Positions 1 through 64,000 of a stretch of DNA of 64,000 nt are shown here, piece after piece. Position 1 is the stretch's first letter, and each line of letters opens with the position of its first letter. The notes below the pieces were generated by a model. The model made no database searches. It saw only the letters and a program-made list of their open reading frames with translations, and was not told where the DNA came from. The translations under genes were made by a program, and so were the position numbers. Source of the DNA: Eledone cirrhosa (Eukaryota); contig OZ024740.1 in NCBI GenBank assembly GCA_964016885.1, forward strand, positions 264,368,001 to 264,432,000, written 5' to 3'.

Positions 1-92
1 TAAAGTTAACCTCGGCGGGATTTGAACTCAAATCGTAAAGGGACGTAACTATGCTGGAAAGCATGGCGTCCGGCCCTCTACAGATACCGCCA
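1..92 (-). mobile_element. tRNA-derived SINE, 5' part (runs off window edge)
   Basis: Minus strand has TGGCGG A-box-like and GAGTTCAAATCC B-box; near-identical to the copies at 26437, 35062 and 59407. Confidence 0.75.
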
Positions 93-104
93 GGTAATAA
101 TAAT

Positions 105-635
105 AAATTTGAAGACCAAAATCCAAAGAGGGCTGGATAAGGATAAATATATATCGAATATATAAGAACCGTAGAGCAAATATTTATAAAAATAACAGAT
201 TAAAGTTTAAGCAAAGTATCGCTGCTTTCACCTTTAACGGGATCTTCTGAAACTAAAAAAGTCAATCTTTGAACGCAGAAGTAAATATTTCAAAAAAACC
301 TTGCAACCGAAGAAAGACAATAAGACGATACTTTGATTCGTCGAAACGTTCCCTGGCAAAGAACGGAAAGAAGCGAAGAATATACGTCATTATTTGGAGC
401 GGTGAAAACAATTACACGCAAAGAGAAAACAATCTAAATGGTATAACTGAAGTCGTAGACTAAAATTCTATCTAAGAAACCAAATGATTCTCGGCTTCAG
501 AGTTAAGAATAAAGTAAATAAAATACAGAGGTAATTGAAATTAAATATATACATACACACATCCATATACGTACAAACTCAAGCATTCGCAAAACATCCG
601 CCATGGGTATACAAATACTACAAATACAAGCACGT
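105..635. repeat. Dispersed repeat family X (unclassified)
   Basis: Homologous segments at 2573-2749(-), 3107-3505(-), 4855-5025(-), 18320-18525(+), 19160-19290(-), 25300-25530(-). Confidence 0.7.
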
Positions 636-733
636 GCACAAAAAAAAACGGACACGCACATACAGAACACACGCAACGCCTGTACTCGCACACATCCGAA
701 TGTATACACCAAATACACATACAAAATATATAT

Positions 734-776
<43 letters not shown>

Positions 777-1027
777 GAGAGGTATAGAGATTGTTTTAGC
801 AAGAAGCTAACGACATTCTATAACAGATATGCGACTATAACGTCAAGATGGGAAAAGTAGTTAACGAAAGATTTAGGAAAAATAACTCAAACTCATCTCA
901 AAAGAGAATCAGGATATAAATTCATCCACAGAATTTAGTAAAATCCAGGGAAAAATCTATAGACCTTTAACTCATGATAAAACAAAGTCTGAAACACTTA
1001 TCCTTCAATTTGGAATAACATCAAATG

Positions 1028-1106
1028 CTCTGTATAGTCTTAAAATACTATTTCATGAAAACTTTCAGTGGAGATGGTCACGGTTGGATTTCATTCATCA
1101 GCAAAG
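1028..1106 (-). ncRNA. Type I hammerhead ribozyme
   Basis: ctttg-CUGAUGA-augaaa..uuucau-GAAA-uagu..acua-UA-cagag; stems I, II and III all pair. Confidence 0.75.
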
Positions 1107-1656
1107 CTCAACAGAAACCAGGGCTCTCACAGTAATATAATCCGAAAAAGGGAGTTCTAAAACTGGCTAGTTCGCCTTCATGTGTATTTATGAAAAAGCA
1201 CATGAGGAAAAAACGGGGCTAGTGACGTCAGGATGGAAGTGAATGTTTATTTACAAGAAATAGCAGTCAAATACATTCTGAAAAAAACTCTACAAAGGAG
1301 TTCAGCAAAATAGCAATAATTATCACAGTTTTTATGAAAAAAAACCTGGATTAGTCACAGATAGTTTAAGCACTCTAGGAAAAGAATCCGAGTATAAATA
1401 TAAATGAGAGGTATAGAGATTGTTTTAGCAAGAAGCTAACGGCATTCTATAACATATATGCGACTATAACGTCAAGATGGGAAAAGTAGTTAACGCAAGA
1501 TTTAGGAAAAATAACTCAAACTCATCTCAAAAGAGAATCAGGATATAAATTCATCCACAGAATTTAGTAAAATCCAGGGAAAAATCTATAGACCTTTAAC
1601 TCATGATAAAACAAAGTCTGAAACACTTATCCTTCAATTTGGAATAACATCAAATG

Positions 1657-1735
1657 CTCTGTGTTGTCTTAAAAGACTATTTCATGAAAACTTTCAGTGG
1701 AGATGGTCACGGTTGGATTTCATTCATCAGCAGAG
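1657..1735 (-). ncRNA. Type I hammerhead ribozyme, second copy with mutated cleavage-site region
   Basis: Same fold with a perfect ctctg/cagag stem I; 3' side of stem III altered (gacaaca). Confidence 0.6.
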
Positions 1736-2046
1736 CTCAACAGAAATCAGGGCTCTCACAGTAATATAATCCGAAAAAGGGAGTTCTAAAACTGGCTATT
1801 TCGCCTTCCTGTGTATTTATGAAAAAGCACATGAGGAAAAAACGGGGCTAGTGACGTCAGGATGGAAGTGAATGTTTATTTACAAGAAATAGCAGTCAAA
1901 TACATTCTGAAAAAAACTCTAAAAAGGAGTTCAGCAAAATAGCAATAATTATCACAGTTTTTATGAAAAAAACCGGGATTAGTCACAGATAGTTTAAGCA
2001 CTCTAGGAAAAGAATCCGAGTATAAATATAAATGAGAGGTATAGAG

Positions 2047-2091
<45 letters not shown>

Positions 2092-2749
2092 ATGTGTGCG
2101 TGTATACTCATAATTAAATAAACGCATGAAAATAAATAAATACTTATATAACGCGGGCATACACGTACCTACATGTAAATACACATATGTATGTAGACGT
2201 ACGTCCCCAATACTCAAAGTACACATATACACACACCCTACATACCTACGAACCCGCATACTCACATAGACGCAAAACTCACGTATACACATAACCAAAT
2301 GCACATGTACCAGAATATATAATATATATGCCATAACATATACAAGCAAATATACGTACGAGAAAGTATACGTACGAGAAAGTATACGTACCTTCTCAAA
2401 ACGTACAGGTAATATATACTTACCTATATAAATAAGTAATGGTATAAACATAACATATACTATGCTACATATACTTAGCTACCACATCAAAACGTAAAAT
2501 ATCCGCGTGTTTCTTATTCGTATAGGTAAGTATATATAACCTGTATGTTTTGTGAAAGTACGTACAGTAAGTGTGCTTGTATTTGTATACCCATGGCGAG
2601 TGTTTTGCAAATGCTTGTGTTTGTACATATATGGATGTGTGTATGTATATGTTTAATTTCAATTACCTCTGCATTTGATTTACTTTATTCTTAACTCTGA
2701 AGCCGAGGATCATTCGGTTTCCTAGATAGAATTTTAGTCTACAACTTCA

Positions 2750-3010
2750 ATATGCGCCAATTCTGAGAGTTCACATTCATCTATAGAACAAACGTAGCCC
2801 ATGTGTCAAGTTTTGTGTAAATCGGTTTCGAACTCCAGAAGTTACTACGTTTTGTTGCATTTCACTGCCTCCAAGAAAGCGGTTGAAGGGGTTATCTGCC
2901 GGGAGGCCCTATAATCAATGTCTGAAAGTGTCCATGACCATCCGGAGTACATAAGTAACCTATGTCTTAAGTTTGGTGAAAATGCTGTAGAAATGCATAA
3001 GGTTTACACA
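2750..3010. mobile_element. Helitron/Helentron-like non-autonomous fragment
   Basis: Two aagttt..g(t/a)aaat motifs (caagttttgtgtaaatcgg, aagtttggtgaaaat) resemble DINE-1/HINE-like cores. Confidence 0.3.
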
Positions 3011-3573
3011 CCCACACGCGTTTATGTGTGTGTTTGTGTGTGAGTATGTATTTGTGTGTGCGTATGTATATGTCTGTGTATGTCCGTCGGCACATACGCA
3101 TGTACTGGCCTAAATCTTCTCTATTTACTTTTACTATTTTAATAAACTCTGTCATTTTCGTTTAAAATTTTATTTACATCATTCTTAAATTCCGGAGCTG
3201 GAAATCATTCGGTTATTTTAAATAGAATATTAGTCTAACGACTCCATTTATACCCTAAACTTGGTCTTGTCTTTGAATGAAATTGTTCTTCTCGGTCCAC
3301 ATAACGACGTATTATTCTCGCTTGTTATCCGTTCATTGCCAGGGAACGTCTTCACGAACCAAAATATCGTCTTCCTGTTTTCCCTCGGTTGCTATGTTTC
3401 TCGAAATATTTACTTCTGCGTCCAGAGATTGAATTTTTTAGTTTCAGAAGAACCCCTTAATGTTGTAAGCAGCGATTCTTTGCTTAAACATTAATCTTTT
3501 CTTATAACAAATATATATATATATATATATATGATATTAAATAAATGGAAACTATATTTATAAAACCATATTT

Positions 3574-3637
3574 ATTTCATTATATATATTTCAGGGATAT
3601 CATATTAACAATATGTTATGCCTTCATCAGACAAAAT
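3574..3637 (-). ncRNA. Type I hammerhead ribozyme (family shared with 13201-13360, 18100 and 42887)
   Basis: auuuugu-CUGAUGA-stemII-GAAA-uauauaua-augaaau. Confidence 0.7.
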
Positions 3638-3671
3638 ACAATATAAACAGTCTTATAAATAAATAGATATG

Positions 3672-3760
<89 letters not shown>

Positions 3761-3931
3761 CAATATCGGAGAAAGCTTTTTAGCGATACTCCGGCCAAAT
3801 TACAACTCACTCAACAAACATTAGGAAATAACTGATCATATTCCTAATTAAGCGTTCGGGGTGCTAACTAAAAGTATTGCGTGGAAAATTGGCTGTATTA
3901 TTTCATATGAGACATATCGAATATATCTCTT

Positions 3932-4058
3932 CCCAGACGGACGTCTCGTTTCATTATAGGATTCCTACAATTTAGGTGAAATTATACCAATTTATGTAGG
4001 AGCTTGTATACCATCAATAGATATATATTCAAGTGGGCTCCTATAATTCATCAGTGGG
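3932..4058 (-). ncRNA. Type I hammerhead ribozyme with about 95-nt stem II domain
   Basis: ccca-CUGAUGA-auuauagga...uccuauaau-GAAA-cgagacgucc-GUC-uggg. Confidence 0.75.
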
Positions 4059-4626
4059 TGCCCCAATAATACTAATATTGATAATCTAATCAACACCAGT
4101 ATTTAGCGATAATCATCATCAGTGCCTGAGGTATCTGTCAGGTTGCTAGTCCTGCAGTTCTAAAGAAATGCTCAAACTGATTCAAAAATGAGGAAGTAAA
4201 TTACCGCCAAAAAAAAACAATACATGCGCATGACAATGAACTCTAAAAGGAATTCAGGCCACGTCCTAGAACTCAATTGGAAATTAAGAAAATATCTATG
4301 TGTGTACAACGTTTGATGACACATATTTTCTCGGGCAAAATAACAGAATGAAATATAAGGAACAATCAATATTCATATATAAAAATATAAACAGAGAAAG
4401 GCTAACCTTATACCGGGAATTTCAAATTGTTGCACCTAGAGTAAATAAATAAATATAATATCGGAGAAAGCTTTTTAGCGATACACCGGCCAAATTCCAA
4501 CTCACTCAACAAACATTAGGAAATAAGTGATTATATTCCTAATTAAGCGTCCGGGGTGTTAACTAAAAGTATTGCGTGGAAAATTGGCTGTATTATTTCA
4601 TATGAGATATATCGAATATATCTCTT

Positions 4627-4726
4627 CCCAGACGGACGTCTCGTTTCATTATAGGATTCCTTCAATTTGGGTGAAATTATACCAATAGATATATATTCAA
4701 GTGGGCTCCTATAATTTATCAGTGGG
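4627..4726 (-). ncRNA. Hammerhead copy with G8A core (CUGAUAA) and shorter stem II
   Basis: Same stems as 3932-4058; core mutated, probably inactive. Confidence 0.55.
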
Positions 4727-5032
4727 TGTCCCAATAATACTAATATTGATTATCTAATCAACATCAGTATTTAGCGATAATTATCATCAGTGCTTGAGGT
4801 ATCTGTCAGGTTGCTAGTCCAGCAGTTCTAAAGAAATGCTCAAACTGATTCAAATTAAAATAACAGATTAAAGTTTAATCTGTTATTTATATATATATTT
4901 ATTAAAATAACAGATTAAAATTTAATCTGTTATTTTAATAAATATTTGCTCTACGGTTCTTATATATTTGATATATATTTATCCTTATCGAGCCCTCTTT
5001 GGATTTTAGTCTTTAAATCTATTAATTATTAT

Positions 5033-5108
<76 letters not shown>

Positions 5109-5292
5109 AATTTATATCTAGTAACATTTATATACATACAGATGCATATCAATGCCCCAGCAAATATATAGGTTTTGTCTTAGTAACATTGTGGCTCAAT
5201 GCATGGGGTTGCAGAACAATATGAGAGACGTAAGATGAGAAAATTCTAAAATTATAAAAAAATTATAAAATTGACTTACTAACTAAAATATC

Positions 5293-5374
5293 ACTTCCAA
5301 CTAATTAGTTTCTGGAATGGAGTAAATATATTTTCCGAAGAACATATGGAAAAGCATTCCGTCGTCAGGAAAGT
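5293..5374 (-). ncRNA. Type I hammerhead ribozyme (inverted unit)
   Basis: acuuuc-CUGACGA-stemII-GAAA-cuaauua-GUU-ggaagu. Confidence 0.7.
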
Positions 5375-5949
5375 CTCTTTTCATGTAAGTTTCCAGGCAT
5401 AGCGAGGACTCTGGAAACTTATTAAAAAATAATTCAGTGGAGAGGAAATAGCGAAGCGTGGACTGAAATCCTAGCCATTGAGAAAATCACTGTCTCTACG
5501 TCCGTGGCAAATTCAAAAAGAATCAATCACGTGACATCGAGGTCAATCAGTGGAAAGCGAGTTGTTAATAAGACAGCGGCCATGCATTGAACCACAATGT
5601 TACTAAGACAAAACCTATATATTTGCTGGCATTGATATGCATCTGTATGTATATAAATGTTACTAGATATAAATTCTTTATAATTATCTCCAATTCATTT
5701 GTCGAGCAATATTGGCCATGACTGCTGCTATAGTTGTAAGGAGGCCGCTGTCTTATTAACAACTCGCTTTCCACTGATTGACCTCGATGTCACGTGATTG
5801 ATTCTTTTTGAATTTGCCACGGACGTAGAGACAGTGATTTTCTCAATGGCTAGGATTTCAGTCCACGCTTCGCTATTTCCTCTCCACTGAATTATTTTTT
5901 AATAAGTTTCCAGAGTCCTCGCTATACCTGGAAACTTACATGAAAAGAG

Positions 5950-6031
5950 ACTTTCCTGACGACGGAGTGCTTTTCCATATGTTCTTCGGAAAATATATTT
6001 ACTCCATTCCAGAAACTAATTAGTTGGAAGT
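5950..6031 (+). ncRNA. Type I hammerhead ribozyme (unit 1)
   Basis: acuuuc-CUGACGA-cggagug..uuuucc/ggaaaa..cauucca-GAAA-cuaauua-GUU-ggaagu. Confidence 0.7.
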
Positions 6032-6491
6032 GATATTTTAGTAAGCAAGTCAATTTTATAATTTTTTTTATAATTTTATAATTTTATTATCTTACGTCTC
6101 TCATATTATTGTTCTGCAACCCCATGCATTGAACCACAATGTTACTAAGACAAAACCTATATATTTGCTGGCATTGATATGCATCTGTATGTATATAAAT
6201 GTTACTAGATATAAATTCTTTATAATTATCTCCAATTCATTTGTCGAGCAATATTGGCCATGACTGCTGCAATAGTAGTAAGCAAGCCGCTGTCTTATTA
6301 ACAACTCGCTTTCCACTGATTGACCTCGATGTCACGTAATTGATTCTTTTTGAATTTGCCACGGACGTAGAGACAGTGATTTTCTCAATGGCTAGGATTT
6401 CAGTCCACGCTTTGCTATTTCCTCTCCACTGAATTATTTTTTAATAAGTTTCCAGAGTCCTCGCTATGCCTGGAAACTTACATGAAAAGAG

Positions 6492-6573
6492 ACTTTCCTG
6501 ACGACGGAGTGCTTTTCCATATGTTCTTCGGAAAATATATTTACTCCATTCCAGAAACTAATTAGTTGGAAGT
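6492..6573 (+). ncRNA. Type I hammerhead ribozyme (unit 2)
   Basis: Same motif as 5950-6031. Confidence 0.7.
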
Positions 6574-7032
6574 GATATTTTAGTAAGCAAGTCAATTTTA
6601 TAATTTTTTTATAATTTTATAATTTTCTTATCTTACGTCTCTCATATTATTGTTCTGCAGCCCCATGCATTGAACCACAATGTTACTAAGACAAAACCTA
6701 TATATTTGCTGGCATTGATATGCATCTGTATGTATATAAATGTTACTAGATATAAATTCTTTATAATTATCTCCAATTCATTTGTCGAGCAATATTGGCC
6801 ATGACTGCTGCTATATTAGTAGGCAGGCCGCTGTCTTATTACCAACTCGCTTTCCACTGATTGACCTCGATGTCACGTAATTGATTCTTTTTGAATTTGC
6901 CACGGACGTAGAGACAGTGATTTTCTCAATGGCTAGGATTTCAGTCCACGCTTTGCTATTTCCTCTCCACTGAATTATTTTTTAATAAGTTTCCAGAGTC
7001 CTCGCTATGTCTGGAAACTTACATGAAAAGAG

Positions 7033-7114
7033 ACTTTCCTGACGACGGAGTGCTTTTCCATATGGTCTTCGGAAAATATATTTACTCCATTCCAGAAACT
7101 AATTAGTTGGAAGT
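7033..7114 (+). ncRNA. Type I hammerhead ribozyme (unit 3)
   Basis: Same motif as 5950-6031. Confidence 0.7.
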
Positions 7115-7573
7115 GATATTTTAGTAAGCAAGTCAATTTTATAATTTTTTTATAATTTTATAATTTTCTTATCTTACGTCTCTCATATTATTGTTCTGCA
7201 ACCCCATGCATTGAACCACAATGTTACTAAGACAAAACCTATATATTTGCTGGCATTGATATGCATCTGTATGTATATAAATGTTACTAGATATAAATTC
7301 TTTATAATTATCTCCAATTCATTTGTCGAGCAATATTGGCCATGACTGCTGCTATATTAGTAGGCAGGCCGCTGTCTTATTACCAACTCGCTTTCCACTG
7401 ATTGACCTCGATGTCACGTGATTGATTCTTTTTGAATTTGCCACGGACGTAGAGACAGTGATTTTCTCAATGGCTAGGATTTCAGTCCACGCTTCGCTAT
7501 TTCCTCTCCACTGAATTATTTTTTAATAAGTTTCCAGAGTCCTCGCTATGCCTGGAAACTTACATGAAAAGAG

Positions 7574-7655
7574 ACTTTCCTGACGACGGAATGCTTTTCC
7601 ATATGTTCTTCGGAAAATATATTTACTCCATTCCAGAAACTAATTAGTTGGAAGT
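7574..7655 (+). ncRNA. Type I hammerhead ribozyme (unit 4)
   Basis: Same motif; stem II base ggaaug/cauucc. Confidence 0.7.
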
Positions 7656-7715
7656 GATATTTTAGTAAGTCAATTTTATAATTTTTTTATAATTTTATAA
7701 TTTTCTTATCTTATG

Positions 7716-7759
<44 letters not shown>

Positions 7760-7889
7760 GTGAGGTTTGTTTGACAAAATGAAAAATAACCGAGGTGTCC
7801 TACACGAGTGAAAGTATAAAGAAAAAAAGATGAAATCGAAAATGAAACTGGAGTCTTATTTAAAAAAATATATATATATTTATTTGGTT

Positions 7890-7927
7890 CCTTTACCGGT
7901 TACGCAGTTCTTCTGCTTTTCAAAGGT
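7890..7927 (-). ncRNA. Minimal hammerhead, U3-A8 variant with GAAA mutated to GUAA
   Basis: UUGAAAA-gcag aagaa cugc-GUAA-ccg-GUA-aagg; intact homologues at 41519 and 41623. Confidence 0.55.
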
Positions 7928-8420
7928 AGAGTTGAGATGAAGGGTCCGTGGTTTTTCTCACATCTGGTTTTTCTTTGAATGTTACTTGTTTTATATGGAA
8001 AAAAGTGGCGCGAAACGCCAGGCTTTTAGAGAAATAATTTGATTGGTTGGTCAATAAGTATAAAAGATTTCGCGCCAGTTCGCGTTACAAAGTTCTTCAA
8101 ACAAGGGGGTGCTCAGGTTGTTTTATAATGTATGAGTGTTTGAATTACCTTTTACTTACAAAAAGGGGCTCGCGAAGGCTTTTTTTTAAAAATGTAATCT
8201 GATTGGTTATAAATGAAATTATGACTGTCACGTGAACAAGATCCGCGCCCGTATTATTTATTTTGTAGCGATTTAGAGAATGTTATGACAAGCAAAAGAA
8301 TGGTCAAGAGAAATGGGATGGGAGAATTGTTCTGGTTCAGTGAATATGGCTATTTCGCTGGGGTGTCAGAGTTCAGATTTTCTATTGAAATAAAGAAAGT
8401 AGACATATGTATGTTTATTT

Positions 8421-8453
<33 letters not shown>

Positions 8454-8656
8454 GGAACATGATTCCGTTAGTAGGAATATTTTTGAATGAACATATTTTC
8501 CTTACTTATTCGTATTTGTTCTGTTGTATTGTCAGCGCAAACGTATGTTAAGGTTTATTTAGTTCGGGTTTTTATTTTCTAAAGTAGAAGGTGTTATGTG
8601 TGTGTGTATGTGTCTGTTTGGATGGTTAGCATGTTATGGTGTTGACATAATGTATA

Positions 8657-10991
<2,335 letters not shown>

Positions 10992-11678
10992 TGAGAGAGA
11001 GATGCGTCTTTTGTGTGTGTGTGTGGACATAAATATATATAACACACACAGTCACAGTACGTCTTGTGTGAAAGAGGGAAAGAGACGTAAGGTTGGGGAA
11101 AGCGGAGAAATGACCAGTGTGTAAATAATAGATAAATAAATAAAAGTTAAAGTTTTTCACACTCTTTCTTTCGTTCTCAACCCCTCTCTCCCTTTTTCTC
11201 ATACCCTCTCTATCTTTCTCTCGCTCTCTCTCTGGCCTAAATCTTCTTATATATATATATATAGTGTTAGAACTTTGTGAGTGTCATGCTGCCAATAAAA
11301 ACACACGCACCTGTTGGATTTCACTTCATTTTATTATAAATTACAGGTTGGTTGGTTGATTCGATAACCGGATGGTTGTTTATATATTGTCAACGCTCTT
11401 TCTTCACACATTTCACTACTCATTCTGCTATTTAGCAAAATCGTATATGTTTGATGTATTTTCAAATTGTTCCCTTATTCATTAGAAATATTCCCGATGA
11501 AAGAATATAACATCTTCCAATATTGATTATCGCACTATGTTTGAATTCCTAACGTATCCTGAGTTCCAGAAACCATGGTCGGGGTATTATATAAGTTAAA
11601 ACCTACTTTTCTTTTAGCCGATTTGGATTATATCCCTCCAAAATAAGATTTTGACTGAAGTTTTATATATACTGAAGT

Positions 11679-11712
<34 letters not shown>

Positions 11713-11897
11713 CACAACTGTGGCTCCGGCAGGTAAGCGTTTATGCAATAAATTAATTTCAGCACTCTACGTTATCCATATCAACCATCGTAGATGTGGT
11801 ATCACGTGTTTGTGCGGGAACGGAATTAAATATTCATTAAAAACAAAACACCAGGCCGGAATGGAACATTTACTTGAAAATCTTAATCCCGTGGAAC

Positions 11898-11969
11898 CAC
11901 TATACATATTTCAGTGACTCAGCCTTATCATCCTATCATGATGCAAGCACTAAACGATTTCATCAGGTG
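11898..11969 (-). ncRNA. Type I hammerhead ribozyme candidate
   Basis: cac-CUGAUGA-imperfect stem II-GAAA-uaugu-AUA-gug. Confidence 0.5.
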
Positions 11970-13200
11970 TTATTTGCGGAATTGGACAACAGGATTACGT
12001 TAAACGCAAACATAGAATAGTACAAATTAAAAGTAAAAACATAGAAAATAGAATAGATTCAGGGACAGCCTTCCAATCCAATGTTAAAGCCATGGCAGAC
12101 TGTGCCCGAAGTCACACTATCAATTAATGTCACCATTGTGGTGTTGGCAGGTGTGCGGGAGGAGGTGGTGTTGTTAGGTCGCGACAGGAATACTGTCGTC
12201 CTTAGAAAATACCATTCATTAATTACAACAAAGTATTCTATCGTAGATGTCATAGGGTTTTAAACTGTGCTATTTGACGTTGGCTGAAAATCAGCGTAGC
12301 GGGACGGAAGAGAGTTGAATGCTTAAATTAGTATAGGGAGGAACAGATCTATGTAAATTGTATAAAATAAGAAGAAAGAAAGAAATAACAAGAATAGAAG
12401 AATAAAAGTTATAAAATTATATTTTTAAAATATTTAAAAAATATTTTTAAAATTATAAAGGTTATAAGATTGCAAGAATAACGGGAATTATACGATTAAA
12501 AACATTTTAAAAAATTATACAGTTTACAAAACCTTATAAAACTTATGTTCTAAATTTGCGTTAAATAAATTAGTAAAGTGAAACAGAAAGTAAAATAACA
12601 AAGGCGGTTATTTTTAAGTATAATTTTCAAGATTCCTGAAAGTACATTATTGGATGATAACGGGGTTGTCAAATATGTCTGGCTTTGACCCACGTAGCGG
12701 TCAAACTTATCACACAAAAGTCCAAAGAAAATAGATTGCTAGTGACAGAGTATATTCAAATATTGAAGCTTGATTAATTAATAAATTCCAAGCATTCAAG
12801 TTATAGGACCAAACTTTGTTTGATCAGCGTGCTATCTAATGAAGGTAACATTGTAAGAAAGTCAAATATTTCTGCACGTGAATGTATAAAATTCTATATT
12901 AACAGATAAAGTTTTGTACATATGCGGTTGTACACACACACACACACACACGCACACATACACACTGGGGCTCACACACACATACACACACACATATATA
13001 TATATATATATTTAGATATATAAAGCAAGAAAGAGAAAGGGAGAGAGAGAGAGAGATCCAAAAATATGCACACAAGAAGTTATATATACATATATATATA
13101 TATATATACAAGCAGAAGAGATATTCAAGTTGTTGGTAATTCAACAAATATACATGTTTATAACTGATTCAGAGCACTCGACAAGTTTTCTGAGTATAAT

Positions 13201-13360
13201 ATACATTGATATTAAATAAATGGAAACTCTATCTATAAAACCATATTTATTCTATTATATATATTTCAAGGGTACCAACATTTTGGTACCCTTGAAATAT
13301 ATATAATAGAATAAATATGGTTTTAAAGATATAGTTTCCATTTATTTAATATCATTGTAT
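13201..13360. repeat. About 160-bp near-perfect palindrome centred on a hammerhead stem II loop
   Basis: Centre tttcaagggtaccaacattttggtacccttgaaa; right arm matches 42905-42990. Confidence 0.85.
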
Positions 13361-13388
13361 ATATATATATACATGTATTCTAGCATGT

Positions 13389-13773
<385 letters not shown>

Positions 13774-14621
13774 CATACATAGATTTGTATATATGCATAT
13801 AGACACACGTATTATCTGTTACATGCAACGTCTGTCACGTGCCATTATTATTTTCGTTGCAATGTAATATATTCGATGCCTGGAAAGGCATTCTCTCACA
13901 CACAAAAAAAAGTGTTTCTTATAGTTTACCAGAAGTCAAGCTTATGGCTCTACTTTTGATCGGTTTCCATATTTTGGAACTTCACCTTTTAGTGTTCGTG
14001 CTAACTTTTTGTAGATGAAGGCTGGAAAAAAACTTCTAATAATGTGAGCTTTATACATCTTTGCTCTTTACATTTTGACCCGTAAGGTTTACCATCCCCT
14101 TCTAGGAGAAGATCAATAGTATTCCATTTTTTCTGACGTTATAAGATCTTATTTCTTTGAGAAACTTCAATCATTATCAGTATTTTATATGTATATTTAT
14201 TTTTTGTCGTCGTGTGATAAGAAATATTTCTGTTCTTATTTTTTACTACTTTTCTTTACAAAGTTATATAGCATTTTAATATTCACCTAGATAATTTGCT
14301 TTTTCCGAAGCCTCCTAATAGCTTTTAAAGGAATGTATAATATTTCTTTATGATTTCCTTCGCTACATCCTTCCAGAAATAGTTTCAATTTAAGTTCCTG
14401 TCATATTTCTTCTATCGAATACTGAGTATACCACATTTCCTGTTGGCCAAATACATATTACTTTGTATAATGTCTTATTCACCTCATATAGTTACAATGA
14501 GCTCTGACAAACAATATTTTGATTAGTTACTCGGTTGAACTCCAGTCTGTGGTTGTGTTTTTTTTAAATAATTATTGTGAATATTTCTTTTTCTTTCATT
14601 CTTCCACGCGAATTATGAAGG

Positions 14622-14698
<77 letters not shown>

Positions 14699-15339
14699 TT
14701 TATTTATTTAATCAAAGACGTTTCTCGAAGACCTTCCAATATTGAAAGCATTTATTTGCGATATGCTAAATATAGATGGTGTCCAAAACAATGTATTCAT
14801 ATTTTTATTCACCATACCTTATCGAATTGTTTTTAACTCAATAAACAATGCATTTATTTTCATTTAAATAGTATTTTCGTAGGGTGGGGGCACCACCATA
14901 TATATTCGGTGCTGTACAATAGACGTAGTGTATAAATAAATATAGTAAACCCATCTAAATATCAGTGGAAAATATTTCAGGTAAAATTTCTAGTGTTTAG
15001 AGTAATATTAATGAGGGATTGAATATAGATATTAATTACATAAAGCAATAAAATATTTATAGTCGTTTTCGTGCTAAGGAAAATGATCTCAGCAGTAATA
15101 AAGGGGCATACGTTTATTGAAGTCAGATCCAACCGAGTGCATAAAAGATTTTGTTTAGCGAAAGTGAGCTTTCTACATGTTTACCAGATATGTTTTTTTT
15201 TAAATTGAAGGCTCCTAATTACAGCTATATTGCACTTTACTTCAGCTTGGATTGTATGCCATCATCCTAAACACGTTTAAAGATTTCTTCATTTGTACAA
15301 CTACAATATATATATACATATATATATATATAGAGAGAG

Positions 15340-15380
<41 letters not shown>

Positions 15381-15954
15381 CAAGTTGCCTATACATGTTA
15401 CACGGCTACGGAGATTTATGTTCATCAGCAGGAATAACATATTGGAGAATCTAATATCGGTACAGATGCAAGCACACACGCATGCATACTTATAGACATA
15501 GGATTAATAAAGAATAATGGAAGGGATCTACAGATAAATAAATTAGAGTTGGGGTATAAACGAACACATTTTTATACAGAGACACCCCAATTCAGTTAAC
15601 TTCAGAGGAACTAAGAAATTAGGAAGTGTGTAATGTCCTTCTCCAACGCACATGACCATAATGATATTCGATGTCTATCAATAAACAATAGTTGAAATAA
15701 TTGCATTAAGTAAATAAGATGCCGGAAAACGTTCACAGAAGTGGCCTCTACAATATCTTTTTCTTCCGGAATGATTTAAACAATTTTGTCATATATTATT
15801 TATAGCCATCGGCTATTATTATGGTCATTTATGTGGAGACGCACACATTTCATTGACATATATATATGTCTCTGTGTATATATATATATATATATCGACA
15901 GCATTCGTTAGCTTGCCCGCAACCACAGCCTCGTTTATGCTGCATGCACTACTT

Positions 15955-16460
<506 letters not shown>

Positions 16461-17859
16461 TGTGTTTGTGTGTGCTGTGTGTGTGTACAAAGAAAACAAT
16501 CACGTAAACCAGGCACTTTTACTGAGCGGTTATATTTTATACAAATGGTGATCTGCAAAAAGCTGTTTACATCATCGTCATTTCACTTGTTTGAAAATGC
16601 ATGCAATGAACTTACAGAAGCCATGTAATGCGTGAAGCATATCACCTCCGGCGATTCATAACAAGTAACTATTATCTTTATACTCTAAATGTATATTACA
16701 TTCCTTAATTAATTTTGATGTTAAAAATATCGCTGTTTGTTTATGTGCTGATATTTTTATAAGTCTGTATGAAAATTATTTTGGAACTGTCACGAATCAC
16801 ATAAGAGTTGAAGAAAATGAATATATGAATATGTGAAGAAGGCGTAATGATATGATGATTATATGACAACGAAAGAGATGTTTGTAATGCTAACAAAATT
16901 GTATCAAATCGAAGGAGAAAAAAGATGATGTTGACGGGAAGGAGGTAGAGGAGAATTATGAAAAATGTGTAGAAGAATCCGAAAAAGCATACGACGTGGA
17001 ATGTGCCGTCGAATTCTAAGTGAACGAAGAAAAATTTAAAAATAAAAGAAGAAGAAGAAGAAGAAGAAGAATATCATCTACAACAACAACCGTAGCACCA
17101 CCAACTTCGACAAAAATAACAGTAACAACGAGATCACCAACAGCAACGAGAACAAACAATTATTAAGTTAAAAAACATCAGAAAAGGAAAATTCTATAGT
17201 AGCTTCTTTAACTCTTAAACTAACTTTAATGATCTGGTACCAAAGATATAGCCGGGTCTCGATATTCCAAGCTGTAGATGTCAGAGTTGATATGTTGACG
17301 GTAAAGAATACAACATACAGTTCATCCATAACTTTCAGTGTATCGGGTACCTCGAAAATTAGGGTTCTATCTATCTAGGTATCTATCTATGAATAGAGAG
17401 AGAGAAATAAAGAGAGACAGTGAGTGAGAGAGAGATGTAGAGAGGGAGATGGAGAGAGAGAGAGATGGTGAAAGAGAAAGAGTGACAAGAACAGATACAC
17501 TCACATTATAAGAATGGGTTTGAGTATGTGATCGGTAATTTATTTTATTGGAAGCGGTATGACGAAAGATTTGATATCGATGAGATTCGATATCAGAATG
17601 TAAGTATTCCGATCTACTCAGACAAACATACACACATCCACACCCAAACACATGCAAATATAGTTAGCCTGACCAACTCGCCAGCTCTGTTTCTATATTG
17701 TCTTAACGTATCTCGTTTTGCAGGCATTGCCGTCCAGTGTCTTCTACGAAAGGTTATCCGACCATGATCGTCCATCTTTTTTAATACTGCAGCATTCTGC
17801 AGCGCCTACACACACACACATACACACACACACGCGCACACATACATACATACACACAT

Positions 17860-17897
<38 letters not shown>

Positions 17898-17953
17898 TAA
17901 TATATAAATATATATATATTGTATATATATATATATATACACATATATATATC

Positions 17954-18018
<65 letters not shown>

Positions 18019-18526
18019 AAAGTTCTATTTAAAATTGTTGGGATACAACAAGTAAATATTTTTATAACTGATATAAAGCACTCGACAAGGATTTGGAGTA
18101 GATATACGATATTAATAAATGGAAACTATAGAAATAAATATGGTTTTATAAATATAGTTTCCATTTATTAATATCGTATATATATATATATATATATATA
18201 TAATAAAGAGAGACAAACACATATGCGTTCAAATCACAAGGGACGTTAAACCGCCAAGCTGAAGAAAATACTATTTAGGAATAATACGGTTTGCTAGACT
18301 CAATTAAAAGGATACATTACAGTTTGAGCAAAGAATCTCTGCTTTCACCCTTAACTGGGTCTTCCGAAACTAAAAAAGTCAATCTGTGAACGCAGAAATG
18401 AATATTTCAAAAAACGTTGCAACCGAAGGAAGAGAGGAAGACGATACATCGGTTCGTGGAAACGTTCCCTGGCAAAGACCGTAAAAAAAACGAAGATGAT
18501 ACGTCATTATTTGGTCCAGTGAAAAC

Positions 18527-18618
<92 letters not shown>

Positions 18619-18845
18619 ATAGGGGGGGAGAAAGAGAGAGACAGAGAGTGAGATAGATTGATAGATAGTTAGATATAGATATATATGTATGTGTATGTGT
18701 ACACCGACATATACAGCCGCCCACGTTTCCATACGACTTAACTTTATATCTACATATATATATATTAAAAGTATATATTGAGTTAAAAACTCACAATACT
18801 CCCTTATAATTAATATATCTGAACGAAAAACATTTTTCCGAGCCT

Positions 18846-19080
18846 TATAATCTATATATCTAAAACAGAGAATGTCTGTTTGTCTGTCTGTCTGTCTCCC
18901 TGTCTGACTCCCTAAAACTCGAGAACCACCCAACCGATTTTTTTAAATCTTTACACATGTAATACGTGTGAGTGTTTTGAGCAAAACATATTTCAAATTT
19001 TCAATGCCCTAGGGAAAGTATTAGATAGCTATAACGTCGCGCCCTTATAATATCTGTCTGTATGTTTGGCTGTCTGCATT
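18846..19080 (+). mobile_element. Non-autonomous Helitron-like 5' segment
   Basis: atctatatatctaaaacagagaatgtctg + (TGTC)n + aactcgagaacc..accgatttt, resembling Lep1-like Helitrons. Confidence 0.45.
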
Positions 19081-19129
19081 ACGACATTGACACTATCACT
19101 GTGTGTACGTGTGTATATATGTATATATA

Positions 19130-19161
<32 letters not shown>

Positions 19162-19734
19162 TGTGTAACGTTTTTCTAAATATTTACTTCTGCGTTCACA
19201 GATTGATTTTTCTAGTTTCAGAAGATCCCGTTACGGGTTAAAGCAGGGATTTAGTGCTTAAACATTAATCTGTTATTTTAATATAAATATATTTATATAA
19301 TTATATATTCGTGTACAGATATTTTTGCATACACAAAAACAAAATATAAACGGTAGCGAAAACAACAACAAAAAAGCGAGGGAAATCAATTCAATGCTTT
19401 TGAAAATTCGTAATGGAAAATTATTTGCCTATTCACCCAAAGCGACTTTACTTTTCATTAGGACTTCCGCATCACTCCTAAATATCTGTACATCCACTGA
19501 TGATCAATCGGATTTGTAACTCTCTCCACTTATTTGCGAAACAGTTCTACCAAAGGTTGTCTGGAGGTGATAGTTATCATGATTCGGGTTGTATTCCTTA
19601 ATTTATCCTTTTAATTGAGTCTAGCAAACCGTATTATTCTTAATTAGTAAGTTCTTCACCTTGGCGGTTTAACCTACCCTGTGATTTGAATGCATACATG
19701 TATATATCTGGGTTTGTCTCTCTTTATTATATAT

Positions 19735-19770
19735 TATACTAACAGAATGGCTCGGCGTTGCTCGGGATTC
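19735..19770 (-). mobile_element. Helitron-like 3' terminus
   Basis: cccgagcaacgccgag hairpin-like motif then gttagta; related motif at 29722-29750(+). Confidence 0.35.
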
Positions 19771-20258
19771 TAAATATAGATTGGCACGTTTATTCTTCCT
19801 TTCTGAAACAAAACGGAGAAGTACAGACTACCTCGGCATGGGCATGGTGTCTACATTTTGTGCTTATAAAAAAGATTCGTCGTAGATTACCAGTGGTTTA
19901 ACACAATTGGGTACCTGAGAGTAAAATATTCAACCCACGAAAGACAAGACATATAGATATATAGATTATAAAGCTGGGAAAAATGTTTTTCCTTCAGCTA
20001 TTTTAATTATGAGGGAGTATTGTGAGTTTTTCACTCAATATATACTTTTGATATATATATATATGTATATATAAAGTTAAGTCATATGGAAACGAGTGCG
20101 GCTGTATATGTCTGTATACACATACACATACATATATACCTATATTTAACTATCTATCAATCTATCTCACTCTCTATCTCTCTCTTTCTTTCTCCACCTC
20201 TCTCTCCCTCTCTCCATCTCTCTCTCTCTCACTCTCTCTCTGTCTCTCTCTATCTCTT

Positions 20259-20292
<34 letters not shown>

Positions 20293-20355
20293 CATATATA
20301 TATAATAATAAAATAACAGGAGGCTGGACTTGTGTAAATCCTTGAAAGGTTTATT

Positions 20356-20413
20356 ATACTATGATCCTTTCAATGACCGGGTTCCGTATGAATCCGGTGA
20401 TATCTTCAGGTAT
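20356..20413 (-). ncRNA. Type I hammerhead ribozyme
   Basis: auac-CUGAAGA-..accgg/ccggu..-GAAA-ggauc-AUA-guau. Confidence 0.7.
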
Positions 20414-21604
20414 TCGAAATATAATAAATGAATGTAACAGATAAAATCCATGGATGTGAAAATCATAGACCCGAGGACGATCGACCATCTAGCATCTTCC
20501 ACTTTAATCGGTCGCCCTCAAGTACTGGCTATTCGGTCTAACTAAGGCTATCTGGTGAGGGGGCGAAAGCTTATAATGTGCTACTAACCTCCCGGTCAAA
20601 GAGAAACAAAAGACAGAAAGAAAGAAGAAAAGTCAGCGTTAATGTCATGCTACAATCAGGCTAGGAGTTGCCGGGAAAAATGTTATTCCAAAGAACCTAT
20701 ATCTTAACAGAGGTATATATTATAACACAGGTATATATAGTGGACGTCTGCATGGTATAATGTGTGAACAGAAAATAGGAAAGTTAAATTTTGGTTTAGA
20801 TTTATAGGATGAAATTACAAAATAAATTAAATTAAAGATTAAAATTATAAAATTAAAAAAATTTGAAAATTAAAAATTAAAGAGTTTTAAAAATATGTTA
20901 TGGTTTGGGTGCGACATTTACAGATAGAGTCTTTTATGAAAAAATTTTAATTGTATTATAGAGATCCTCGATAAGTTTTCAGAGTGGGATATAGAGTAAA
21001 GATTAAGTCCTTGTTTAGCAGTCAAACAACACGCGACGACTGCAGATTCCGGTCAGCCCATCTTAACCACGTGTCAGCCATTCCGAGTGTAAATTCCTTA
21101 ACTAAATCTCTCAACCCAAACCATAAGTTTTTTTTTAAAGTGTATAATTTTGAATTCTCAAATTTTTTTAATTTTATAATTTTAATCTTTAATTTAATTT
21201 TTTTGTAATTTCATCCTATAAATCTAAACAAAAATTTAACGTTCCTATTTTCTGTTCACACATTATACCATGCAGACGCCCATTATATATACCTCTGTCA
21301 TAATATATATCTCTGTTAAGATATAGGTTCTTTGGAATAACATTTTTCGCGGCAAATCCTAGCCTAATTGTAGCATGACGCTGACGTTTCTTCTTTCTTT
21401 CTGTCTTTTTTTTCTCTTTGACCGGGAGGTTAGTAGCACATTATAAGCTTTCGCCTCCCTCACGAGATAGACTTATGTAGACCGAATAGCCACCACTTGA
21501 GGGCGACCGGCTAAAGTGGAAGATGCTAGATGGTCGGTCGTCCTCGGTTCTATGAGTTTTAGCCCGATGGATTTTATCTGTTACATTCATTTATTATATT
21601 TCGA

Positions 21605-21662
21605 ATACCTGATGATATCACCGGATTCATACGGAACCCGGTCATTGAAATGATCATAGTAT
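21605..21662 (+). ncRNA. Type I hammerhead ribozyme
   Basis: auac-CUGAUGA-..accgg/ccggu..-GAAA-ugauc-AUA-guau; palindromic stem III augaucau. Confidence 0.78.
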
Positions 21663-21863
21663 AATAAACCTTTCAAGGATTTACACAAGTCCAGGCTCCT
21701 GTTATTTTATTATAATATTTAACTCCGTACTCGCACCACAAGCTACACAAACGAAGACGGTTGAGCTGCTTTACGTTGAGTGCTCTCCATATTATTACAT
21801 CAAATTGACCATACGGTATGACCAGCTCTATCCAGTGGTGAACCTTCAAACCTAAATAAATAA

Positions 21864-21912
<49 letters not shown>

Positions 21913-22083
21913 TATAGATAGGTAAATATACACGGGTGTGTATGATTGTGTATAGAAGATTATATTAATAAGAGGAATTCCAACTTTGTCTGATTTACTC
22001 GTTTTATTTACAATCCTTTAAAATATATATAATGGTATTATAATGAAATAGTATGATAGAATATTAAATTCTAAGTGTTAATT

Positions 22084-22120
22084 GAACAAGTACTTTCATG
22101 CTTTCGCAATCTTCAGGTTC
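22084..22120 (-). ncRNA. Minimal type I hammerhead in the 3' pLTR of the intact Neptune element
   Basis: gaac-CUGAAGA-uugc gaaa gcau-GAAA-gua-CUU-guuc. Confidence 0.75.
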
Positions 22121-22496
22121 ATGATATGTGGTGACAGTCGAGTTTGCAATTTTCAACTGTAATGAGATGGGTAAATTTCCTACCTTTTATACATTTTATA
22201 CAGAGAAAAGTGGCTCCAGAATGCAAAGCCCTGTAAACTGTATTTCGACCAATCAGTGTGTAGTTTCACTGAATTACTACAGCTGATTGGTTTAAGCGTC
22301 ACGGCTGGTTGAGCATGCTAACGACCAATAGTCATATCCAACGTATCAATTGTTTTGCTTTTTTGAAATGATGAAAATAGCATTTTCTATTAATCATCAC
22401 CATCAACATCACTTTTATTATTATTATTATTGTTGTTGTTGTTGTTGTTAGTGGTCGTGGTCATAGTGGTAGTAGAAGTAATACCCCTAGGCGTTA

Positions 22497-24683
22497 TTAT
22501 TGTTCATTTAGCTTGGGTTTGAATTTATCAATAAAATTCTTTTCTTTGATTTTTCTCTTGATTTCATTTGGGCTGTGTAATTTGTAGAATGGGAATATTA
22601 TAAATATTCCCTGACCACATGTTGCCAGGTGGCCGCTTAGGGGTATCTGACGGACATTTGGGTCTCTGATTTGTTGACGGTGTACCCGTGCACGTTCCGA
22701 TAGTGCATTTCCAGTTTGACCGACATATAGTTCTTCACAATTCGGGCATTTAATGCAGTAAATTAGATTTCTGCTTTTGCAGTTCATATTTGCATTTGTG
22801 AATATTTTTCCAGTTTTTGTTTTCATATATTGACCGGTGTGTATGGATTGACATGTGCCGCATCGATTATCATTGCATTTAGATACAGTGAATGATTGGT
22901 CTTTGTTGTTAAGGTCAAACTTTGCTTTTGTTAGCAATTGCTTCAAATTTTTTGGCTGTCTTTTACTAAGAGTCAAAGATCGATCTGTGATTAAGCCTTT
23001 TAATTCATTACTTTGAGCAATGATCGGTAGGTTTGCTTTGGCAGTGTTGAAGATATTCTGGTGACATGGGTTGTGTGTCATTATAAATGGTATGACCAGT
23101 TCTTGGTTTCTTCTTCTTTGGGTTGTTCTAAGTTGTTGTATAGGTATTTTTATAGCCCGCTGTATGCCATTTTCTATAAGTAGAGATGGGTATTTTTGTT
23201 TGAGCAAAAATTCTCTTAGTTCTGTTAGGCGTTTGTACCTGGTATTCGTATCTTCTACAATGGTACAAATTCTTCTGGCTAGGCAGTATGGGATGTTGCG
23301 TTTTGTATGAGGTGGATGGCACGACTTAAAATTCAGATATTGATGGGTGTCTGTGTGTTTATAATATATATCCGTGGTAATGGTGGTGTCGTTTTTGATT
23401 ATCATTATATCTAGGAATGGTAATTTGGTCCTACTCATCTCTTTTGTGAATTGGAGAGATGGGTGTAGGTTATTCAGGAGGATATTGAACTCATCCAGAG
23501 TATCTAAAGATTCTGTCCAGATGATGAAACAGTCGTCAAGGTATCTCTTCCAAGATTTTTCAATGTACTTTCTAAAGTCAGTACTATATTTTTCCTCTAT
23601 TTCTTGGTAGAGTTGTTGTTCTAAGTATCCCATTACAGAGTTCGCGTAAACGGGAGCAAACTTCGTTCCCATCGCTGTGCCTCTAATTTGGATGTAATTC
23701 TTTCCATTGAAGAAGAAAGTGTTGTTTTCCAGAATAAGTTTAACTGCGTCTAATATAAATGGCGCTGTGAATCTAATGGGAATCACTTCTCTATGTTTTT
23801 CCACCCAGTATTTAACCGCCTTTATTCCTAAATCATGTGTAATGTTGGTGTAAAGGCTTACCACATCAAAACTGAGTAGAAGTGAATTCGTTTCCGTGGT
23901 TTTGGGAAGATGGGACAGGAAGTCGATATCATCCCGGATGAAACTGGGTATGTGAATACATAGTGGTTTCAAAATAATGTCAACAAAATTGCTTAGACGG
24001 TGAGTGGGGCATGTTGAACCAGCTATAATAGGTCTAAGTTTTAAGTCTTTTGGGTGTAATAATTTAATGTACTCACTGTTTTGTTCTCTTACTGCCAGTT
24101 GTATTTCTTTTGACTTGTGAACTTTCGGTAGGCCATACAGGTTGCTGGGTTTCGGCTCAAAATTGGTGATGTAGTCTCTTTCCTTATCAGTAAATGAGTT
24201 GTGGTATTTTGAAGCCAGGTTGTTGATCTTCTTCATGATGTTGTGGTCTATATTTGACGGTATTTCATTATAGAATGTTGTGTCTTTCAGTTGTTCCTCA
24301 ACCAAATCCTTGTAGTATTCAGTATCCATTATAACAACTGCACCCCCTTTATCTGCTTGTTTAATTATTATTGTTTTATCATTTTGTATACGTTTAAGTG
24401 CAGACATTTCTGATTTGTTAATGTTTGGCCTAACATTAGTATTATGTCTAAGAGGAAATTTAGACAGGATGTCAATGTATTGGTCGAGATAGATATTTCT
24501 TCCTTTTGGCGGAGTGAAATTTGATTTATTCTTTACTAGTGATTCATCACTCTCATTATTTTTATCAGCGAAGAATTCTACAAGACGTAATTTTCGACAG
24601 AATTCTTGGGTATCCTCCTTCAGTTCTTGGTGGTTGACTGTTGGAGTCGGTGTGAATTTCAGTCCTTTTGACAGAATTTGCAT
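22497..24683 (-). CDS. PLE reverse transcriptase + GIY-YIG endonuclease (728 aa from first ATG; frame open upstream to 24824)
   Basis: IIIKQADKGG, LYGLPKVHK, LRPII, FDVVSLYT, GTAMGTKFAPVYAN, RYLDD, LPFLD, linker CNDNRCGTC, LIYCIKCPNCEELYVGQT. Confidence 0.95.
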   Translation of the reverse strand: MQILSKGLKFTPTPTVNHQELKEDTQEFCRKLRLVEFFADKNNESDESLVKNKSNFTPPKGRNIYLDQYIDILSKFPLRHNTNVRPNINKSEMSALKRIQNDKTIIIKQADKGGAVVIMDTEYYKDLVEEQLKDTTFYNEIPSNIDHNIMKKINNLASKYHNSFTDKERDYITNFEPKPSNLYGLPKVHKSKEIQLAVREQNSEYIKLLHPKDLKLRPIIAGSTCPTHRLSNFVDIILKPLCIHIPSFIRDDIDFLSHLPKTTETNSLLLSFDVVSLYTNITHDLGIKAVKYWVEKHREVIPIRFTAPFILDAVKLILENNTFFFNGKNYIQIRGTAMGTKFAPVYANSVMGYLEQQLYQEIEEKYSTDFRKYIEKSWKRYLDDCFIIWTESLDTLDEFNILLNNLHPSLQFTKEMSRTKLPFLDIMIIKNDTTITTDIYYKHTDTHQYLNFKSCHPPHTKRNIPYCLARRICTIVEDTNTRYKRLTELREFLLKQKYPSLLIENGIQRAIKIPIQQLRTTQRRRNQELVIPFIMTHNPCHQNIFNTAKANLPIIAQSNELKGLITDRSLTLSKRQPKNLKQLLTKAKFDLNNKDQSFTVSKCNDNRCGTCQSIHTGQYMKTKTGKIFTNANMNCKSRNLIYCIKCPNCEELYVGQTGNALSERARVHRQQIRDPNVRQIPLSGHLATCGQGIFIIFPFYKLHSPNEIKRKIKEKNFIDKFKPKLNEQ

Positions 24684-24730
24684 TTCATCATTGTCAAGAT
24701 CTCTTTTAGATAAATTAATTATTTTAGGAT

Positions 24731-25282
24731 CTACGTGTACAGCTGTTTTGGGTATGTTTCCTCCTGGAGTTTTTCTTTTTCCGGTTTTTGTTGTCCTGAC
24801 GTTAAAAAATGAATTTTTCTCTGTTCAGGATTTATATTCCTGTTGGTGTTCGCTTGATGAACTTTTGGTCGTGATATTATATTTGGTTTCGTTATGTGTT
24901 TTGTCCTATTTTTGGTATTCTGTATATTATTTTTCTTCCTGTTAGCATTATTTTTAACAATCTGGGAAAATGACCTAGGTTTGCTTTCAGGTTTAGATCG
25001 TTTTTTCGTCCAGTTTCTTGTGGGCAATCTCTGTTGAGATCTTGAGAGTGATCTGGTTATTCTACGTTTTGTTTCCACATTCCTTGTTGGTTGTCTCTGT
25101 TGAGATCTTGAGAATGATCTCCTGGTTTTACTACTTCTCATGGTCTGGTCAAAGGAATACCTATCGTGTTTGTGCTTTTTGTTCATGTTGTGTGCGATAG
25201 GGTGTTTTTGTAGAAAAAGCGAAGAGTTATTACCGTAGTTCTTCTTTGATTCAAGGTAAGGTGAGCGTTTGTGTTGGCACAT
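24731..25282 (-). CDS. Upstream basic Arg/Ser/Lys-rich ORF of the Neptune element (5'-truncated)
   Basis: 183 codons open; RSFSRSQQR repeats; overlaps the RT frame across a -1 slippery site. Confidence 0.55.
   Translation of the reverse strand: MCQHKRSPYLESKKNYGNNSSLFLQKHPIAHNMNKKHKHDRYSFDQTMRSSKTRRSFSRSQQRQPTRNVETKRRITRSLSRSQQRLPTRNWTKKRSKPESKPRSFSQIVKNNANRKKNNIQNTKNRTKHITKPNIISRPKVHQANTNRNINPEQRKIHFLTSGQQKPEKEKLQEETYPKQLYT
24803..24809 (-). promoter_or_regulatory. Candidate -1 ribosomal frameshift slippery heptamer U_UUU_UUA
   Basis: In phase in the upstream ORF (caT TTT TTA acg); the -1 frame is the RT frame, which is closed by TGA at 24825-24827 just upstream. Confidence 0.6.
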
Positions 25283-25699
25283 ATATATATATAAATGTTA
25301 TCTTATCACTGCATCAAATAATGACGTATTATCTTCGTTCTTTTCCGTTCTATGCCAAAGAACGTTTCGACGAACCGAAGTATCGTCTTCCTGTCTTCCT
25401 TCGGTTGCAACATTTTTTGAAATATTTACTTCTGCGTTCACAGATTGAATTTTTTTGTTTTCAGAAGATCCCTTTAAGGGTGAAAGCAGCGATTCTTTGC
25501 TTAAACTTTAATCTGTTATTTTAATAAATATATATATGTATATATTAATTTGAGTATGTCTTAGTTAATATACCGACACTTCAGTATGCAGAGTAAAACA
25601 CTCAACGAAGTATGTAGTTGGGTCTGTTTACTCCGGAGTATATTTAACAACAAATAGTGTAACTCAACCGATTAAAATTACCTTCGTTTACACATATTC

Positions 25700-25758
25700 G
25701 CTATTATATATATTTCGCTGATAACTCTTATGCAACAGCTATCTCCTCATCAGACAGC
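25700..25758 (-). ncRNA. Type I hammerhead ribozyme
   Basis: gcugu-CUGAUGA-g..gauagcu/aguuauc..c-GAAA-uauauaua-auagc. Confidence 0.75.
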
Positions 25759-25796
25759 TAAAATTTCGATTTGTTTATATGCTCAGTGCTGAAGTA

Positions 25797-25854
<58 letters not shown>

Positions 25855-26436
25855 TTATGTGTGTGTGTGAGTGTGTGTGTTTGCGCGTGTATATATATAT
25901 ATATATATATATGTACACACATAGTACAAAGGATAAAACAGTAGAAAATGCTGGAGCGATTTTTTTCACTATAATATCAAAACATTTATTTAATGACTCA
26001 ATCACCACTACAGCTGCTTGCCGTCTGATCCTACTTCACTCGCCCATTTTCCGTCTTCCCTTTCCTTATCATAACCCTAGTATTACTACCACACATATAA
26101 CCTGTCCCTCCCTCTCCTTCCTCTTAGTCGCTTCCCTCTCCTTCGTCTTATTCTACTTCTGCCCTCCCCCATTTCTTCTCCTTCTTCCTTCCCCCTCCCA
26201 ATCAATCGAAGCGAACTGTCAAAACCAACAATTTAAACTGCTACCTCCTCTGTTGGTCAACACTAACAGAGAACGTAAGAAAACGTCGGACAAAAGTATG
26301 AATTTTACCCTCTAAAAATTATTTTCTAAAAATTAGGTTCAAGATGACCGGATGTATACAAACTGGATTTACTTCGATCATCGTATCACTAATCTGGATG
26401 TGGAATAAACAACATCTGAGCATTACATATTCGAAT

Positions 26437-26610
26437 TGGCAGTATCGGTAGAGGGTCAGACATGCTTTCCAGTACAGTTACGTCCCTTTACGATCTGAGT
26501 TCAAATCCCGCCGATGTTAACTTTGCCTTTCATCCTTACGAGGTCGATAAAATAAAGTACCAGTAATGTAGTGGGTATTTGCTGGCCTTGTGCCAAAAGT
26601 AGAAACAATT
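26437..26610 (+). mobile_element. tRNA-derived SINE
   Basis: A/B boxes; central tttgcctttcatcc..ggtcgataaaat..agtaccag domain; tail gaaacaattatt. Confidence 0.8.
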
Positions 26611-26683
26611 ATTAACAATTATTAACTTATGGAATATATCGTATATATATTATGTATATATATATATAGGGAAAAGTATGACG

Positions 26684-26765
26684 CCCGACGGCAGAGATCA
26701 AGCCGTTTCGACGGTTATTTAGAATGTTTAGCCTGGGGAATAAATAGCCGAACTTTTCAAGCGGG
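26684..26765 (-). ncRNA. Type I hammerhead, U3-A8 variant
   Basis: UUGAAAA-g..cggcuauuua/uaaauaaccguc-GAAA-cggc..gcc-GUC-ggg. Confidence 0.7.
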
Positions 26766-27379
26766 TACTTCCTTATATGGGAATATTGTAGTTGTCAAGA
26801 GGATTGGTTAACATTTGTTGTAAACACAAATATGTCTATCATGGCATTTGGTGGGAGGTAGGTGTGGCTGAACTTGCTTGTAGAACAATAGGGGAGTGAG
26901 TTGAGCGGTCAAGCGTTGAAATTGATATGTATACAACAGATTCTAAGGATAGTGTATGAAGTGGAAATATAAAATTAGATAGTGAGAAATGAATTTAAAA
27001 AATCACAATGCTATCTTACAATTACAGGTTAATAAGTTGAGAATAGAAAAAAACTTGTAGAAAAAACTTGTAGTACCAGAACTGATACAGAATTAAAGGG
27101 GTTTAACAAGTGTGCTATAAGTAGTTAGTAACACGTATTAGGCCAATTCTATCTTAAAATTACAGGGGTGGGGTAACTGATGCTAGAGAGGCCCGATGGG
27201 CTGCATCGAAGTAGGCGAAGGGGAAAAGCAGACGAGGAAGAAAATAGAGGGTGGAAGGAAGTGATAGGATGAGACAGGTGGAAGAAGACAAAGAGGAAAA
27301 GGAAAGGAAAGAGATACATTACCTAAATAAGCTGGGGTTTGCATGCGGTTACCAGTTCCTTTATCTTGTTCAGGAGTTG

Positions 27380-28600
27380 GTCCTTCGAAAACAGCATACC
27401 AATACCTACAAGTTTCCCCCTATGGAGGGCAAACGAGACACAAAATTCATCCAGTTTGACATAGAGAGTTACTATGCATCTATTACCTCACCTCTCCGTA
27501 CGGCCGCCATGGATTTTGCCGAAACACTCACACCCATCACTGAGCAGGAAAGAAATATCATTCTCCACGCCAGGAAGACAGTCCTACTTTTCGACAACTC
27601 TAACTGGATAAAGAGAGCTCCCGACTCCCCCTTCGACGTCAGTATGGGCGCGACGGATTCGGCCGAGGTCACAGATCTTATAGGATTATTCCTACTATTT
27701 AAACTCACCGAAATGTTTCCTGCATTCGGCGGTGGATTGTACCGGGATGATGGGCTCCTCATCCTCAAAGGGTACAACCCCAGTAGTACAGACCGGGTCC
27801 GTAAACAACTACTCAACTTCTTCCGGGACTGGGGATTTAAAATCACCCTACAAACGTCCCTCACCCGAGTCAATTTCCTGGACGTTACCCGTAACCTCGA
27901 AAATGATCTGTACTACCCATACAGGAAACCAAACGACAACCTGCAATACATCCACCGCCGCTCTAACCATCCTACAAACATCACCAATAACCTGGAAATA
28001 TCCTTTTATCCAGCTTCCCTTAGCGGATCCAGCTGGCGACACCGCCGCTGACGCAACGTACCGTGGTTCAATCCTCCCCATAATGCCGAGGTGGCAACAC
28101 GTATCGGGAAAATCTTCTTTAGACTCCTCAAAAAACACTTCCCACTACAACACCGCTACCACAACATAATCAACAAAAACACCATCAAAATTTCCTACAG
28201 CACCACACGTAACTTCGCACAAAACATCGTCTCTTCAAACAACAAAAAATTCAACCCCTATGGAAGAAATAACCTAGACATCAGTGGAGAGCCGACCAGG
28301 AGGTGTAACTGCCCTGATAGATCTACGTGCCCCCTCAACAACAAATGCCGAGAACATAACGTGATCTACCAGTGCAACGTGAGGCCGGACACCTCCAACA
28401 AATCTTATATAGGATTAACCGCGTGTGACTTCAACACCCGGCTCTACCACCACCGACAAACTTCCCGAAACCCGGTCCGGCGACATACCACTAAACTTTC
28501 GGGCCATATCCGGGACCTCCAAGATAATGATATAACCTAAAATCTCACTTAGGGCTTACTGACCAAAGCTAAATCTTACACCGGAGGACTTACCTCGCCT
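27380..28600 (+). pseudogene. Disrupted Naiad-type RT + GIY-YIG ORF
   Basis: ORFs 27251-28051 (first ~40 codons come from the inverted pLTR) and 28091-28540; internal deletion and stops. Confidence 0.88.
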
Positions 28601-29859
28601 CAAACCCCATAACGACCCGGGTGGGTAGACAAGGGCTGATACCCCTACTTGCCGAATAAGTTAGGGGAAACCCCAGCTTACTTAGGTAGCTGTATCTCTT
28701 TCCTTTTCTTTTCATTTTTGTCTTCTTCTTCCCCCTGTCTCATCCTATCAGTTCCTTCCACCCCTTTAATTTTAAGATAGAATTTGTCTAATACGTTATA
28801 CTAACTACTTATAGCACACGTGTTAAACCACTTTAATTCTGCATCAGTTCTGGTACTACAAGTTTTTTCTACAAGTTTTTTCTGTTCTCAACTGATTAAC
28901 CTGTAACTGTAAGATAGCTTGTGATTTTTTTATTCATTTCTCACTATCTAATTTTATATATTGTTTTTATTTCCTTCTATTATCTTTTATTGTCTCCTAC
29001 TCTCATTCGATTTATCTATTCTATAACCTCCCTCTTCCACTTCAACACTATCCTTAGAATCTGTTGTATACATATCAAGTTCAACGCTTGACCGCTCCAC
29101 TCACTCCCTTATTGTTCTACAGGCAAGTTCAGCCACACCTACCTCCCACCAAATGCCATGATAGACTTATTTATGTTTACAACAAATTTTAACCAATCCT
29201 CTTGACAACTACAATCTTCCCACATGAGGAAGTACCCCCTTGAAATCCAGAAATATATTATATGGAGTAGCGAAACAATTGTAAACGGACATTATTATTA
29301 TTAATATTATTATTATTATTATTATACATTCCTTACATCAAACTAAAATATGTTGACAATCTTTTAATAATGTCTTCCTTGTGAAATTTGTGGTCTTGTT
29401 TTGCTTAACTAATGAATATTTCCAACCCTGCGCACCTGGCTTCTGCATGAACCCAGCCACCTAGCTGCTTCCTACTGCATATTTCACATTGAGCACATGC
29501 CTTTACGCTTTGGCTTCTAACTAATTCACCAATCTCTCCTCTCATATCTCCTCTCCTATCTCCATCTCTCTCTTTAAAATTGGTTACTCTTGAACTGTGT
29601 ATATATACATATATATTTGTATATATTTATATATATATATATATGATGTGTGTAACTCTTACAAATTTACAAATGCTATTAACATTATGTTTGAAAAGGG
29701 GCCGTAAACTATTAGGATAGTGCCTAGGCAACGCCGGGTAGATGCCTCGTTTTAAACTAAAGATAACTCTTTGGAGAAGTCAACTTTAGCAATGCTTTGA
29801 AGAAGACAGCCACTATTAATTAAAATACACGCACACAGACACAGAAACCCGCGCAGACG

Positions 29860-30978
<1,119 letters not shown>

Positions 30979-31435
30979 TTTATGTAAACGACTACCGTTA
31001 AACATATAAACCTATGTGTGTACATGGACTTATGTATGTGTCTATAAACACATATAATTGTTTGTGTCGATACGCCGGATGCCGCTTGAAAATTACATAT
31101 AACAGTCTACATTATGAATTGACGCTTCGTTTCCGCTCACACTTCATCGGTATTCTGTCATTGTTCCCTTAATGTAATTCAAATCAATCACACTGTCTTT
31201 GTTTATTTAGATCAGCCTTAAATTAGGCAGGAAAAAAAATAATGACGCATTAGTTGAGATTATGACAATTTTTATAATTGTTGAATATTTTCCAATTAGT
31301 TCAGATATTATCAGAGAAAAAAGTATGCCTAGAACACCATTGTATTATATAGCAGCAGTTATGTTTCACAAAGTTCATTTGCTATCACCATATAACAAAT
31401 GTATTTTGAAAAGTAATGCCCTGTCTACAATTACA

Positions 31436-31436
31436 A

Positions 31437-31483
<47 letters not shown>

Positions 31484-31514
31484 ATAGTAGTAGTAGTAGT
31501 AGTAGTAGTAGTAA

Positions 31515-31551
<37 letters not shown>

Positions 31552-31561
31552 TGTAGTAGTA
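31436..31561. repeat. (TAG)n microsatellite
   Basis: Direct reading. Confidence 0.95.
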
Positions 31562-32329
31562 CCAATGATAAGGAAAAATACTTTCTATGTACCTCAAAAA
31601 CATTAGTTAAAAGTTCTAAACATATTATAAAATATACCTTTAGATGTATATAACAGCAAATAGTTTTTTTACCTTCATTTTCTTGTCATACTGTCGCTTT
31701 ACCACCAAATAATTACTTTAAAACAAATATTTCGTGGTTTTATATTCGAACAAATATTTTCTAGAAGAATACTTCATTCGATCCCAAGCCCCACATTTTA
31801 AACAAAAATCGCTATCAACCAAACATGAAATAACACTATGACTTCAAGACGATTTGAAATGATAATGTATAAAACCGGGAGGATATCACCAAAACATTTC
31901 ATCCAACACACTAACTATTCTGCCATTCTTTATATTCTTAAACGTATGTTTATAATTTCATTCTTTTAGTTCTATGTCGTAAAATATCGATGTCTTATGA
32001 TTCGTAAGTATATTTAAAATATTCAAGCACATTTATCAATTCTTTAAATTGGATTAAGTACCGTATGATATGCTTATGTGGTCCAATAACACGGAAATAT
32101 ATACGAATTTGCAATGAGATTTCCTCTAATTTCGGAAATTAATTGGCAAATATATTCATAACTTCTTGAAGTTATCTTCCCTTCCTTTTCTGTATACGTC
32201 TAAATTCTAGAATCAGTCTCCACCCTGAAGGTGTATATCAGACTGATGCTTATACTGGAGTACATTAATTCTTCCTGGAGAGAACATCACTCCAATGCAG
32301 AGTTAAAGCACCAGCTACGAAAGGTTCTC

Positions 32330-32465
32330 ATTTGCAACTGAATAAGCTGGAGCAATATAAAATGAAATGATTTTCTCAGGAACACAACACACAACCCAAT
32401 TCAGGGATCGAACGAGCGACGCAATGATCGTAAGTCCAACACACGAACCACTAGGCCACGCGCCT
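32330..32465 (-). mobile_element. Second tRNA-derived SINE family, diverged
   Basis: Minus strand ggcgcgTGGCCTAGTGG A-box, GTTCGATCCC B-box, then gttgtgttcctgag..tgctccag. Confidence 0.65.
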
Positions 32466-32802
32466 ACTTGAAGCAGTGGGGTCAAGTACTGAAAATGAAG
32501 CCATATTGTGTTGTGTAGCTTTTGTCCGATATTTAAATCTGATGTATAATTTTTAATGGGTACCCCTGTCTAAACTATTCTAAATTAGAATAACTATTAA
32601 TTGTAAAGTAAGACATAACCCATATAAAGGAAGCTAAGAGAAAACAACACATAATACTGGAACCAATAGATCTAACACCGGAATGTAAATAAAATGTGAA
32701 CTTTTCCTTATTCTGGATTTCTCCACTTAATTTCTCCACTTAATTTCTACTTTGCATGGTACTCATTTCTCCATAATTCTAGTTTGGAAAAAAATGTATG
32801 TA

Positions 32803-32873
<71 letters not shown>

Positions 32874-33011
32874 AGTGTAATTTACTACACAAAACGAAGG
32901 TTATAGAGAAAATTGAGGTTGGTAATGGCACATGGAATATATAAGAGACAGAATACTTTTTTGTGAAAAAACATATAATTTTATAAGGTAAGGAAATAAT
33001 AAAGGGTATAA

Positions 33012-33059
33012 AAAATGACCGGTTTCGATGGGTCTGCAAAAGCCATCTTTTCAAATGTT
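33012..33059 (-). ncRNA. Minimal hammerhead, U3-A8 variant
   Basis: aacau-UUGAAAA-gaugg..ccauc-GAAA-ccg-GUC-auuuu. Confidence 0.65.
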
Positions 33060-33158
33060 GATTAATATTAAGAAAAATTAATAATAAGAATTTTATACTT
33101 GAATTTTCAAATCTCAAATTTTAACTCTTCTTATTATTAATTTTTCTTAATATTAATC

Positions 33159-33206
33159 AACATTTGAAAAGATGGCTTTTGCAGACCCATCGAAACCGGT
33201 CATTTT
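33159..33206 (+). ncRNA. Minimal hammerhead, U3-A8 variant
   Basis: Same motif on the plus strand. Confidence 0.65.
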
Positions 33207-33305
33207 TTATACTCTTTATTATTTCCTTACCTTATAAAATTATATGTTTTTTCACAAAAAAGTATTCTGTCTCTTATATATTCCATGTGCCATTACCAAC
33301 CTCAA

Positions 33306-33437
<132 letters not shown>

Positions 33438-33979
33438 ATACTTGGCGAGGATCATATTTGCCAGAATTAATAACAGAACACACTCACTGTTGGTTGGTTT
33501 TCGCTTTTCGCTTCTGTGTCTTTTATATCGGTAATCTAATTTATTCGGTCCCCAATGTTACCATTGACTGACCGACGGTCAAAAATAATACAGATACAAT
33601 ATAGACACAAACACATATATATAGTTTATCAAAGTTATTTCGTTGCACATCTGCAACATCGTCAGTGGTGCTATTGTTTTCTCCCGTTACATTGTATGTC
33701 TACGCCATTTTTATTTAGTCTGTCTATATATTTATTTATTTATTTGTTTGTTTGTTTATTTTATTTTGTCTTCTTTGCGCATGCGTTTGCGTGTGTGTAT
33801 AGTGTTTTGTATGATGTGTGTTCGTGATTGGGTGACTGTGTATCGGTTAATGTATTCCATCTTTACTAGTGTGTGTTTATATGTGTTTGCTGTTATTGTG
33901 CTTGTGTATGTATTTATTTATTTATCAATTTATCGACGCACGATTTCATATAACAACCTCGCAAAACTAATTCATCGCC

Positions 33980-34052
<73 letters not shown>

Positions 34053-34270
34053 TACATACATTTATATATATATATCAAAACGGTTTGTTTTCCATTTCAG
34101 GTAGACGCGCTCCATCATCCACTTTTCTAAAAAATAAATCAGACACGATACGCCAGCACCAATAGTTTTGCAAGAGTTATCAACATGAATGGACCTGTAA
34201 TTTTTATTTAAAGACAATTTTTCCCATTCCATCCTGCCCATCCCCTCAATCGATCTTATTTCTCATTCTT

Positions 34271-34306
34271 TCTACTGATGAAGGACTAGCGTCCGAAACG
34301 TTAAGA
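34271..34306 (+). ncRNA. Minimal type I hammerhead
   Basis: ucua-CUGAUGA-aggac uagc gucc-GAAA-c-GUU-aaga. Confidence 0.7.
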
Positions 34307-34391
34307 CCCTCTTCCCGCTATATCAAGCGTTAACCTAATATATACCTTCCATATGCTGTACCGATTGTGTTATTATTTCTGTTTACCTTTT

Positions 34392-34501
<110 letters not shown>

Positions 34502-34542
34502 TTATAAATATTAATAAAATAGATGTTCTTTTGATCAATTAC

Positions 34543-34595
34543 ATTTTATTAAACATATTTCGGATGTACAAATGTACGTGCTCATCAGACAAAAT
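34543..34595 (-). ncRNA. Type I hammerhead ribozyme (3' pLTR)
   Basis: auuuugu-CUGAUGA-gcacguaca uu uguacaucc-GAAA-uauguuua-auaaaau. Confidence 0.7.
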
Positions 34596-35061
34596 ATAAT
34601 GATACATGACATACACTGAGATGTTAAATGGTTAAGATTTAATCAAGGTAGTGATTAACCTAAGAGAAAATTTAACATTTATACTCTAATAATGAGAAAA
34701 TGCGAAAACGTAATAAATTCAATGGGGAATGTGTGAGTAAGAAAAACGTTGCTTAATGCACCAGTTATCGAGATTTTAATAAGTATGATACTACAATTCA
34801 TCTAGGAAAGCATTTCATGAATCATAAGATGAGGGGGGTAATGTATGCAGAAGGAGAATTTTTCCGAAAGTTAAACGGTTAAGTTTGAAAATATTTAATT
34901 TATGTTATCTTAGGGTGAAGAATCAATATTTTAGGTTGTTTTTTTTTAAATTAGTGGTTATTTATATATTAGTTTTGTAAATTTTATAAGTGTGTTAACA
35001 TTTCTAAGCTTCTGAATTTTTTGATAAGATTTAAAGGTTTAGCTGGCCATTATTAAGGAAA

Positions 35062-35243
35062 AGGGCGGTGAATTGGCAGTATCGTTAGAGGGTCGGACAT
35101 GCTTTCCAGCATAGTTACGTCCCTTTACGATCTGAGTTCATATCTCATCGAGGTTAACTTTGCCTATCATCCTTACTAGGACGATAAAATATAGTACCAG
35201 TAATGTACTGATAATTGCTGGCCTTGTGCCTAAAATAGAAACA
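35062..35243 (+). mobile_element. tRNA-derived SINE inserted in the PLE 3' region
   Basis: 13-bp TSD attattaaggaaa at 35049-35061 and 35244-35256. Confidence 0.85.
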
Positions 35244-36134
35244 ATTATTAAGGAAAGTTTACATTGTTGAATATTTTCCTAGTCATTGTAAACGTATTAG
35301 GTATGTAAAGCTTTTGAAGTACTTATTGTTAGAAAAGTTTAAATAACGGTTATGTATATAGATATATATTAATTAATGAGCCAGTATATTTTAGGTAAAT
35401 GATAATGAAAATAAAATTACAATAAAATAATAGATTGAGGCATGTTAAAACTAAATATATACCCATATATAACCGTGTGTACATGTATTAATTATTCCTA
35501 GCTCAAAGTAAAAACAATCAAAATATAAAAATTATGTATAGAAAGACACTGGGATTTATATATGCATATATCGTATATTAGGTATTTGTGATACAGTATA
35601 CTTTAGGTAAATGATAACGGTTATAATTTTATATAATAAAGTTCTACGTGTTAAAATTAAATACATATATATATATAAGAAAAACAATAATAAATGCATG
35701 GATAATTCATAGTTCAAAATAATGTTTATAATAATTTGTAATTTGGATATTTGCTCTATATTTGAATCATGGATATAAGAATGCGGTAGGTATAGTTAAA
35801 AACATAGAAAATATAATTACATATATATTATAAATAAGAGATCAGAAACGCATGAAAAATTCAGAGTTATAAATAATTTCAGTAAAGATGTAAAGGTTGG
35901 ATATAAAACTCAGATTTAAAACTTAAGTAGGAAGATAAGGATAGAGAAATAAAGAATAATGTTATGTGTATCAATGTTCCGGCATGTTATTGAACAAGTG
36001 TCTTTCATTCGAGCGTTATTTCTTTTATAGATAGTTATAAGATAGTGCAATATTAAAGGCCACTAAAGTTTTTCCCTGTTGATTTTATACGTCTGACAAC
36101 CAGGTTTTTAATGTTTTAATGTTTCTCTCTCTTT

Positions 36135-37530
36135 TTATCTCGTTTTGAGGGAGGCTAAGCATGTGGACGTAGCTTTGTGGAGGCAACTAGAAAATAATTC
36201 ACTTTTTTTGTTAATTAGGGTCTCGTAGTTATTAATAATCAACAGGGTCTCCATTGTACAGAGTGCGAAGTTATTTGATATACTAGAGTTGTGGCAAACT
36301 CCACAGTTCCGAAGTTTTGTCCAAAGAATGGAGTATTTTAGATTCCTCACTTTTAATGACCATATGAGCTGTGATAAAGAAGTGGATGATTTCCTCTTTG
36401 AGTTCGAGAATGAGCATTTATGGTTCGCAAATCTGACTTTAAATGTAGAAGAAGTCGATCCTATGTAGTTGTATGTATTGTGATCAATTTTTACGGTGCA
36501 TTTATGAAACAAATTACTATCTAAACAATTATTTTGCAAAGAACAATCAGTTTTATTTCTACAATTACATTTAGGTTTAGTATCATTTATGTTAACTCTA
36601 TTAATATCATTATGCTGGTTTTGTTTTAGGATTTTAGTGTTTAATTTGGTGATGTAGAATACAAGAATTTAATGGTATGTCTGTTAAAAATGGAATGGTA
36701 TTTATGTTGAGTAGGGAAAGAGGTGTCAAGAGCTTTAAAGAATAATTTTGCGATTGGTGTTTTAACTGCGACAGAAGCAAGGGGGGGGGGCAAACAATGT
36801 GACTGGTTTAGTTCTACTTCTTATCCTCGATTTATTTAGCGTATGGGTGTTTGCATTATAATTAATAGACATTCTCTTATATATGTTAGTTTTATTAAGA
36901 TTAATACTTGGATTATTATTATCTACATATTCTATGTTATTCGTATATCCTGCTCTTTTTAACCCGTTGTTGTAGTATTCAGCGTTTTCATCAAATATAT
37001 GTTTATTGGCTGATATTTTATTAATTCCTTTTTGCACACTATATACTATAGGTTTTTTTACAGATTTAGGTTGATTGGAATGATTACTAACATAGTTTAA
37101 GTTTTCATTAGTCTTATGAAAAGGTTAATAGAAGCCAGTGTTTAAGTTAAAGGTAACGTCTAGGAAATTAACTATTTTGGTACCATTTTCTACATCTAAT
37201 TTAAGGTTGTACATTTTAGAGAATTCTATTATACTTTTCTTTACTCTATTTAGTTCTATATTGTTGTGTTTGACCACCGTAAATAAAATGTCGTCCCTAT
37301 ATAAACCTCCGGTAATCACCGGCAGTTTTCTACTTATCCTATTTAATATGAAAATTCCCAGAAGATCTGTGATTTGCGCGGAATCTGATGTCCCCATAGT
37401 GATATCAAAGTTTTTATCTCTATCTGAGTGGGTCCAATATTCGTTGTTGAAGTTAATACGAGTTCTTCTGGCTGTTAGTATTATATCTATTTCATCCGTG
37501 GTTATATCAGTATGTTTATAAGCATATGAA
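36135..37530 (-). pseudogene. Disrupted Naiad-type RT + GIY-YIG ORF
   Basis: ORFs 37125-37667 (PLE part from about 37530), 36762-37037 and 36135-36539. Confidence 0.87.
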
Positions 37531-37920
37531 TAAATAATCACCAATTTCCTTTTAAAAAATTTAAAATATTGATTCTTCACCCTAAGATAACATAAATTAA
37601 ATATTTTGAAACTTAACCGTTTAACTTTCGGAAAAAAATCTCCTTCTGCATACATTACCCCACTCATCTTTCCTCCTCTCTCTCACTGACTGTATTCATG
37701 AAATGCTTCCCTAGATAAATTGTAGTATCATACATATTAAAATCTCGATAACTGGTACATTAAGCAACGTTTTTCTTACTCACACATTCTCTATTGAATT
37801 TATTAGGTTTTCCCATTTTCTCATTATTAGAGTATCAATGTTAAATTTTCTCTTAGGTTAATCACTACCTTGATTAAATCTTAACCATTTAACATCTCAG
37901 TGTATGTCATGTATCATTAT

Positions 37921-37973
37921 ATTTTGTCTGATGAGCACGTACATTTGTACATCCGAAATATGTATAATAAAAT
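37921..37973 (+). ncRNA. Type I hammerhead ribozyme (inverted pLTR)
   Basis: auuuugu-CUGAUGA-stemII-GAAA-uaugu-AUA-auaaaau. Confidence 0.75.
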
Positions 37974-38116
37974 GTAATTGATCAAAAGAACATCTATCTT
38001 GTTAATATTTATATTCTAATATTAATAACTCCGTAAAATGATTTTACGTAGAGTGCTTCCAATCTACTGTAAAACTCATTCTTTGATATACTCATTGAAT
38101 TTTGTTTAACTCTTCA

Positions 38117-38270
<154 letters not shown>

Positions 38271-41264
38271 CGTGGATAATCTAAAGGCATTGTATAAACA
38301 TTGTGGAAAGCTATTTGCAGTAGTGCTGAACCTGCATGTATATGGGTGCGAAGTGAACCATCTCTGAATATGCTTATAATAATATGTTGTTGTTTTTAAC
38401 TACAATTAATACTCAGCCGGCATGTTTTATTTCTTAAATAAATATATTAGTATATGATTTGTTTGTATACCATTAGAATCTAATTTCAGTTGAGATCGAC
38501 CATCTTAACAGGCAACTTCTTGTTGCTTTAAGTACATATAACGGCGCCTTATAATTCAACAACTTCGTTTAAGATTTAGGTTTGCTCCTTTAGCTTACAC
38601 TTCCCTTATGCCAAGTCTGGTCCATATATATGTGACCAAATGCATTCCTGTTATGTTAATCCCAACATTTGTTTAAAACAGTTCATTTTAGCCAACATTT
38701 TTCAAAGTGTCTTTCTCTTTACAACGCCAGAATGATATTTGCAAGGACACTTTGGCTGTTGTTTCAGCAGGTTGTCGCTCCATAGATATGGCCTTGCTAC
38801 TTGGGTGTTGTTATTGGCGGCGTTGCCTATTATAAAGTTTAGTAGATTTTTTATATATATATTTGTCAGCAATCGTTTCGATTTTTACGGAAATTTTAAT
38901 TCATAAGTTTTTCTTTTTTCTTTTGCTTAGAATTCAGGATTGTAACATATAGGATCATTTTCTTGATGATATTTATTGAAAAATACATTAGAAAAATAAA
39001 CCTGAATGTAAAGGTTTTGTTATTTCTATTTTCAGGAAATCGGCACTGATAAATATTGTAACTTATATAATTCCTTTGTTTATATATAAAATGTTTGTTA
39101 CTGCATGTTATCGCATTGTCAAGTGCAGAAAAAGGTTTACCCTAAATACAAAACATCATATTTCTAGAAGCTTTCCAGCCTCATGTAAGGAATTGTTAAT
39201 TAAAAAAAAACAATATATGAATCCTGTTATCATCAGTGTATTTCTAAAATAATAGGCAATTTCTACCACTTTTGCTTCAGGAAGTTTTCTTTATGAGTGA
39301 AGAAATATTACTATAAACGTTGATAACATTTTTATAAACTTGCAATCTCCGTATACTAAGCGAATGTTCTACTTCACAGAAAAATTTATTTCGTATCTAT
39401 TTTGAAATAATTTCACATTGTACATAGAATGAAAATCTGTGCTAATTGCTTGTTTAAAAGAATATATTTCATCAGTTGAAAATTCTATTTACAATTGAGA
39501 TCGACATTTATATATGCTTAGTTGCAGAGAAAAACTTTAAATTGGCTCCAAACTATCATTAAAGGAAATATTTATATCCATCGATATTCGCCTCCCAATT
39601 AATTCAACATAGGTAACGATATGAACAAGTAAATGAGGTTCGATGCATCCTCTATTAATATGTTAGATAATCAGAAGTTGTACTTAATCTAATATAACAT
39701 TAATCTTGAAGAATGACAACGAATAAAATTTGTTTGGCCGGAAATAGACAATAATATTTTCTGCTGTTAGTTATCTAACCCAAACACAACACAGAATTAA
39801 TACATCAGCATAAAAAATATTTAGCAGCCTTACAAGTGTAAGGTAGTCTACAATATTTCACAGATCCCAAGAACGTCCTTCAACATTCTTATATTACAAC
39901 AGTCGGCAAGCAAATAAAACTATTTTCCAAATCTGCCATGAAAAATTGCACACCAAAAACAAGAATTACAAGACATAAATACATTTAAAACCGGATCGAT
40001 AGCTGTCCGTCTGAGGTAGGAGCCCCACGTGGTAGATTGGCTGTTGCAGTGTGTGTTGTTGGCCATTGACCGCGGAGATGCATTTGCCATTTTGTGCGTG
40101 GTGTGCGGCCGAAGCACCGCTCTCACTGGGCTGTGAGTCGGTCAACTTCTCCTCTTCTCCCTTTCTTCCTTTGTCTAGTAGACCTTTCTCTTACCCTCCT
40201 TTTCTTTTTGTTTATGGCATTTATAATCCTTTTCAATACTGCTTTATTTTTCTGTACGTTTAATCAGTTTGTAGCTATATCAACAATATATTTAAATTTC
40301 ATTAACAAATATACTGATATATTGCTTGATATTACCCTGAAGAATATACAGATTTAAGAAACACACTTCCAATCTAAACCACACCATTACTTCAGTTAGA
40401 TACGACATGAAGTTTCAGAGACATACAAATAGTGAAAATGTTCAAGCCCTTTAAAAATTGCAAACATCCAACCTAAAACGTGAAATGATCCAATATTAAT
40501 ATGACATTAACTTTCATGCAACAAACATGTTCAATATTTGCAAAAGAGTAAAACATGCACCCTCACTTTCTTCTCTTAGAATCACGACACAAACAGAAGT
40601 CTGGTTTCATAACTCCAGCCTTGATATATCATAAGCCAAACCAACTTCACAAAAGCACCCAACCAAGGCACCCAAAATGCTAAACAAACAACTCACCCAG
40701 AAGACACACCTCTTAGAATTACAACGCATACACAACACATACAATGTTTCAGACACCATATTGTGCTTACAGAAATAAATAAGACAATTTGTTTCACTTA
40801 CCTCTAATTCACACTGCTGTAAACATGAGTTTTGATTTTAATTTGAAGGGTCAACGTTGTCATACACTGTGACAAACTGAAGCATCCTCATAATTACGCA
40901 AATGTTGTACGTGTCGGGAATGCTCAGTGACTTGCATGTTAATTTCATGAGTAGGCTTTCTCCGTTGGTCACCTCCTGTCACGGGAACCATGTGTCGACC
41001 AACACGTTCTGTGAACCTCTTTTCTCAGGTTTCTACGAATGTATACCCATATTCACTAAATATAGAGTGCAATGGAATTCTATTACACGAGGAAACGGCC
41101 CCATTCTCCGGTTTTTGCCGATTGACAATAGCTCTGTACTTAAGAATATTCCCCAAAACTCCATTCTTGTCACTCACATAATATTCTTTATATATATATA
41201 TGTCCCAAGGCCTTAATACCATCAACACTATAAACACAGAGCTGGCATATATAAGAACTGACTA

Positions 41265-41320
41265 ACTGCCTGATGAGGTCATAGCAATTCAATGGCTATC
41301 ATCGAAATATATATAGCAGT
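41265..41320 (+). ncRNA. Type I hammerhead ribozyme
   Basis: acugc-CUGAUGA-ggucauagc..gcuaucauc-GAAA-uauauaua-gcagu. Confidence 0.8.
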
Positions 41321-41518
41321 AAATAAAGGATTATGAGTTCATGCAATTGACTTATGTTTCGTCACTATATATATATATATATTAGAAAGTGTAGTTTTTT
41401 TACAAAATGAAAAATAACCGAGGTGTCCTACACGAGTGAAAGTATAAAGAACAATAGTTGAAATCGAAAATGTAACTGGAATCTTATTTTTTAAAATATA
41501 TATATATTTATTCGGTTC

Positions 41519-41554
41519 CTTTACCGGTTTCGCAGTTCTTCTGCTTTTCAAAAG
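41519..41554 (-). ncRNA. Minimal hammerhead, U3-A8 variant
   Basis: cuu-UUGAAAA-gcag aagaa cugc-GAAA-ccg-GUA-aag. Confidence 0.68.
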
Positions 41555-41622
41555 TAGATTGAGATGGAGGGTTTGTGGTTTTTCTCACATCTCAAAACCA
41601 CAGACCTTCCATCTCAACTCTA

Positions 41623-41658
41623 CTTTTGAAAAGCAGAAGAACTGCGAAACCGGTAAAG
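41623..41658 (+). ncRNA. Minimal hammerhead, U3-A8 variant
   Basis: Same motif on the plus strand. Confidence 0.68.
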
Positions 41659-41840
41659 GAACCAAATAAATGTATATATTTAAAAAAAAATAAGACTCCA
41701 GTTGCATTTTCGATTTCATCTTTTTTTCTTTATATATATATATATATATATAGATAGATAGGTATATATATATATATATATACATAAAGAATATTTGAAT
41801 GTGGCAAAGCCGGCCATTTATCGATTGTATACAGGAAACT

Positions 41841-41948
41841 GACTGGCCAGTCTGCCGATATGCAGATCTGGCTGATCAGTGGATCTGCTAATATGCAGAT
41901 CTGACTGATCAGCCAGTCTGCTAATATGCAAATCAGGCCGATCAGTCA
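41841..41948. repeat. 33-bp minisatellite, about 3.3 units
   Basis: Consensus gactgatcagccagtctgctaatatgcagatct. Confidence 0.75.
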
Positions 41949-42234
41949 TTGTATATTTTAGAAAATAGCATATATTTTCACTAGCTCTGACAGTTGTCAG
42001 GTGATCAGTGAGTTGTACTGATGAAGGGTGATATCCAGAAATATTAGTGTCTGCTGTTCTGTTTACATGCCAACACAAGAGCAAGAATAAAGAGTTCATT
42101 CTACTGACATGGCTATAAAAATGAGGCTTGTTTGCATAATTGCAAACGAATCGAATGTTATTATTAATATTCGAAACACTCAGATTAAATTTATTATATA
42201 TATATATATACACATATATATATATATATATATA

Positions 42235-42807
42235 TATAACATTTATAGTTCCTGTCTGTTTGTTTGTTTGTTCACGAACTCCTATGATTTTGGAGATAGA
42301 CTCCCATAACCACATATATTCTGAAACTATATTGCATAAGGTACTTGGATAAGTACATTTCATTTCAATCAAAGGGTTTCCCGGGGACACAAGTACCCGC
42401 TGAACATTTTTCCCTTCGATTGATATGTAATTTAAACCATTGGTAAATGACAAGATATGAAGCCTATTCACAAAAGTTTTGAATTGGCATTTTGAAAAAG
42501 ATTATTTACAAGAAACGAAATAAGAATAACATTTAGTAATGTAATTTTGATTTGATATATTACAAAAAAAAATGTTTTCCAATGTTTCATGCATTACATT
42601 TTACATTAAGAAATATTTGTTTCTACTTTAGGCACAAGGCCAGCAATTACCCAGTGCATTATTGGTACTTCATTTTATGGACCCCGTAAGGATGAAAGGC
42701 AAAGTCAACATCGGCGGGATTAAATTATACCACTGATTTAAAATCAATCATCATTTTCTTACAAAAAAATGTGTGAAACGCAGCAAGAAGCAGGTAATTC
42801 GACTAGT
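42235..42807 (+). mobile_element. Non-autonomous Helitron-like element carrying a SINE fragment
   Basis: 5' (TTTG)n block after TA; ends ..gcagcaagaagcaggtaattcgaCTAGt. Confidence 0.45.
42615..42722 (-). mobile_element. tRNA-derived SINE, 3' fragment
   Basis: Reverse complement of the 26505-26606 segment. Confidence 0.75.
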
Positions 42808-42886
42808 ATATATATATAATATATATATATATGAACTGTTTAAGTCTGATTCCTAGGTATGTCACTATTTATAAAACAAATTTTGT

Positions 42887-42945
42887 ATTTTGTCTGATGA
42901 GGGCGTACCAAAGTTTTGGTACCCTTGAAATATACATAATAGAAT
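42887..42945 (+). ncRNA. Type I hammerhead ribozyme
   Basis: auuuugu-CUGAUGA-gggcguaccaaa gu uuugguacccuu-GAAA-uauac-AUA-auagaau. Confidence 0.75.
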
Positions 42946-43624
42946 AAATATGGTTTTATCAAGATAGTTTCCATTTATTAATATCATTGATATTATACTC
43001 CAGAGAATCTGTCGAGTCTTCGAATTTGTTATAAATACATTTGAAAAAAATTAAAATATTGTAAAGCGAATAAATGAAACAAATCGATCTTGAATATCTA
43101 TACCAATTTCTAGTCCAATCGTCAACACTAGAAGCAGAAAATGAATATGCATACATACATATATATATGACCCCTTAGCCTTTGTCAAGGCAGAATTCTA
43201 GGAGAAGGAAAACTCTCATATAACAACTGCATCCCTGATGGTATCCAATGATGTTGACTTGATCTTCTTTTTGGTAAATATCATCTTGGTTAAGAGAGTG
43301 GGACTGGCTTTGTGCAGTGCCTTTGCACACTATAAAACCTTCACGGCACAGGCATTGCTTTATATCTGGAGATCTCTCTGCACTTGTCGTCACATGGTAC
43401 CATGGGCCCAGCACTATGTCTCAATAATTGTGACAAGTGTAGTGTTTGTACCAGAGTTTTCAAGTCGCTGGCTGGACTAAAAATTCACACTCGTTGAGCG
43501 CATCGGTAGGGGTTCTCTTACATGGATATAAAGTAGTGGCCGTACTCGAAAACGAGTTGGCAGCCACTATGTACTATGTACCATGTATATATATACATAT
43601 ATATATATATTATATATATAAATA

Positions 43625-43711
<87 letters not shown>

Positions 43712-43948
43712 GTTAAAAGAATAGAGGTGTAACACACAAGTTATTATATATTGGTAAACGGAATAGAAAATGCTGACAAATTGTTCACAGTGAAAAATAG
43801 TTTAATTAGGAATAAATGAGAATTAGTAATTGTATTGGTTAGTATTCTGTTTTGGTTTTAAGTTTTACCGGTTGCGCATTTCTAAATGCTTTTCAAAAAT
43901 AATTAATTCTGACATAGAGCGTCCGTGATTTTTGCTCAGATCAGAGCA

Positions 43949-44048
<100 letters not shown>

Positions 44049-45303
44049 CATATTCATTTTCTGCTTCTAGTGTTCATGATTGGACTAGAAATTGGTATAG
44101 ATATTCAAGATCGATTTCTTTCATTTCTTCTCTTTACAATATTTTAATTGTTTTCAAATGTTGACTAATTTTGTTAATATTGATATCGTTGCTGGTAAAA
44201 CAGGATATCACATCTTTCCTTAATCTCATGTCCCGTTATTTCATCATGTTGGGGTTTGAATATTGTCGACAGTGCTATGGTATATCAGAACAATCTATAT
44301 GTCGGGTACACGTGTAACAAACATTATAAGTTGCCTACAAATTTATGACACATTATTATCTGCCCGAAAATCCTACAAAACTGATTCTCAAATCCATCTA
44401 AAACACTCCTTAATTTCTCTATCGATTAATTCAGTAGTGTTAGCAATTTCTCGTATGTTTCTATGGCGAGAACTCTGACTTTCATATTTTCCCTTATTAG
44501 GAGTCGGCACTTCTTTGGTGGAGCTATTATTTTTGAGATGTTCTCTTTCTGTTACATGAGTACCAAACTGTCCCTAGCAATCTTTCCCCAACAATCACTT
44601 TCTGCCATCGAATAGTATCAAGGTGATATGTTGTTTATGTATGAAGAAGTGGATTCCTCGGCTTCTTAGTATTCTGTTAGCAAAATATGAGAAGCATCCA
44701 TAATATTTACTACTACTTGTTTAGAAATATCTCATATAATTAGGGGTGTATATAATTACATATTTTTATTTAGACTTCTATTCTCTAAGATGGTAGGTGT
44801 TATGTAATGGATACTAGCTACTATATCTAGCACCTCGACTGTTCAGGTAGTCTCATTCTACCGCATATGTTTTGTAACACCATTTGTATGGTGGGCCAAT
44901 CACTGTAGCAGCAGTGGTGCATATTAAACTTCTTCAACAACAATCAAATAATATTATTTATTCATATGAATTTTTTTTTCAGCTGTTATTTCCCCCTAAC
45001 GTTTCCTCGTATCATCTATAACACATTATTCTTTACATATGAAAGATGTTCACTGCGATAATTCTACTTTCCCCATCATGTTCACTATAAAGTAAAAAGT
45101 AAGTTTATAAACACATAACAATGAAGACACTACCATGTTTCTATGTTATTAAGTACCCAGTAGGTCGTCTGTATGAAGAAATTAAATGTTTTATCCTTCA
45201 CATACTCGACTGTCATTTTTTATGCGATGCCGATTACTGCAAAAGTGGCAACATATCAATGATAAGACTATATATGTGTACACACACATGTATATATATA
45301 TAG

Positions 45304-45349
<46 letters not shown>

Positions 45350-45425
45350 ATATATTATATATATATATATAATATATATATAGTAGCATTATTATTATTA
45401 TTATTGTTATTGTTGTTGCTGTTGT

Positions 45426-45463
<38 letters not shown>

Positions 45464-45819
45464 ATAGTAAAATTAGTAGTAATAGTAGTAGTAGTAGTAG
45501 TAGTAGTAGTAACAGTAATATTACTAGCAATAAAAAAGATATTATATCCTTATGAGAAGGAACCCCTGTTATTTAATCAAAAGAAACAGAACGCTTATAA
45601 GCACAGGCATATGTATTTCCACACACAACCACACACACACAGACACATATATATACATACAGACACATACACACACATACATATATATGCTTTACGTGTG
45701 TTGTGTTGAGGCAAATAATTATGTGTATACTCTGATAATGTATCTTACATTGCCCATTGAGTGCGCTGAGATACAACCGGTACTGGCATTGATATATATA
45801 CTGGGTCCGTCAACCCTTA

Positions 45820-45852
45820 TTATATATATATGTGTGTGTGGATATATATACA

Positions 45853-45929
<77 letters not shown>

Positions 45930-45972
45930 ATATATATATATGTATGTATATATATAAATATATATATATATA

Positions 45973-46021
<49 letters not shown>

Positions 46022-46196
46022 TTAAATATATGTGTATATATATATATATGTATGTATATATATAAATATATATATATACATATATATATATATGTATATA
46101 TATATTTATATATATATATATTTATATATATATATATAAATATATATATATACATATATATATATATGTATATATATATTTATATATATATATATT

Positions 46197-46262
<66 letters not shown>

Positions 46263-46263
46263 C

Positions 46264-46299
<36 letters not shown>

Positions 46300-46433
46300 G
46301 TATACATATATATATTTATATATATAATTATATATAAATATATACATATATACATATATATATGTATATATATAAATATATACATATATACATATATACA
46401 TATATATATGTATATATATATTTATATATATAC

Positions 46434-46496
<63 letters not shown>

Positions 46497-46559
46497 CACA
46501 TATATATATATATATATACACATATATATATATATATATGTATATATTTATATATATAC

Positions 46560-46608
<49 letters not shown>

Positions 46609-46646
46609 TACATATATATACATAAATATATGTATATATATATATG

Positions 46647-46697
<51 letters not shown>

Positions 46698-46710
46698 GTA
46701 TATATACAAA

Positions 46711-46751
<41 letters not shown>

Positions 46752-46766
46752 GTATATATATACAAA

Positions 46767-46807
<41 letters not shown>

Positions 46808-46908
46808 GTATATATATACATATATATATATGTAAATATACATATATATATGTATATATACATGTATATATATACATATATATATATGTAAATATACATA
46901 TATATATG

Positions 46909-46955
<47 letters not shown>
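45820..46955. repeat. About 1.1-kb degenerate (TA)n tract
   Basis: Direct reading. Confidence 0.95.
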
Positions 46956-46956
<1 letters not shown>

Positions 46957-47085
46957 TGTGTGTGTGTGGTCGTGTGTGGAAATACATATGCCTGTGCTTA
47001 TACTGTTCTGTTTCTTTTGATTAAATAACAGGGGTTCCTTCTCATCAGGATATAATATCTTTTTTATTGCTACTAATATTATTGT

Positions 47086-47135
<50 letters not shown>

Positions 47136-47498
47136 TTACTACTACTTCTACTACTACTACTACTACTACTACTAACAACAACAACAACAACGATAATAAT
47201 AATAATAATAATAATGCTACTCCTACTACTACTGCTACAGGTGACAGTAGTTACAGTGAGAAATAGAGATGAAGATGTGGTGGTCTCCAACATGCATTGT
47301 AGTTTTTTGATAACCGTTGGCCATTTTAGGTTTGATATTCGTGTATAATTTGCTTTGTTTATTCCATGTGTATTTACTATATATCTATATATGATGCATT
47401 TGTCAGTAGAATATGAACAATTATATTTCAGCATATGCTAAGCATTATATATATACATGTATATTTATATATATACACACACACATATACATATACAT

Positions 47499-47561
<63 letters not shown>

Positions 47562-49339
47562 TGTGAGTGCATGGATATATATATATGTATATGTATATAT
47601 ATATATGTGTATGTAGATAAATACACATATATATATCCATCTACATATATATACATAAACATATATATATATACATGCACTCACACACATATATACATAT
47701 GTGTGTGTGTGTCTGTGTACGTGGGGGTGGGATATATATATTAGACAGATTGCAAAAAATACATAAGTAAAGAGCAATTTTAAAAATAAATATCCATGCA
47801 AAATGTCAAGCGCTGTTTCGTGATATATATTCAAAATGAAGGAGTAAATGCTATCCCTTATAGTAATTTTTTTTAATGTCTTCCCTTCTTTCTTTTGTTC
47901 CCACCCAATGTCTTCTTTTAACTGCTGCTTTGATTATTTGTCGTCTTACGTGTTTATAATATGTTATATATTTATTACAGGAACCGGATAAAAACAAGAA
48001 CAAGATTCTAAACAGTACAGAATCACTGAAGATTAAACTCTTGTTGATAATTAGACCGCATTGCTTGGGATATTAAATATATAATTACTTAATGCATAAA
48101 TATGCTCATGGCTTCTTAATCTTTTTACAGGGTTGAAAGAGAAAAAAAATGGCAGATTCTATTCATGTTTCGAAAATAAACCAGATTTATATGAAGTTTT
48201 AATGGATTTTATTTGCATGCAAATGAAAACATACTTTTATTTTTTTTCATATGCACCATTTGAAAGTAATTTTAGTAGAAAATCCTTTTAAACAATACAT
48301 TGATAATAAAATACTATATAAAATATGTGGTAAAGTAAGGAATGCGTAAGTACCATTGGAACGTTTGTGTTACCATTATTTATTTTTATATTTTACACAC
48401 TAGGTTTCTTTGTAATGCTAAATTGACTTGCTTACACTCAATAAAATAAGCATCACACGGATATCATTTGATGACAAGGTTTGTTTAATTCTACATACGT
48501 TGAACAATTCTAATATTCTGGAAAAACGCATATCTGTATTTTGCAATGCAATTCATTTATTATGTATTAGAATAATACAACCTATTATTGCATTTTAAAA
48601 TATATTAATACACTAATTTCTTTCTACTTTAGTTTATTTACAGTTTACTACACATATAGAAATTGGCTTTTATGTACGCACGGACATTAAGAACAATAAA
48701 CCATGATAAAACGCCATATGTATTTGTATATATATCTGTATGGATCTCTGTATGTATCTCTTTAATATTTACAAATATAAAAAATAAATTTCCTAACTCA
48801 ATCGTTTGATTTCGAATCACAGATTTTTAGGTGTTAGCCCAACATTTATTACTGTAACAAATAATTATCTTCAAATTACTCATGCATTTAATATAGGCAT
48901 ATCGTGGACTGATATATGCTGAAGATTTAGAAATATATTAATGAAATGTTATCCATATCTTTAATCACTTCAATATTTAGTATTCAAAATGAAAATTTGT
49001 GATTCTTTGATGCAGACCATTAATCAATATAAAAGCAAATTTCCCCGTGTTTGTGATTGCTCATATATCCGGTAATCCTGGGATATATGACATGCAATTC
49101 TAGGTTTTAAAAAATTAAATACATTCAACACTATTTTACACATTATCGGGAGCATCTACCCACAAGTTTCATATGGCTATTGCATACATTGTTCCGTATT
49201 GGCATGCAGCATTTCCAGGGTACCTTGACACCTGGCGGAGCCCATCTCCTCTCCAGTCTTCAGCGCATCAGGTTTCTTCTAGAAAATGATTAAGAGAATG
49301 AGAAAAGGGAATTGGTTAAGAGGTACAGAGGAAGACTTG

Positions 49340-49495
49340 ATCCTAGTACTTGACTGGAATTTTTTTATCGACCTTGAATGCATAAAAGCAACGTTAACTT
49401 CGACGGGATGTCAAATCAGAGAGCAGAGAACTCAAACGAATTTTGCAAAGCATTCTATCCGACGTACTAACGACTCTGACAATTCACCGCATTCC
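49340..49495 (-). mobile_element. Diverged SINE copy
   Basis: ttttatcgacc..gttaacttcgacgggat..aattcaccgc. Confidence 0.55.
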
Positions 49496-49909
49496 ATATG
49501 AATAGGAACACAGTATCTTCGTTTCAATGTTACAAAATTGCTGAAAGATGGTACCAAGGCTCCCCGGGTTGCACAGGACCGAGGATAAATATAGGATAAA
49601 GTAGTTTTTGGTAGTTGTTTGACTAGCACTGTAGCTCAGGACCTAGAAACAAATAACTTTAAATATTTAGTTTCGTCATTTTATTTATTTACTTAAATCG
49701 TGCCAGGTTAAACTTTGAATCTGCTACTTTTGGGGTCGAAGTAAATTTATCACCAACCAAATACTGATTCAATTTAAACGACTAGCACCCAGCCAGCCAC
49801 ACAAGAACAGCCTTTACTAAAGTTGCTTCCAAGGCATCCCTGTTCTTCTTAAAATATTCCCTGCTTGATAGAGTTGCAATTTGTATTATATAGATATATA
49901 TATATAGAA

Positions 49910-49983
<74 letters not shown>

Positions 49984-50044
49984 GTATATATATGTATATG
50001 TATATATATGTATATGTATATATATGTATATATATATGTATATA

Positions 50045-50086
<42 letters not shown>

Positions 50087-50253
50087 GTATATATATGTAT
50101 ATATATATATGTTTATATGTATATATATGTATATATATATATATGTTTATATACATATATATATATATGTATATATATGTATATATATATATGTTTATAT
50201 GTATATATATGTATATATATATATATGTTTATATACATATATATATATATGTA

Positions 50254-50318
<65 letters not shown>

Positions 50319-50332
50319 CATTATACAGAGAG
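49910..50332. repeat. (CA)n/(TA)n degenerate tract
   Basis: Direct reading. Confidence 0.9.
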
Positions 50333-51193
50333 AAGAAACATTAGATATAATTAATAAGATACACCATAACCAAATTCCTTCACTACTTCTCGACTACGTA
50401 GTTTCGTGGCATATTATGCAAAAACACTACATCACAGAGATATAGAATGTTTGTGAGGTGTGCCGACTTATCAAGAGGATACCTGATTAAGAGTTTCAAA
50501 ACGCGTCCGTAGGACGCTAGATAGAATCCCGAAAGGCGGACCGTGAGCCAATCACGTGATACAGCGGTCAAGAAACAGAGCTAAGCCTCTTATAATCATG
50601 AAAAAAATACCACGGAGGCGGAGGGGTACTTTTATCAAAGCTGTAGAAGAGGTGGCTAGGGTGGTGAGAGGTATGAGTACTGATAGCTTTCCAGCAGTCA
50701 CTACACTTCAATGGATATATTCATGTATATGTATGTCCGCATATATCTATGTGTTTCCGTATATTGTTTATATCTCCCTATGGTAGAGTAATCATTGCAG
50801 TGTAGTGAGTCCTGGAAAGCTATCATTACTCATACTTCTCGCCACCCTAGCCACCTCTTCTACGGCTTTGATATAAGTACCCCCTCAGCCTCCGTGGTAT
50901 TTTTTTTCATGGTTATAAGAGGCTTAGCTCTGTTTCTTGACCGCTGAATCACGTGATTGACTCCCCCTCCGCCTTTTGGGATTTTATCTAGCGTCCTACG
51001 GACGAGTTTTGAAACTCTTAATGAGGTATCCTCTTGATAAGTCAACAGACCTCACAAACATCCTATATCTCTGTGATGTAGTATTTTTGCATAATATGCC
51101 ACGAAACTACGTAGTCGAGGAGTACTAAAGGAATTTGGGTATGGTATATCTTATTAATTATATCTAATGTTTCTTCTCTCTGTATAATGTATT
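50333..51193. repeat. Inverted repeat (about 390-bp arms, about 80-bp spacer) with a hammerhead-like motif
   Basis: 50333-50712 is the reverse complement of 50793-51193. Confidence 0.88.
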
Positions 51194-51297
51194 AGATAGT
51201 TCTGATCCTGAATCAATCTAATCCATTCGGATTATTTTATCCCAGTTATTCATATATATATATATATAAGTGCTTACACAACAGTTAGTTCACTATA

Positions 51298-51336
51298 CCG
51301 AGAACAATTGTTTCACATTCGCGGATCTTCAGTCGG
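51298..51336 (-). ncRNA. Minimal type I hammerhead
   Basis: ccga-CUGAAGA-weak stem II-GAAA-caauug-UUC-ucgg; palindrome aacaauuguu. Confidence 0.65.
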
Positions 51337-51518
51337 GATGTGTATGGTTATAGGAACAGGAAGGACAACCGTACGGATGCGCATGCACAGAAACTTGGTT
51401 ACTTCACACAGGCAATACTAGACTGCGTACGGGGAATGTAAGGGAGATAACTGCCAAAGTCCGGAAAGTTTTTTGGTTGAAAATAAAATAAAAAAATTAA
51501 AATTAAAATTACAAAGAA

Positions 51519-52016
51519 TCAGTCCGGAACCTTGTAGTTATGCAATAGATGTTTGGTGACGTGTGCACAACGTGTGAAAAATTCACTTCTCGTATTTAGG
51601 CAATCACTATTGCGTAATCTCGTTAGGATAGTTATTCGTTCGTCAATACATAAGCCACACGTCGGATTTCCCCTTGCGTATGTCTTAGACTTAGTGATGG
51701 CTTTCCATTGAATGGAGTACCCTATACTTGAGTCCTTGAGGGACCATACGTGGCTCGCGAGTTTCGTGGATGAACGTCTGTCCGGGTATCTGAAGGTAGA
51801 CTGGTGGTTCAGGAAACGCTCCTTGAATCGGCCCTCCGCCATGCCCACATACGATTTGACCTCCTGTGGTTCGTTTGGTCGGTTGGAAGTCACCACAGCT
51901 TCATATATTACAGCTGGTGTGTTGCATTGTTGTTGACGGTGGCAAGCTTCGGGCTTACGGAAAGAGCACCCTGGTGGGGTGTTGCTCCTAGGGCTGCTGG
52001 AGATGTGGGCTTTCAT
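51519..52016 (-). pseudogene. GIY-YIG endonuclease domain of a truncated Naiad-type PLE
   Basis: 165-aa open segment with VIY/YVG motifs and the conserved Arg and Glu. Confidence 0.85.
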
Positions 52017-52400
52017 GTTCTTAACGCAGGAGTATCCTAGTTTAACTTTGTGTCGGTTAAAGATGGAGCGGTATTTATGACCTATGGAGAAGTGTCTATC
52101 TAAGAGGGCTAGAAATGTTTTTCATACATTGGTTTTAACGTTGAGTGAGAAGGGAGGAGAGAACCAGATAGTTTGTCTATTGATGCGCTTACTTTTCTTA
52201 ATGGTGTTGTTGTTAGTGGGAGAGTAGGTGATAGGTTGTGAGAAGCCGCTGTTAGCCAACGCCGTGTTATTGTAGGGTGCCGCCCTGTCAAAGATAGCCT
52301 TATTAGAGGAGACGTTTGAGATTATAGTACTGATATTCTTAACGAAGTTTATAAAAACAGTGGGAGAGTGGCATGAGTCTTTGTGTATGTAATTAAGTTT

Positions 52401-52443
52401 CTTTGATAAGTACCAACAAGTACGAAACAGAGCTCTGTCAGCT
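52401..52443 (+). ncRNA. Hammerhead, U3-A8 variant
   Basis: cu-UUGAUAA-guac caacaa guac-GAAA-cagagcucu-GUC-ag. Confidence 0.65.
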
Positions 52444-52684
52444 TTATTTCCCCTGTTTGCTGAAAATTTAAAGTAAGTGAGACTCTCACTACTGTAAAAC
52501 AATAGCGTAAGGTCTTTAATTAAGCATACAAAATATTGCAAAATACACTATATATACATTCATATATATATCGCTATTTCAGAGCACCAATTCTAATTTT
52601 CAATTTCTGCTTGACCGGCAACCGCTCTGTATAATCAGTTCCGGATTATTACTAGAATTCTATAAGAATCAAATATTCATGATG

Positions 52685-52779
52685 ATTTTCAGCAAACAGG
52701 TGGAGTACTTACCTTTGATAAGTACCAAAAAGTACGAAACAGAGCTGTGTCAGCTTTATCTCCTCTGTTTGCTGAAAAT
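52685..52779 (+). ncRNA. Hammerhead, U3-A8 variant with long extended stem I
   Basis: auuuucagcaaacagguggag pairs with cuccucuguuugcugaaaau around the core. Confidence 0.7.
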
Positions 52780-52918
52780 TTAAAGTAAGTGAGACTGTCA
52801 CTACTCTAAAACAATAGCGTAAGGTCTTCGAAATGCTTTTAATTAAGCATACAGTGTATTGCAAAATACATTATATATACATTCATATATATATCGCTAT
52901 TTCTGAGCACCAATTCTA

Positions 52919-52957
<39 letters not shown>

Positions 52958-54544
52958 CCTTAGTGAAATTAATTGAAAAAACCCAATTATCTGCAATTTT
53001 CCTTTGCAGTTAGAGAACGGATCCGATCTATCGCCAGGTTATAATTAAAAGCAACTACAAACAAGTGAAGTCATTCGTAATGTTACAGCAGAATATATCT
53101 GTAGCTTTCAGTCAACAGTCGATCTTAGATGCATGAATATTCACGACAAGAAATATACAGATCCTAACTAGATATTTGTATTAATCTTGTGATGAAGGGA
53201 TTTTATATATCGAAATATAACGGCCGATACATAACTGCCAGAGAACATGCCAACGTCATAGTTATCATATTTTGAACAGTTACCGTCCAATTTTTATTGT
53301 GTCAGTTTTCAAGCAAATCACTATTTTCCCTCTTTACATACGCACACATAGACTTATATATATATATGTGTGTGTGTGTGTACATATGTATATATATATA
53401 TATATATATATGTGGTGGTGGTGGTGGTGGGGGGGGGAGTGTTTATGTTGTGTATGTGTATATTTATCAGTATTTTCGTATGCGTATAAGTGCGGTTGTG
53501 AATGTGTGCCTATGCTTTTGTGTGTGGGAGTTAAATAGAAATGCTTCAGGAACACGCGAGTTAATGAATCTGTGAATACTTCCCTAAGAACTACTTCTGT
53601 CTAAAAAATATAAAGCAATTTTCTTCTAGAACTTAAAGCCAAAATGTAATTTCTTATTTCTATTTATTTTGCCACTTTTAAAAATAAATCATATTATTGT
53701 TTCCTCTTGAATTCGTATTTAATGACTATTGTTGAATCAGTAAAAATAAAAATAAGAACGAAAATAAAAAAAAAATAGCTTCTATATCTCTTTACTTCCC
53801 ACTGCTCACATGTGAATGAATTCAGTTACGCTGCGAGCTATTTCACAAGATGCTTCTGTCTCGTAGGAATGGTTTTTCCCGCACCTCTCTAACCTGTGAG
53901 AAAAAGCTTAGAGCCTCATCACAGCAAGTTAATTATTATTTCTAAACCTGGAAATGCAGATAAAAAAAAAAATACCCCACCCCGCAAAACACGACAACGT
54001 GAACGTTTTTAAAGTTTTCACGAACAATAAAGCATAAATAGCTAATGCTTGCTAAAACAGCAATGACAAAGATACAAACGATTACTGACACATCGCAACA
54101 TATCTCTACTAATGTAACTGAAAAAAGCAAATACTACATGTTTAAAATATCATCTAAGAAGAAGCTGCTGTATTTGTCCCTCGATATGCTAGAAATGGGA
54201 GCTATATTTTCTTTTATTGACACTCCACCATTGAAATAAGATACAAAGATAGATTAGACAAGGCATTTATAAAAACTCCTAAAGAGATGTCTTGATTAAT
54301 TTGATTAGATGAAATGGTTGCTTGATTTCAACGATATGGCGCAAAATAAGAACAACTATAGTAGTAAGAAACACTCAGGAGAGTGGAACAGCAGTAAGCC
54401 TTCAGAGAAGAAACCCTCCTCATGCAAATGTTTCTGTATTTAGTCGCTGGACTATAGTTCTACTGTAGCACAACCTTGTATACATTTGATAAAGCTAATT
54501 GATCCGGCTATTTACTTAATTTATTGATCTCTTTTAACTTACCT

Positions 54545-54765
54545 TTAGATTACTGGACATAAACAAACAGTAATTTTAAACAGATACGGCAACACGCACA
54601 TTCAGATATAAACATATACGACAGACTTCCACGCAATTTCCGTCAACTAAATTTCACTCTCAGGGCATTGGTCCACCCGAGGTTATTGTAGACATCTACC
54701 CAAAGTAGCAAGAAGTGGCACAGAGTCAGATCTGAAATGGTGGCGAAACGAATCCATTCACTAGA
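54545..54765 (-). mobile_element. Diverged SINE of a third family
   Basis: acgacagacttccacgcaatttccgtc..aaatttcactc..ggcattggtc..cccgagg motif recalled from Octopus-type SINEs. Confidence 0.45.
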
Positions 54766-55829
54766 AAGACATATTTATGTATCAACATTCGTATTAAAAA
54801 GAAACGCAATAACAAAAAACAATCGAAGTCCGTACAATATGAAATCAGTTACTGTTTCTAGGACAACGTTTGATAGTAGATATATTGTTATTCTTATTGT
54901 TTATTGATGTGAGGTGATTATCATATTAGTCATACATAATGTGTTTAGCTCATGTTCATTATAATATTAATCATACGTAATATGATAATGACTTAACTGC
55001 TAATAGCAGCCACGGAGTTCGCTGCGGGTTAATGGCTCAAATGTTGGTTAAATTAGATTATGGCAATTATAAATGGTACTGATGAGAATGATCAGGATGA
55101 ATATAATAATGTATAGTTACGGCCTTAATGGGAATGGCAATGTCCATCAATGTTTCTTGGCTAGAACGTACGAAAGGATGTTTACACAAATAATACTATT
55201 GAATACACACCAAATAATTGTTCCTTTCATTTAAAAAAAAAGAAAAAAAAAAGAAAATATTTGTTAAATGTTGCAGGCCTATATAGCATTATATCATTCC
55301 CAATAAACCAAAGAAGCAACACAGTTAGGTTCAGTCCAACTGTGTGGTACCTCTGGCATGTGTCTTCTTCTATCACTGAGGGATTGATGAATGCCTTGTT
55401 TGGAATTTGATAGACATACACTGCAGCATCCTCTTGTGTATATCTGTATATATATGTGTATGTGTGTGTATGTGTGTATGGGGAGGGGGGTGCTTAGATG
55501 GCTGTGATATGGGTGTGTGCATGCTTGTATTCATGTTTGTCCTGTGTCTGCATCTAATAAATTTGCCTTGCGCTAAAAAGAGATAAAACATAGAAACCAC
55601 GTTTGTAAAAATAATTACTCGGCTCAATTTGAGTGACTTGCGTTAGCATGGTGACAGTCTCATGATTAATGTCTGTAGAAGAATAAAAGTATGGCACATC
55701 AATGAATAGTAGGGCTAGTCACAGAATTCATGCAATTTTCCCCACATAGCACGGACACACGACGTTCTGGCAATTTTCGCTACAAGTAGCGACATCACTA
55801 AATTCACCTTACCTTTCTATAAAGGTGGA

Positions 55830-56460
55830 TGCTATGAAAATGATATTTCAGCCTTAAATAAACCAATTTCAGAATCTAAAACCAAAAATAACCATGTTAT
55901 GTCATGTCGCTCTTGAATACTACTGGTAACAAGTAACTCAGTAAAACCTGTCACATGGTCGGGTCGTAGGATACCGAACCGGCAAATGCAACAAGCTTGC
56001 CTGTTGATGAGGGTAATTTCTGAACATCTTGCGGAATTAGAAAAACAAATGAACGTCAAAATGAAGAGGACCTCAGGAGAGTCAACGGCCATCGAATATT
56101 ATTTAGAAATCAGCAGGTAGATCGATTTCGTTAGCTACTGGTTATCAACCTGAAGATTAACTCTGATTTTTAAATCATGGCAAATGGGACAGCTTATTTA
56201 TCTCGGTGACTAGAGACCAACAGCTTCATACTTTCAAGTGTCCAACAGCTTCCTACTGGAAATAATCCAACAAACTCGTGCTTGCAGTGAATGCATATGA
56301 GCTGCGGTTGGGGATCCAGCTTCCGAGAATAGTCCGGTGAGCATCTGTGATCTGCGACGACATTATTGTCTTGTTGAAAATCAAGGCCAAACAGCATCAT
56401 ATAGAAGAGTATTGATGTAATTGACTATGGGCCCAGCTTCTCAGCACTGATGATGAGAAG
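55830..56460 (-). mobile_element. Heavily decayed RTE-like LINE RT fragment
   Basis: Remnants resembling LLFADD, FGL, EINK and GHV in the expected order. Confidence 0.35.
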
Positions 56461-56569
56461 AAACCAAACAATCAATCTTCCACTATGTATAAAAATATAT
56501 TTCTTTAGTTGCTATGTATATAGATAATAAACTCACCATACATAATGCATACATATATATGTATAAGTG

Positions 56570-56608
<39 letters not shown>

Positions 56609-57588
56609 CAATGTGTGTATGCGTGTATGTGTGTGTGTGTGTGTATTGGAGGATGCGTGCTGGATTATGTGCTTGAGAAGGTGCACATAATCACACATAT
56701 AATTTTGAAGGAAACACCAGTATGATAGTCAATACAATAACTGCGTATTGGAAAGGATTTTTGTCGAGCCCAGTTTTTGCCATTCTATCAATTAACATCA
56801 ATAAACTAATTACTACTTCAGATGCAGTGGATTAGCAGAATTAATAGATCTGGAGTGGATAATTTGTGGTATCTCTGCAAACTTACCTCTTTCTCTAACA
56901 GATAGAATATGCAATAGAATTGTAGCATCCTTGGAAAGGTAGTGATTGACTTCTCTCTTCTAAGGCTCTATTCGCTCTCATATATGTAAGGCTTTTAATT
57001 ATACATCAATTTACTCACCACTTCCACGTAAATCTTTTCTTCTATAATGATAATTCTGCAGATGTATGTGAGTGTGGGTGTGTATATAAATATACATATT
57101 TATATACACACATATCTATATCAATATATATATACATACATACATACATACATATATATGTATGTATATATATTGATATAAATATATAGATATATGTGTG
57201 TGTGGGGGTGTGTGTGTGTGGGGGTGTGCGTGTGTGCGTGCGCGTGCGTACGTATGCATTCTTACACTTATGTATCAGCTGTGCTAGAGTGAGAAATAAA
57301 ATTAGAATTATACTTTTGATTTTCGGCGAGGCCAGCTGTAACTCACTCAGTATTCAAATTAGGCTACTCAGCCGATGTGTACTGTAGCAACAACTAAATA
57401 TTTTTAACAGTTCAACAGGTTGGCAAAGAGGTAAATAGTCATGAAACATGTTGATTGTTCCTCGATGACAGTGTTGAATAAACGGATGACAATTTGTCAT
57501 CGACTCGGCACAGCTTCTTCGGGCCGTTTGCTTACAAACGAAACGAATATTATTATCAATATTCGAATATAACCCATATATATATATA

Positions 57589-57609
57589 TGAATTGCATCA
57601 ATGTTTACC

Positions 57610-57676
<67 letters not shown>

Positions 57677-57696
57677 GTAAACATTGATGCAATTCA
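57589..57696. repeat. Perfect 22-bp inverted repeat enclosing a (TA)n tract
   Basis: tgaattgcatcaatgtttaccc ... gggtaaacattgatgcaattca. Confidence 0.9.
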
Positions 57697-57747
57697 ATTC
57701 AAGCACTCAACGTACTTTTTCCACATAGGAGTGACGGAGTAAATATC

Positions 57748-58000
57748 GAATAAGGAAAAGCGAAGTAGTTTCAGATGTTCAAATCCTTTAATAATAATGC
57801 TGTGATATATATTTCAGTGACGACACTGGCCACACTGTTCTGTGTGCGAGTGTCGTGTCATCATCAGACAGCTTGTTACATAATAAGGTTATATTTCCGA
57901 GGCAATCCAAATTGCAGTGTGGCCAGTGTCGTCACTGAAATATATATCACAGCATTATTATTAAAGGATTTGAACATCTGAAACTACTTCGCTTTTCCTT

Positions 58001-58004
<4 letters not shown>
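57748..58004. repeat. Inverted repeat (about 90-bp arms) of a hammerhead-bearing pLTR
   Basis: 57748-57837 is the reverse complement of 57915-58004. Confidence 0.9.
57799..57872 (-). ncRNA. Type I hammerhead with long stem II
   Basis: gcugu-CUGAUGA-ugacacgacacu..agugucgucacu-GAAA-uauau-AUC-acagc. Confidence 0.78.
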
Positions 58005-58066
<62 letters not shown>

Positions 58067-58279
58067 TGTATATATAGATATCTGTGAGTGTGTGTGTATG
58101 TACGTATGCTCAGGTATGTATACTCACAGTTGCCTGTGCGTAGGTGTACAGATACGCGTTTATAGAAGAAAACATGCCTATGAAATAGGTTCTACGATTT
58201 TTTATAAGCATGAGAAAAAACAGATTATGTTTTTAAATACTATAATAATGTACATAGATCTAAATAACTTCTATATCAT

Positions 58280-58424
<145 letters not shown>

Positions 58425-58537
58425 TATATAGGGAGGGTCATGTTGCCAATTGGCAAAATGACCCTCTCAAAGTATAACAATATCGGTTTCAACAAACGGT
58501 TTCAGATAAAGAATCTTGCAAAACAAATACAGAATAG

Positions 58538-58604
<67 letters not shown>

Positions 58605-59250
58605 GCTTTTCTGAATATTTCTAATCGTAGTTTTCAAATATCCCCCTGCAATTTTATTTGACAGACTTCCTCTAAATTAAAGAATTCATCGCATGTTGTA
58701 AGATTTGAATATAACACGTGATGACGTAATAAATGATATAGTTTAAAAGTTGTTCCATAAAAATACCGGCTTTAACAAAAAAGAATTTGGCACATAAAAT
58801 TACGTAAGTATTAGATTTATTTTCAGTGAACGTATTTTAATTGTATAACTTTTAAAACCCCCTTTACTTTCAAACTGTTACTCAAACACTTAAACTCAAT
58901 GGCGTATACGGATGCACACACACACACACACACACTCATATATATATATATATATATATATACACAAACACATGCACAAATACAAAAGCACACATATTTG
59001 AAAGACATCCATACTTGTAGTTATACGATACATGCCCATTCACATCTCTTTCTATTCAGTAGACATATACGAGCGTTTGTTATTATACTATTTGATTTAG
59101 TCAAAATTACGGCGCGAGATTTAATTCTATTTTCGAATTGCGCTCCCCGTTTTCTAAACTTAGCTGATTTCTATATACATGTATCTAATTTTAGTTGAAT
59201 GAGTAACTTGACCGCCGTATTTTTTTTATAAATGAATATAGTCTAATAAT

Positions 59251-59390
59251 TGTTTCTACTTTAGGCACAAAGCCAGCAATTACCCAGTGCATTACTGGTA
59301 CTTTATTTTATCGACGCCGTAAGGATGAAAGGCAAAGTCAACCTCGGTGGGATTTGAACTCAGATCGTAAAGGGACGTAACTATGCTGGA
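59251..59390 (-). mobile_element. 5'-truncated tRNA-derived SINE
   Basis: Flanked by the 16-bp TSD aatatagtctaataat. Confidence 0.85.
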
Positions 59391-59406
59391 AATATAGTCT
59401 AATAAT

Positions 59407-59623
59407 GGTTTCTACTCTAGGCACAAGACCAGTAATTTTGGGGGAAGGGAACGTCGATTAAATCGACCCAGTGCATTACTGGTGTTTTATGTTATCGACC
59501 CTGTAAAGATGAAAGGTAAAGTTAACCTCGGGGGGATTTGAACTTAGATCATAATGGGACGTAACTCTACGCTGCAAAGCATGGTGTCCGACGCTCTACC
59601 GATACTACCAATCCACCGCCCTC
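59407..59623 (-). mobile_element. Full-length tRNA-derived SINE
   Basis: A/B boxes; flanked by the same 16-bp TSD. Confidence 0.85.
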
Positions 59624-59639
59624 AATATAGTCTAATAAT

Positions 59640-59990
59640 ATTTTCTGATTTAGACAAAAGACCAACAATATATGGGTGATGTCGAATTAGTCGACTCCAG
59701 TTCATTACTGCAACATTAATTTATCGACACCGATATGTTGAAAGGAAAACATATGCTGGGCGGGATTGGAATTCAGAAATCATGCCGAGGTTAAATCTGC
59801 CTCTGAAAATAGTATGATAATGATTTCTGATTTAGGCACAAGGCCAACAATTTTGGGGGGCAGGGGCAAATCAATTAAATCGACCCCCGTGCATTACTGC
59901 TACTTTTTTTATCGACCCCTTAAGGAGGAAATGCAAAGTTAATCTTTGCAGGATTTGAACTTAGAAATCCTATGTTAGCTTTGCCTTTCA
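59640..59990 (-). mobile_element. Two older truncated SINE copies in tandem
   Basis: tttctgatttag..tcgac..cattactgc..ttatcgac repeated at about 180-bp spacing. Confidence 0.7.
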
Positions 59991-60098
59991 GAATTGTCTC
60001 ATAATGAAAGAGCGTATAAGATTTTATAACGGAAAAAAAAACAAAGGCACTCTAATATCCATTTGTTTCGTTCTTGATATAAATATATATATATACTG

Positions 60099-60184
<86 letters not shown>

Positions 60185-61301
60185 TGAATGTATGAATGTG
60201 TGTGTATATATATGTATGAATGTGTGAGGATGTATGTGTGTACACTACATATATTCTAATGTAGCCGTCAAGCTATGCTATTGGCTCAGTGGGGAAGGGC
60301 CGCTTTAGTTTTCAGATTCTATGTATGCATAAAAATCATAAGCTTCACTGTACTATGTTTTATTGGGTCTTCGATTACATGTTTCATTTCCAGTTTATGT
60401 ATTGAGAGCGGTATTAATTTATAAGGTATTATTAGGACATGCACGGAACACAATCAATTATATAGATTTGGAAAATGGAATTATGTTAATAACCAGTTAA
60501 AGTTTCGCATGAATTAAATTAATACATTGTATGATGTATCATCACATAAACTTGAATTTAGACATAAATATATTTTCAATAGAAAGCATCTCTGTTCCAC
60601 TTGATATTCATACGCTGTATATAACATTAAATATTTGTTTGCCAACGTATCACCTTAAAATGATTACCATTCTTCCAATTCCTTAGTGAAACTAACGATG
60701 TTCATTATAGCCTATTTATTCTCCCTCCTGTTAAGGAATCAGGAGATATGCCCGAAAGCCAGGTAAATGTTAAATAATTCATAAGAATTCTGATATTTGG
60801 ACATATCCTGAGACATTATGACCTGAATTGGTTATAAGTAATAGGAACTACATTTGATATTAGTTTTTTTAGGGAGGGAAATGTGACCCATGCACCTTTG
60901 CAAATTATAAAACTTTCAAAGATTTGCCGAGGGCTACAGATGTCATTTATTTAAAATGTACGTTAAGAGGAACATAATATCGTGAGGGCAAACAAAGATC
61001 AGAGACTTTGTTAATCAAACATCTTCATCTCCGCTAAAAGTAAGAGATAACCTGAAGTCAATTTATAAATAGCCTGGAATATTTCCTCAGAAAATGGACT
61101 GCGATAAAAGGTTGAAAAAGAAAATATGATGCTTCATTTACGGAACAATGGACTTAATGAATGGATAGAGATCGAGCAAACTAAAATAGATTGGAAAGCA
61201 ATGTACAGACAGAAACAATATATACATATACTTATACATATCGACCACACAAACATATATATACACATAAACACACAAACACATAGATATATATGCATAT
61301 G

Positions 61302-61339
<38 letters not shown>

Positions 61340-61352
61340 GACACACATATGT

Positions 61353-61454
<102 letters not shown>

Positions 61455-62374
61455 GTGTGTGTATAGATAGAGAGAGAGAGACGAGAGAGGGCGAGGGAGA
61501 GAGAAGGGGCACATATACACACAGAGAAAAAGACAAATGTGAACAGATGAAATAAGAGAAACTGATAAATGTAGAGAGAGTAAAACGGAAAGATCTTTGA
61601 ATGAACAAAGGAAAGAATAGCTATACATTTGAAGGCCTACTAACATAAACAATACCCAATTATCTATTTTGATGTTTACAAGCCTAATGTATTAACTTTC
61701 TTTTGAGCAAAAATAAACAATTATTGGAACAACTTTGGAAAACTATAGCCTTCTACTATGTTTCTCATTTGGAATGTTATCGTAAATGAAAGGAAATTGC
61801 TTCTAAAGAGTGGTAAACATTGCTCGAGTACAAGCCTTGGAGAAACGTCAGGTTTTCTGGTGACATTTTATCACAAATGTCACCAAAATGACTTGAAATA
61901 CTTAGTGAAATCATAAAATATTATCGAAGCGATATATGTAATAACTTCATACAGACATCACTCATCACGAAGACGGATGTTAATGTCTGGAACAATTTTG
62001 TTTTTAGTGATGCTCCAAAAGAATTTAGTTTGGGTTAAGAAACAATAACAACAGAACATCCTAAGCATGCATGGTGTCCTTCATATACTACTACATATAT
62101 AATAGCCTGACACCTATATTTCTAATACTTATTTCCACTTAAGCAGAACACTATATAACATGCATCTATTCAAATTGGTATTTGAGGATTTCCATGGACA
62201 ATTTTCATGGCAATTAGTTCTCATGAGGTATCAACATTCTGTGAAAGGGAAATACTATCAGGCACTCATAATTCCTGACAGAAGCCTCCCAGTGTTTTAC
62301 CAATAACCCGAGATGGATCTTAATTTCGAACACACAAACCTCGAACATGTACTCAAAACGTCCCTTATGTATTA

Positions 62375-62520
62375 CGCCAATCCACTGCCACTGTATTGAT
62401 ATTTTATCGACTCCGAAAGAGGAAAATTGAAGATGATGTTGTCACGATTTGAAACCAGAGCACAGAGAGCCGCAACTAATGCCGATGCATTTTATCCAAC
62501 GCTCGATGGACTCTGCTAAT
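62375..62520 (-). mobile_element. Diverged SINE copy
   Basis: attttatcgactccgaaag..gatttgaaacc..actctgctaat. Confidence 0.5.
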
Positions 62521-63239
62521 ATTGAAATCCACACTACCATAGAAACTTTTCATGATTAAATAGAAGTTCCTTCTGAATTCCGAAGAGCACAGAAGTATGT
62601 GAATATATCACAATTAGCCTAGCTTTTTGTTGTATCGCGTGGAAATGTTGTCACCGTGTTGAGAAATACGTCTATAAAAATAAAGAAGAAATATAAAAAC
62701 TAATAAGTAAGAAAATATAAAAGATGTTGCCTGTGTGTTATTGAAAAGTCAAAGTTGTTAATAATTATGCCGTTTTGGTAGAAGACGGTGGAGTGCTGTT
62801 GTTATTGTTGTTTAGCTGCAGCTTCCCCCTAACCGAGAAGATCTATGATGAACGGCTTTCAAACGGTTATATTCGTGTTTTCTTACATCTGCAGAGGAGG
62901 ATTATTTAAAAGGAAATTCTTTGCTATTTCTAGCAAGTTAAATGGCTAAATATCGGCTCCCTCCCAGTAAATATTTATTGTTTATAAACGCCGGTAGTGC
63001 ATGAAACATAGAGGGCAGTAGCGTATAGAAATCAGGCTAAACATATGGACATGGAACTGTGATTGTTTGGGTAGAAGTGGGTTTGACCGTGCATATGTAA
63101 GTCCTTATGTAAGTGGGTGCATGCTTGTGTACTTGTGTGTGGTGGGTGAAGAGAGAATGCAAAGTGATAATAAATTAATCAACTTATGATTGCAATGTCT
63201 GGTTACGCCAATCGCAAAAATAATCGTGGCTTCTCCTGG

Positions 63240-64000
63240 ATTTAAATGACAACTGGCACATAGTGCTGGAGAATTACACCGGCAACAAGATGAAATGTGA
63301 TGGACAAGTGGTTTTGAGTAAGATAACTGGGCACCAAAATGTAGGGTATAACATGATTCCCTGTGCTGTGGAGAAACAGGATTGATGGGTGAATTAGCAA
63401 TGTCCTTCTGTTTGAGGAAATGGAAATTTGGGATGATGGCATACCGGAGCGTCAGCGTATTTTGTGATTATTAGACAACAGATATTGTGGAGGCGAAGTA
63501 ATTGCAAGGGAAAATTGCTAAATTAGTTGGAGTAGGATGGCCTGTTAAAAATCTAAATTATCAATGAACATGTATTTTTTTAAAAGATGGATGTTGCTAA
63601 ATGAGAATAATACATAGTATAAGCTTTCTGGCTTTAGACATTTGGAATACGTGTTTCTAAGTTAGATGTTAACAAAGTGAATGGCAGATAGGAGCTAGTA
63701 GTTTTTAATGAAGTCGGATCCAACAAAACTGATGATATGATGACCGTATAGATTTGGGATTAGGGTCGATAAACAGAATAAAGATATTGCAGTTAAAGAA
63801 GCCATTAAAAAGGTTAGCGAATGTTGGGCCCATCGTGTTACACTTTAGTCACCGTATTAACCGTTTGGACATGAGATTGATAATGCGCTCGCTGAAATAA
63901 TGCGATAGTCTATCATAAAGAGGAGGGCGTATATTAGTCTGAAAACGATGCGATGATTGGGAGAATATTTTCGGCAAATATTTGAGATAAAATTCTGATA
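63240..64000 (-). mobile_element. Heavily decayed PLE RT fragment
   Basis: Minus strand atgggcccaacattcgctaaccttttt = MGPTFANLF; later caattacttcgcctccacaatatctgt = QLLRLHNIC. Confidence 0.5.

Follow-up and report, generated by a model that had tools for sequence, protein, structure and literature searches.

The locus described here raises the question of how an endonuclease-bearing Penelope-like element (PLE) makes its reverse transcriptase (RT), when the RT frame overlaps an upstream frame (ORF1) in the -1 phase and has its first ATG downstream of an N-terminal motif. The window analysed is a stretch of 64,000 nucleotides from Eledone cirrhosa, and unprefixed positions are those of the window. 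How PLEs with an endonuclease (EN+) make and package their enzyme is a largely unknown field, and the elements are catalogued as single-ORF. They are so described in passages of Craig et al. 2021 (PMC8557442), and part of a review (PMC6431247) divides PLEs into single-ORF elements with EN and two-ORF elements without it. Excerpts of two further papers report esterase ORFs in Neptune-like PLEs (PMC5408684) and, for a Fundulus Neptune, ORF1 and ORF2 that do not overlap, frameshifting being unmentioned in the excerpt (PMC12602865). The Fig. 1 legend of PMC8557442 notes that PLE ORF1 may be separable by a frameshift with a pseudoknot, in a clade left unnamed there. A frameshift-separated ORF1 has therefore already been noted for unnamed PLE clades; the 10-codon stop spacing described below is new here. 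We take the frameshift in Fig. 1 of Craig et al. 2021 to refer to the endonuclease-less Athena/Terminon PLEs, in which Arkhipova et al. 2017 reportedly described a frameshift. Among the partial texts covered by our literature search, no -1 frameshift in EN+ PLEs was found, and Penelope is unmentioned in the sections seen of a frameshifting review (PMC5009743); Arkhipova et al. 2017, Fig. 1 of PMC8557442 and Repbase may cover Neptune.

The element and its two reading frames

From its sequence the element is assigned as a young, high-copy Neptune-type Penelope-like retrotransposon with two overlapping reading frames. It has a PLE-type RT (GxKF, DKG, YxDD) with a C-terminal GIY-YIG endonuclease. 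The RT-EN frame is open for 775 codons on the minus strand (24824-22497) and gives RVT_1 and GIY-YIG matches; KIINLS lies at 24725-24708, the first ATG at 24683, DKG at 24353-24342 and YLDD at 23543-23532. The CX4CxxC linker (22877-22851, minus) reads CNDNRCGTC, fits the CX2-5CxxC of the Neptune clade and precedes the start of the endonuclease (22763-22746, minus). By eye, the RT motifs and the long stretch up to the next Cys are nearer to Neptune than to Nematis alignment rows. The 3′ UTR or pseudo-LTR (21900..22496, minus) ends at a TA run at ~21900; it holds two TATAAAA boxes (22200-22194 and 22191-22185, minus) and, by motif scan and fold, a core resembling a hammerhead ribozyme (CUGAAGA ... 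GAAA and a short stem II; 22084..22120, minus). An Rfam search returned no match to this core at E<=1, and otherwise gave TA-repeat and chance matches only. Around the core, contig depth at L019:115-342 (window ~22190-21960) is ~100-fold above that of the ORFs in runs X1 and X3, which suggests a very abundant short non-autonomous repeat with the same region.

Genome copies are >99% identical to the window copy over 25280 to ~21900, and at least 150 genome matches to the RT N-terminus are found at 98-100%. The window copy is 5′-truncated at 25280, beside a (TA)n run (25281..25297); other copies align only to 25280 and then have ~800 further ORF1 bases. In full-length copies ORF1 is 449 aa long and starts at an ATG with favourable sequence context; 10 of 30 loci hold it, e.g. 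L019:421-1770. An upstream ORF is thus present, as an earlier note on this DNA had claimed, but its extent was misjudged, since the window holds only the last 182 codons (24731..25279, minus; residues 268-449 of 449, with the basic tail). The ATG that appears to start it (25282-25280) is created across the TA-run/element junction.

The tandem unit of the element is 4,211 bp, and in tandem copies the pseudo-LTR, with its TATA boxes and hammerhead-like core, directly precedes the ORF1 of the next copy. Tandem or inverted insertions that form pseudo-LTRs, together with 5′ truncation, are as in EN+ PLEs. TA runs flank both ends of the window copy and also lie beside several other copies, in keeping with a (TA)n preference. 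The copies are scattered over many contigs and carry GIY-YIG, which separates them from Athena/Terminon elements (no endonuclease, telomere attachment). In the parts of PMC8557442 that describe it, the Neptune clade shares with our family the RT, the CX2-5CxxC linker, the C-terminal GIY-YIG, TA targets and tandem pseudo-LTR copies; it is, however, single-ORF by description, like EN+ PLEs in general, whereas the window's family has two overlapping frames. A broken fragment of a second PLE is also present in the window (27248-28540, plus strand), with RT motifs FIQFDI and FDVSMG and no Pfam match. These motifs resemble Hydra clade rows in a portion of the supplement of PMC8557442.

The two frames overlap at 24824-24731 (minus), where RT is in -1 relative to ORF1, and ORF1 ends with TAG at 24733-24731 (minus). 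Around the junction the ORF1 codons are CAT TTT TTA ACG, which contain T_TTT_TTA in phase (24809-24803, minus); this slippery heptamer encodes Phe-Leu and is the predicted -1 shift site. The RT frame is closed by a TGA five codons ahead of it (24827-24825, minus), identical in 30/30 loci. Past the heptamer, 23 ORF1 codons and the stop (24731..24802, minus) are read in the RT frame too and lack stable structure: over the first 103 nt after the heptamer, folding is no stronger than in shuffles (z +1.3). Reading and folding the sequence and translating the frames thus bore out what the earlier note had described here, namely the phase-correct heptamer, the exact -1 relation with its closing TGA, the position of the first ATG and the lack of a strong downstream stimulatory structure. 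Its statement that the PLE N-terminal motif stands ahead of that ATG holds for KIINLSKRDLDNDE only; GLKF lies downstream of it.

Structure prediction makes residues 1-260 of ORF1 all-helical (pLDDT 90.5). Because this conserved N-terminal half is combined with a K/R-rich tail, we infer a role in RNA packaging, as for gag or LINE ORF1. ORF1 matched no Pfam family above cut-off, a Foldseek search of PDB and BFVD gave no match at E<=0.001, and the structure had no match in the Atlas (best 0.76); by these searches it is unrelated to HIV-1 gag. Its relatives number 555 at E<=0.001 among 50%-identity representatives, and an ORF1 query against metagenome contigs found nothing. We note that P0003, a Mytilus gene model ending in the conserved ORF1 domain, is probably a mis-joined element fragment.

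The junction in the family and in its relatives

Exact junction matches across the genome have T6 in 312 of 317 cases, T7 in three and T5 in two. The family therefore does not consist of one continuous ORF from which this copy departs by a 1-bp indel, the outcome that would have overturned the earlier note. In all three T7 copies the RT frame breaks off after 68-273 codons. The junction is identical in each of the best 30 DNA matches, and junction-free queries gave 90 loci (duplicates retained), 89 of which span the junction, 88 with intact T6 and one with a substitution but no indel. Four contig runs listed no joint or indel at the junction, such runs being unable to show splicing. The comparison confirms the two-ORF junction as the design of the family, not damage, as far as sequence can tell.

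Five families in the genome, the window's plus B, C, D and E, all have T_TTT_TTA with RT in -1. The site reads T_TTT_TTA_G in families B to E, and their ORF1 is 25-40% identical to the queries used. Family B (e.g. L308, L328-L335) has a C run of 7 to over 20 bases 3′ of the heptamer. Fused ORF1-RT frames in some family B copies arise from this varying C run, not from the T run, and the variation could be mutation or assembly error.

Metagenome and genome contigs yielded 139 related loci, 56 of which hold the RT N-terminal motif. An upstream ORF of at least 95 codons stands in a -1 relation in 17 of these and in a +1 relation in two. Heptamer and -1 overlap are kept together in 13 of the 17 (T6A in eight, T6G in three, TTTAAAC in two; overlap 10-94 nt), which answers the check on related elements that had been proposed. 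The remaining -1 loci are L193 and L207, with other heptamer-like words, L155, with an overlap and no heptamer, and L231, a weak match. L472 has an ORF1 homologue in -1 relation with only T_TTT at the junction. An in-phase T6R occurs once among 6,128 other ORF1 codons (17 elements), so that its occurrence at the junction is more than chance. In most elements the RT frame opens 0-15 codons ahead of the heptamer. Fifteen related loci are ordinary single-ORF elements without the ORF1 domain. A quick tree (SH-aLRT) of the retrieved loci only, with no named reference elements, places those that carry ORF1 together with the window's family.

A second two-ORF, -1 group (L148, L151, L156, L169, L182) has a different and longer ORF1 (500-770 aa). 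Linker and GIY-YIG are seen in L156 and L169; in L148 and L182 the stop comes immediately after TTTAAAC. Near the ORF1 end, four of this group have a DG(V/I)H word with no Pfam match, presumably SGNH-esterase-like. Animal PLE contigs were also observed in bacterial genome bins, with their proteins named bacterial (L201-L259; P0010, P0014, P0070, P0095). RT queries against viral contigs and the P0010 query against genome contigs found nothing; the GLKFTPTP pattern returned from genome contigs chance bacterial matches and L201 again (5 of 94 loci checked). A pattern search for diverged junctions was discarded, as its matches were a 20-bp satellite, which forms a large array at G000:C1:279.47-279.70 Mb (L065-L090).

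At the protein level 151 ORF1 homologues were examined, 86 of them of at least 330 aa and in separate 50%-identity clusters. Phe-Leu occurs within the last 45 residues in 72 of the 86, in a tail that is otherwise unalignable; adjacent windows gave 5, 6 and 13 and shuffles a mean of 6.3. None of K, Q, E, M and W, which make up 21% of those tails, ever stands directly before Phe-Leu; their codons cannot end in T, and their absence is as expected if the codon there must do so to form the heptamer. G, E or D follows Phe-Leu in 50/72. Phe-Leu is missing from the other 14. ORF1 ends with Phe-His or Phe-Arg in place of Phe-Leu in P0206, P0228, P0239, P0252 and L472, possibly through single-tRNA slippage on T_TTT. 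Lengths of the best 120 RT homologues run from 517 to 817 aa (search range up to 1,357); none of these proteins has the ORF1 domain, and their start positions are scattered, with no common start Met at the N-terminal motif.

Expression of the RT frame

A programmed -1 ribosomal frameshift yielding an ORF1-RT-EN protein of ~1,194 aa is very probably the explanation of the junction. Ribosomes on ORF1 would slip back one base at U_UUU_UUA to give a minor ORF1-RT-endonuclease fusion, composed of 426 ORF1 and 768 RT-EN residues. Most ribosomes would stop 23 codons later, releasing ORF1 alone in excess over the enzyme. Frameshifting predicts that ORF1 is open and in phase to the heptamer and that RT is open only from the heptamer, and the data match; the junction has an in-phase X_XXY_YYZ heptamer in a conserved -1 overlap. 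That two canonical heptamers, T6R and TTTAAAC, occupy one place argues for frameshifting rather than splicing or a peptide motif. Across the sequences compared, the -1 layout is real, conserved and clade-wide, and the gag-pol-like two-ORF design put forward in the earlier note gains support from heptamer, phase and overlap kept across 20-52% RT identity; that the design extends to the whole clade had escaped that note. HIV-1 gag-pol uses U_UUU_UUA, often followed by G, with a structural ORF upstream of the polymerase. Heptamer and order are alike here, but the stem-loop stimulator is absent. The frameshift-separated PLEs, as far as passages of PMC8557442 describe them, likewise have a coiled-coil-like ORF1 overlapping the PLE RT frame; our family differs in its C-terminal GIY-YIG and Zn-finger linker and in that neither a pseudoknot nor a conserved hairpin was found. 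If an ORF1 present throughout the clade (555 clusters at 50% identity) is joined to RT by a -1 frameshift, the annotation of these elements changes and RT-only constructs miss the natural N-terminal half.

The main rival is splicing, in which the T run would serve a 3′ splice site as its pyrimidine tract and the spliced mRNA would skip ORF1 and place RT-EN in frame with an upstream AUG. Most relatives' sites do read TTTTTTAG-R, which is splice-acceptor-like, in the window's family a CAG follows 7 nt later in the same phase, and the pseudo-LTR offers a donor-like site (22183) preceded 11 nt upstream by an ATG of matching phase; PLEs are also stated, in part of PMC8557442, to retain introns, the 5′ region included. 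That ATG and donor, however, fall within the two TATA boxes and thus ahead of the inferred transcription start. No equivalent of this pair is found in L121, L124, L129 or family B, and those of C and D are not common to copies, while L124, L139, L156, L169, L148 and L182 lack an AG of the required phase among the first downstream AGs. No conserved splice donor/acceptor pair that could join the frames was found in the DNA; an intron between them was the second outcome that would have spoken against the earlier note. The T run is without any C in 16 T6 families, and splicing does not need an open ORF1 or a phase fixed across an unalignable tail, as seen in the 72 of 86 homologues above. We regard splicing as unlikely.

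Very unlikely, in our judgement, is separate synthesis of RT-EN, either by reinitiation after termination or by leaky initiation, close to the ORF1 stop at a non-AUG codon or at the AUG at 24683, for which LINE-1 ORF2 is a precedent. The ORF1 stop is suitably placed in the window's family, three codons short of KIINLS, and falls inside the K-I-I codons themselves in families B, C and E. In the 10-codon elements, though, it is a long way ahead of the motif, the first AUG would drop the conserved N-terminal motif (it is 15 to 114 codons in, in several relatives), and the invariant phased heptamer is left unexplained. Slippage of RNA polymerase or RT on the T run, with gain of an extra U, or rare T7 copies supplying the fusion in trans, could be read from the three T7 copies and the fused copies of family B. 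The RT frames of the T7 copies are broken, however, the family B fusions come from the downstream C run, TTTAAAC sites have no long run, and six T is short for polymerase slippage; we consider this route highly improbable. The reading in which this copy alone lost 1 bp from an otherwise single ORF has next to no probability given the T6 counts above: single-ORF Neptune-like relatives do exist, but they lack the ORF1 domain.

Stop-codon spacing and a candidate stimulator

Textbook -1 signals carry a 3′ structure. No conserved RNA structure follows the heptamer here (mean z -0.3, median 0.0 over 15 sites; +0.9 for the window's family and -0.95 to +0.96 for families B-E). A stem-loop or pseudoknot 5-9 nt downstream was not seen, with a strong nearby hairpin only in L123, and a scan for simple H-type pseudoknots was empty for 14/15 sites. 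The fold scores and the scan thus rule out a conserved hairpin or pseudoknot as the stimulator.

The distance from the Leu codon to the ORF1 stop is more regular. In the 72 proteins it is 9 codons once, 10 in 21 and 11-40 in 50, and never below 9, where database protein ends may be contig ends. In DNA, 6/16 T6R families, family D among them, have the 10-codon spacing and none a shorter one; in the two TTTAAAC elements it is zero, and in the window's family 23. Further on, the stop rate in the ORF1 frame is 0.07 per codon. When the proteins are collapsed to 17 lineages at 40% identity the spacing is at least 9 in all (P ~1e-4 at a stop rate of 0.06); at 35% identity four lineages are left and P is 0.11. 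The 10-codon cases are not confined to one side of the ORF1 tree, and L151 and L139, both without a match to this ORF1 domain, are among them. Among 64 shorter fragments outside the main set Phe-Leu is found in 17, five of which have it 2-6 residues from the end and look like truncated proteins.

The stimulator we favour for relatives with the stop 10 codons on is a stop-paused ribosome. Tentatively, a ribosome paused at the ORF1 stop, 10 codons past U_UUU_UUA/G, may drive the -1 slip in a large clade of animal retrotransposons. A trailing ribosome would collide with the paused one while on the slippery site, 10 codons being one eukaryotic ribosome length. In the window's family, with 23 codons, U6A may act largely alone. 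If the collision model is true, enzyme output depends on ribosome load and termination speed, and the elements hold a natural collision-programmed frameshift; with its structure-free signal and 10-codon spacing, the clade offers a natural sequence set on collisions as a eukaryotic recoding stimulator.

Sections of Smith et al. 2019 (PMC6815119) describe E. coli reporters in which a ribosome stalled at a stop codon stimulates -1 slippage of the trailing one, best at 9 codons. Their heptamer likewise sits one ribosome length before the stop with no RNA structure, and the optimum, by the same counting, is 9 codons against 10 here; that system is engineered and bacterial, whereas ours would be natural and eukaryotic, with 23 codons in the window's family. 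A 10-codon ribosome footprint is used in yeast modelling (PMC6750593, in part), and SARS-CoV-2 frameshifting is tuned by stop position via another route (PMC8168617, in part). At the level of titles and abstract starts, our literature search did not find a natural stop-codon-collision frameshift signal. Against the collision model, a mammalian termination preprint (PMC12458348, in part) reports that ribosomes seldom stack at stops and pause less where C-rich sequence precedes. Moreover, 50/72 elements and the window's family are not at 10 codons, and the model by itself leaves the absence of shorter spacings unexplained.

Terminal Pro and a C after the stop slow termination, and their distribution gives two hints in favour of the model. 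Pro is among the last two residues in 10/21 ten-codon proteins and in 1/51 others (Fisher 6e-6, post hoc), with P ~0.002 after collapse at 45% identity and no significance at 40%. C follows the stop in 4/6 ten-codon and 0/9 other elements, also post hoc. A second peak at 19-23 or 31 codons was considered as a longer ribosome queue and set aside: the conserved K-I-I codons dictate where ORF1 stops in families B, C and E, and all members of the 22-23 group belong to a single clade.
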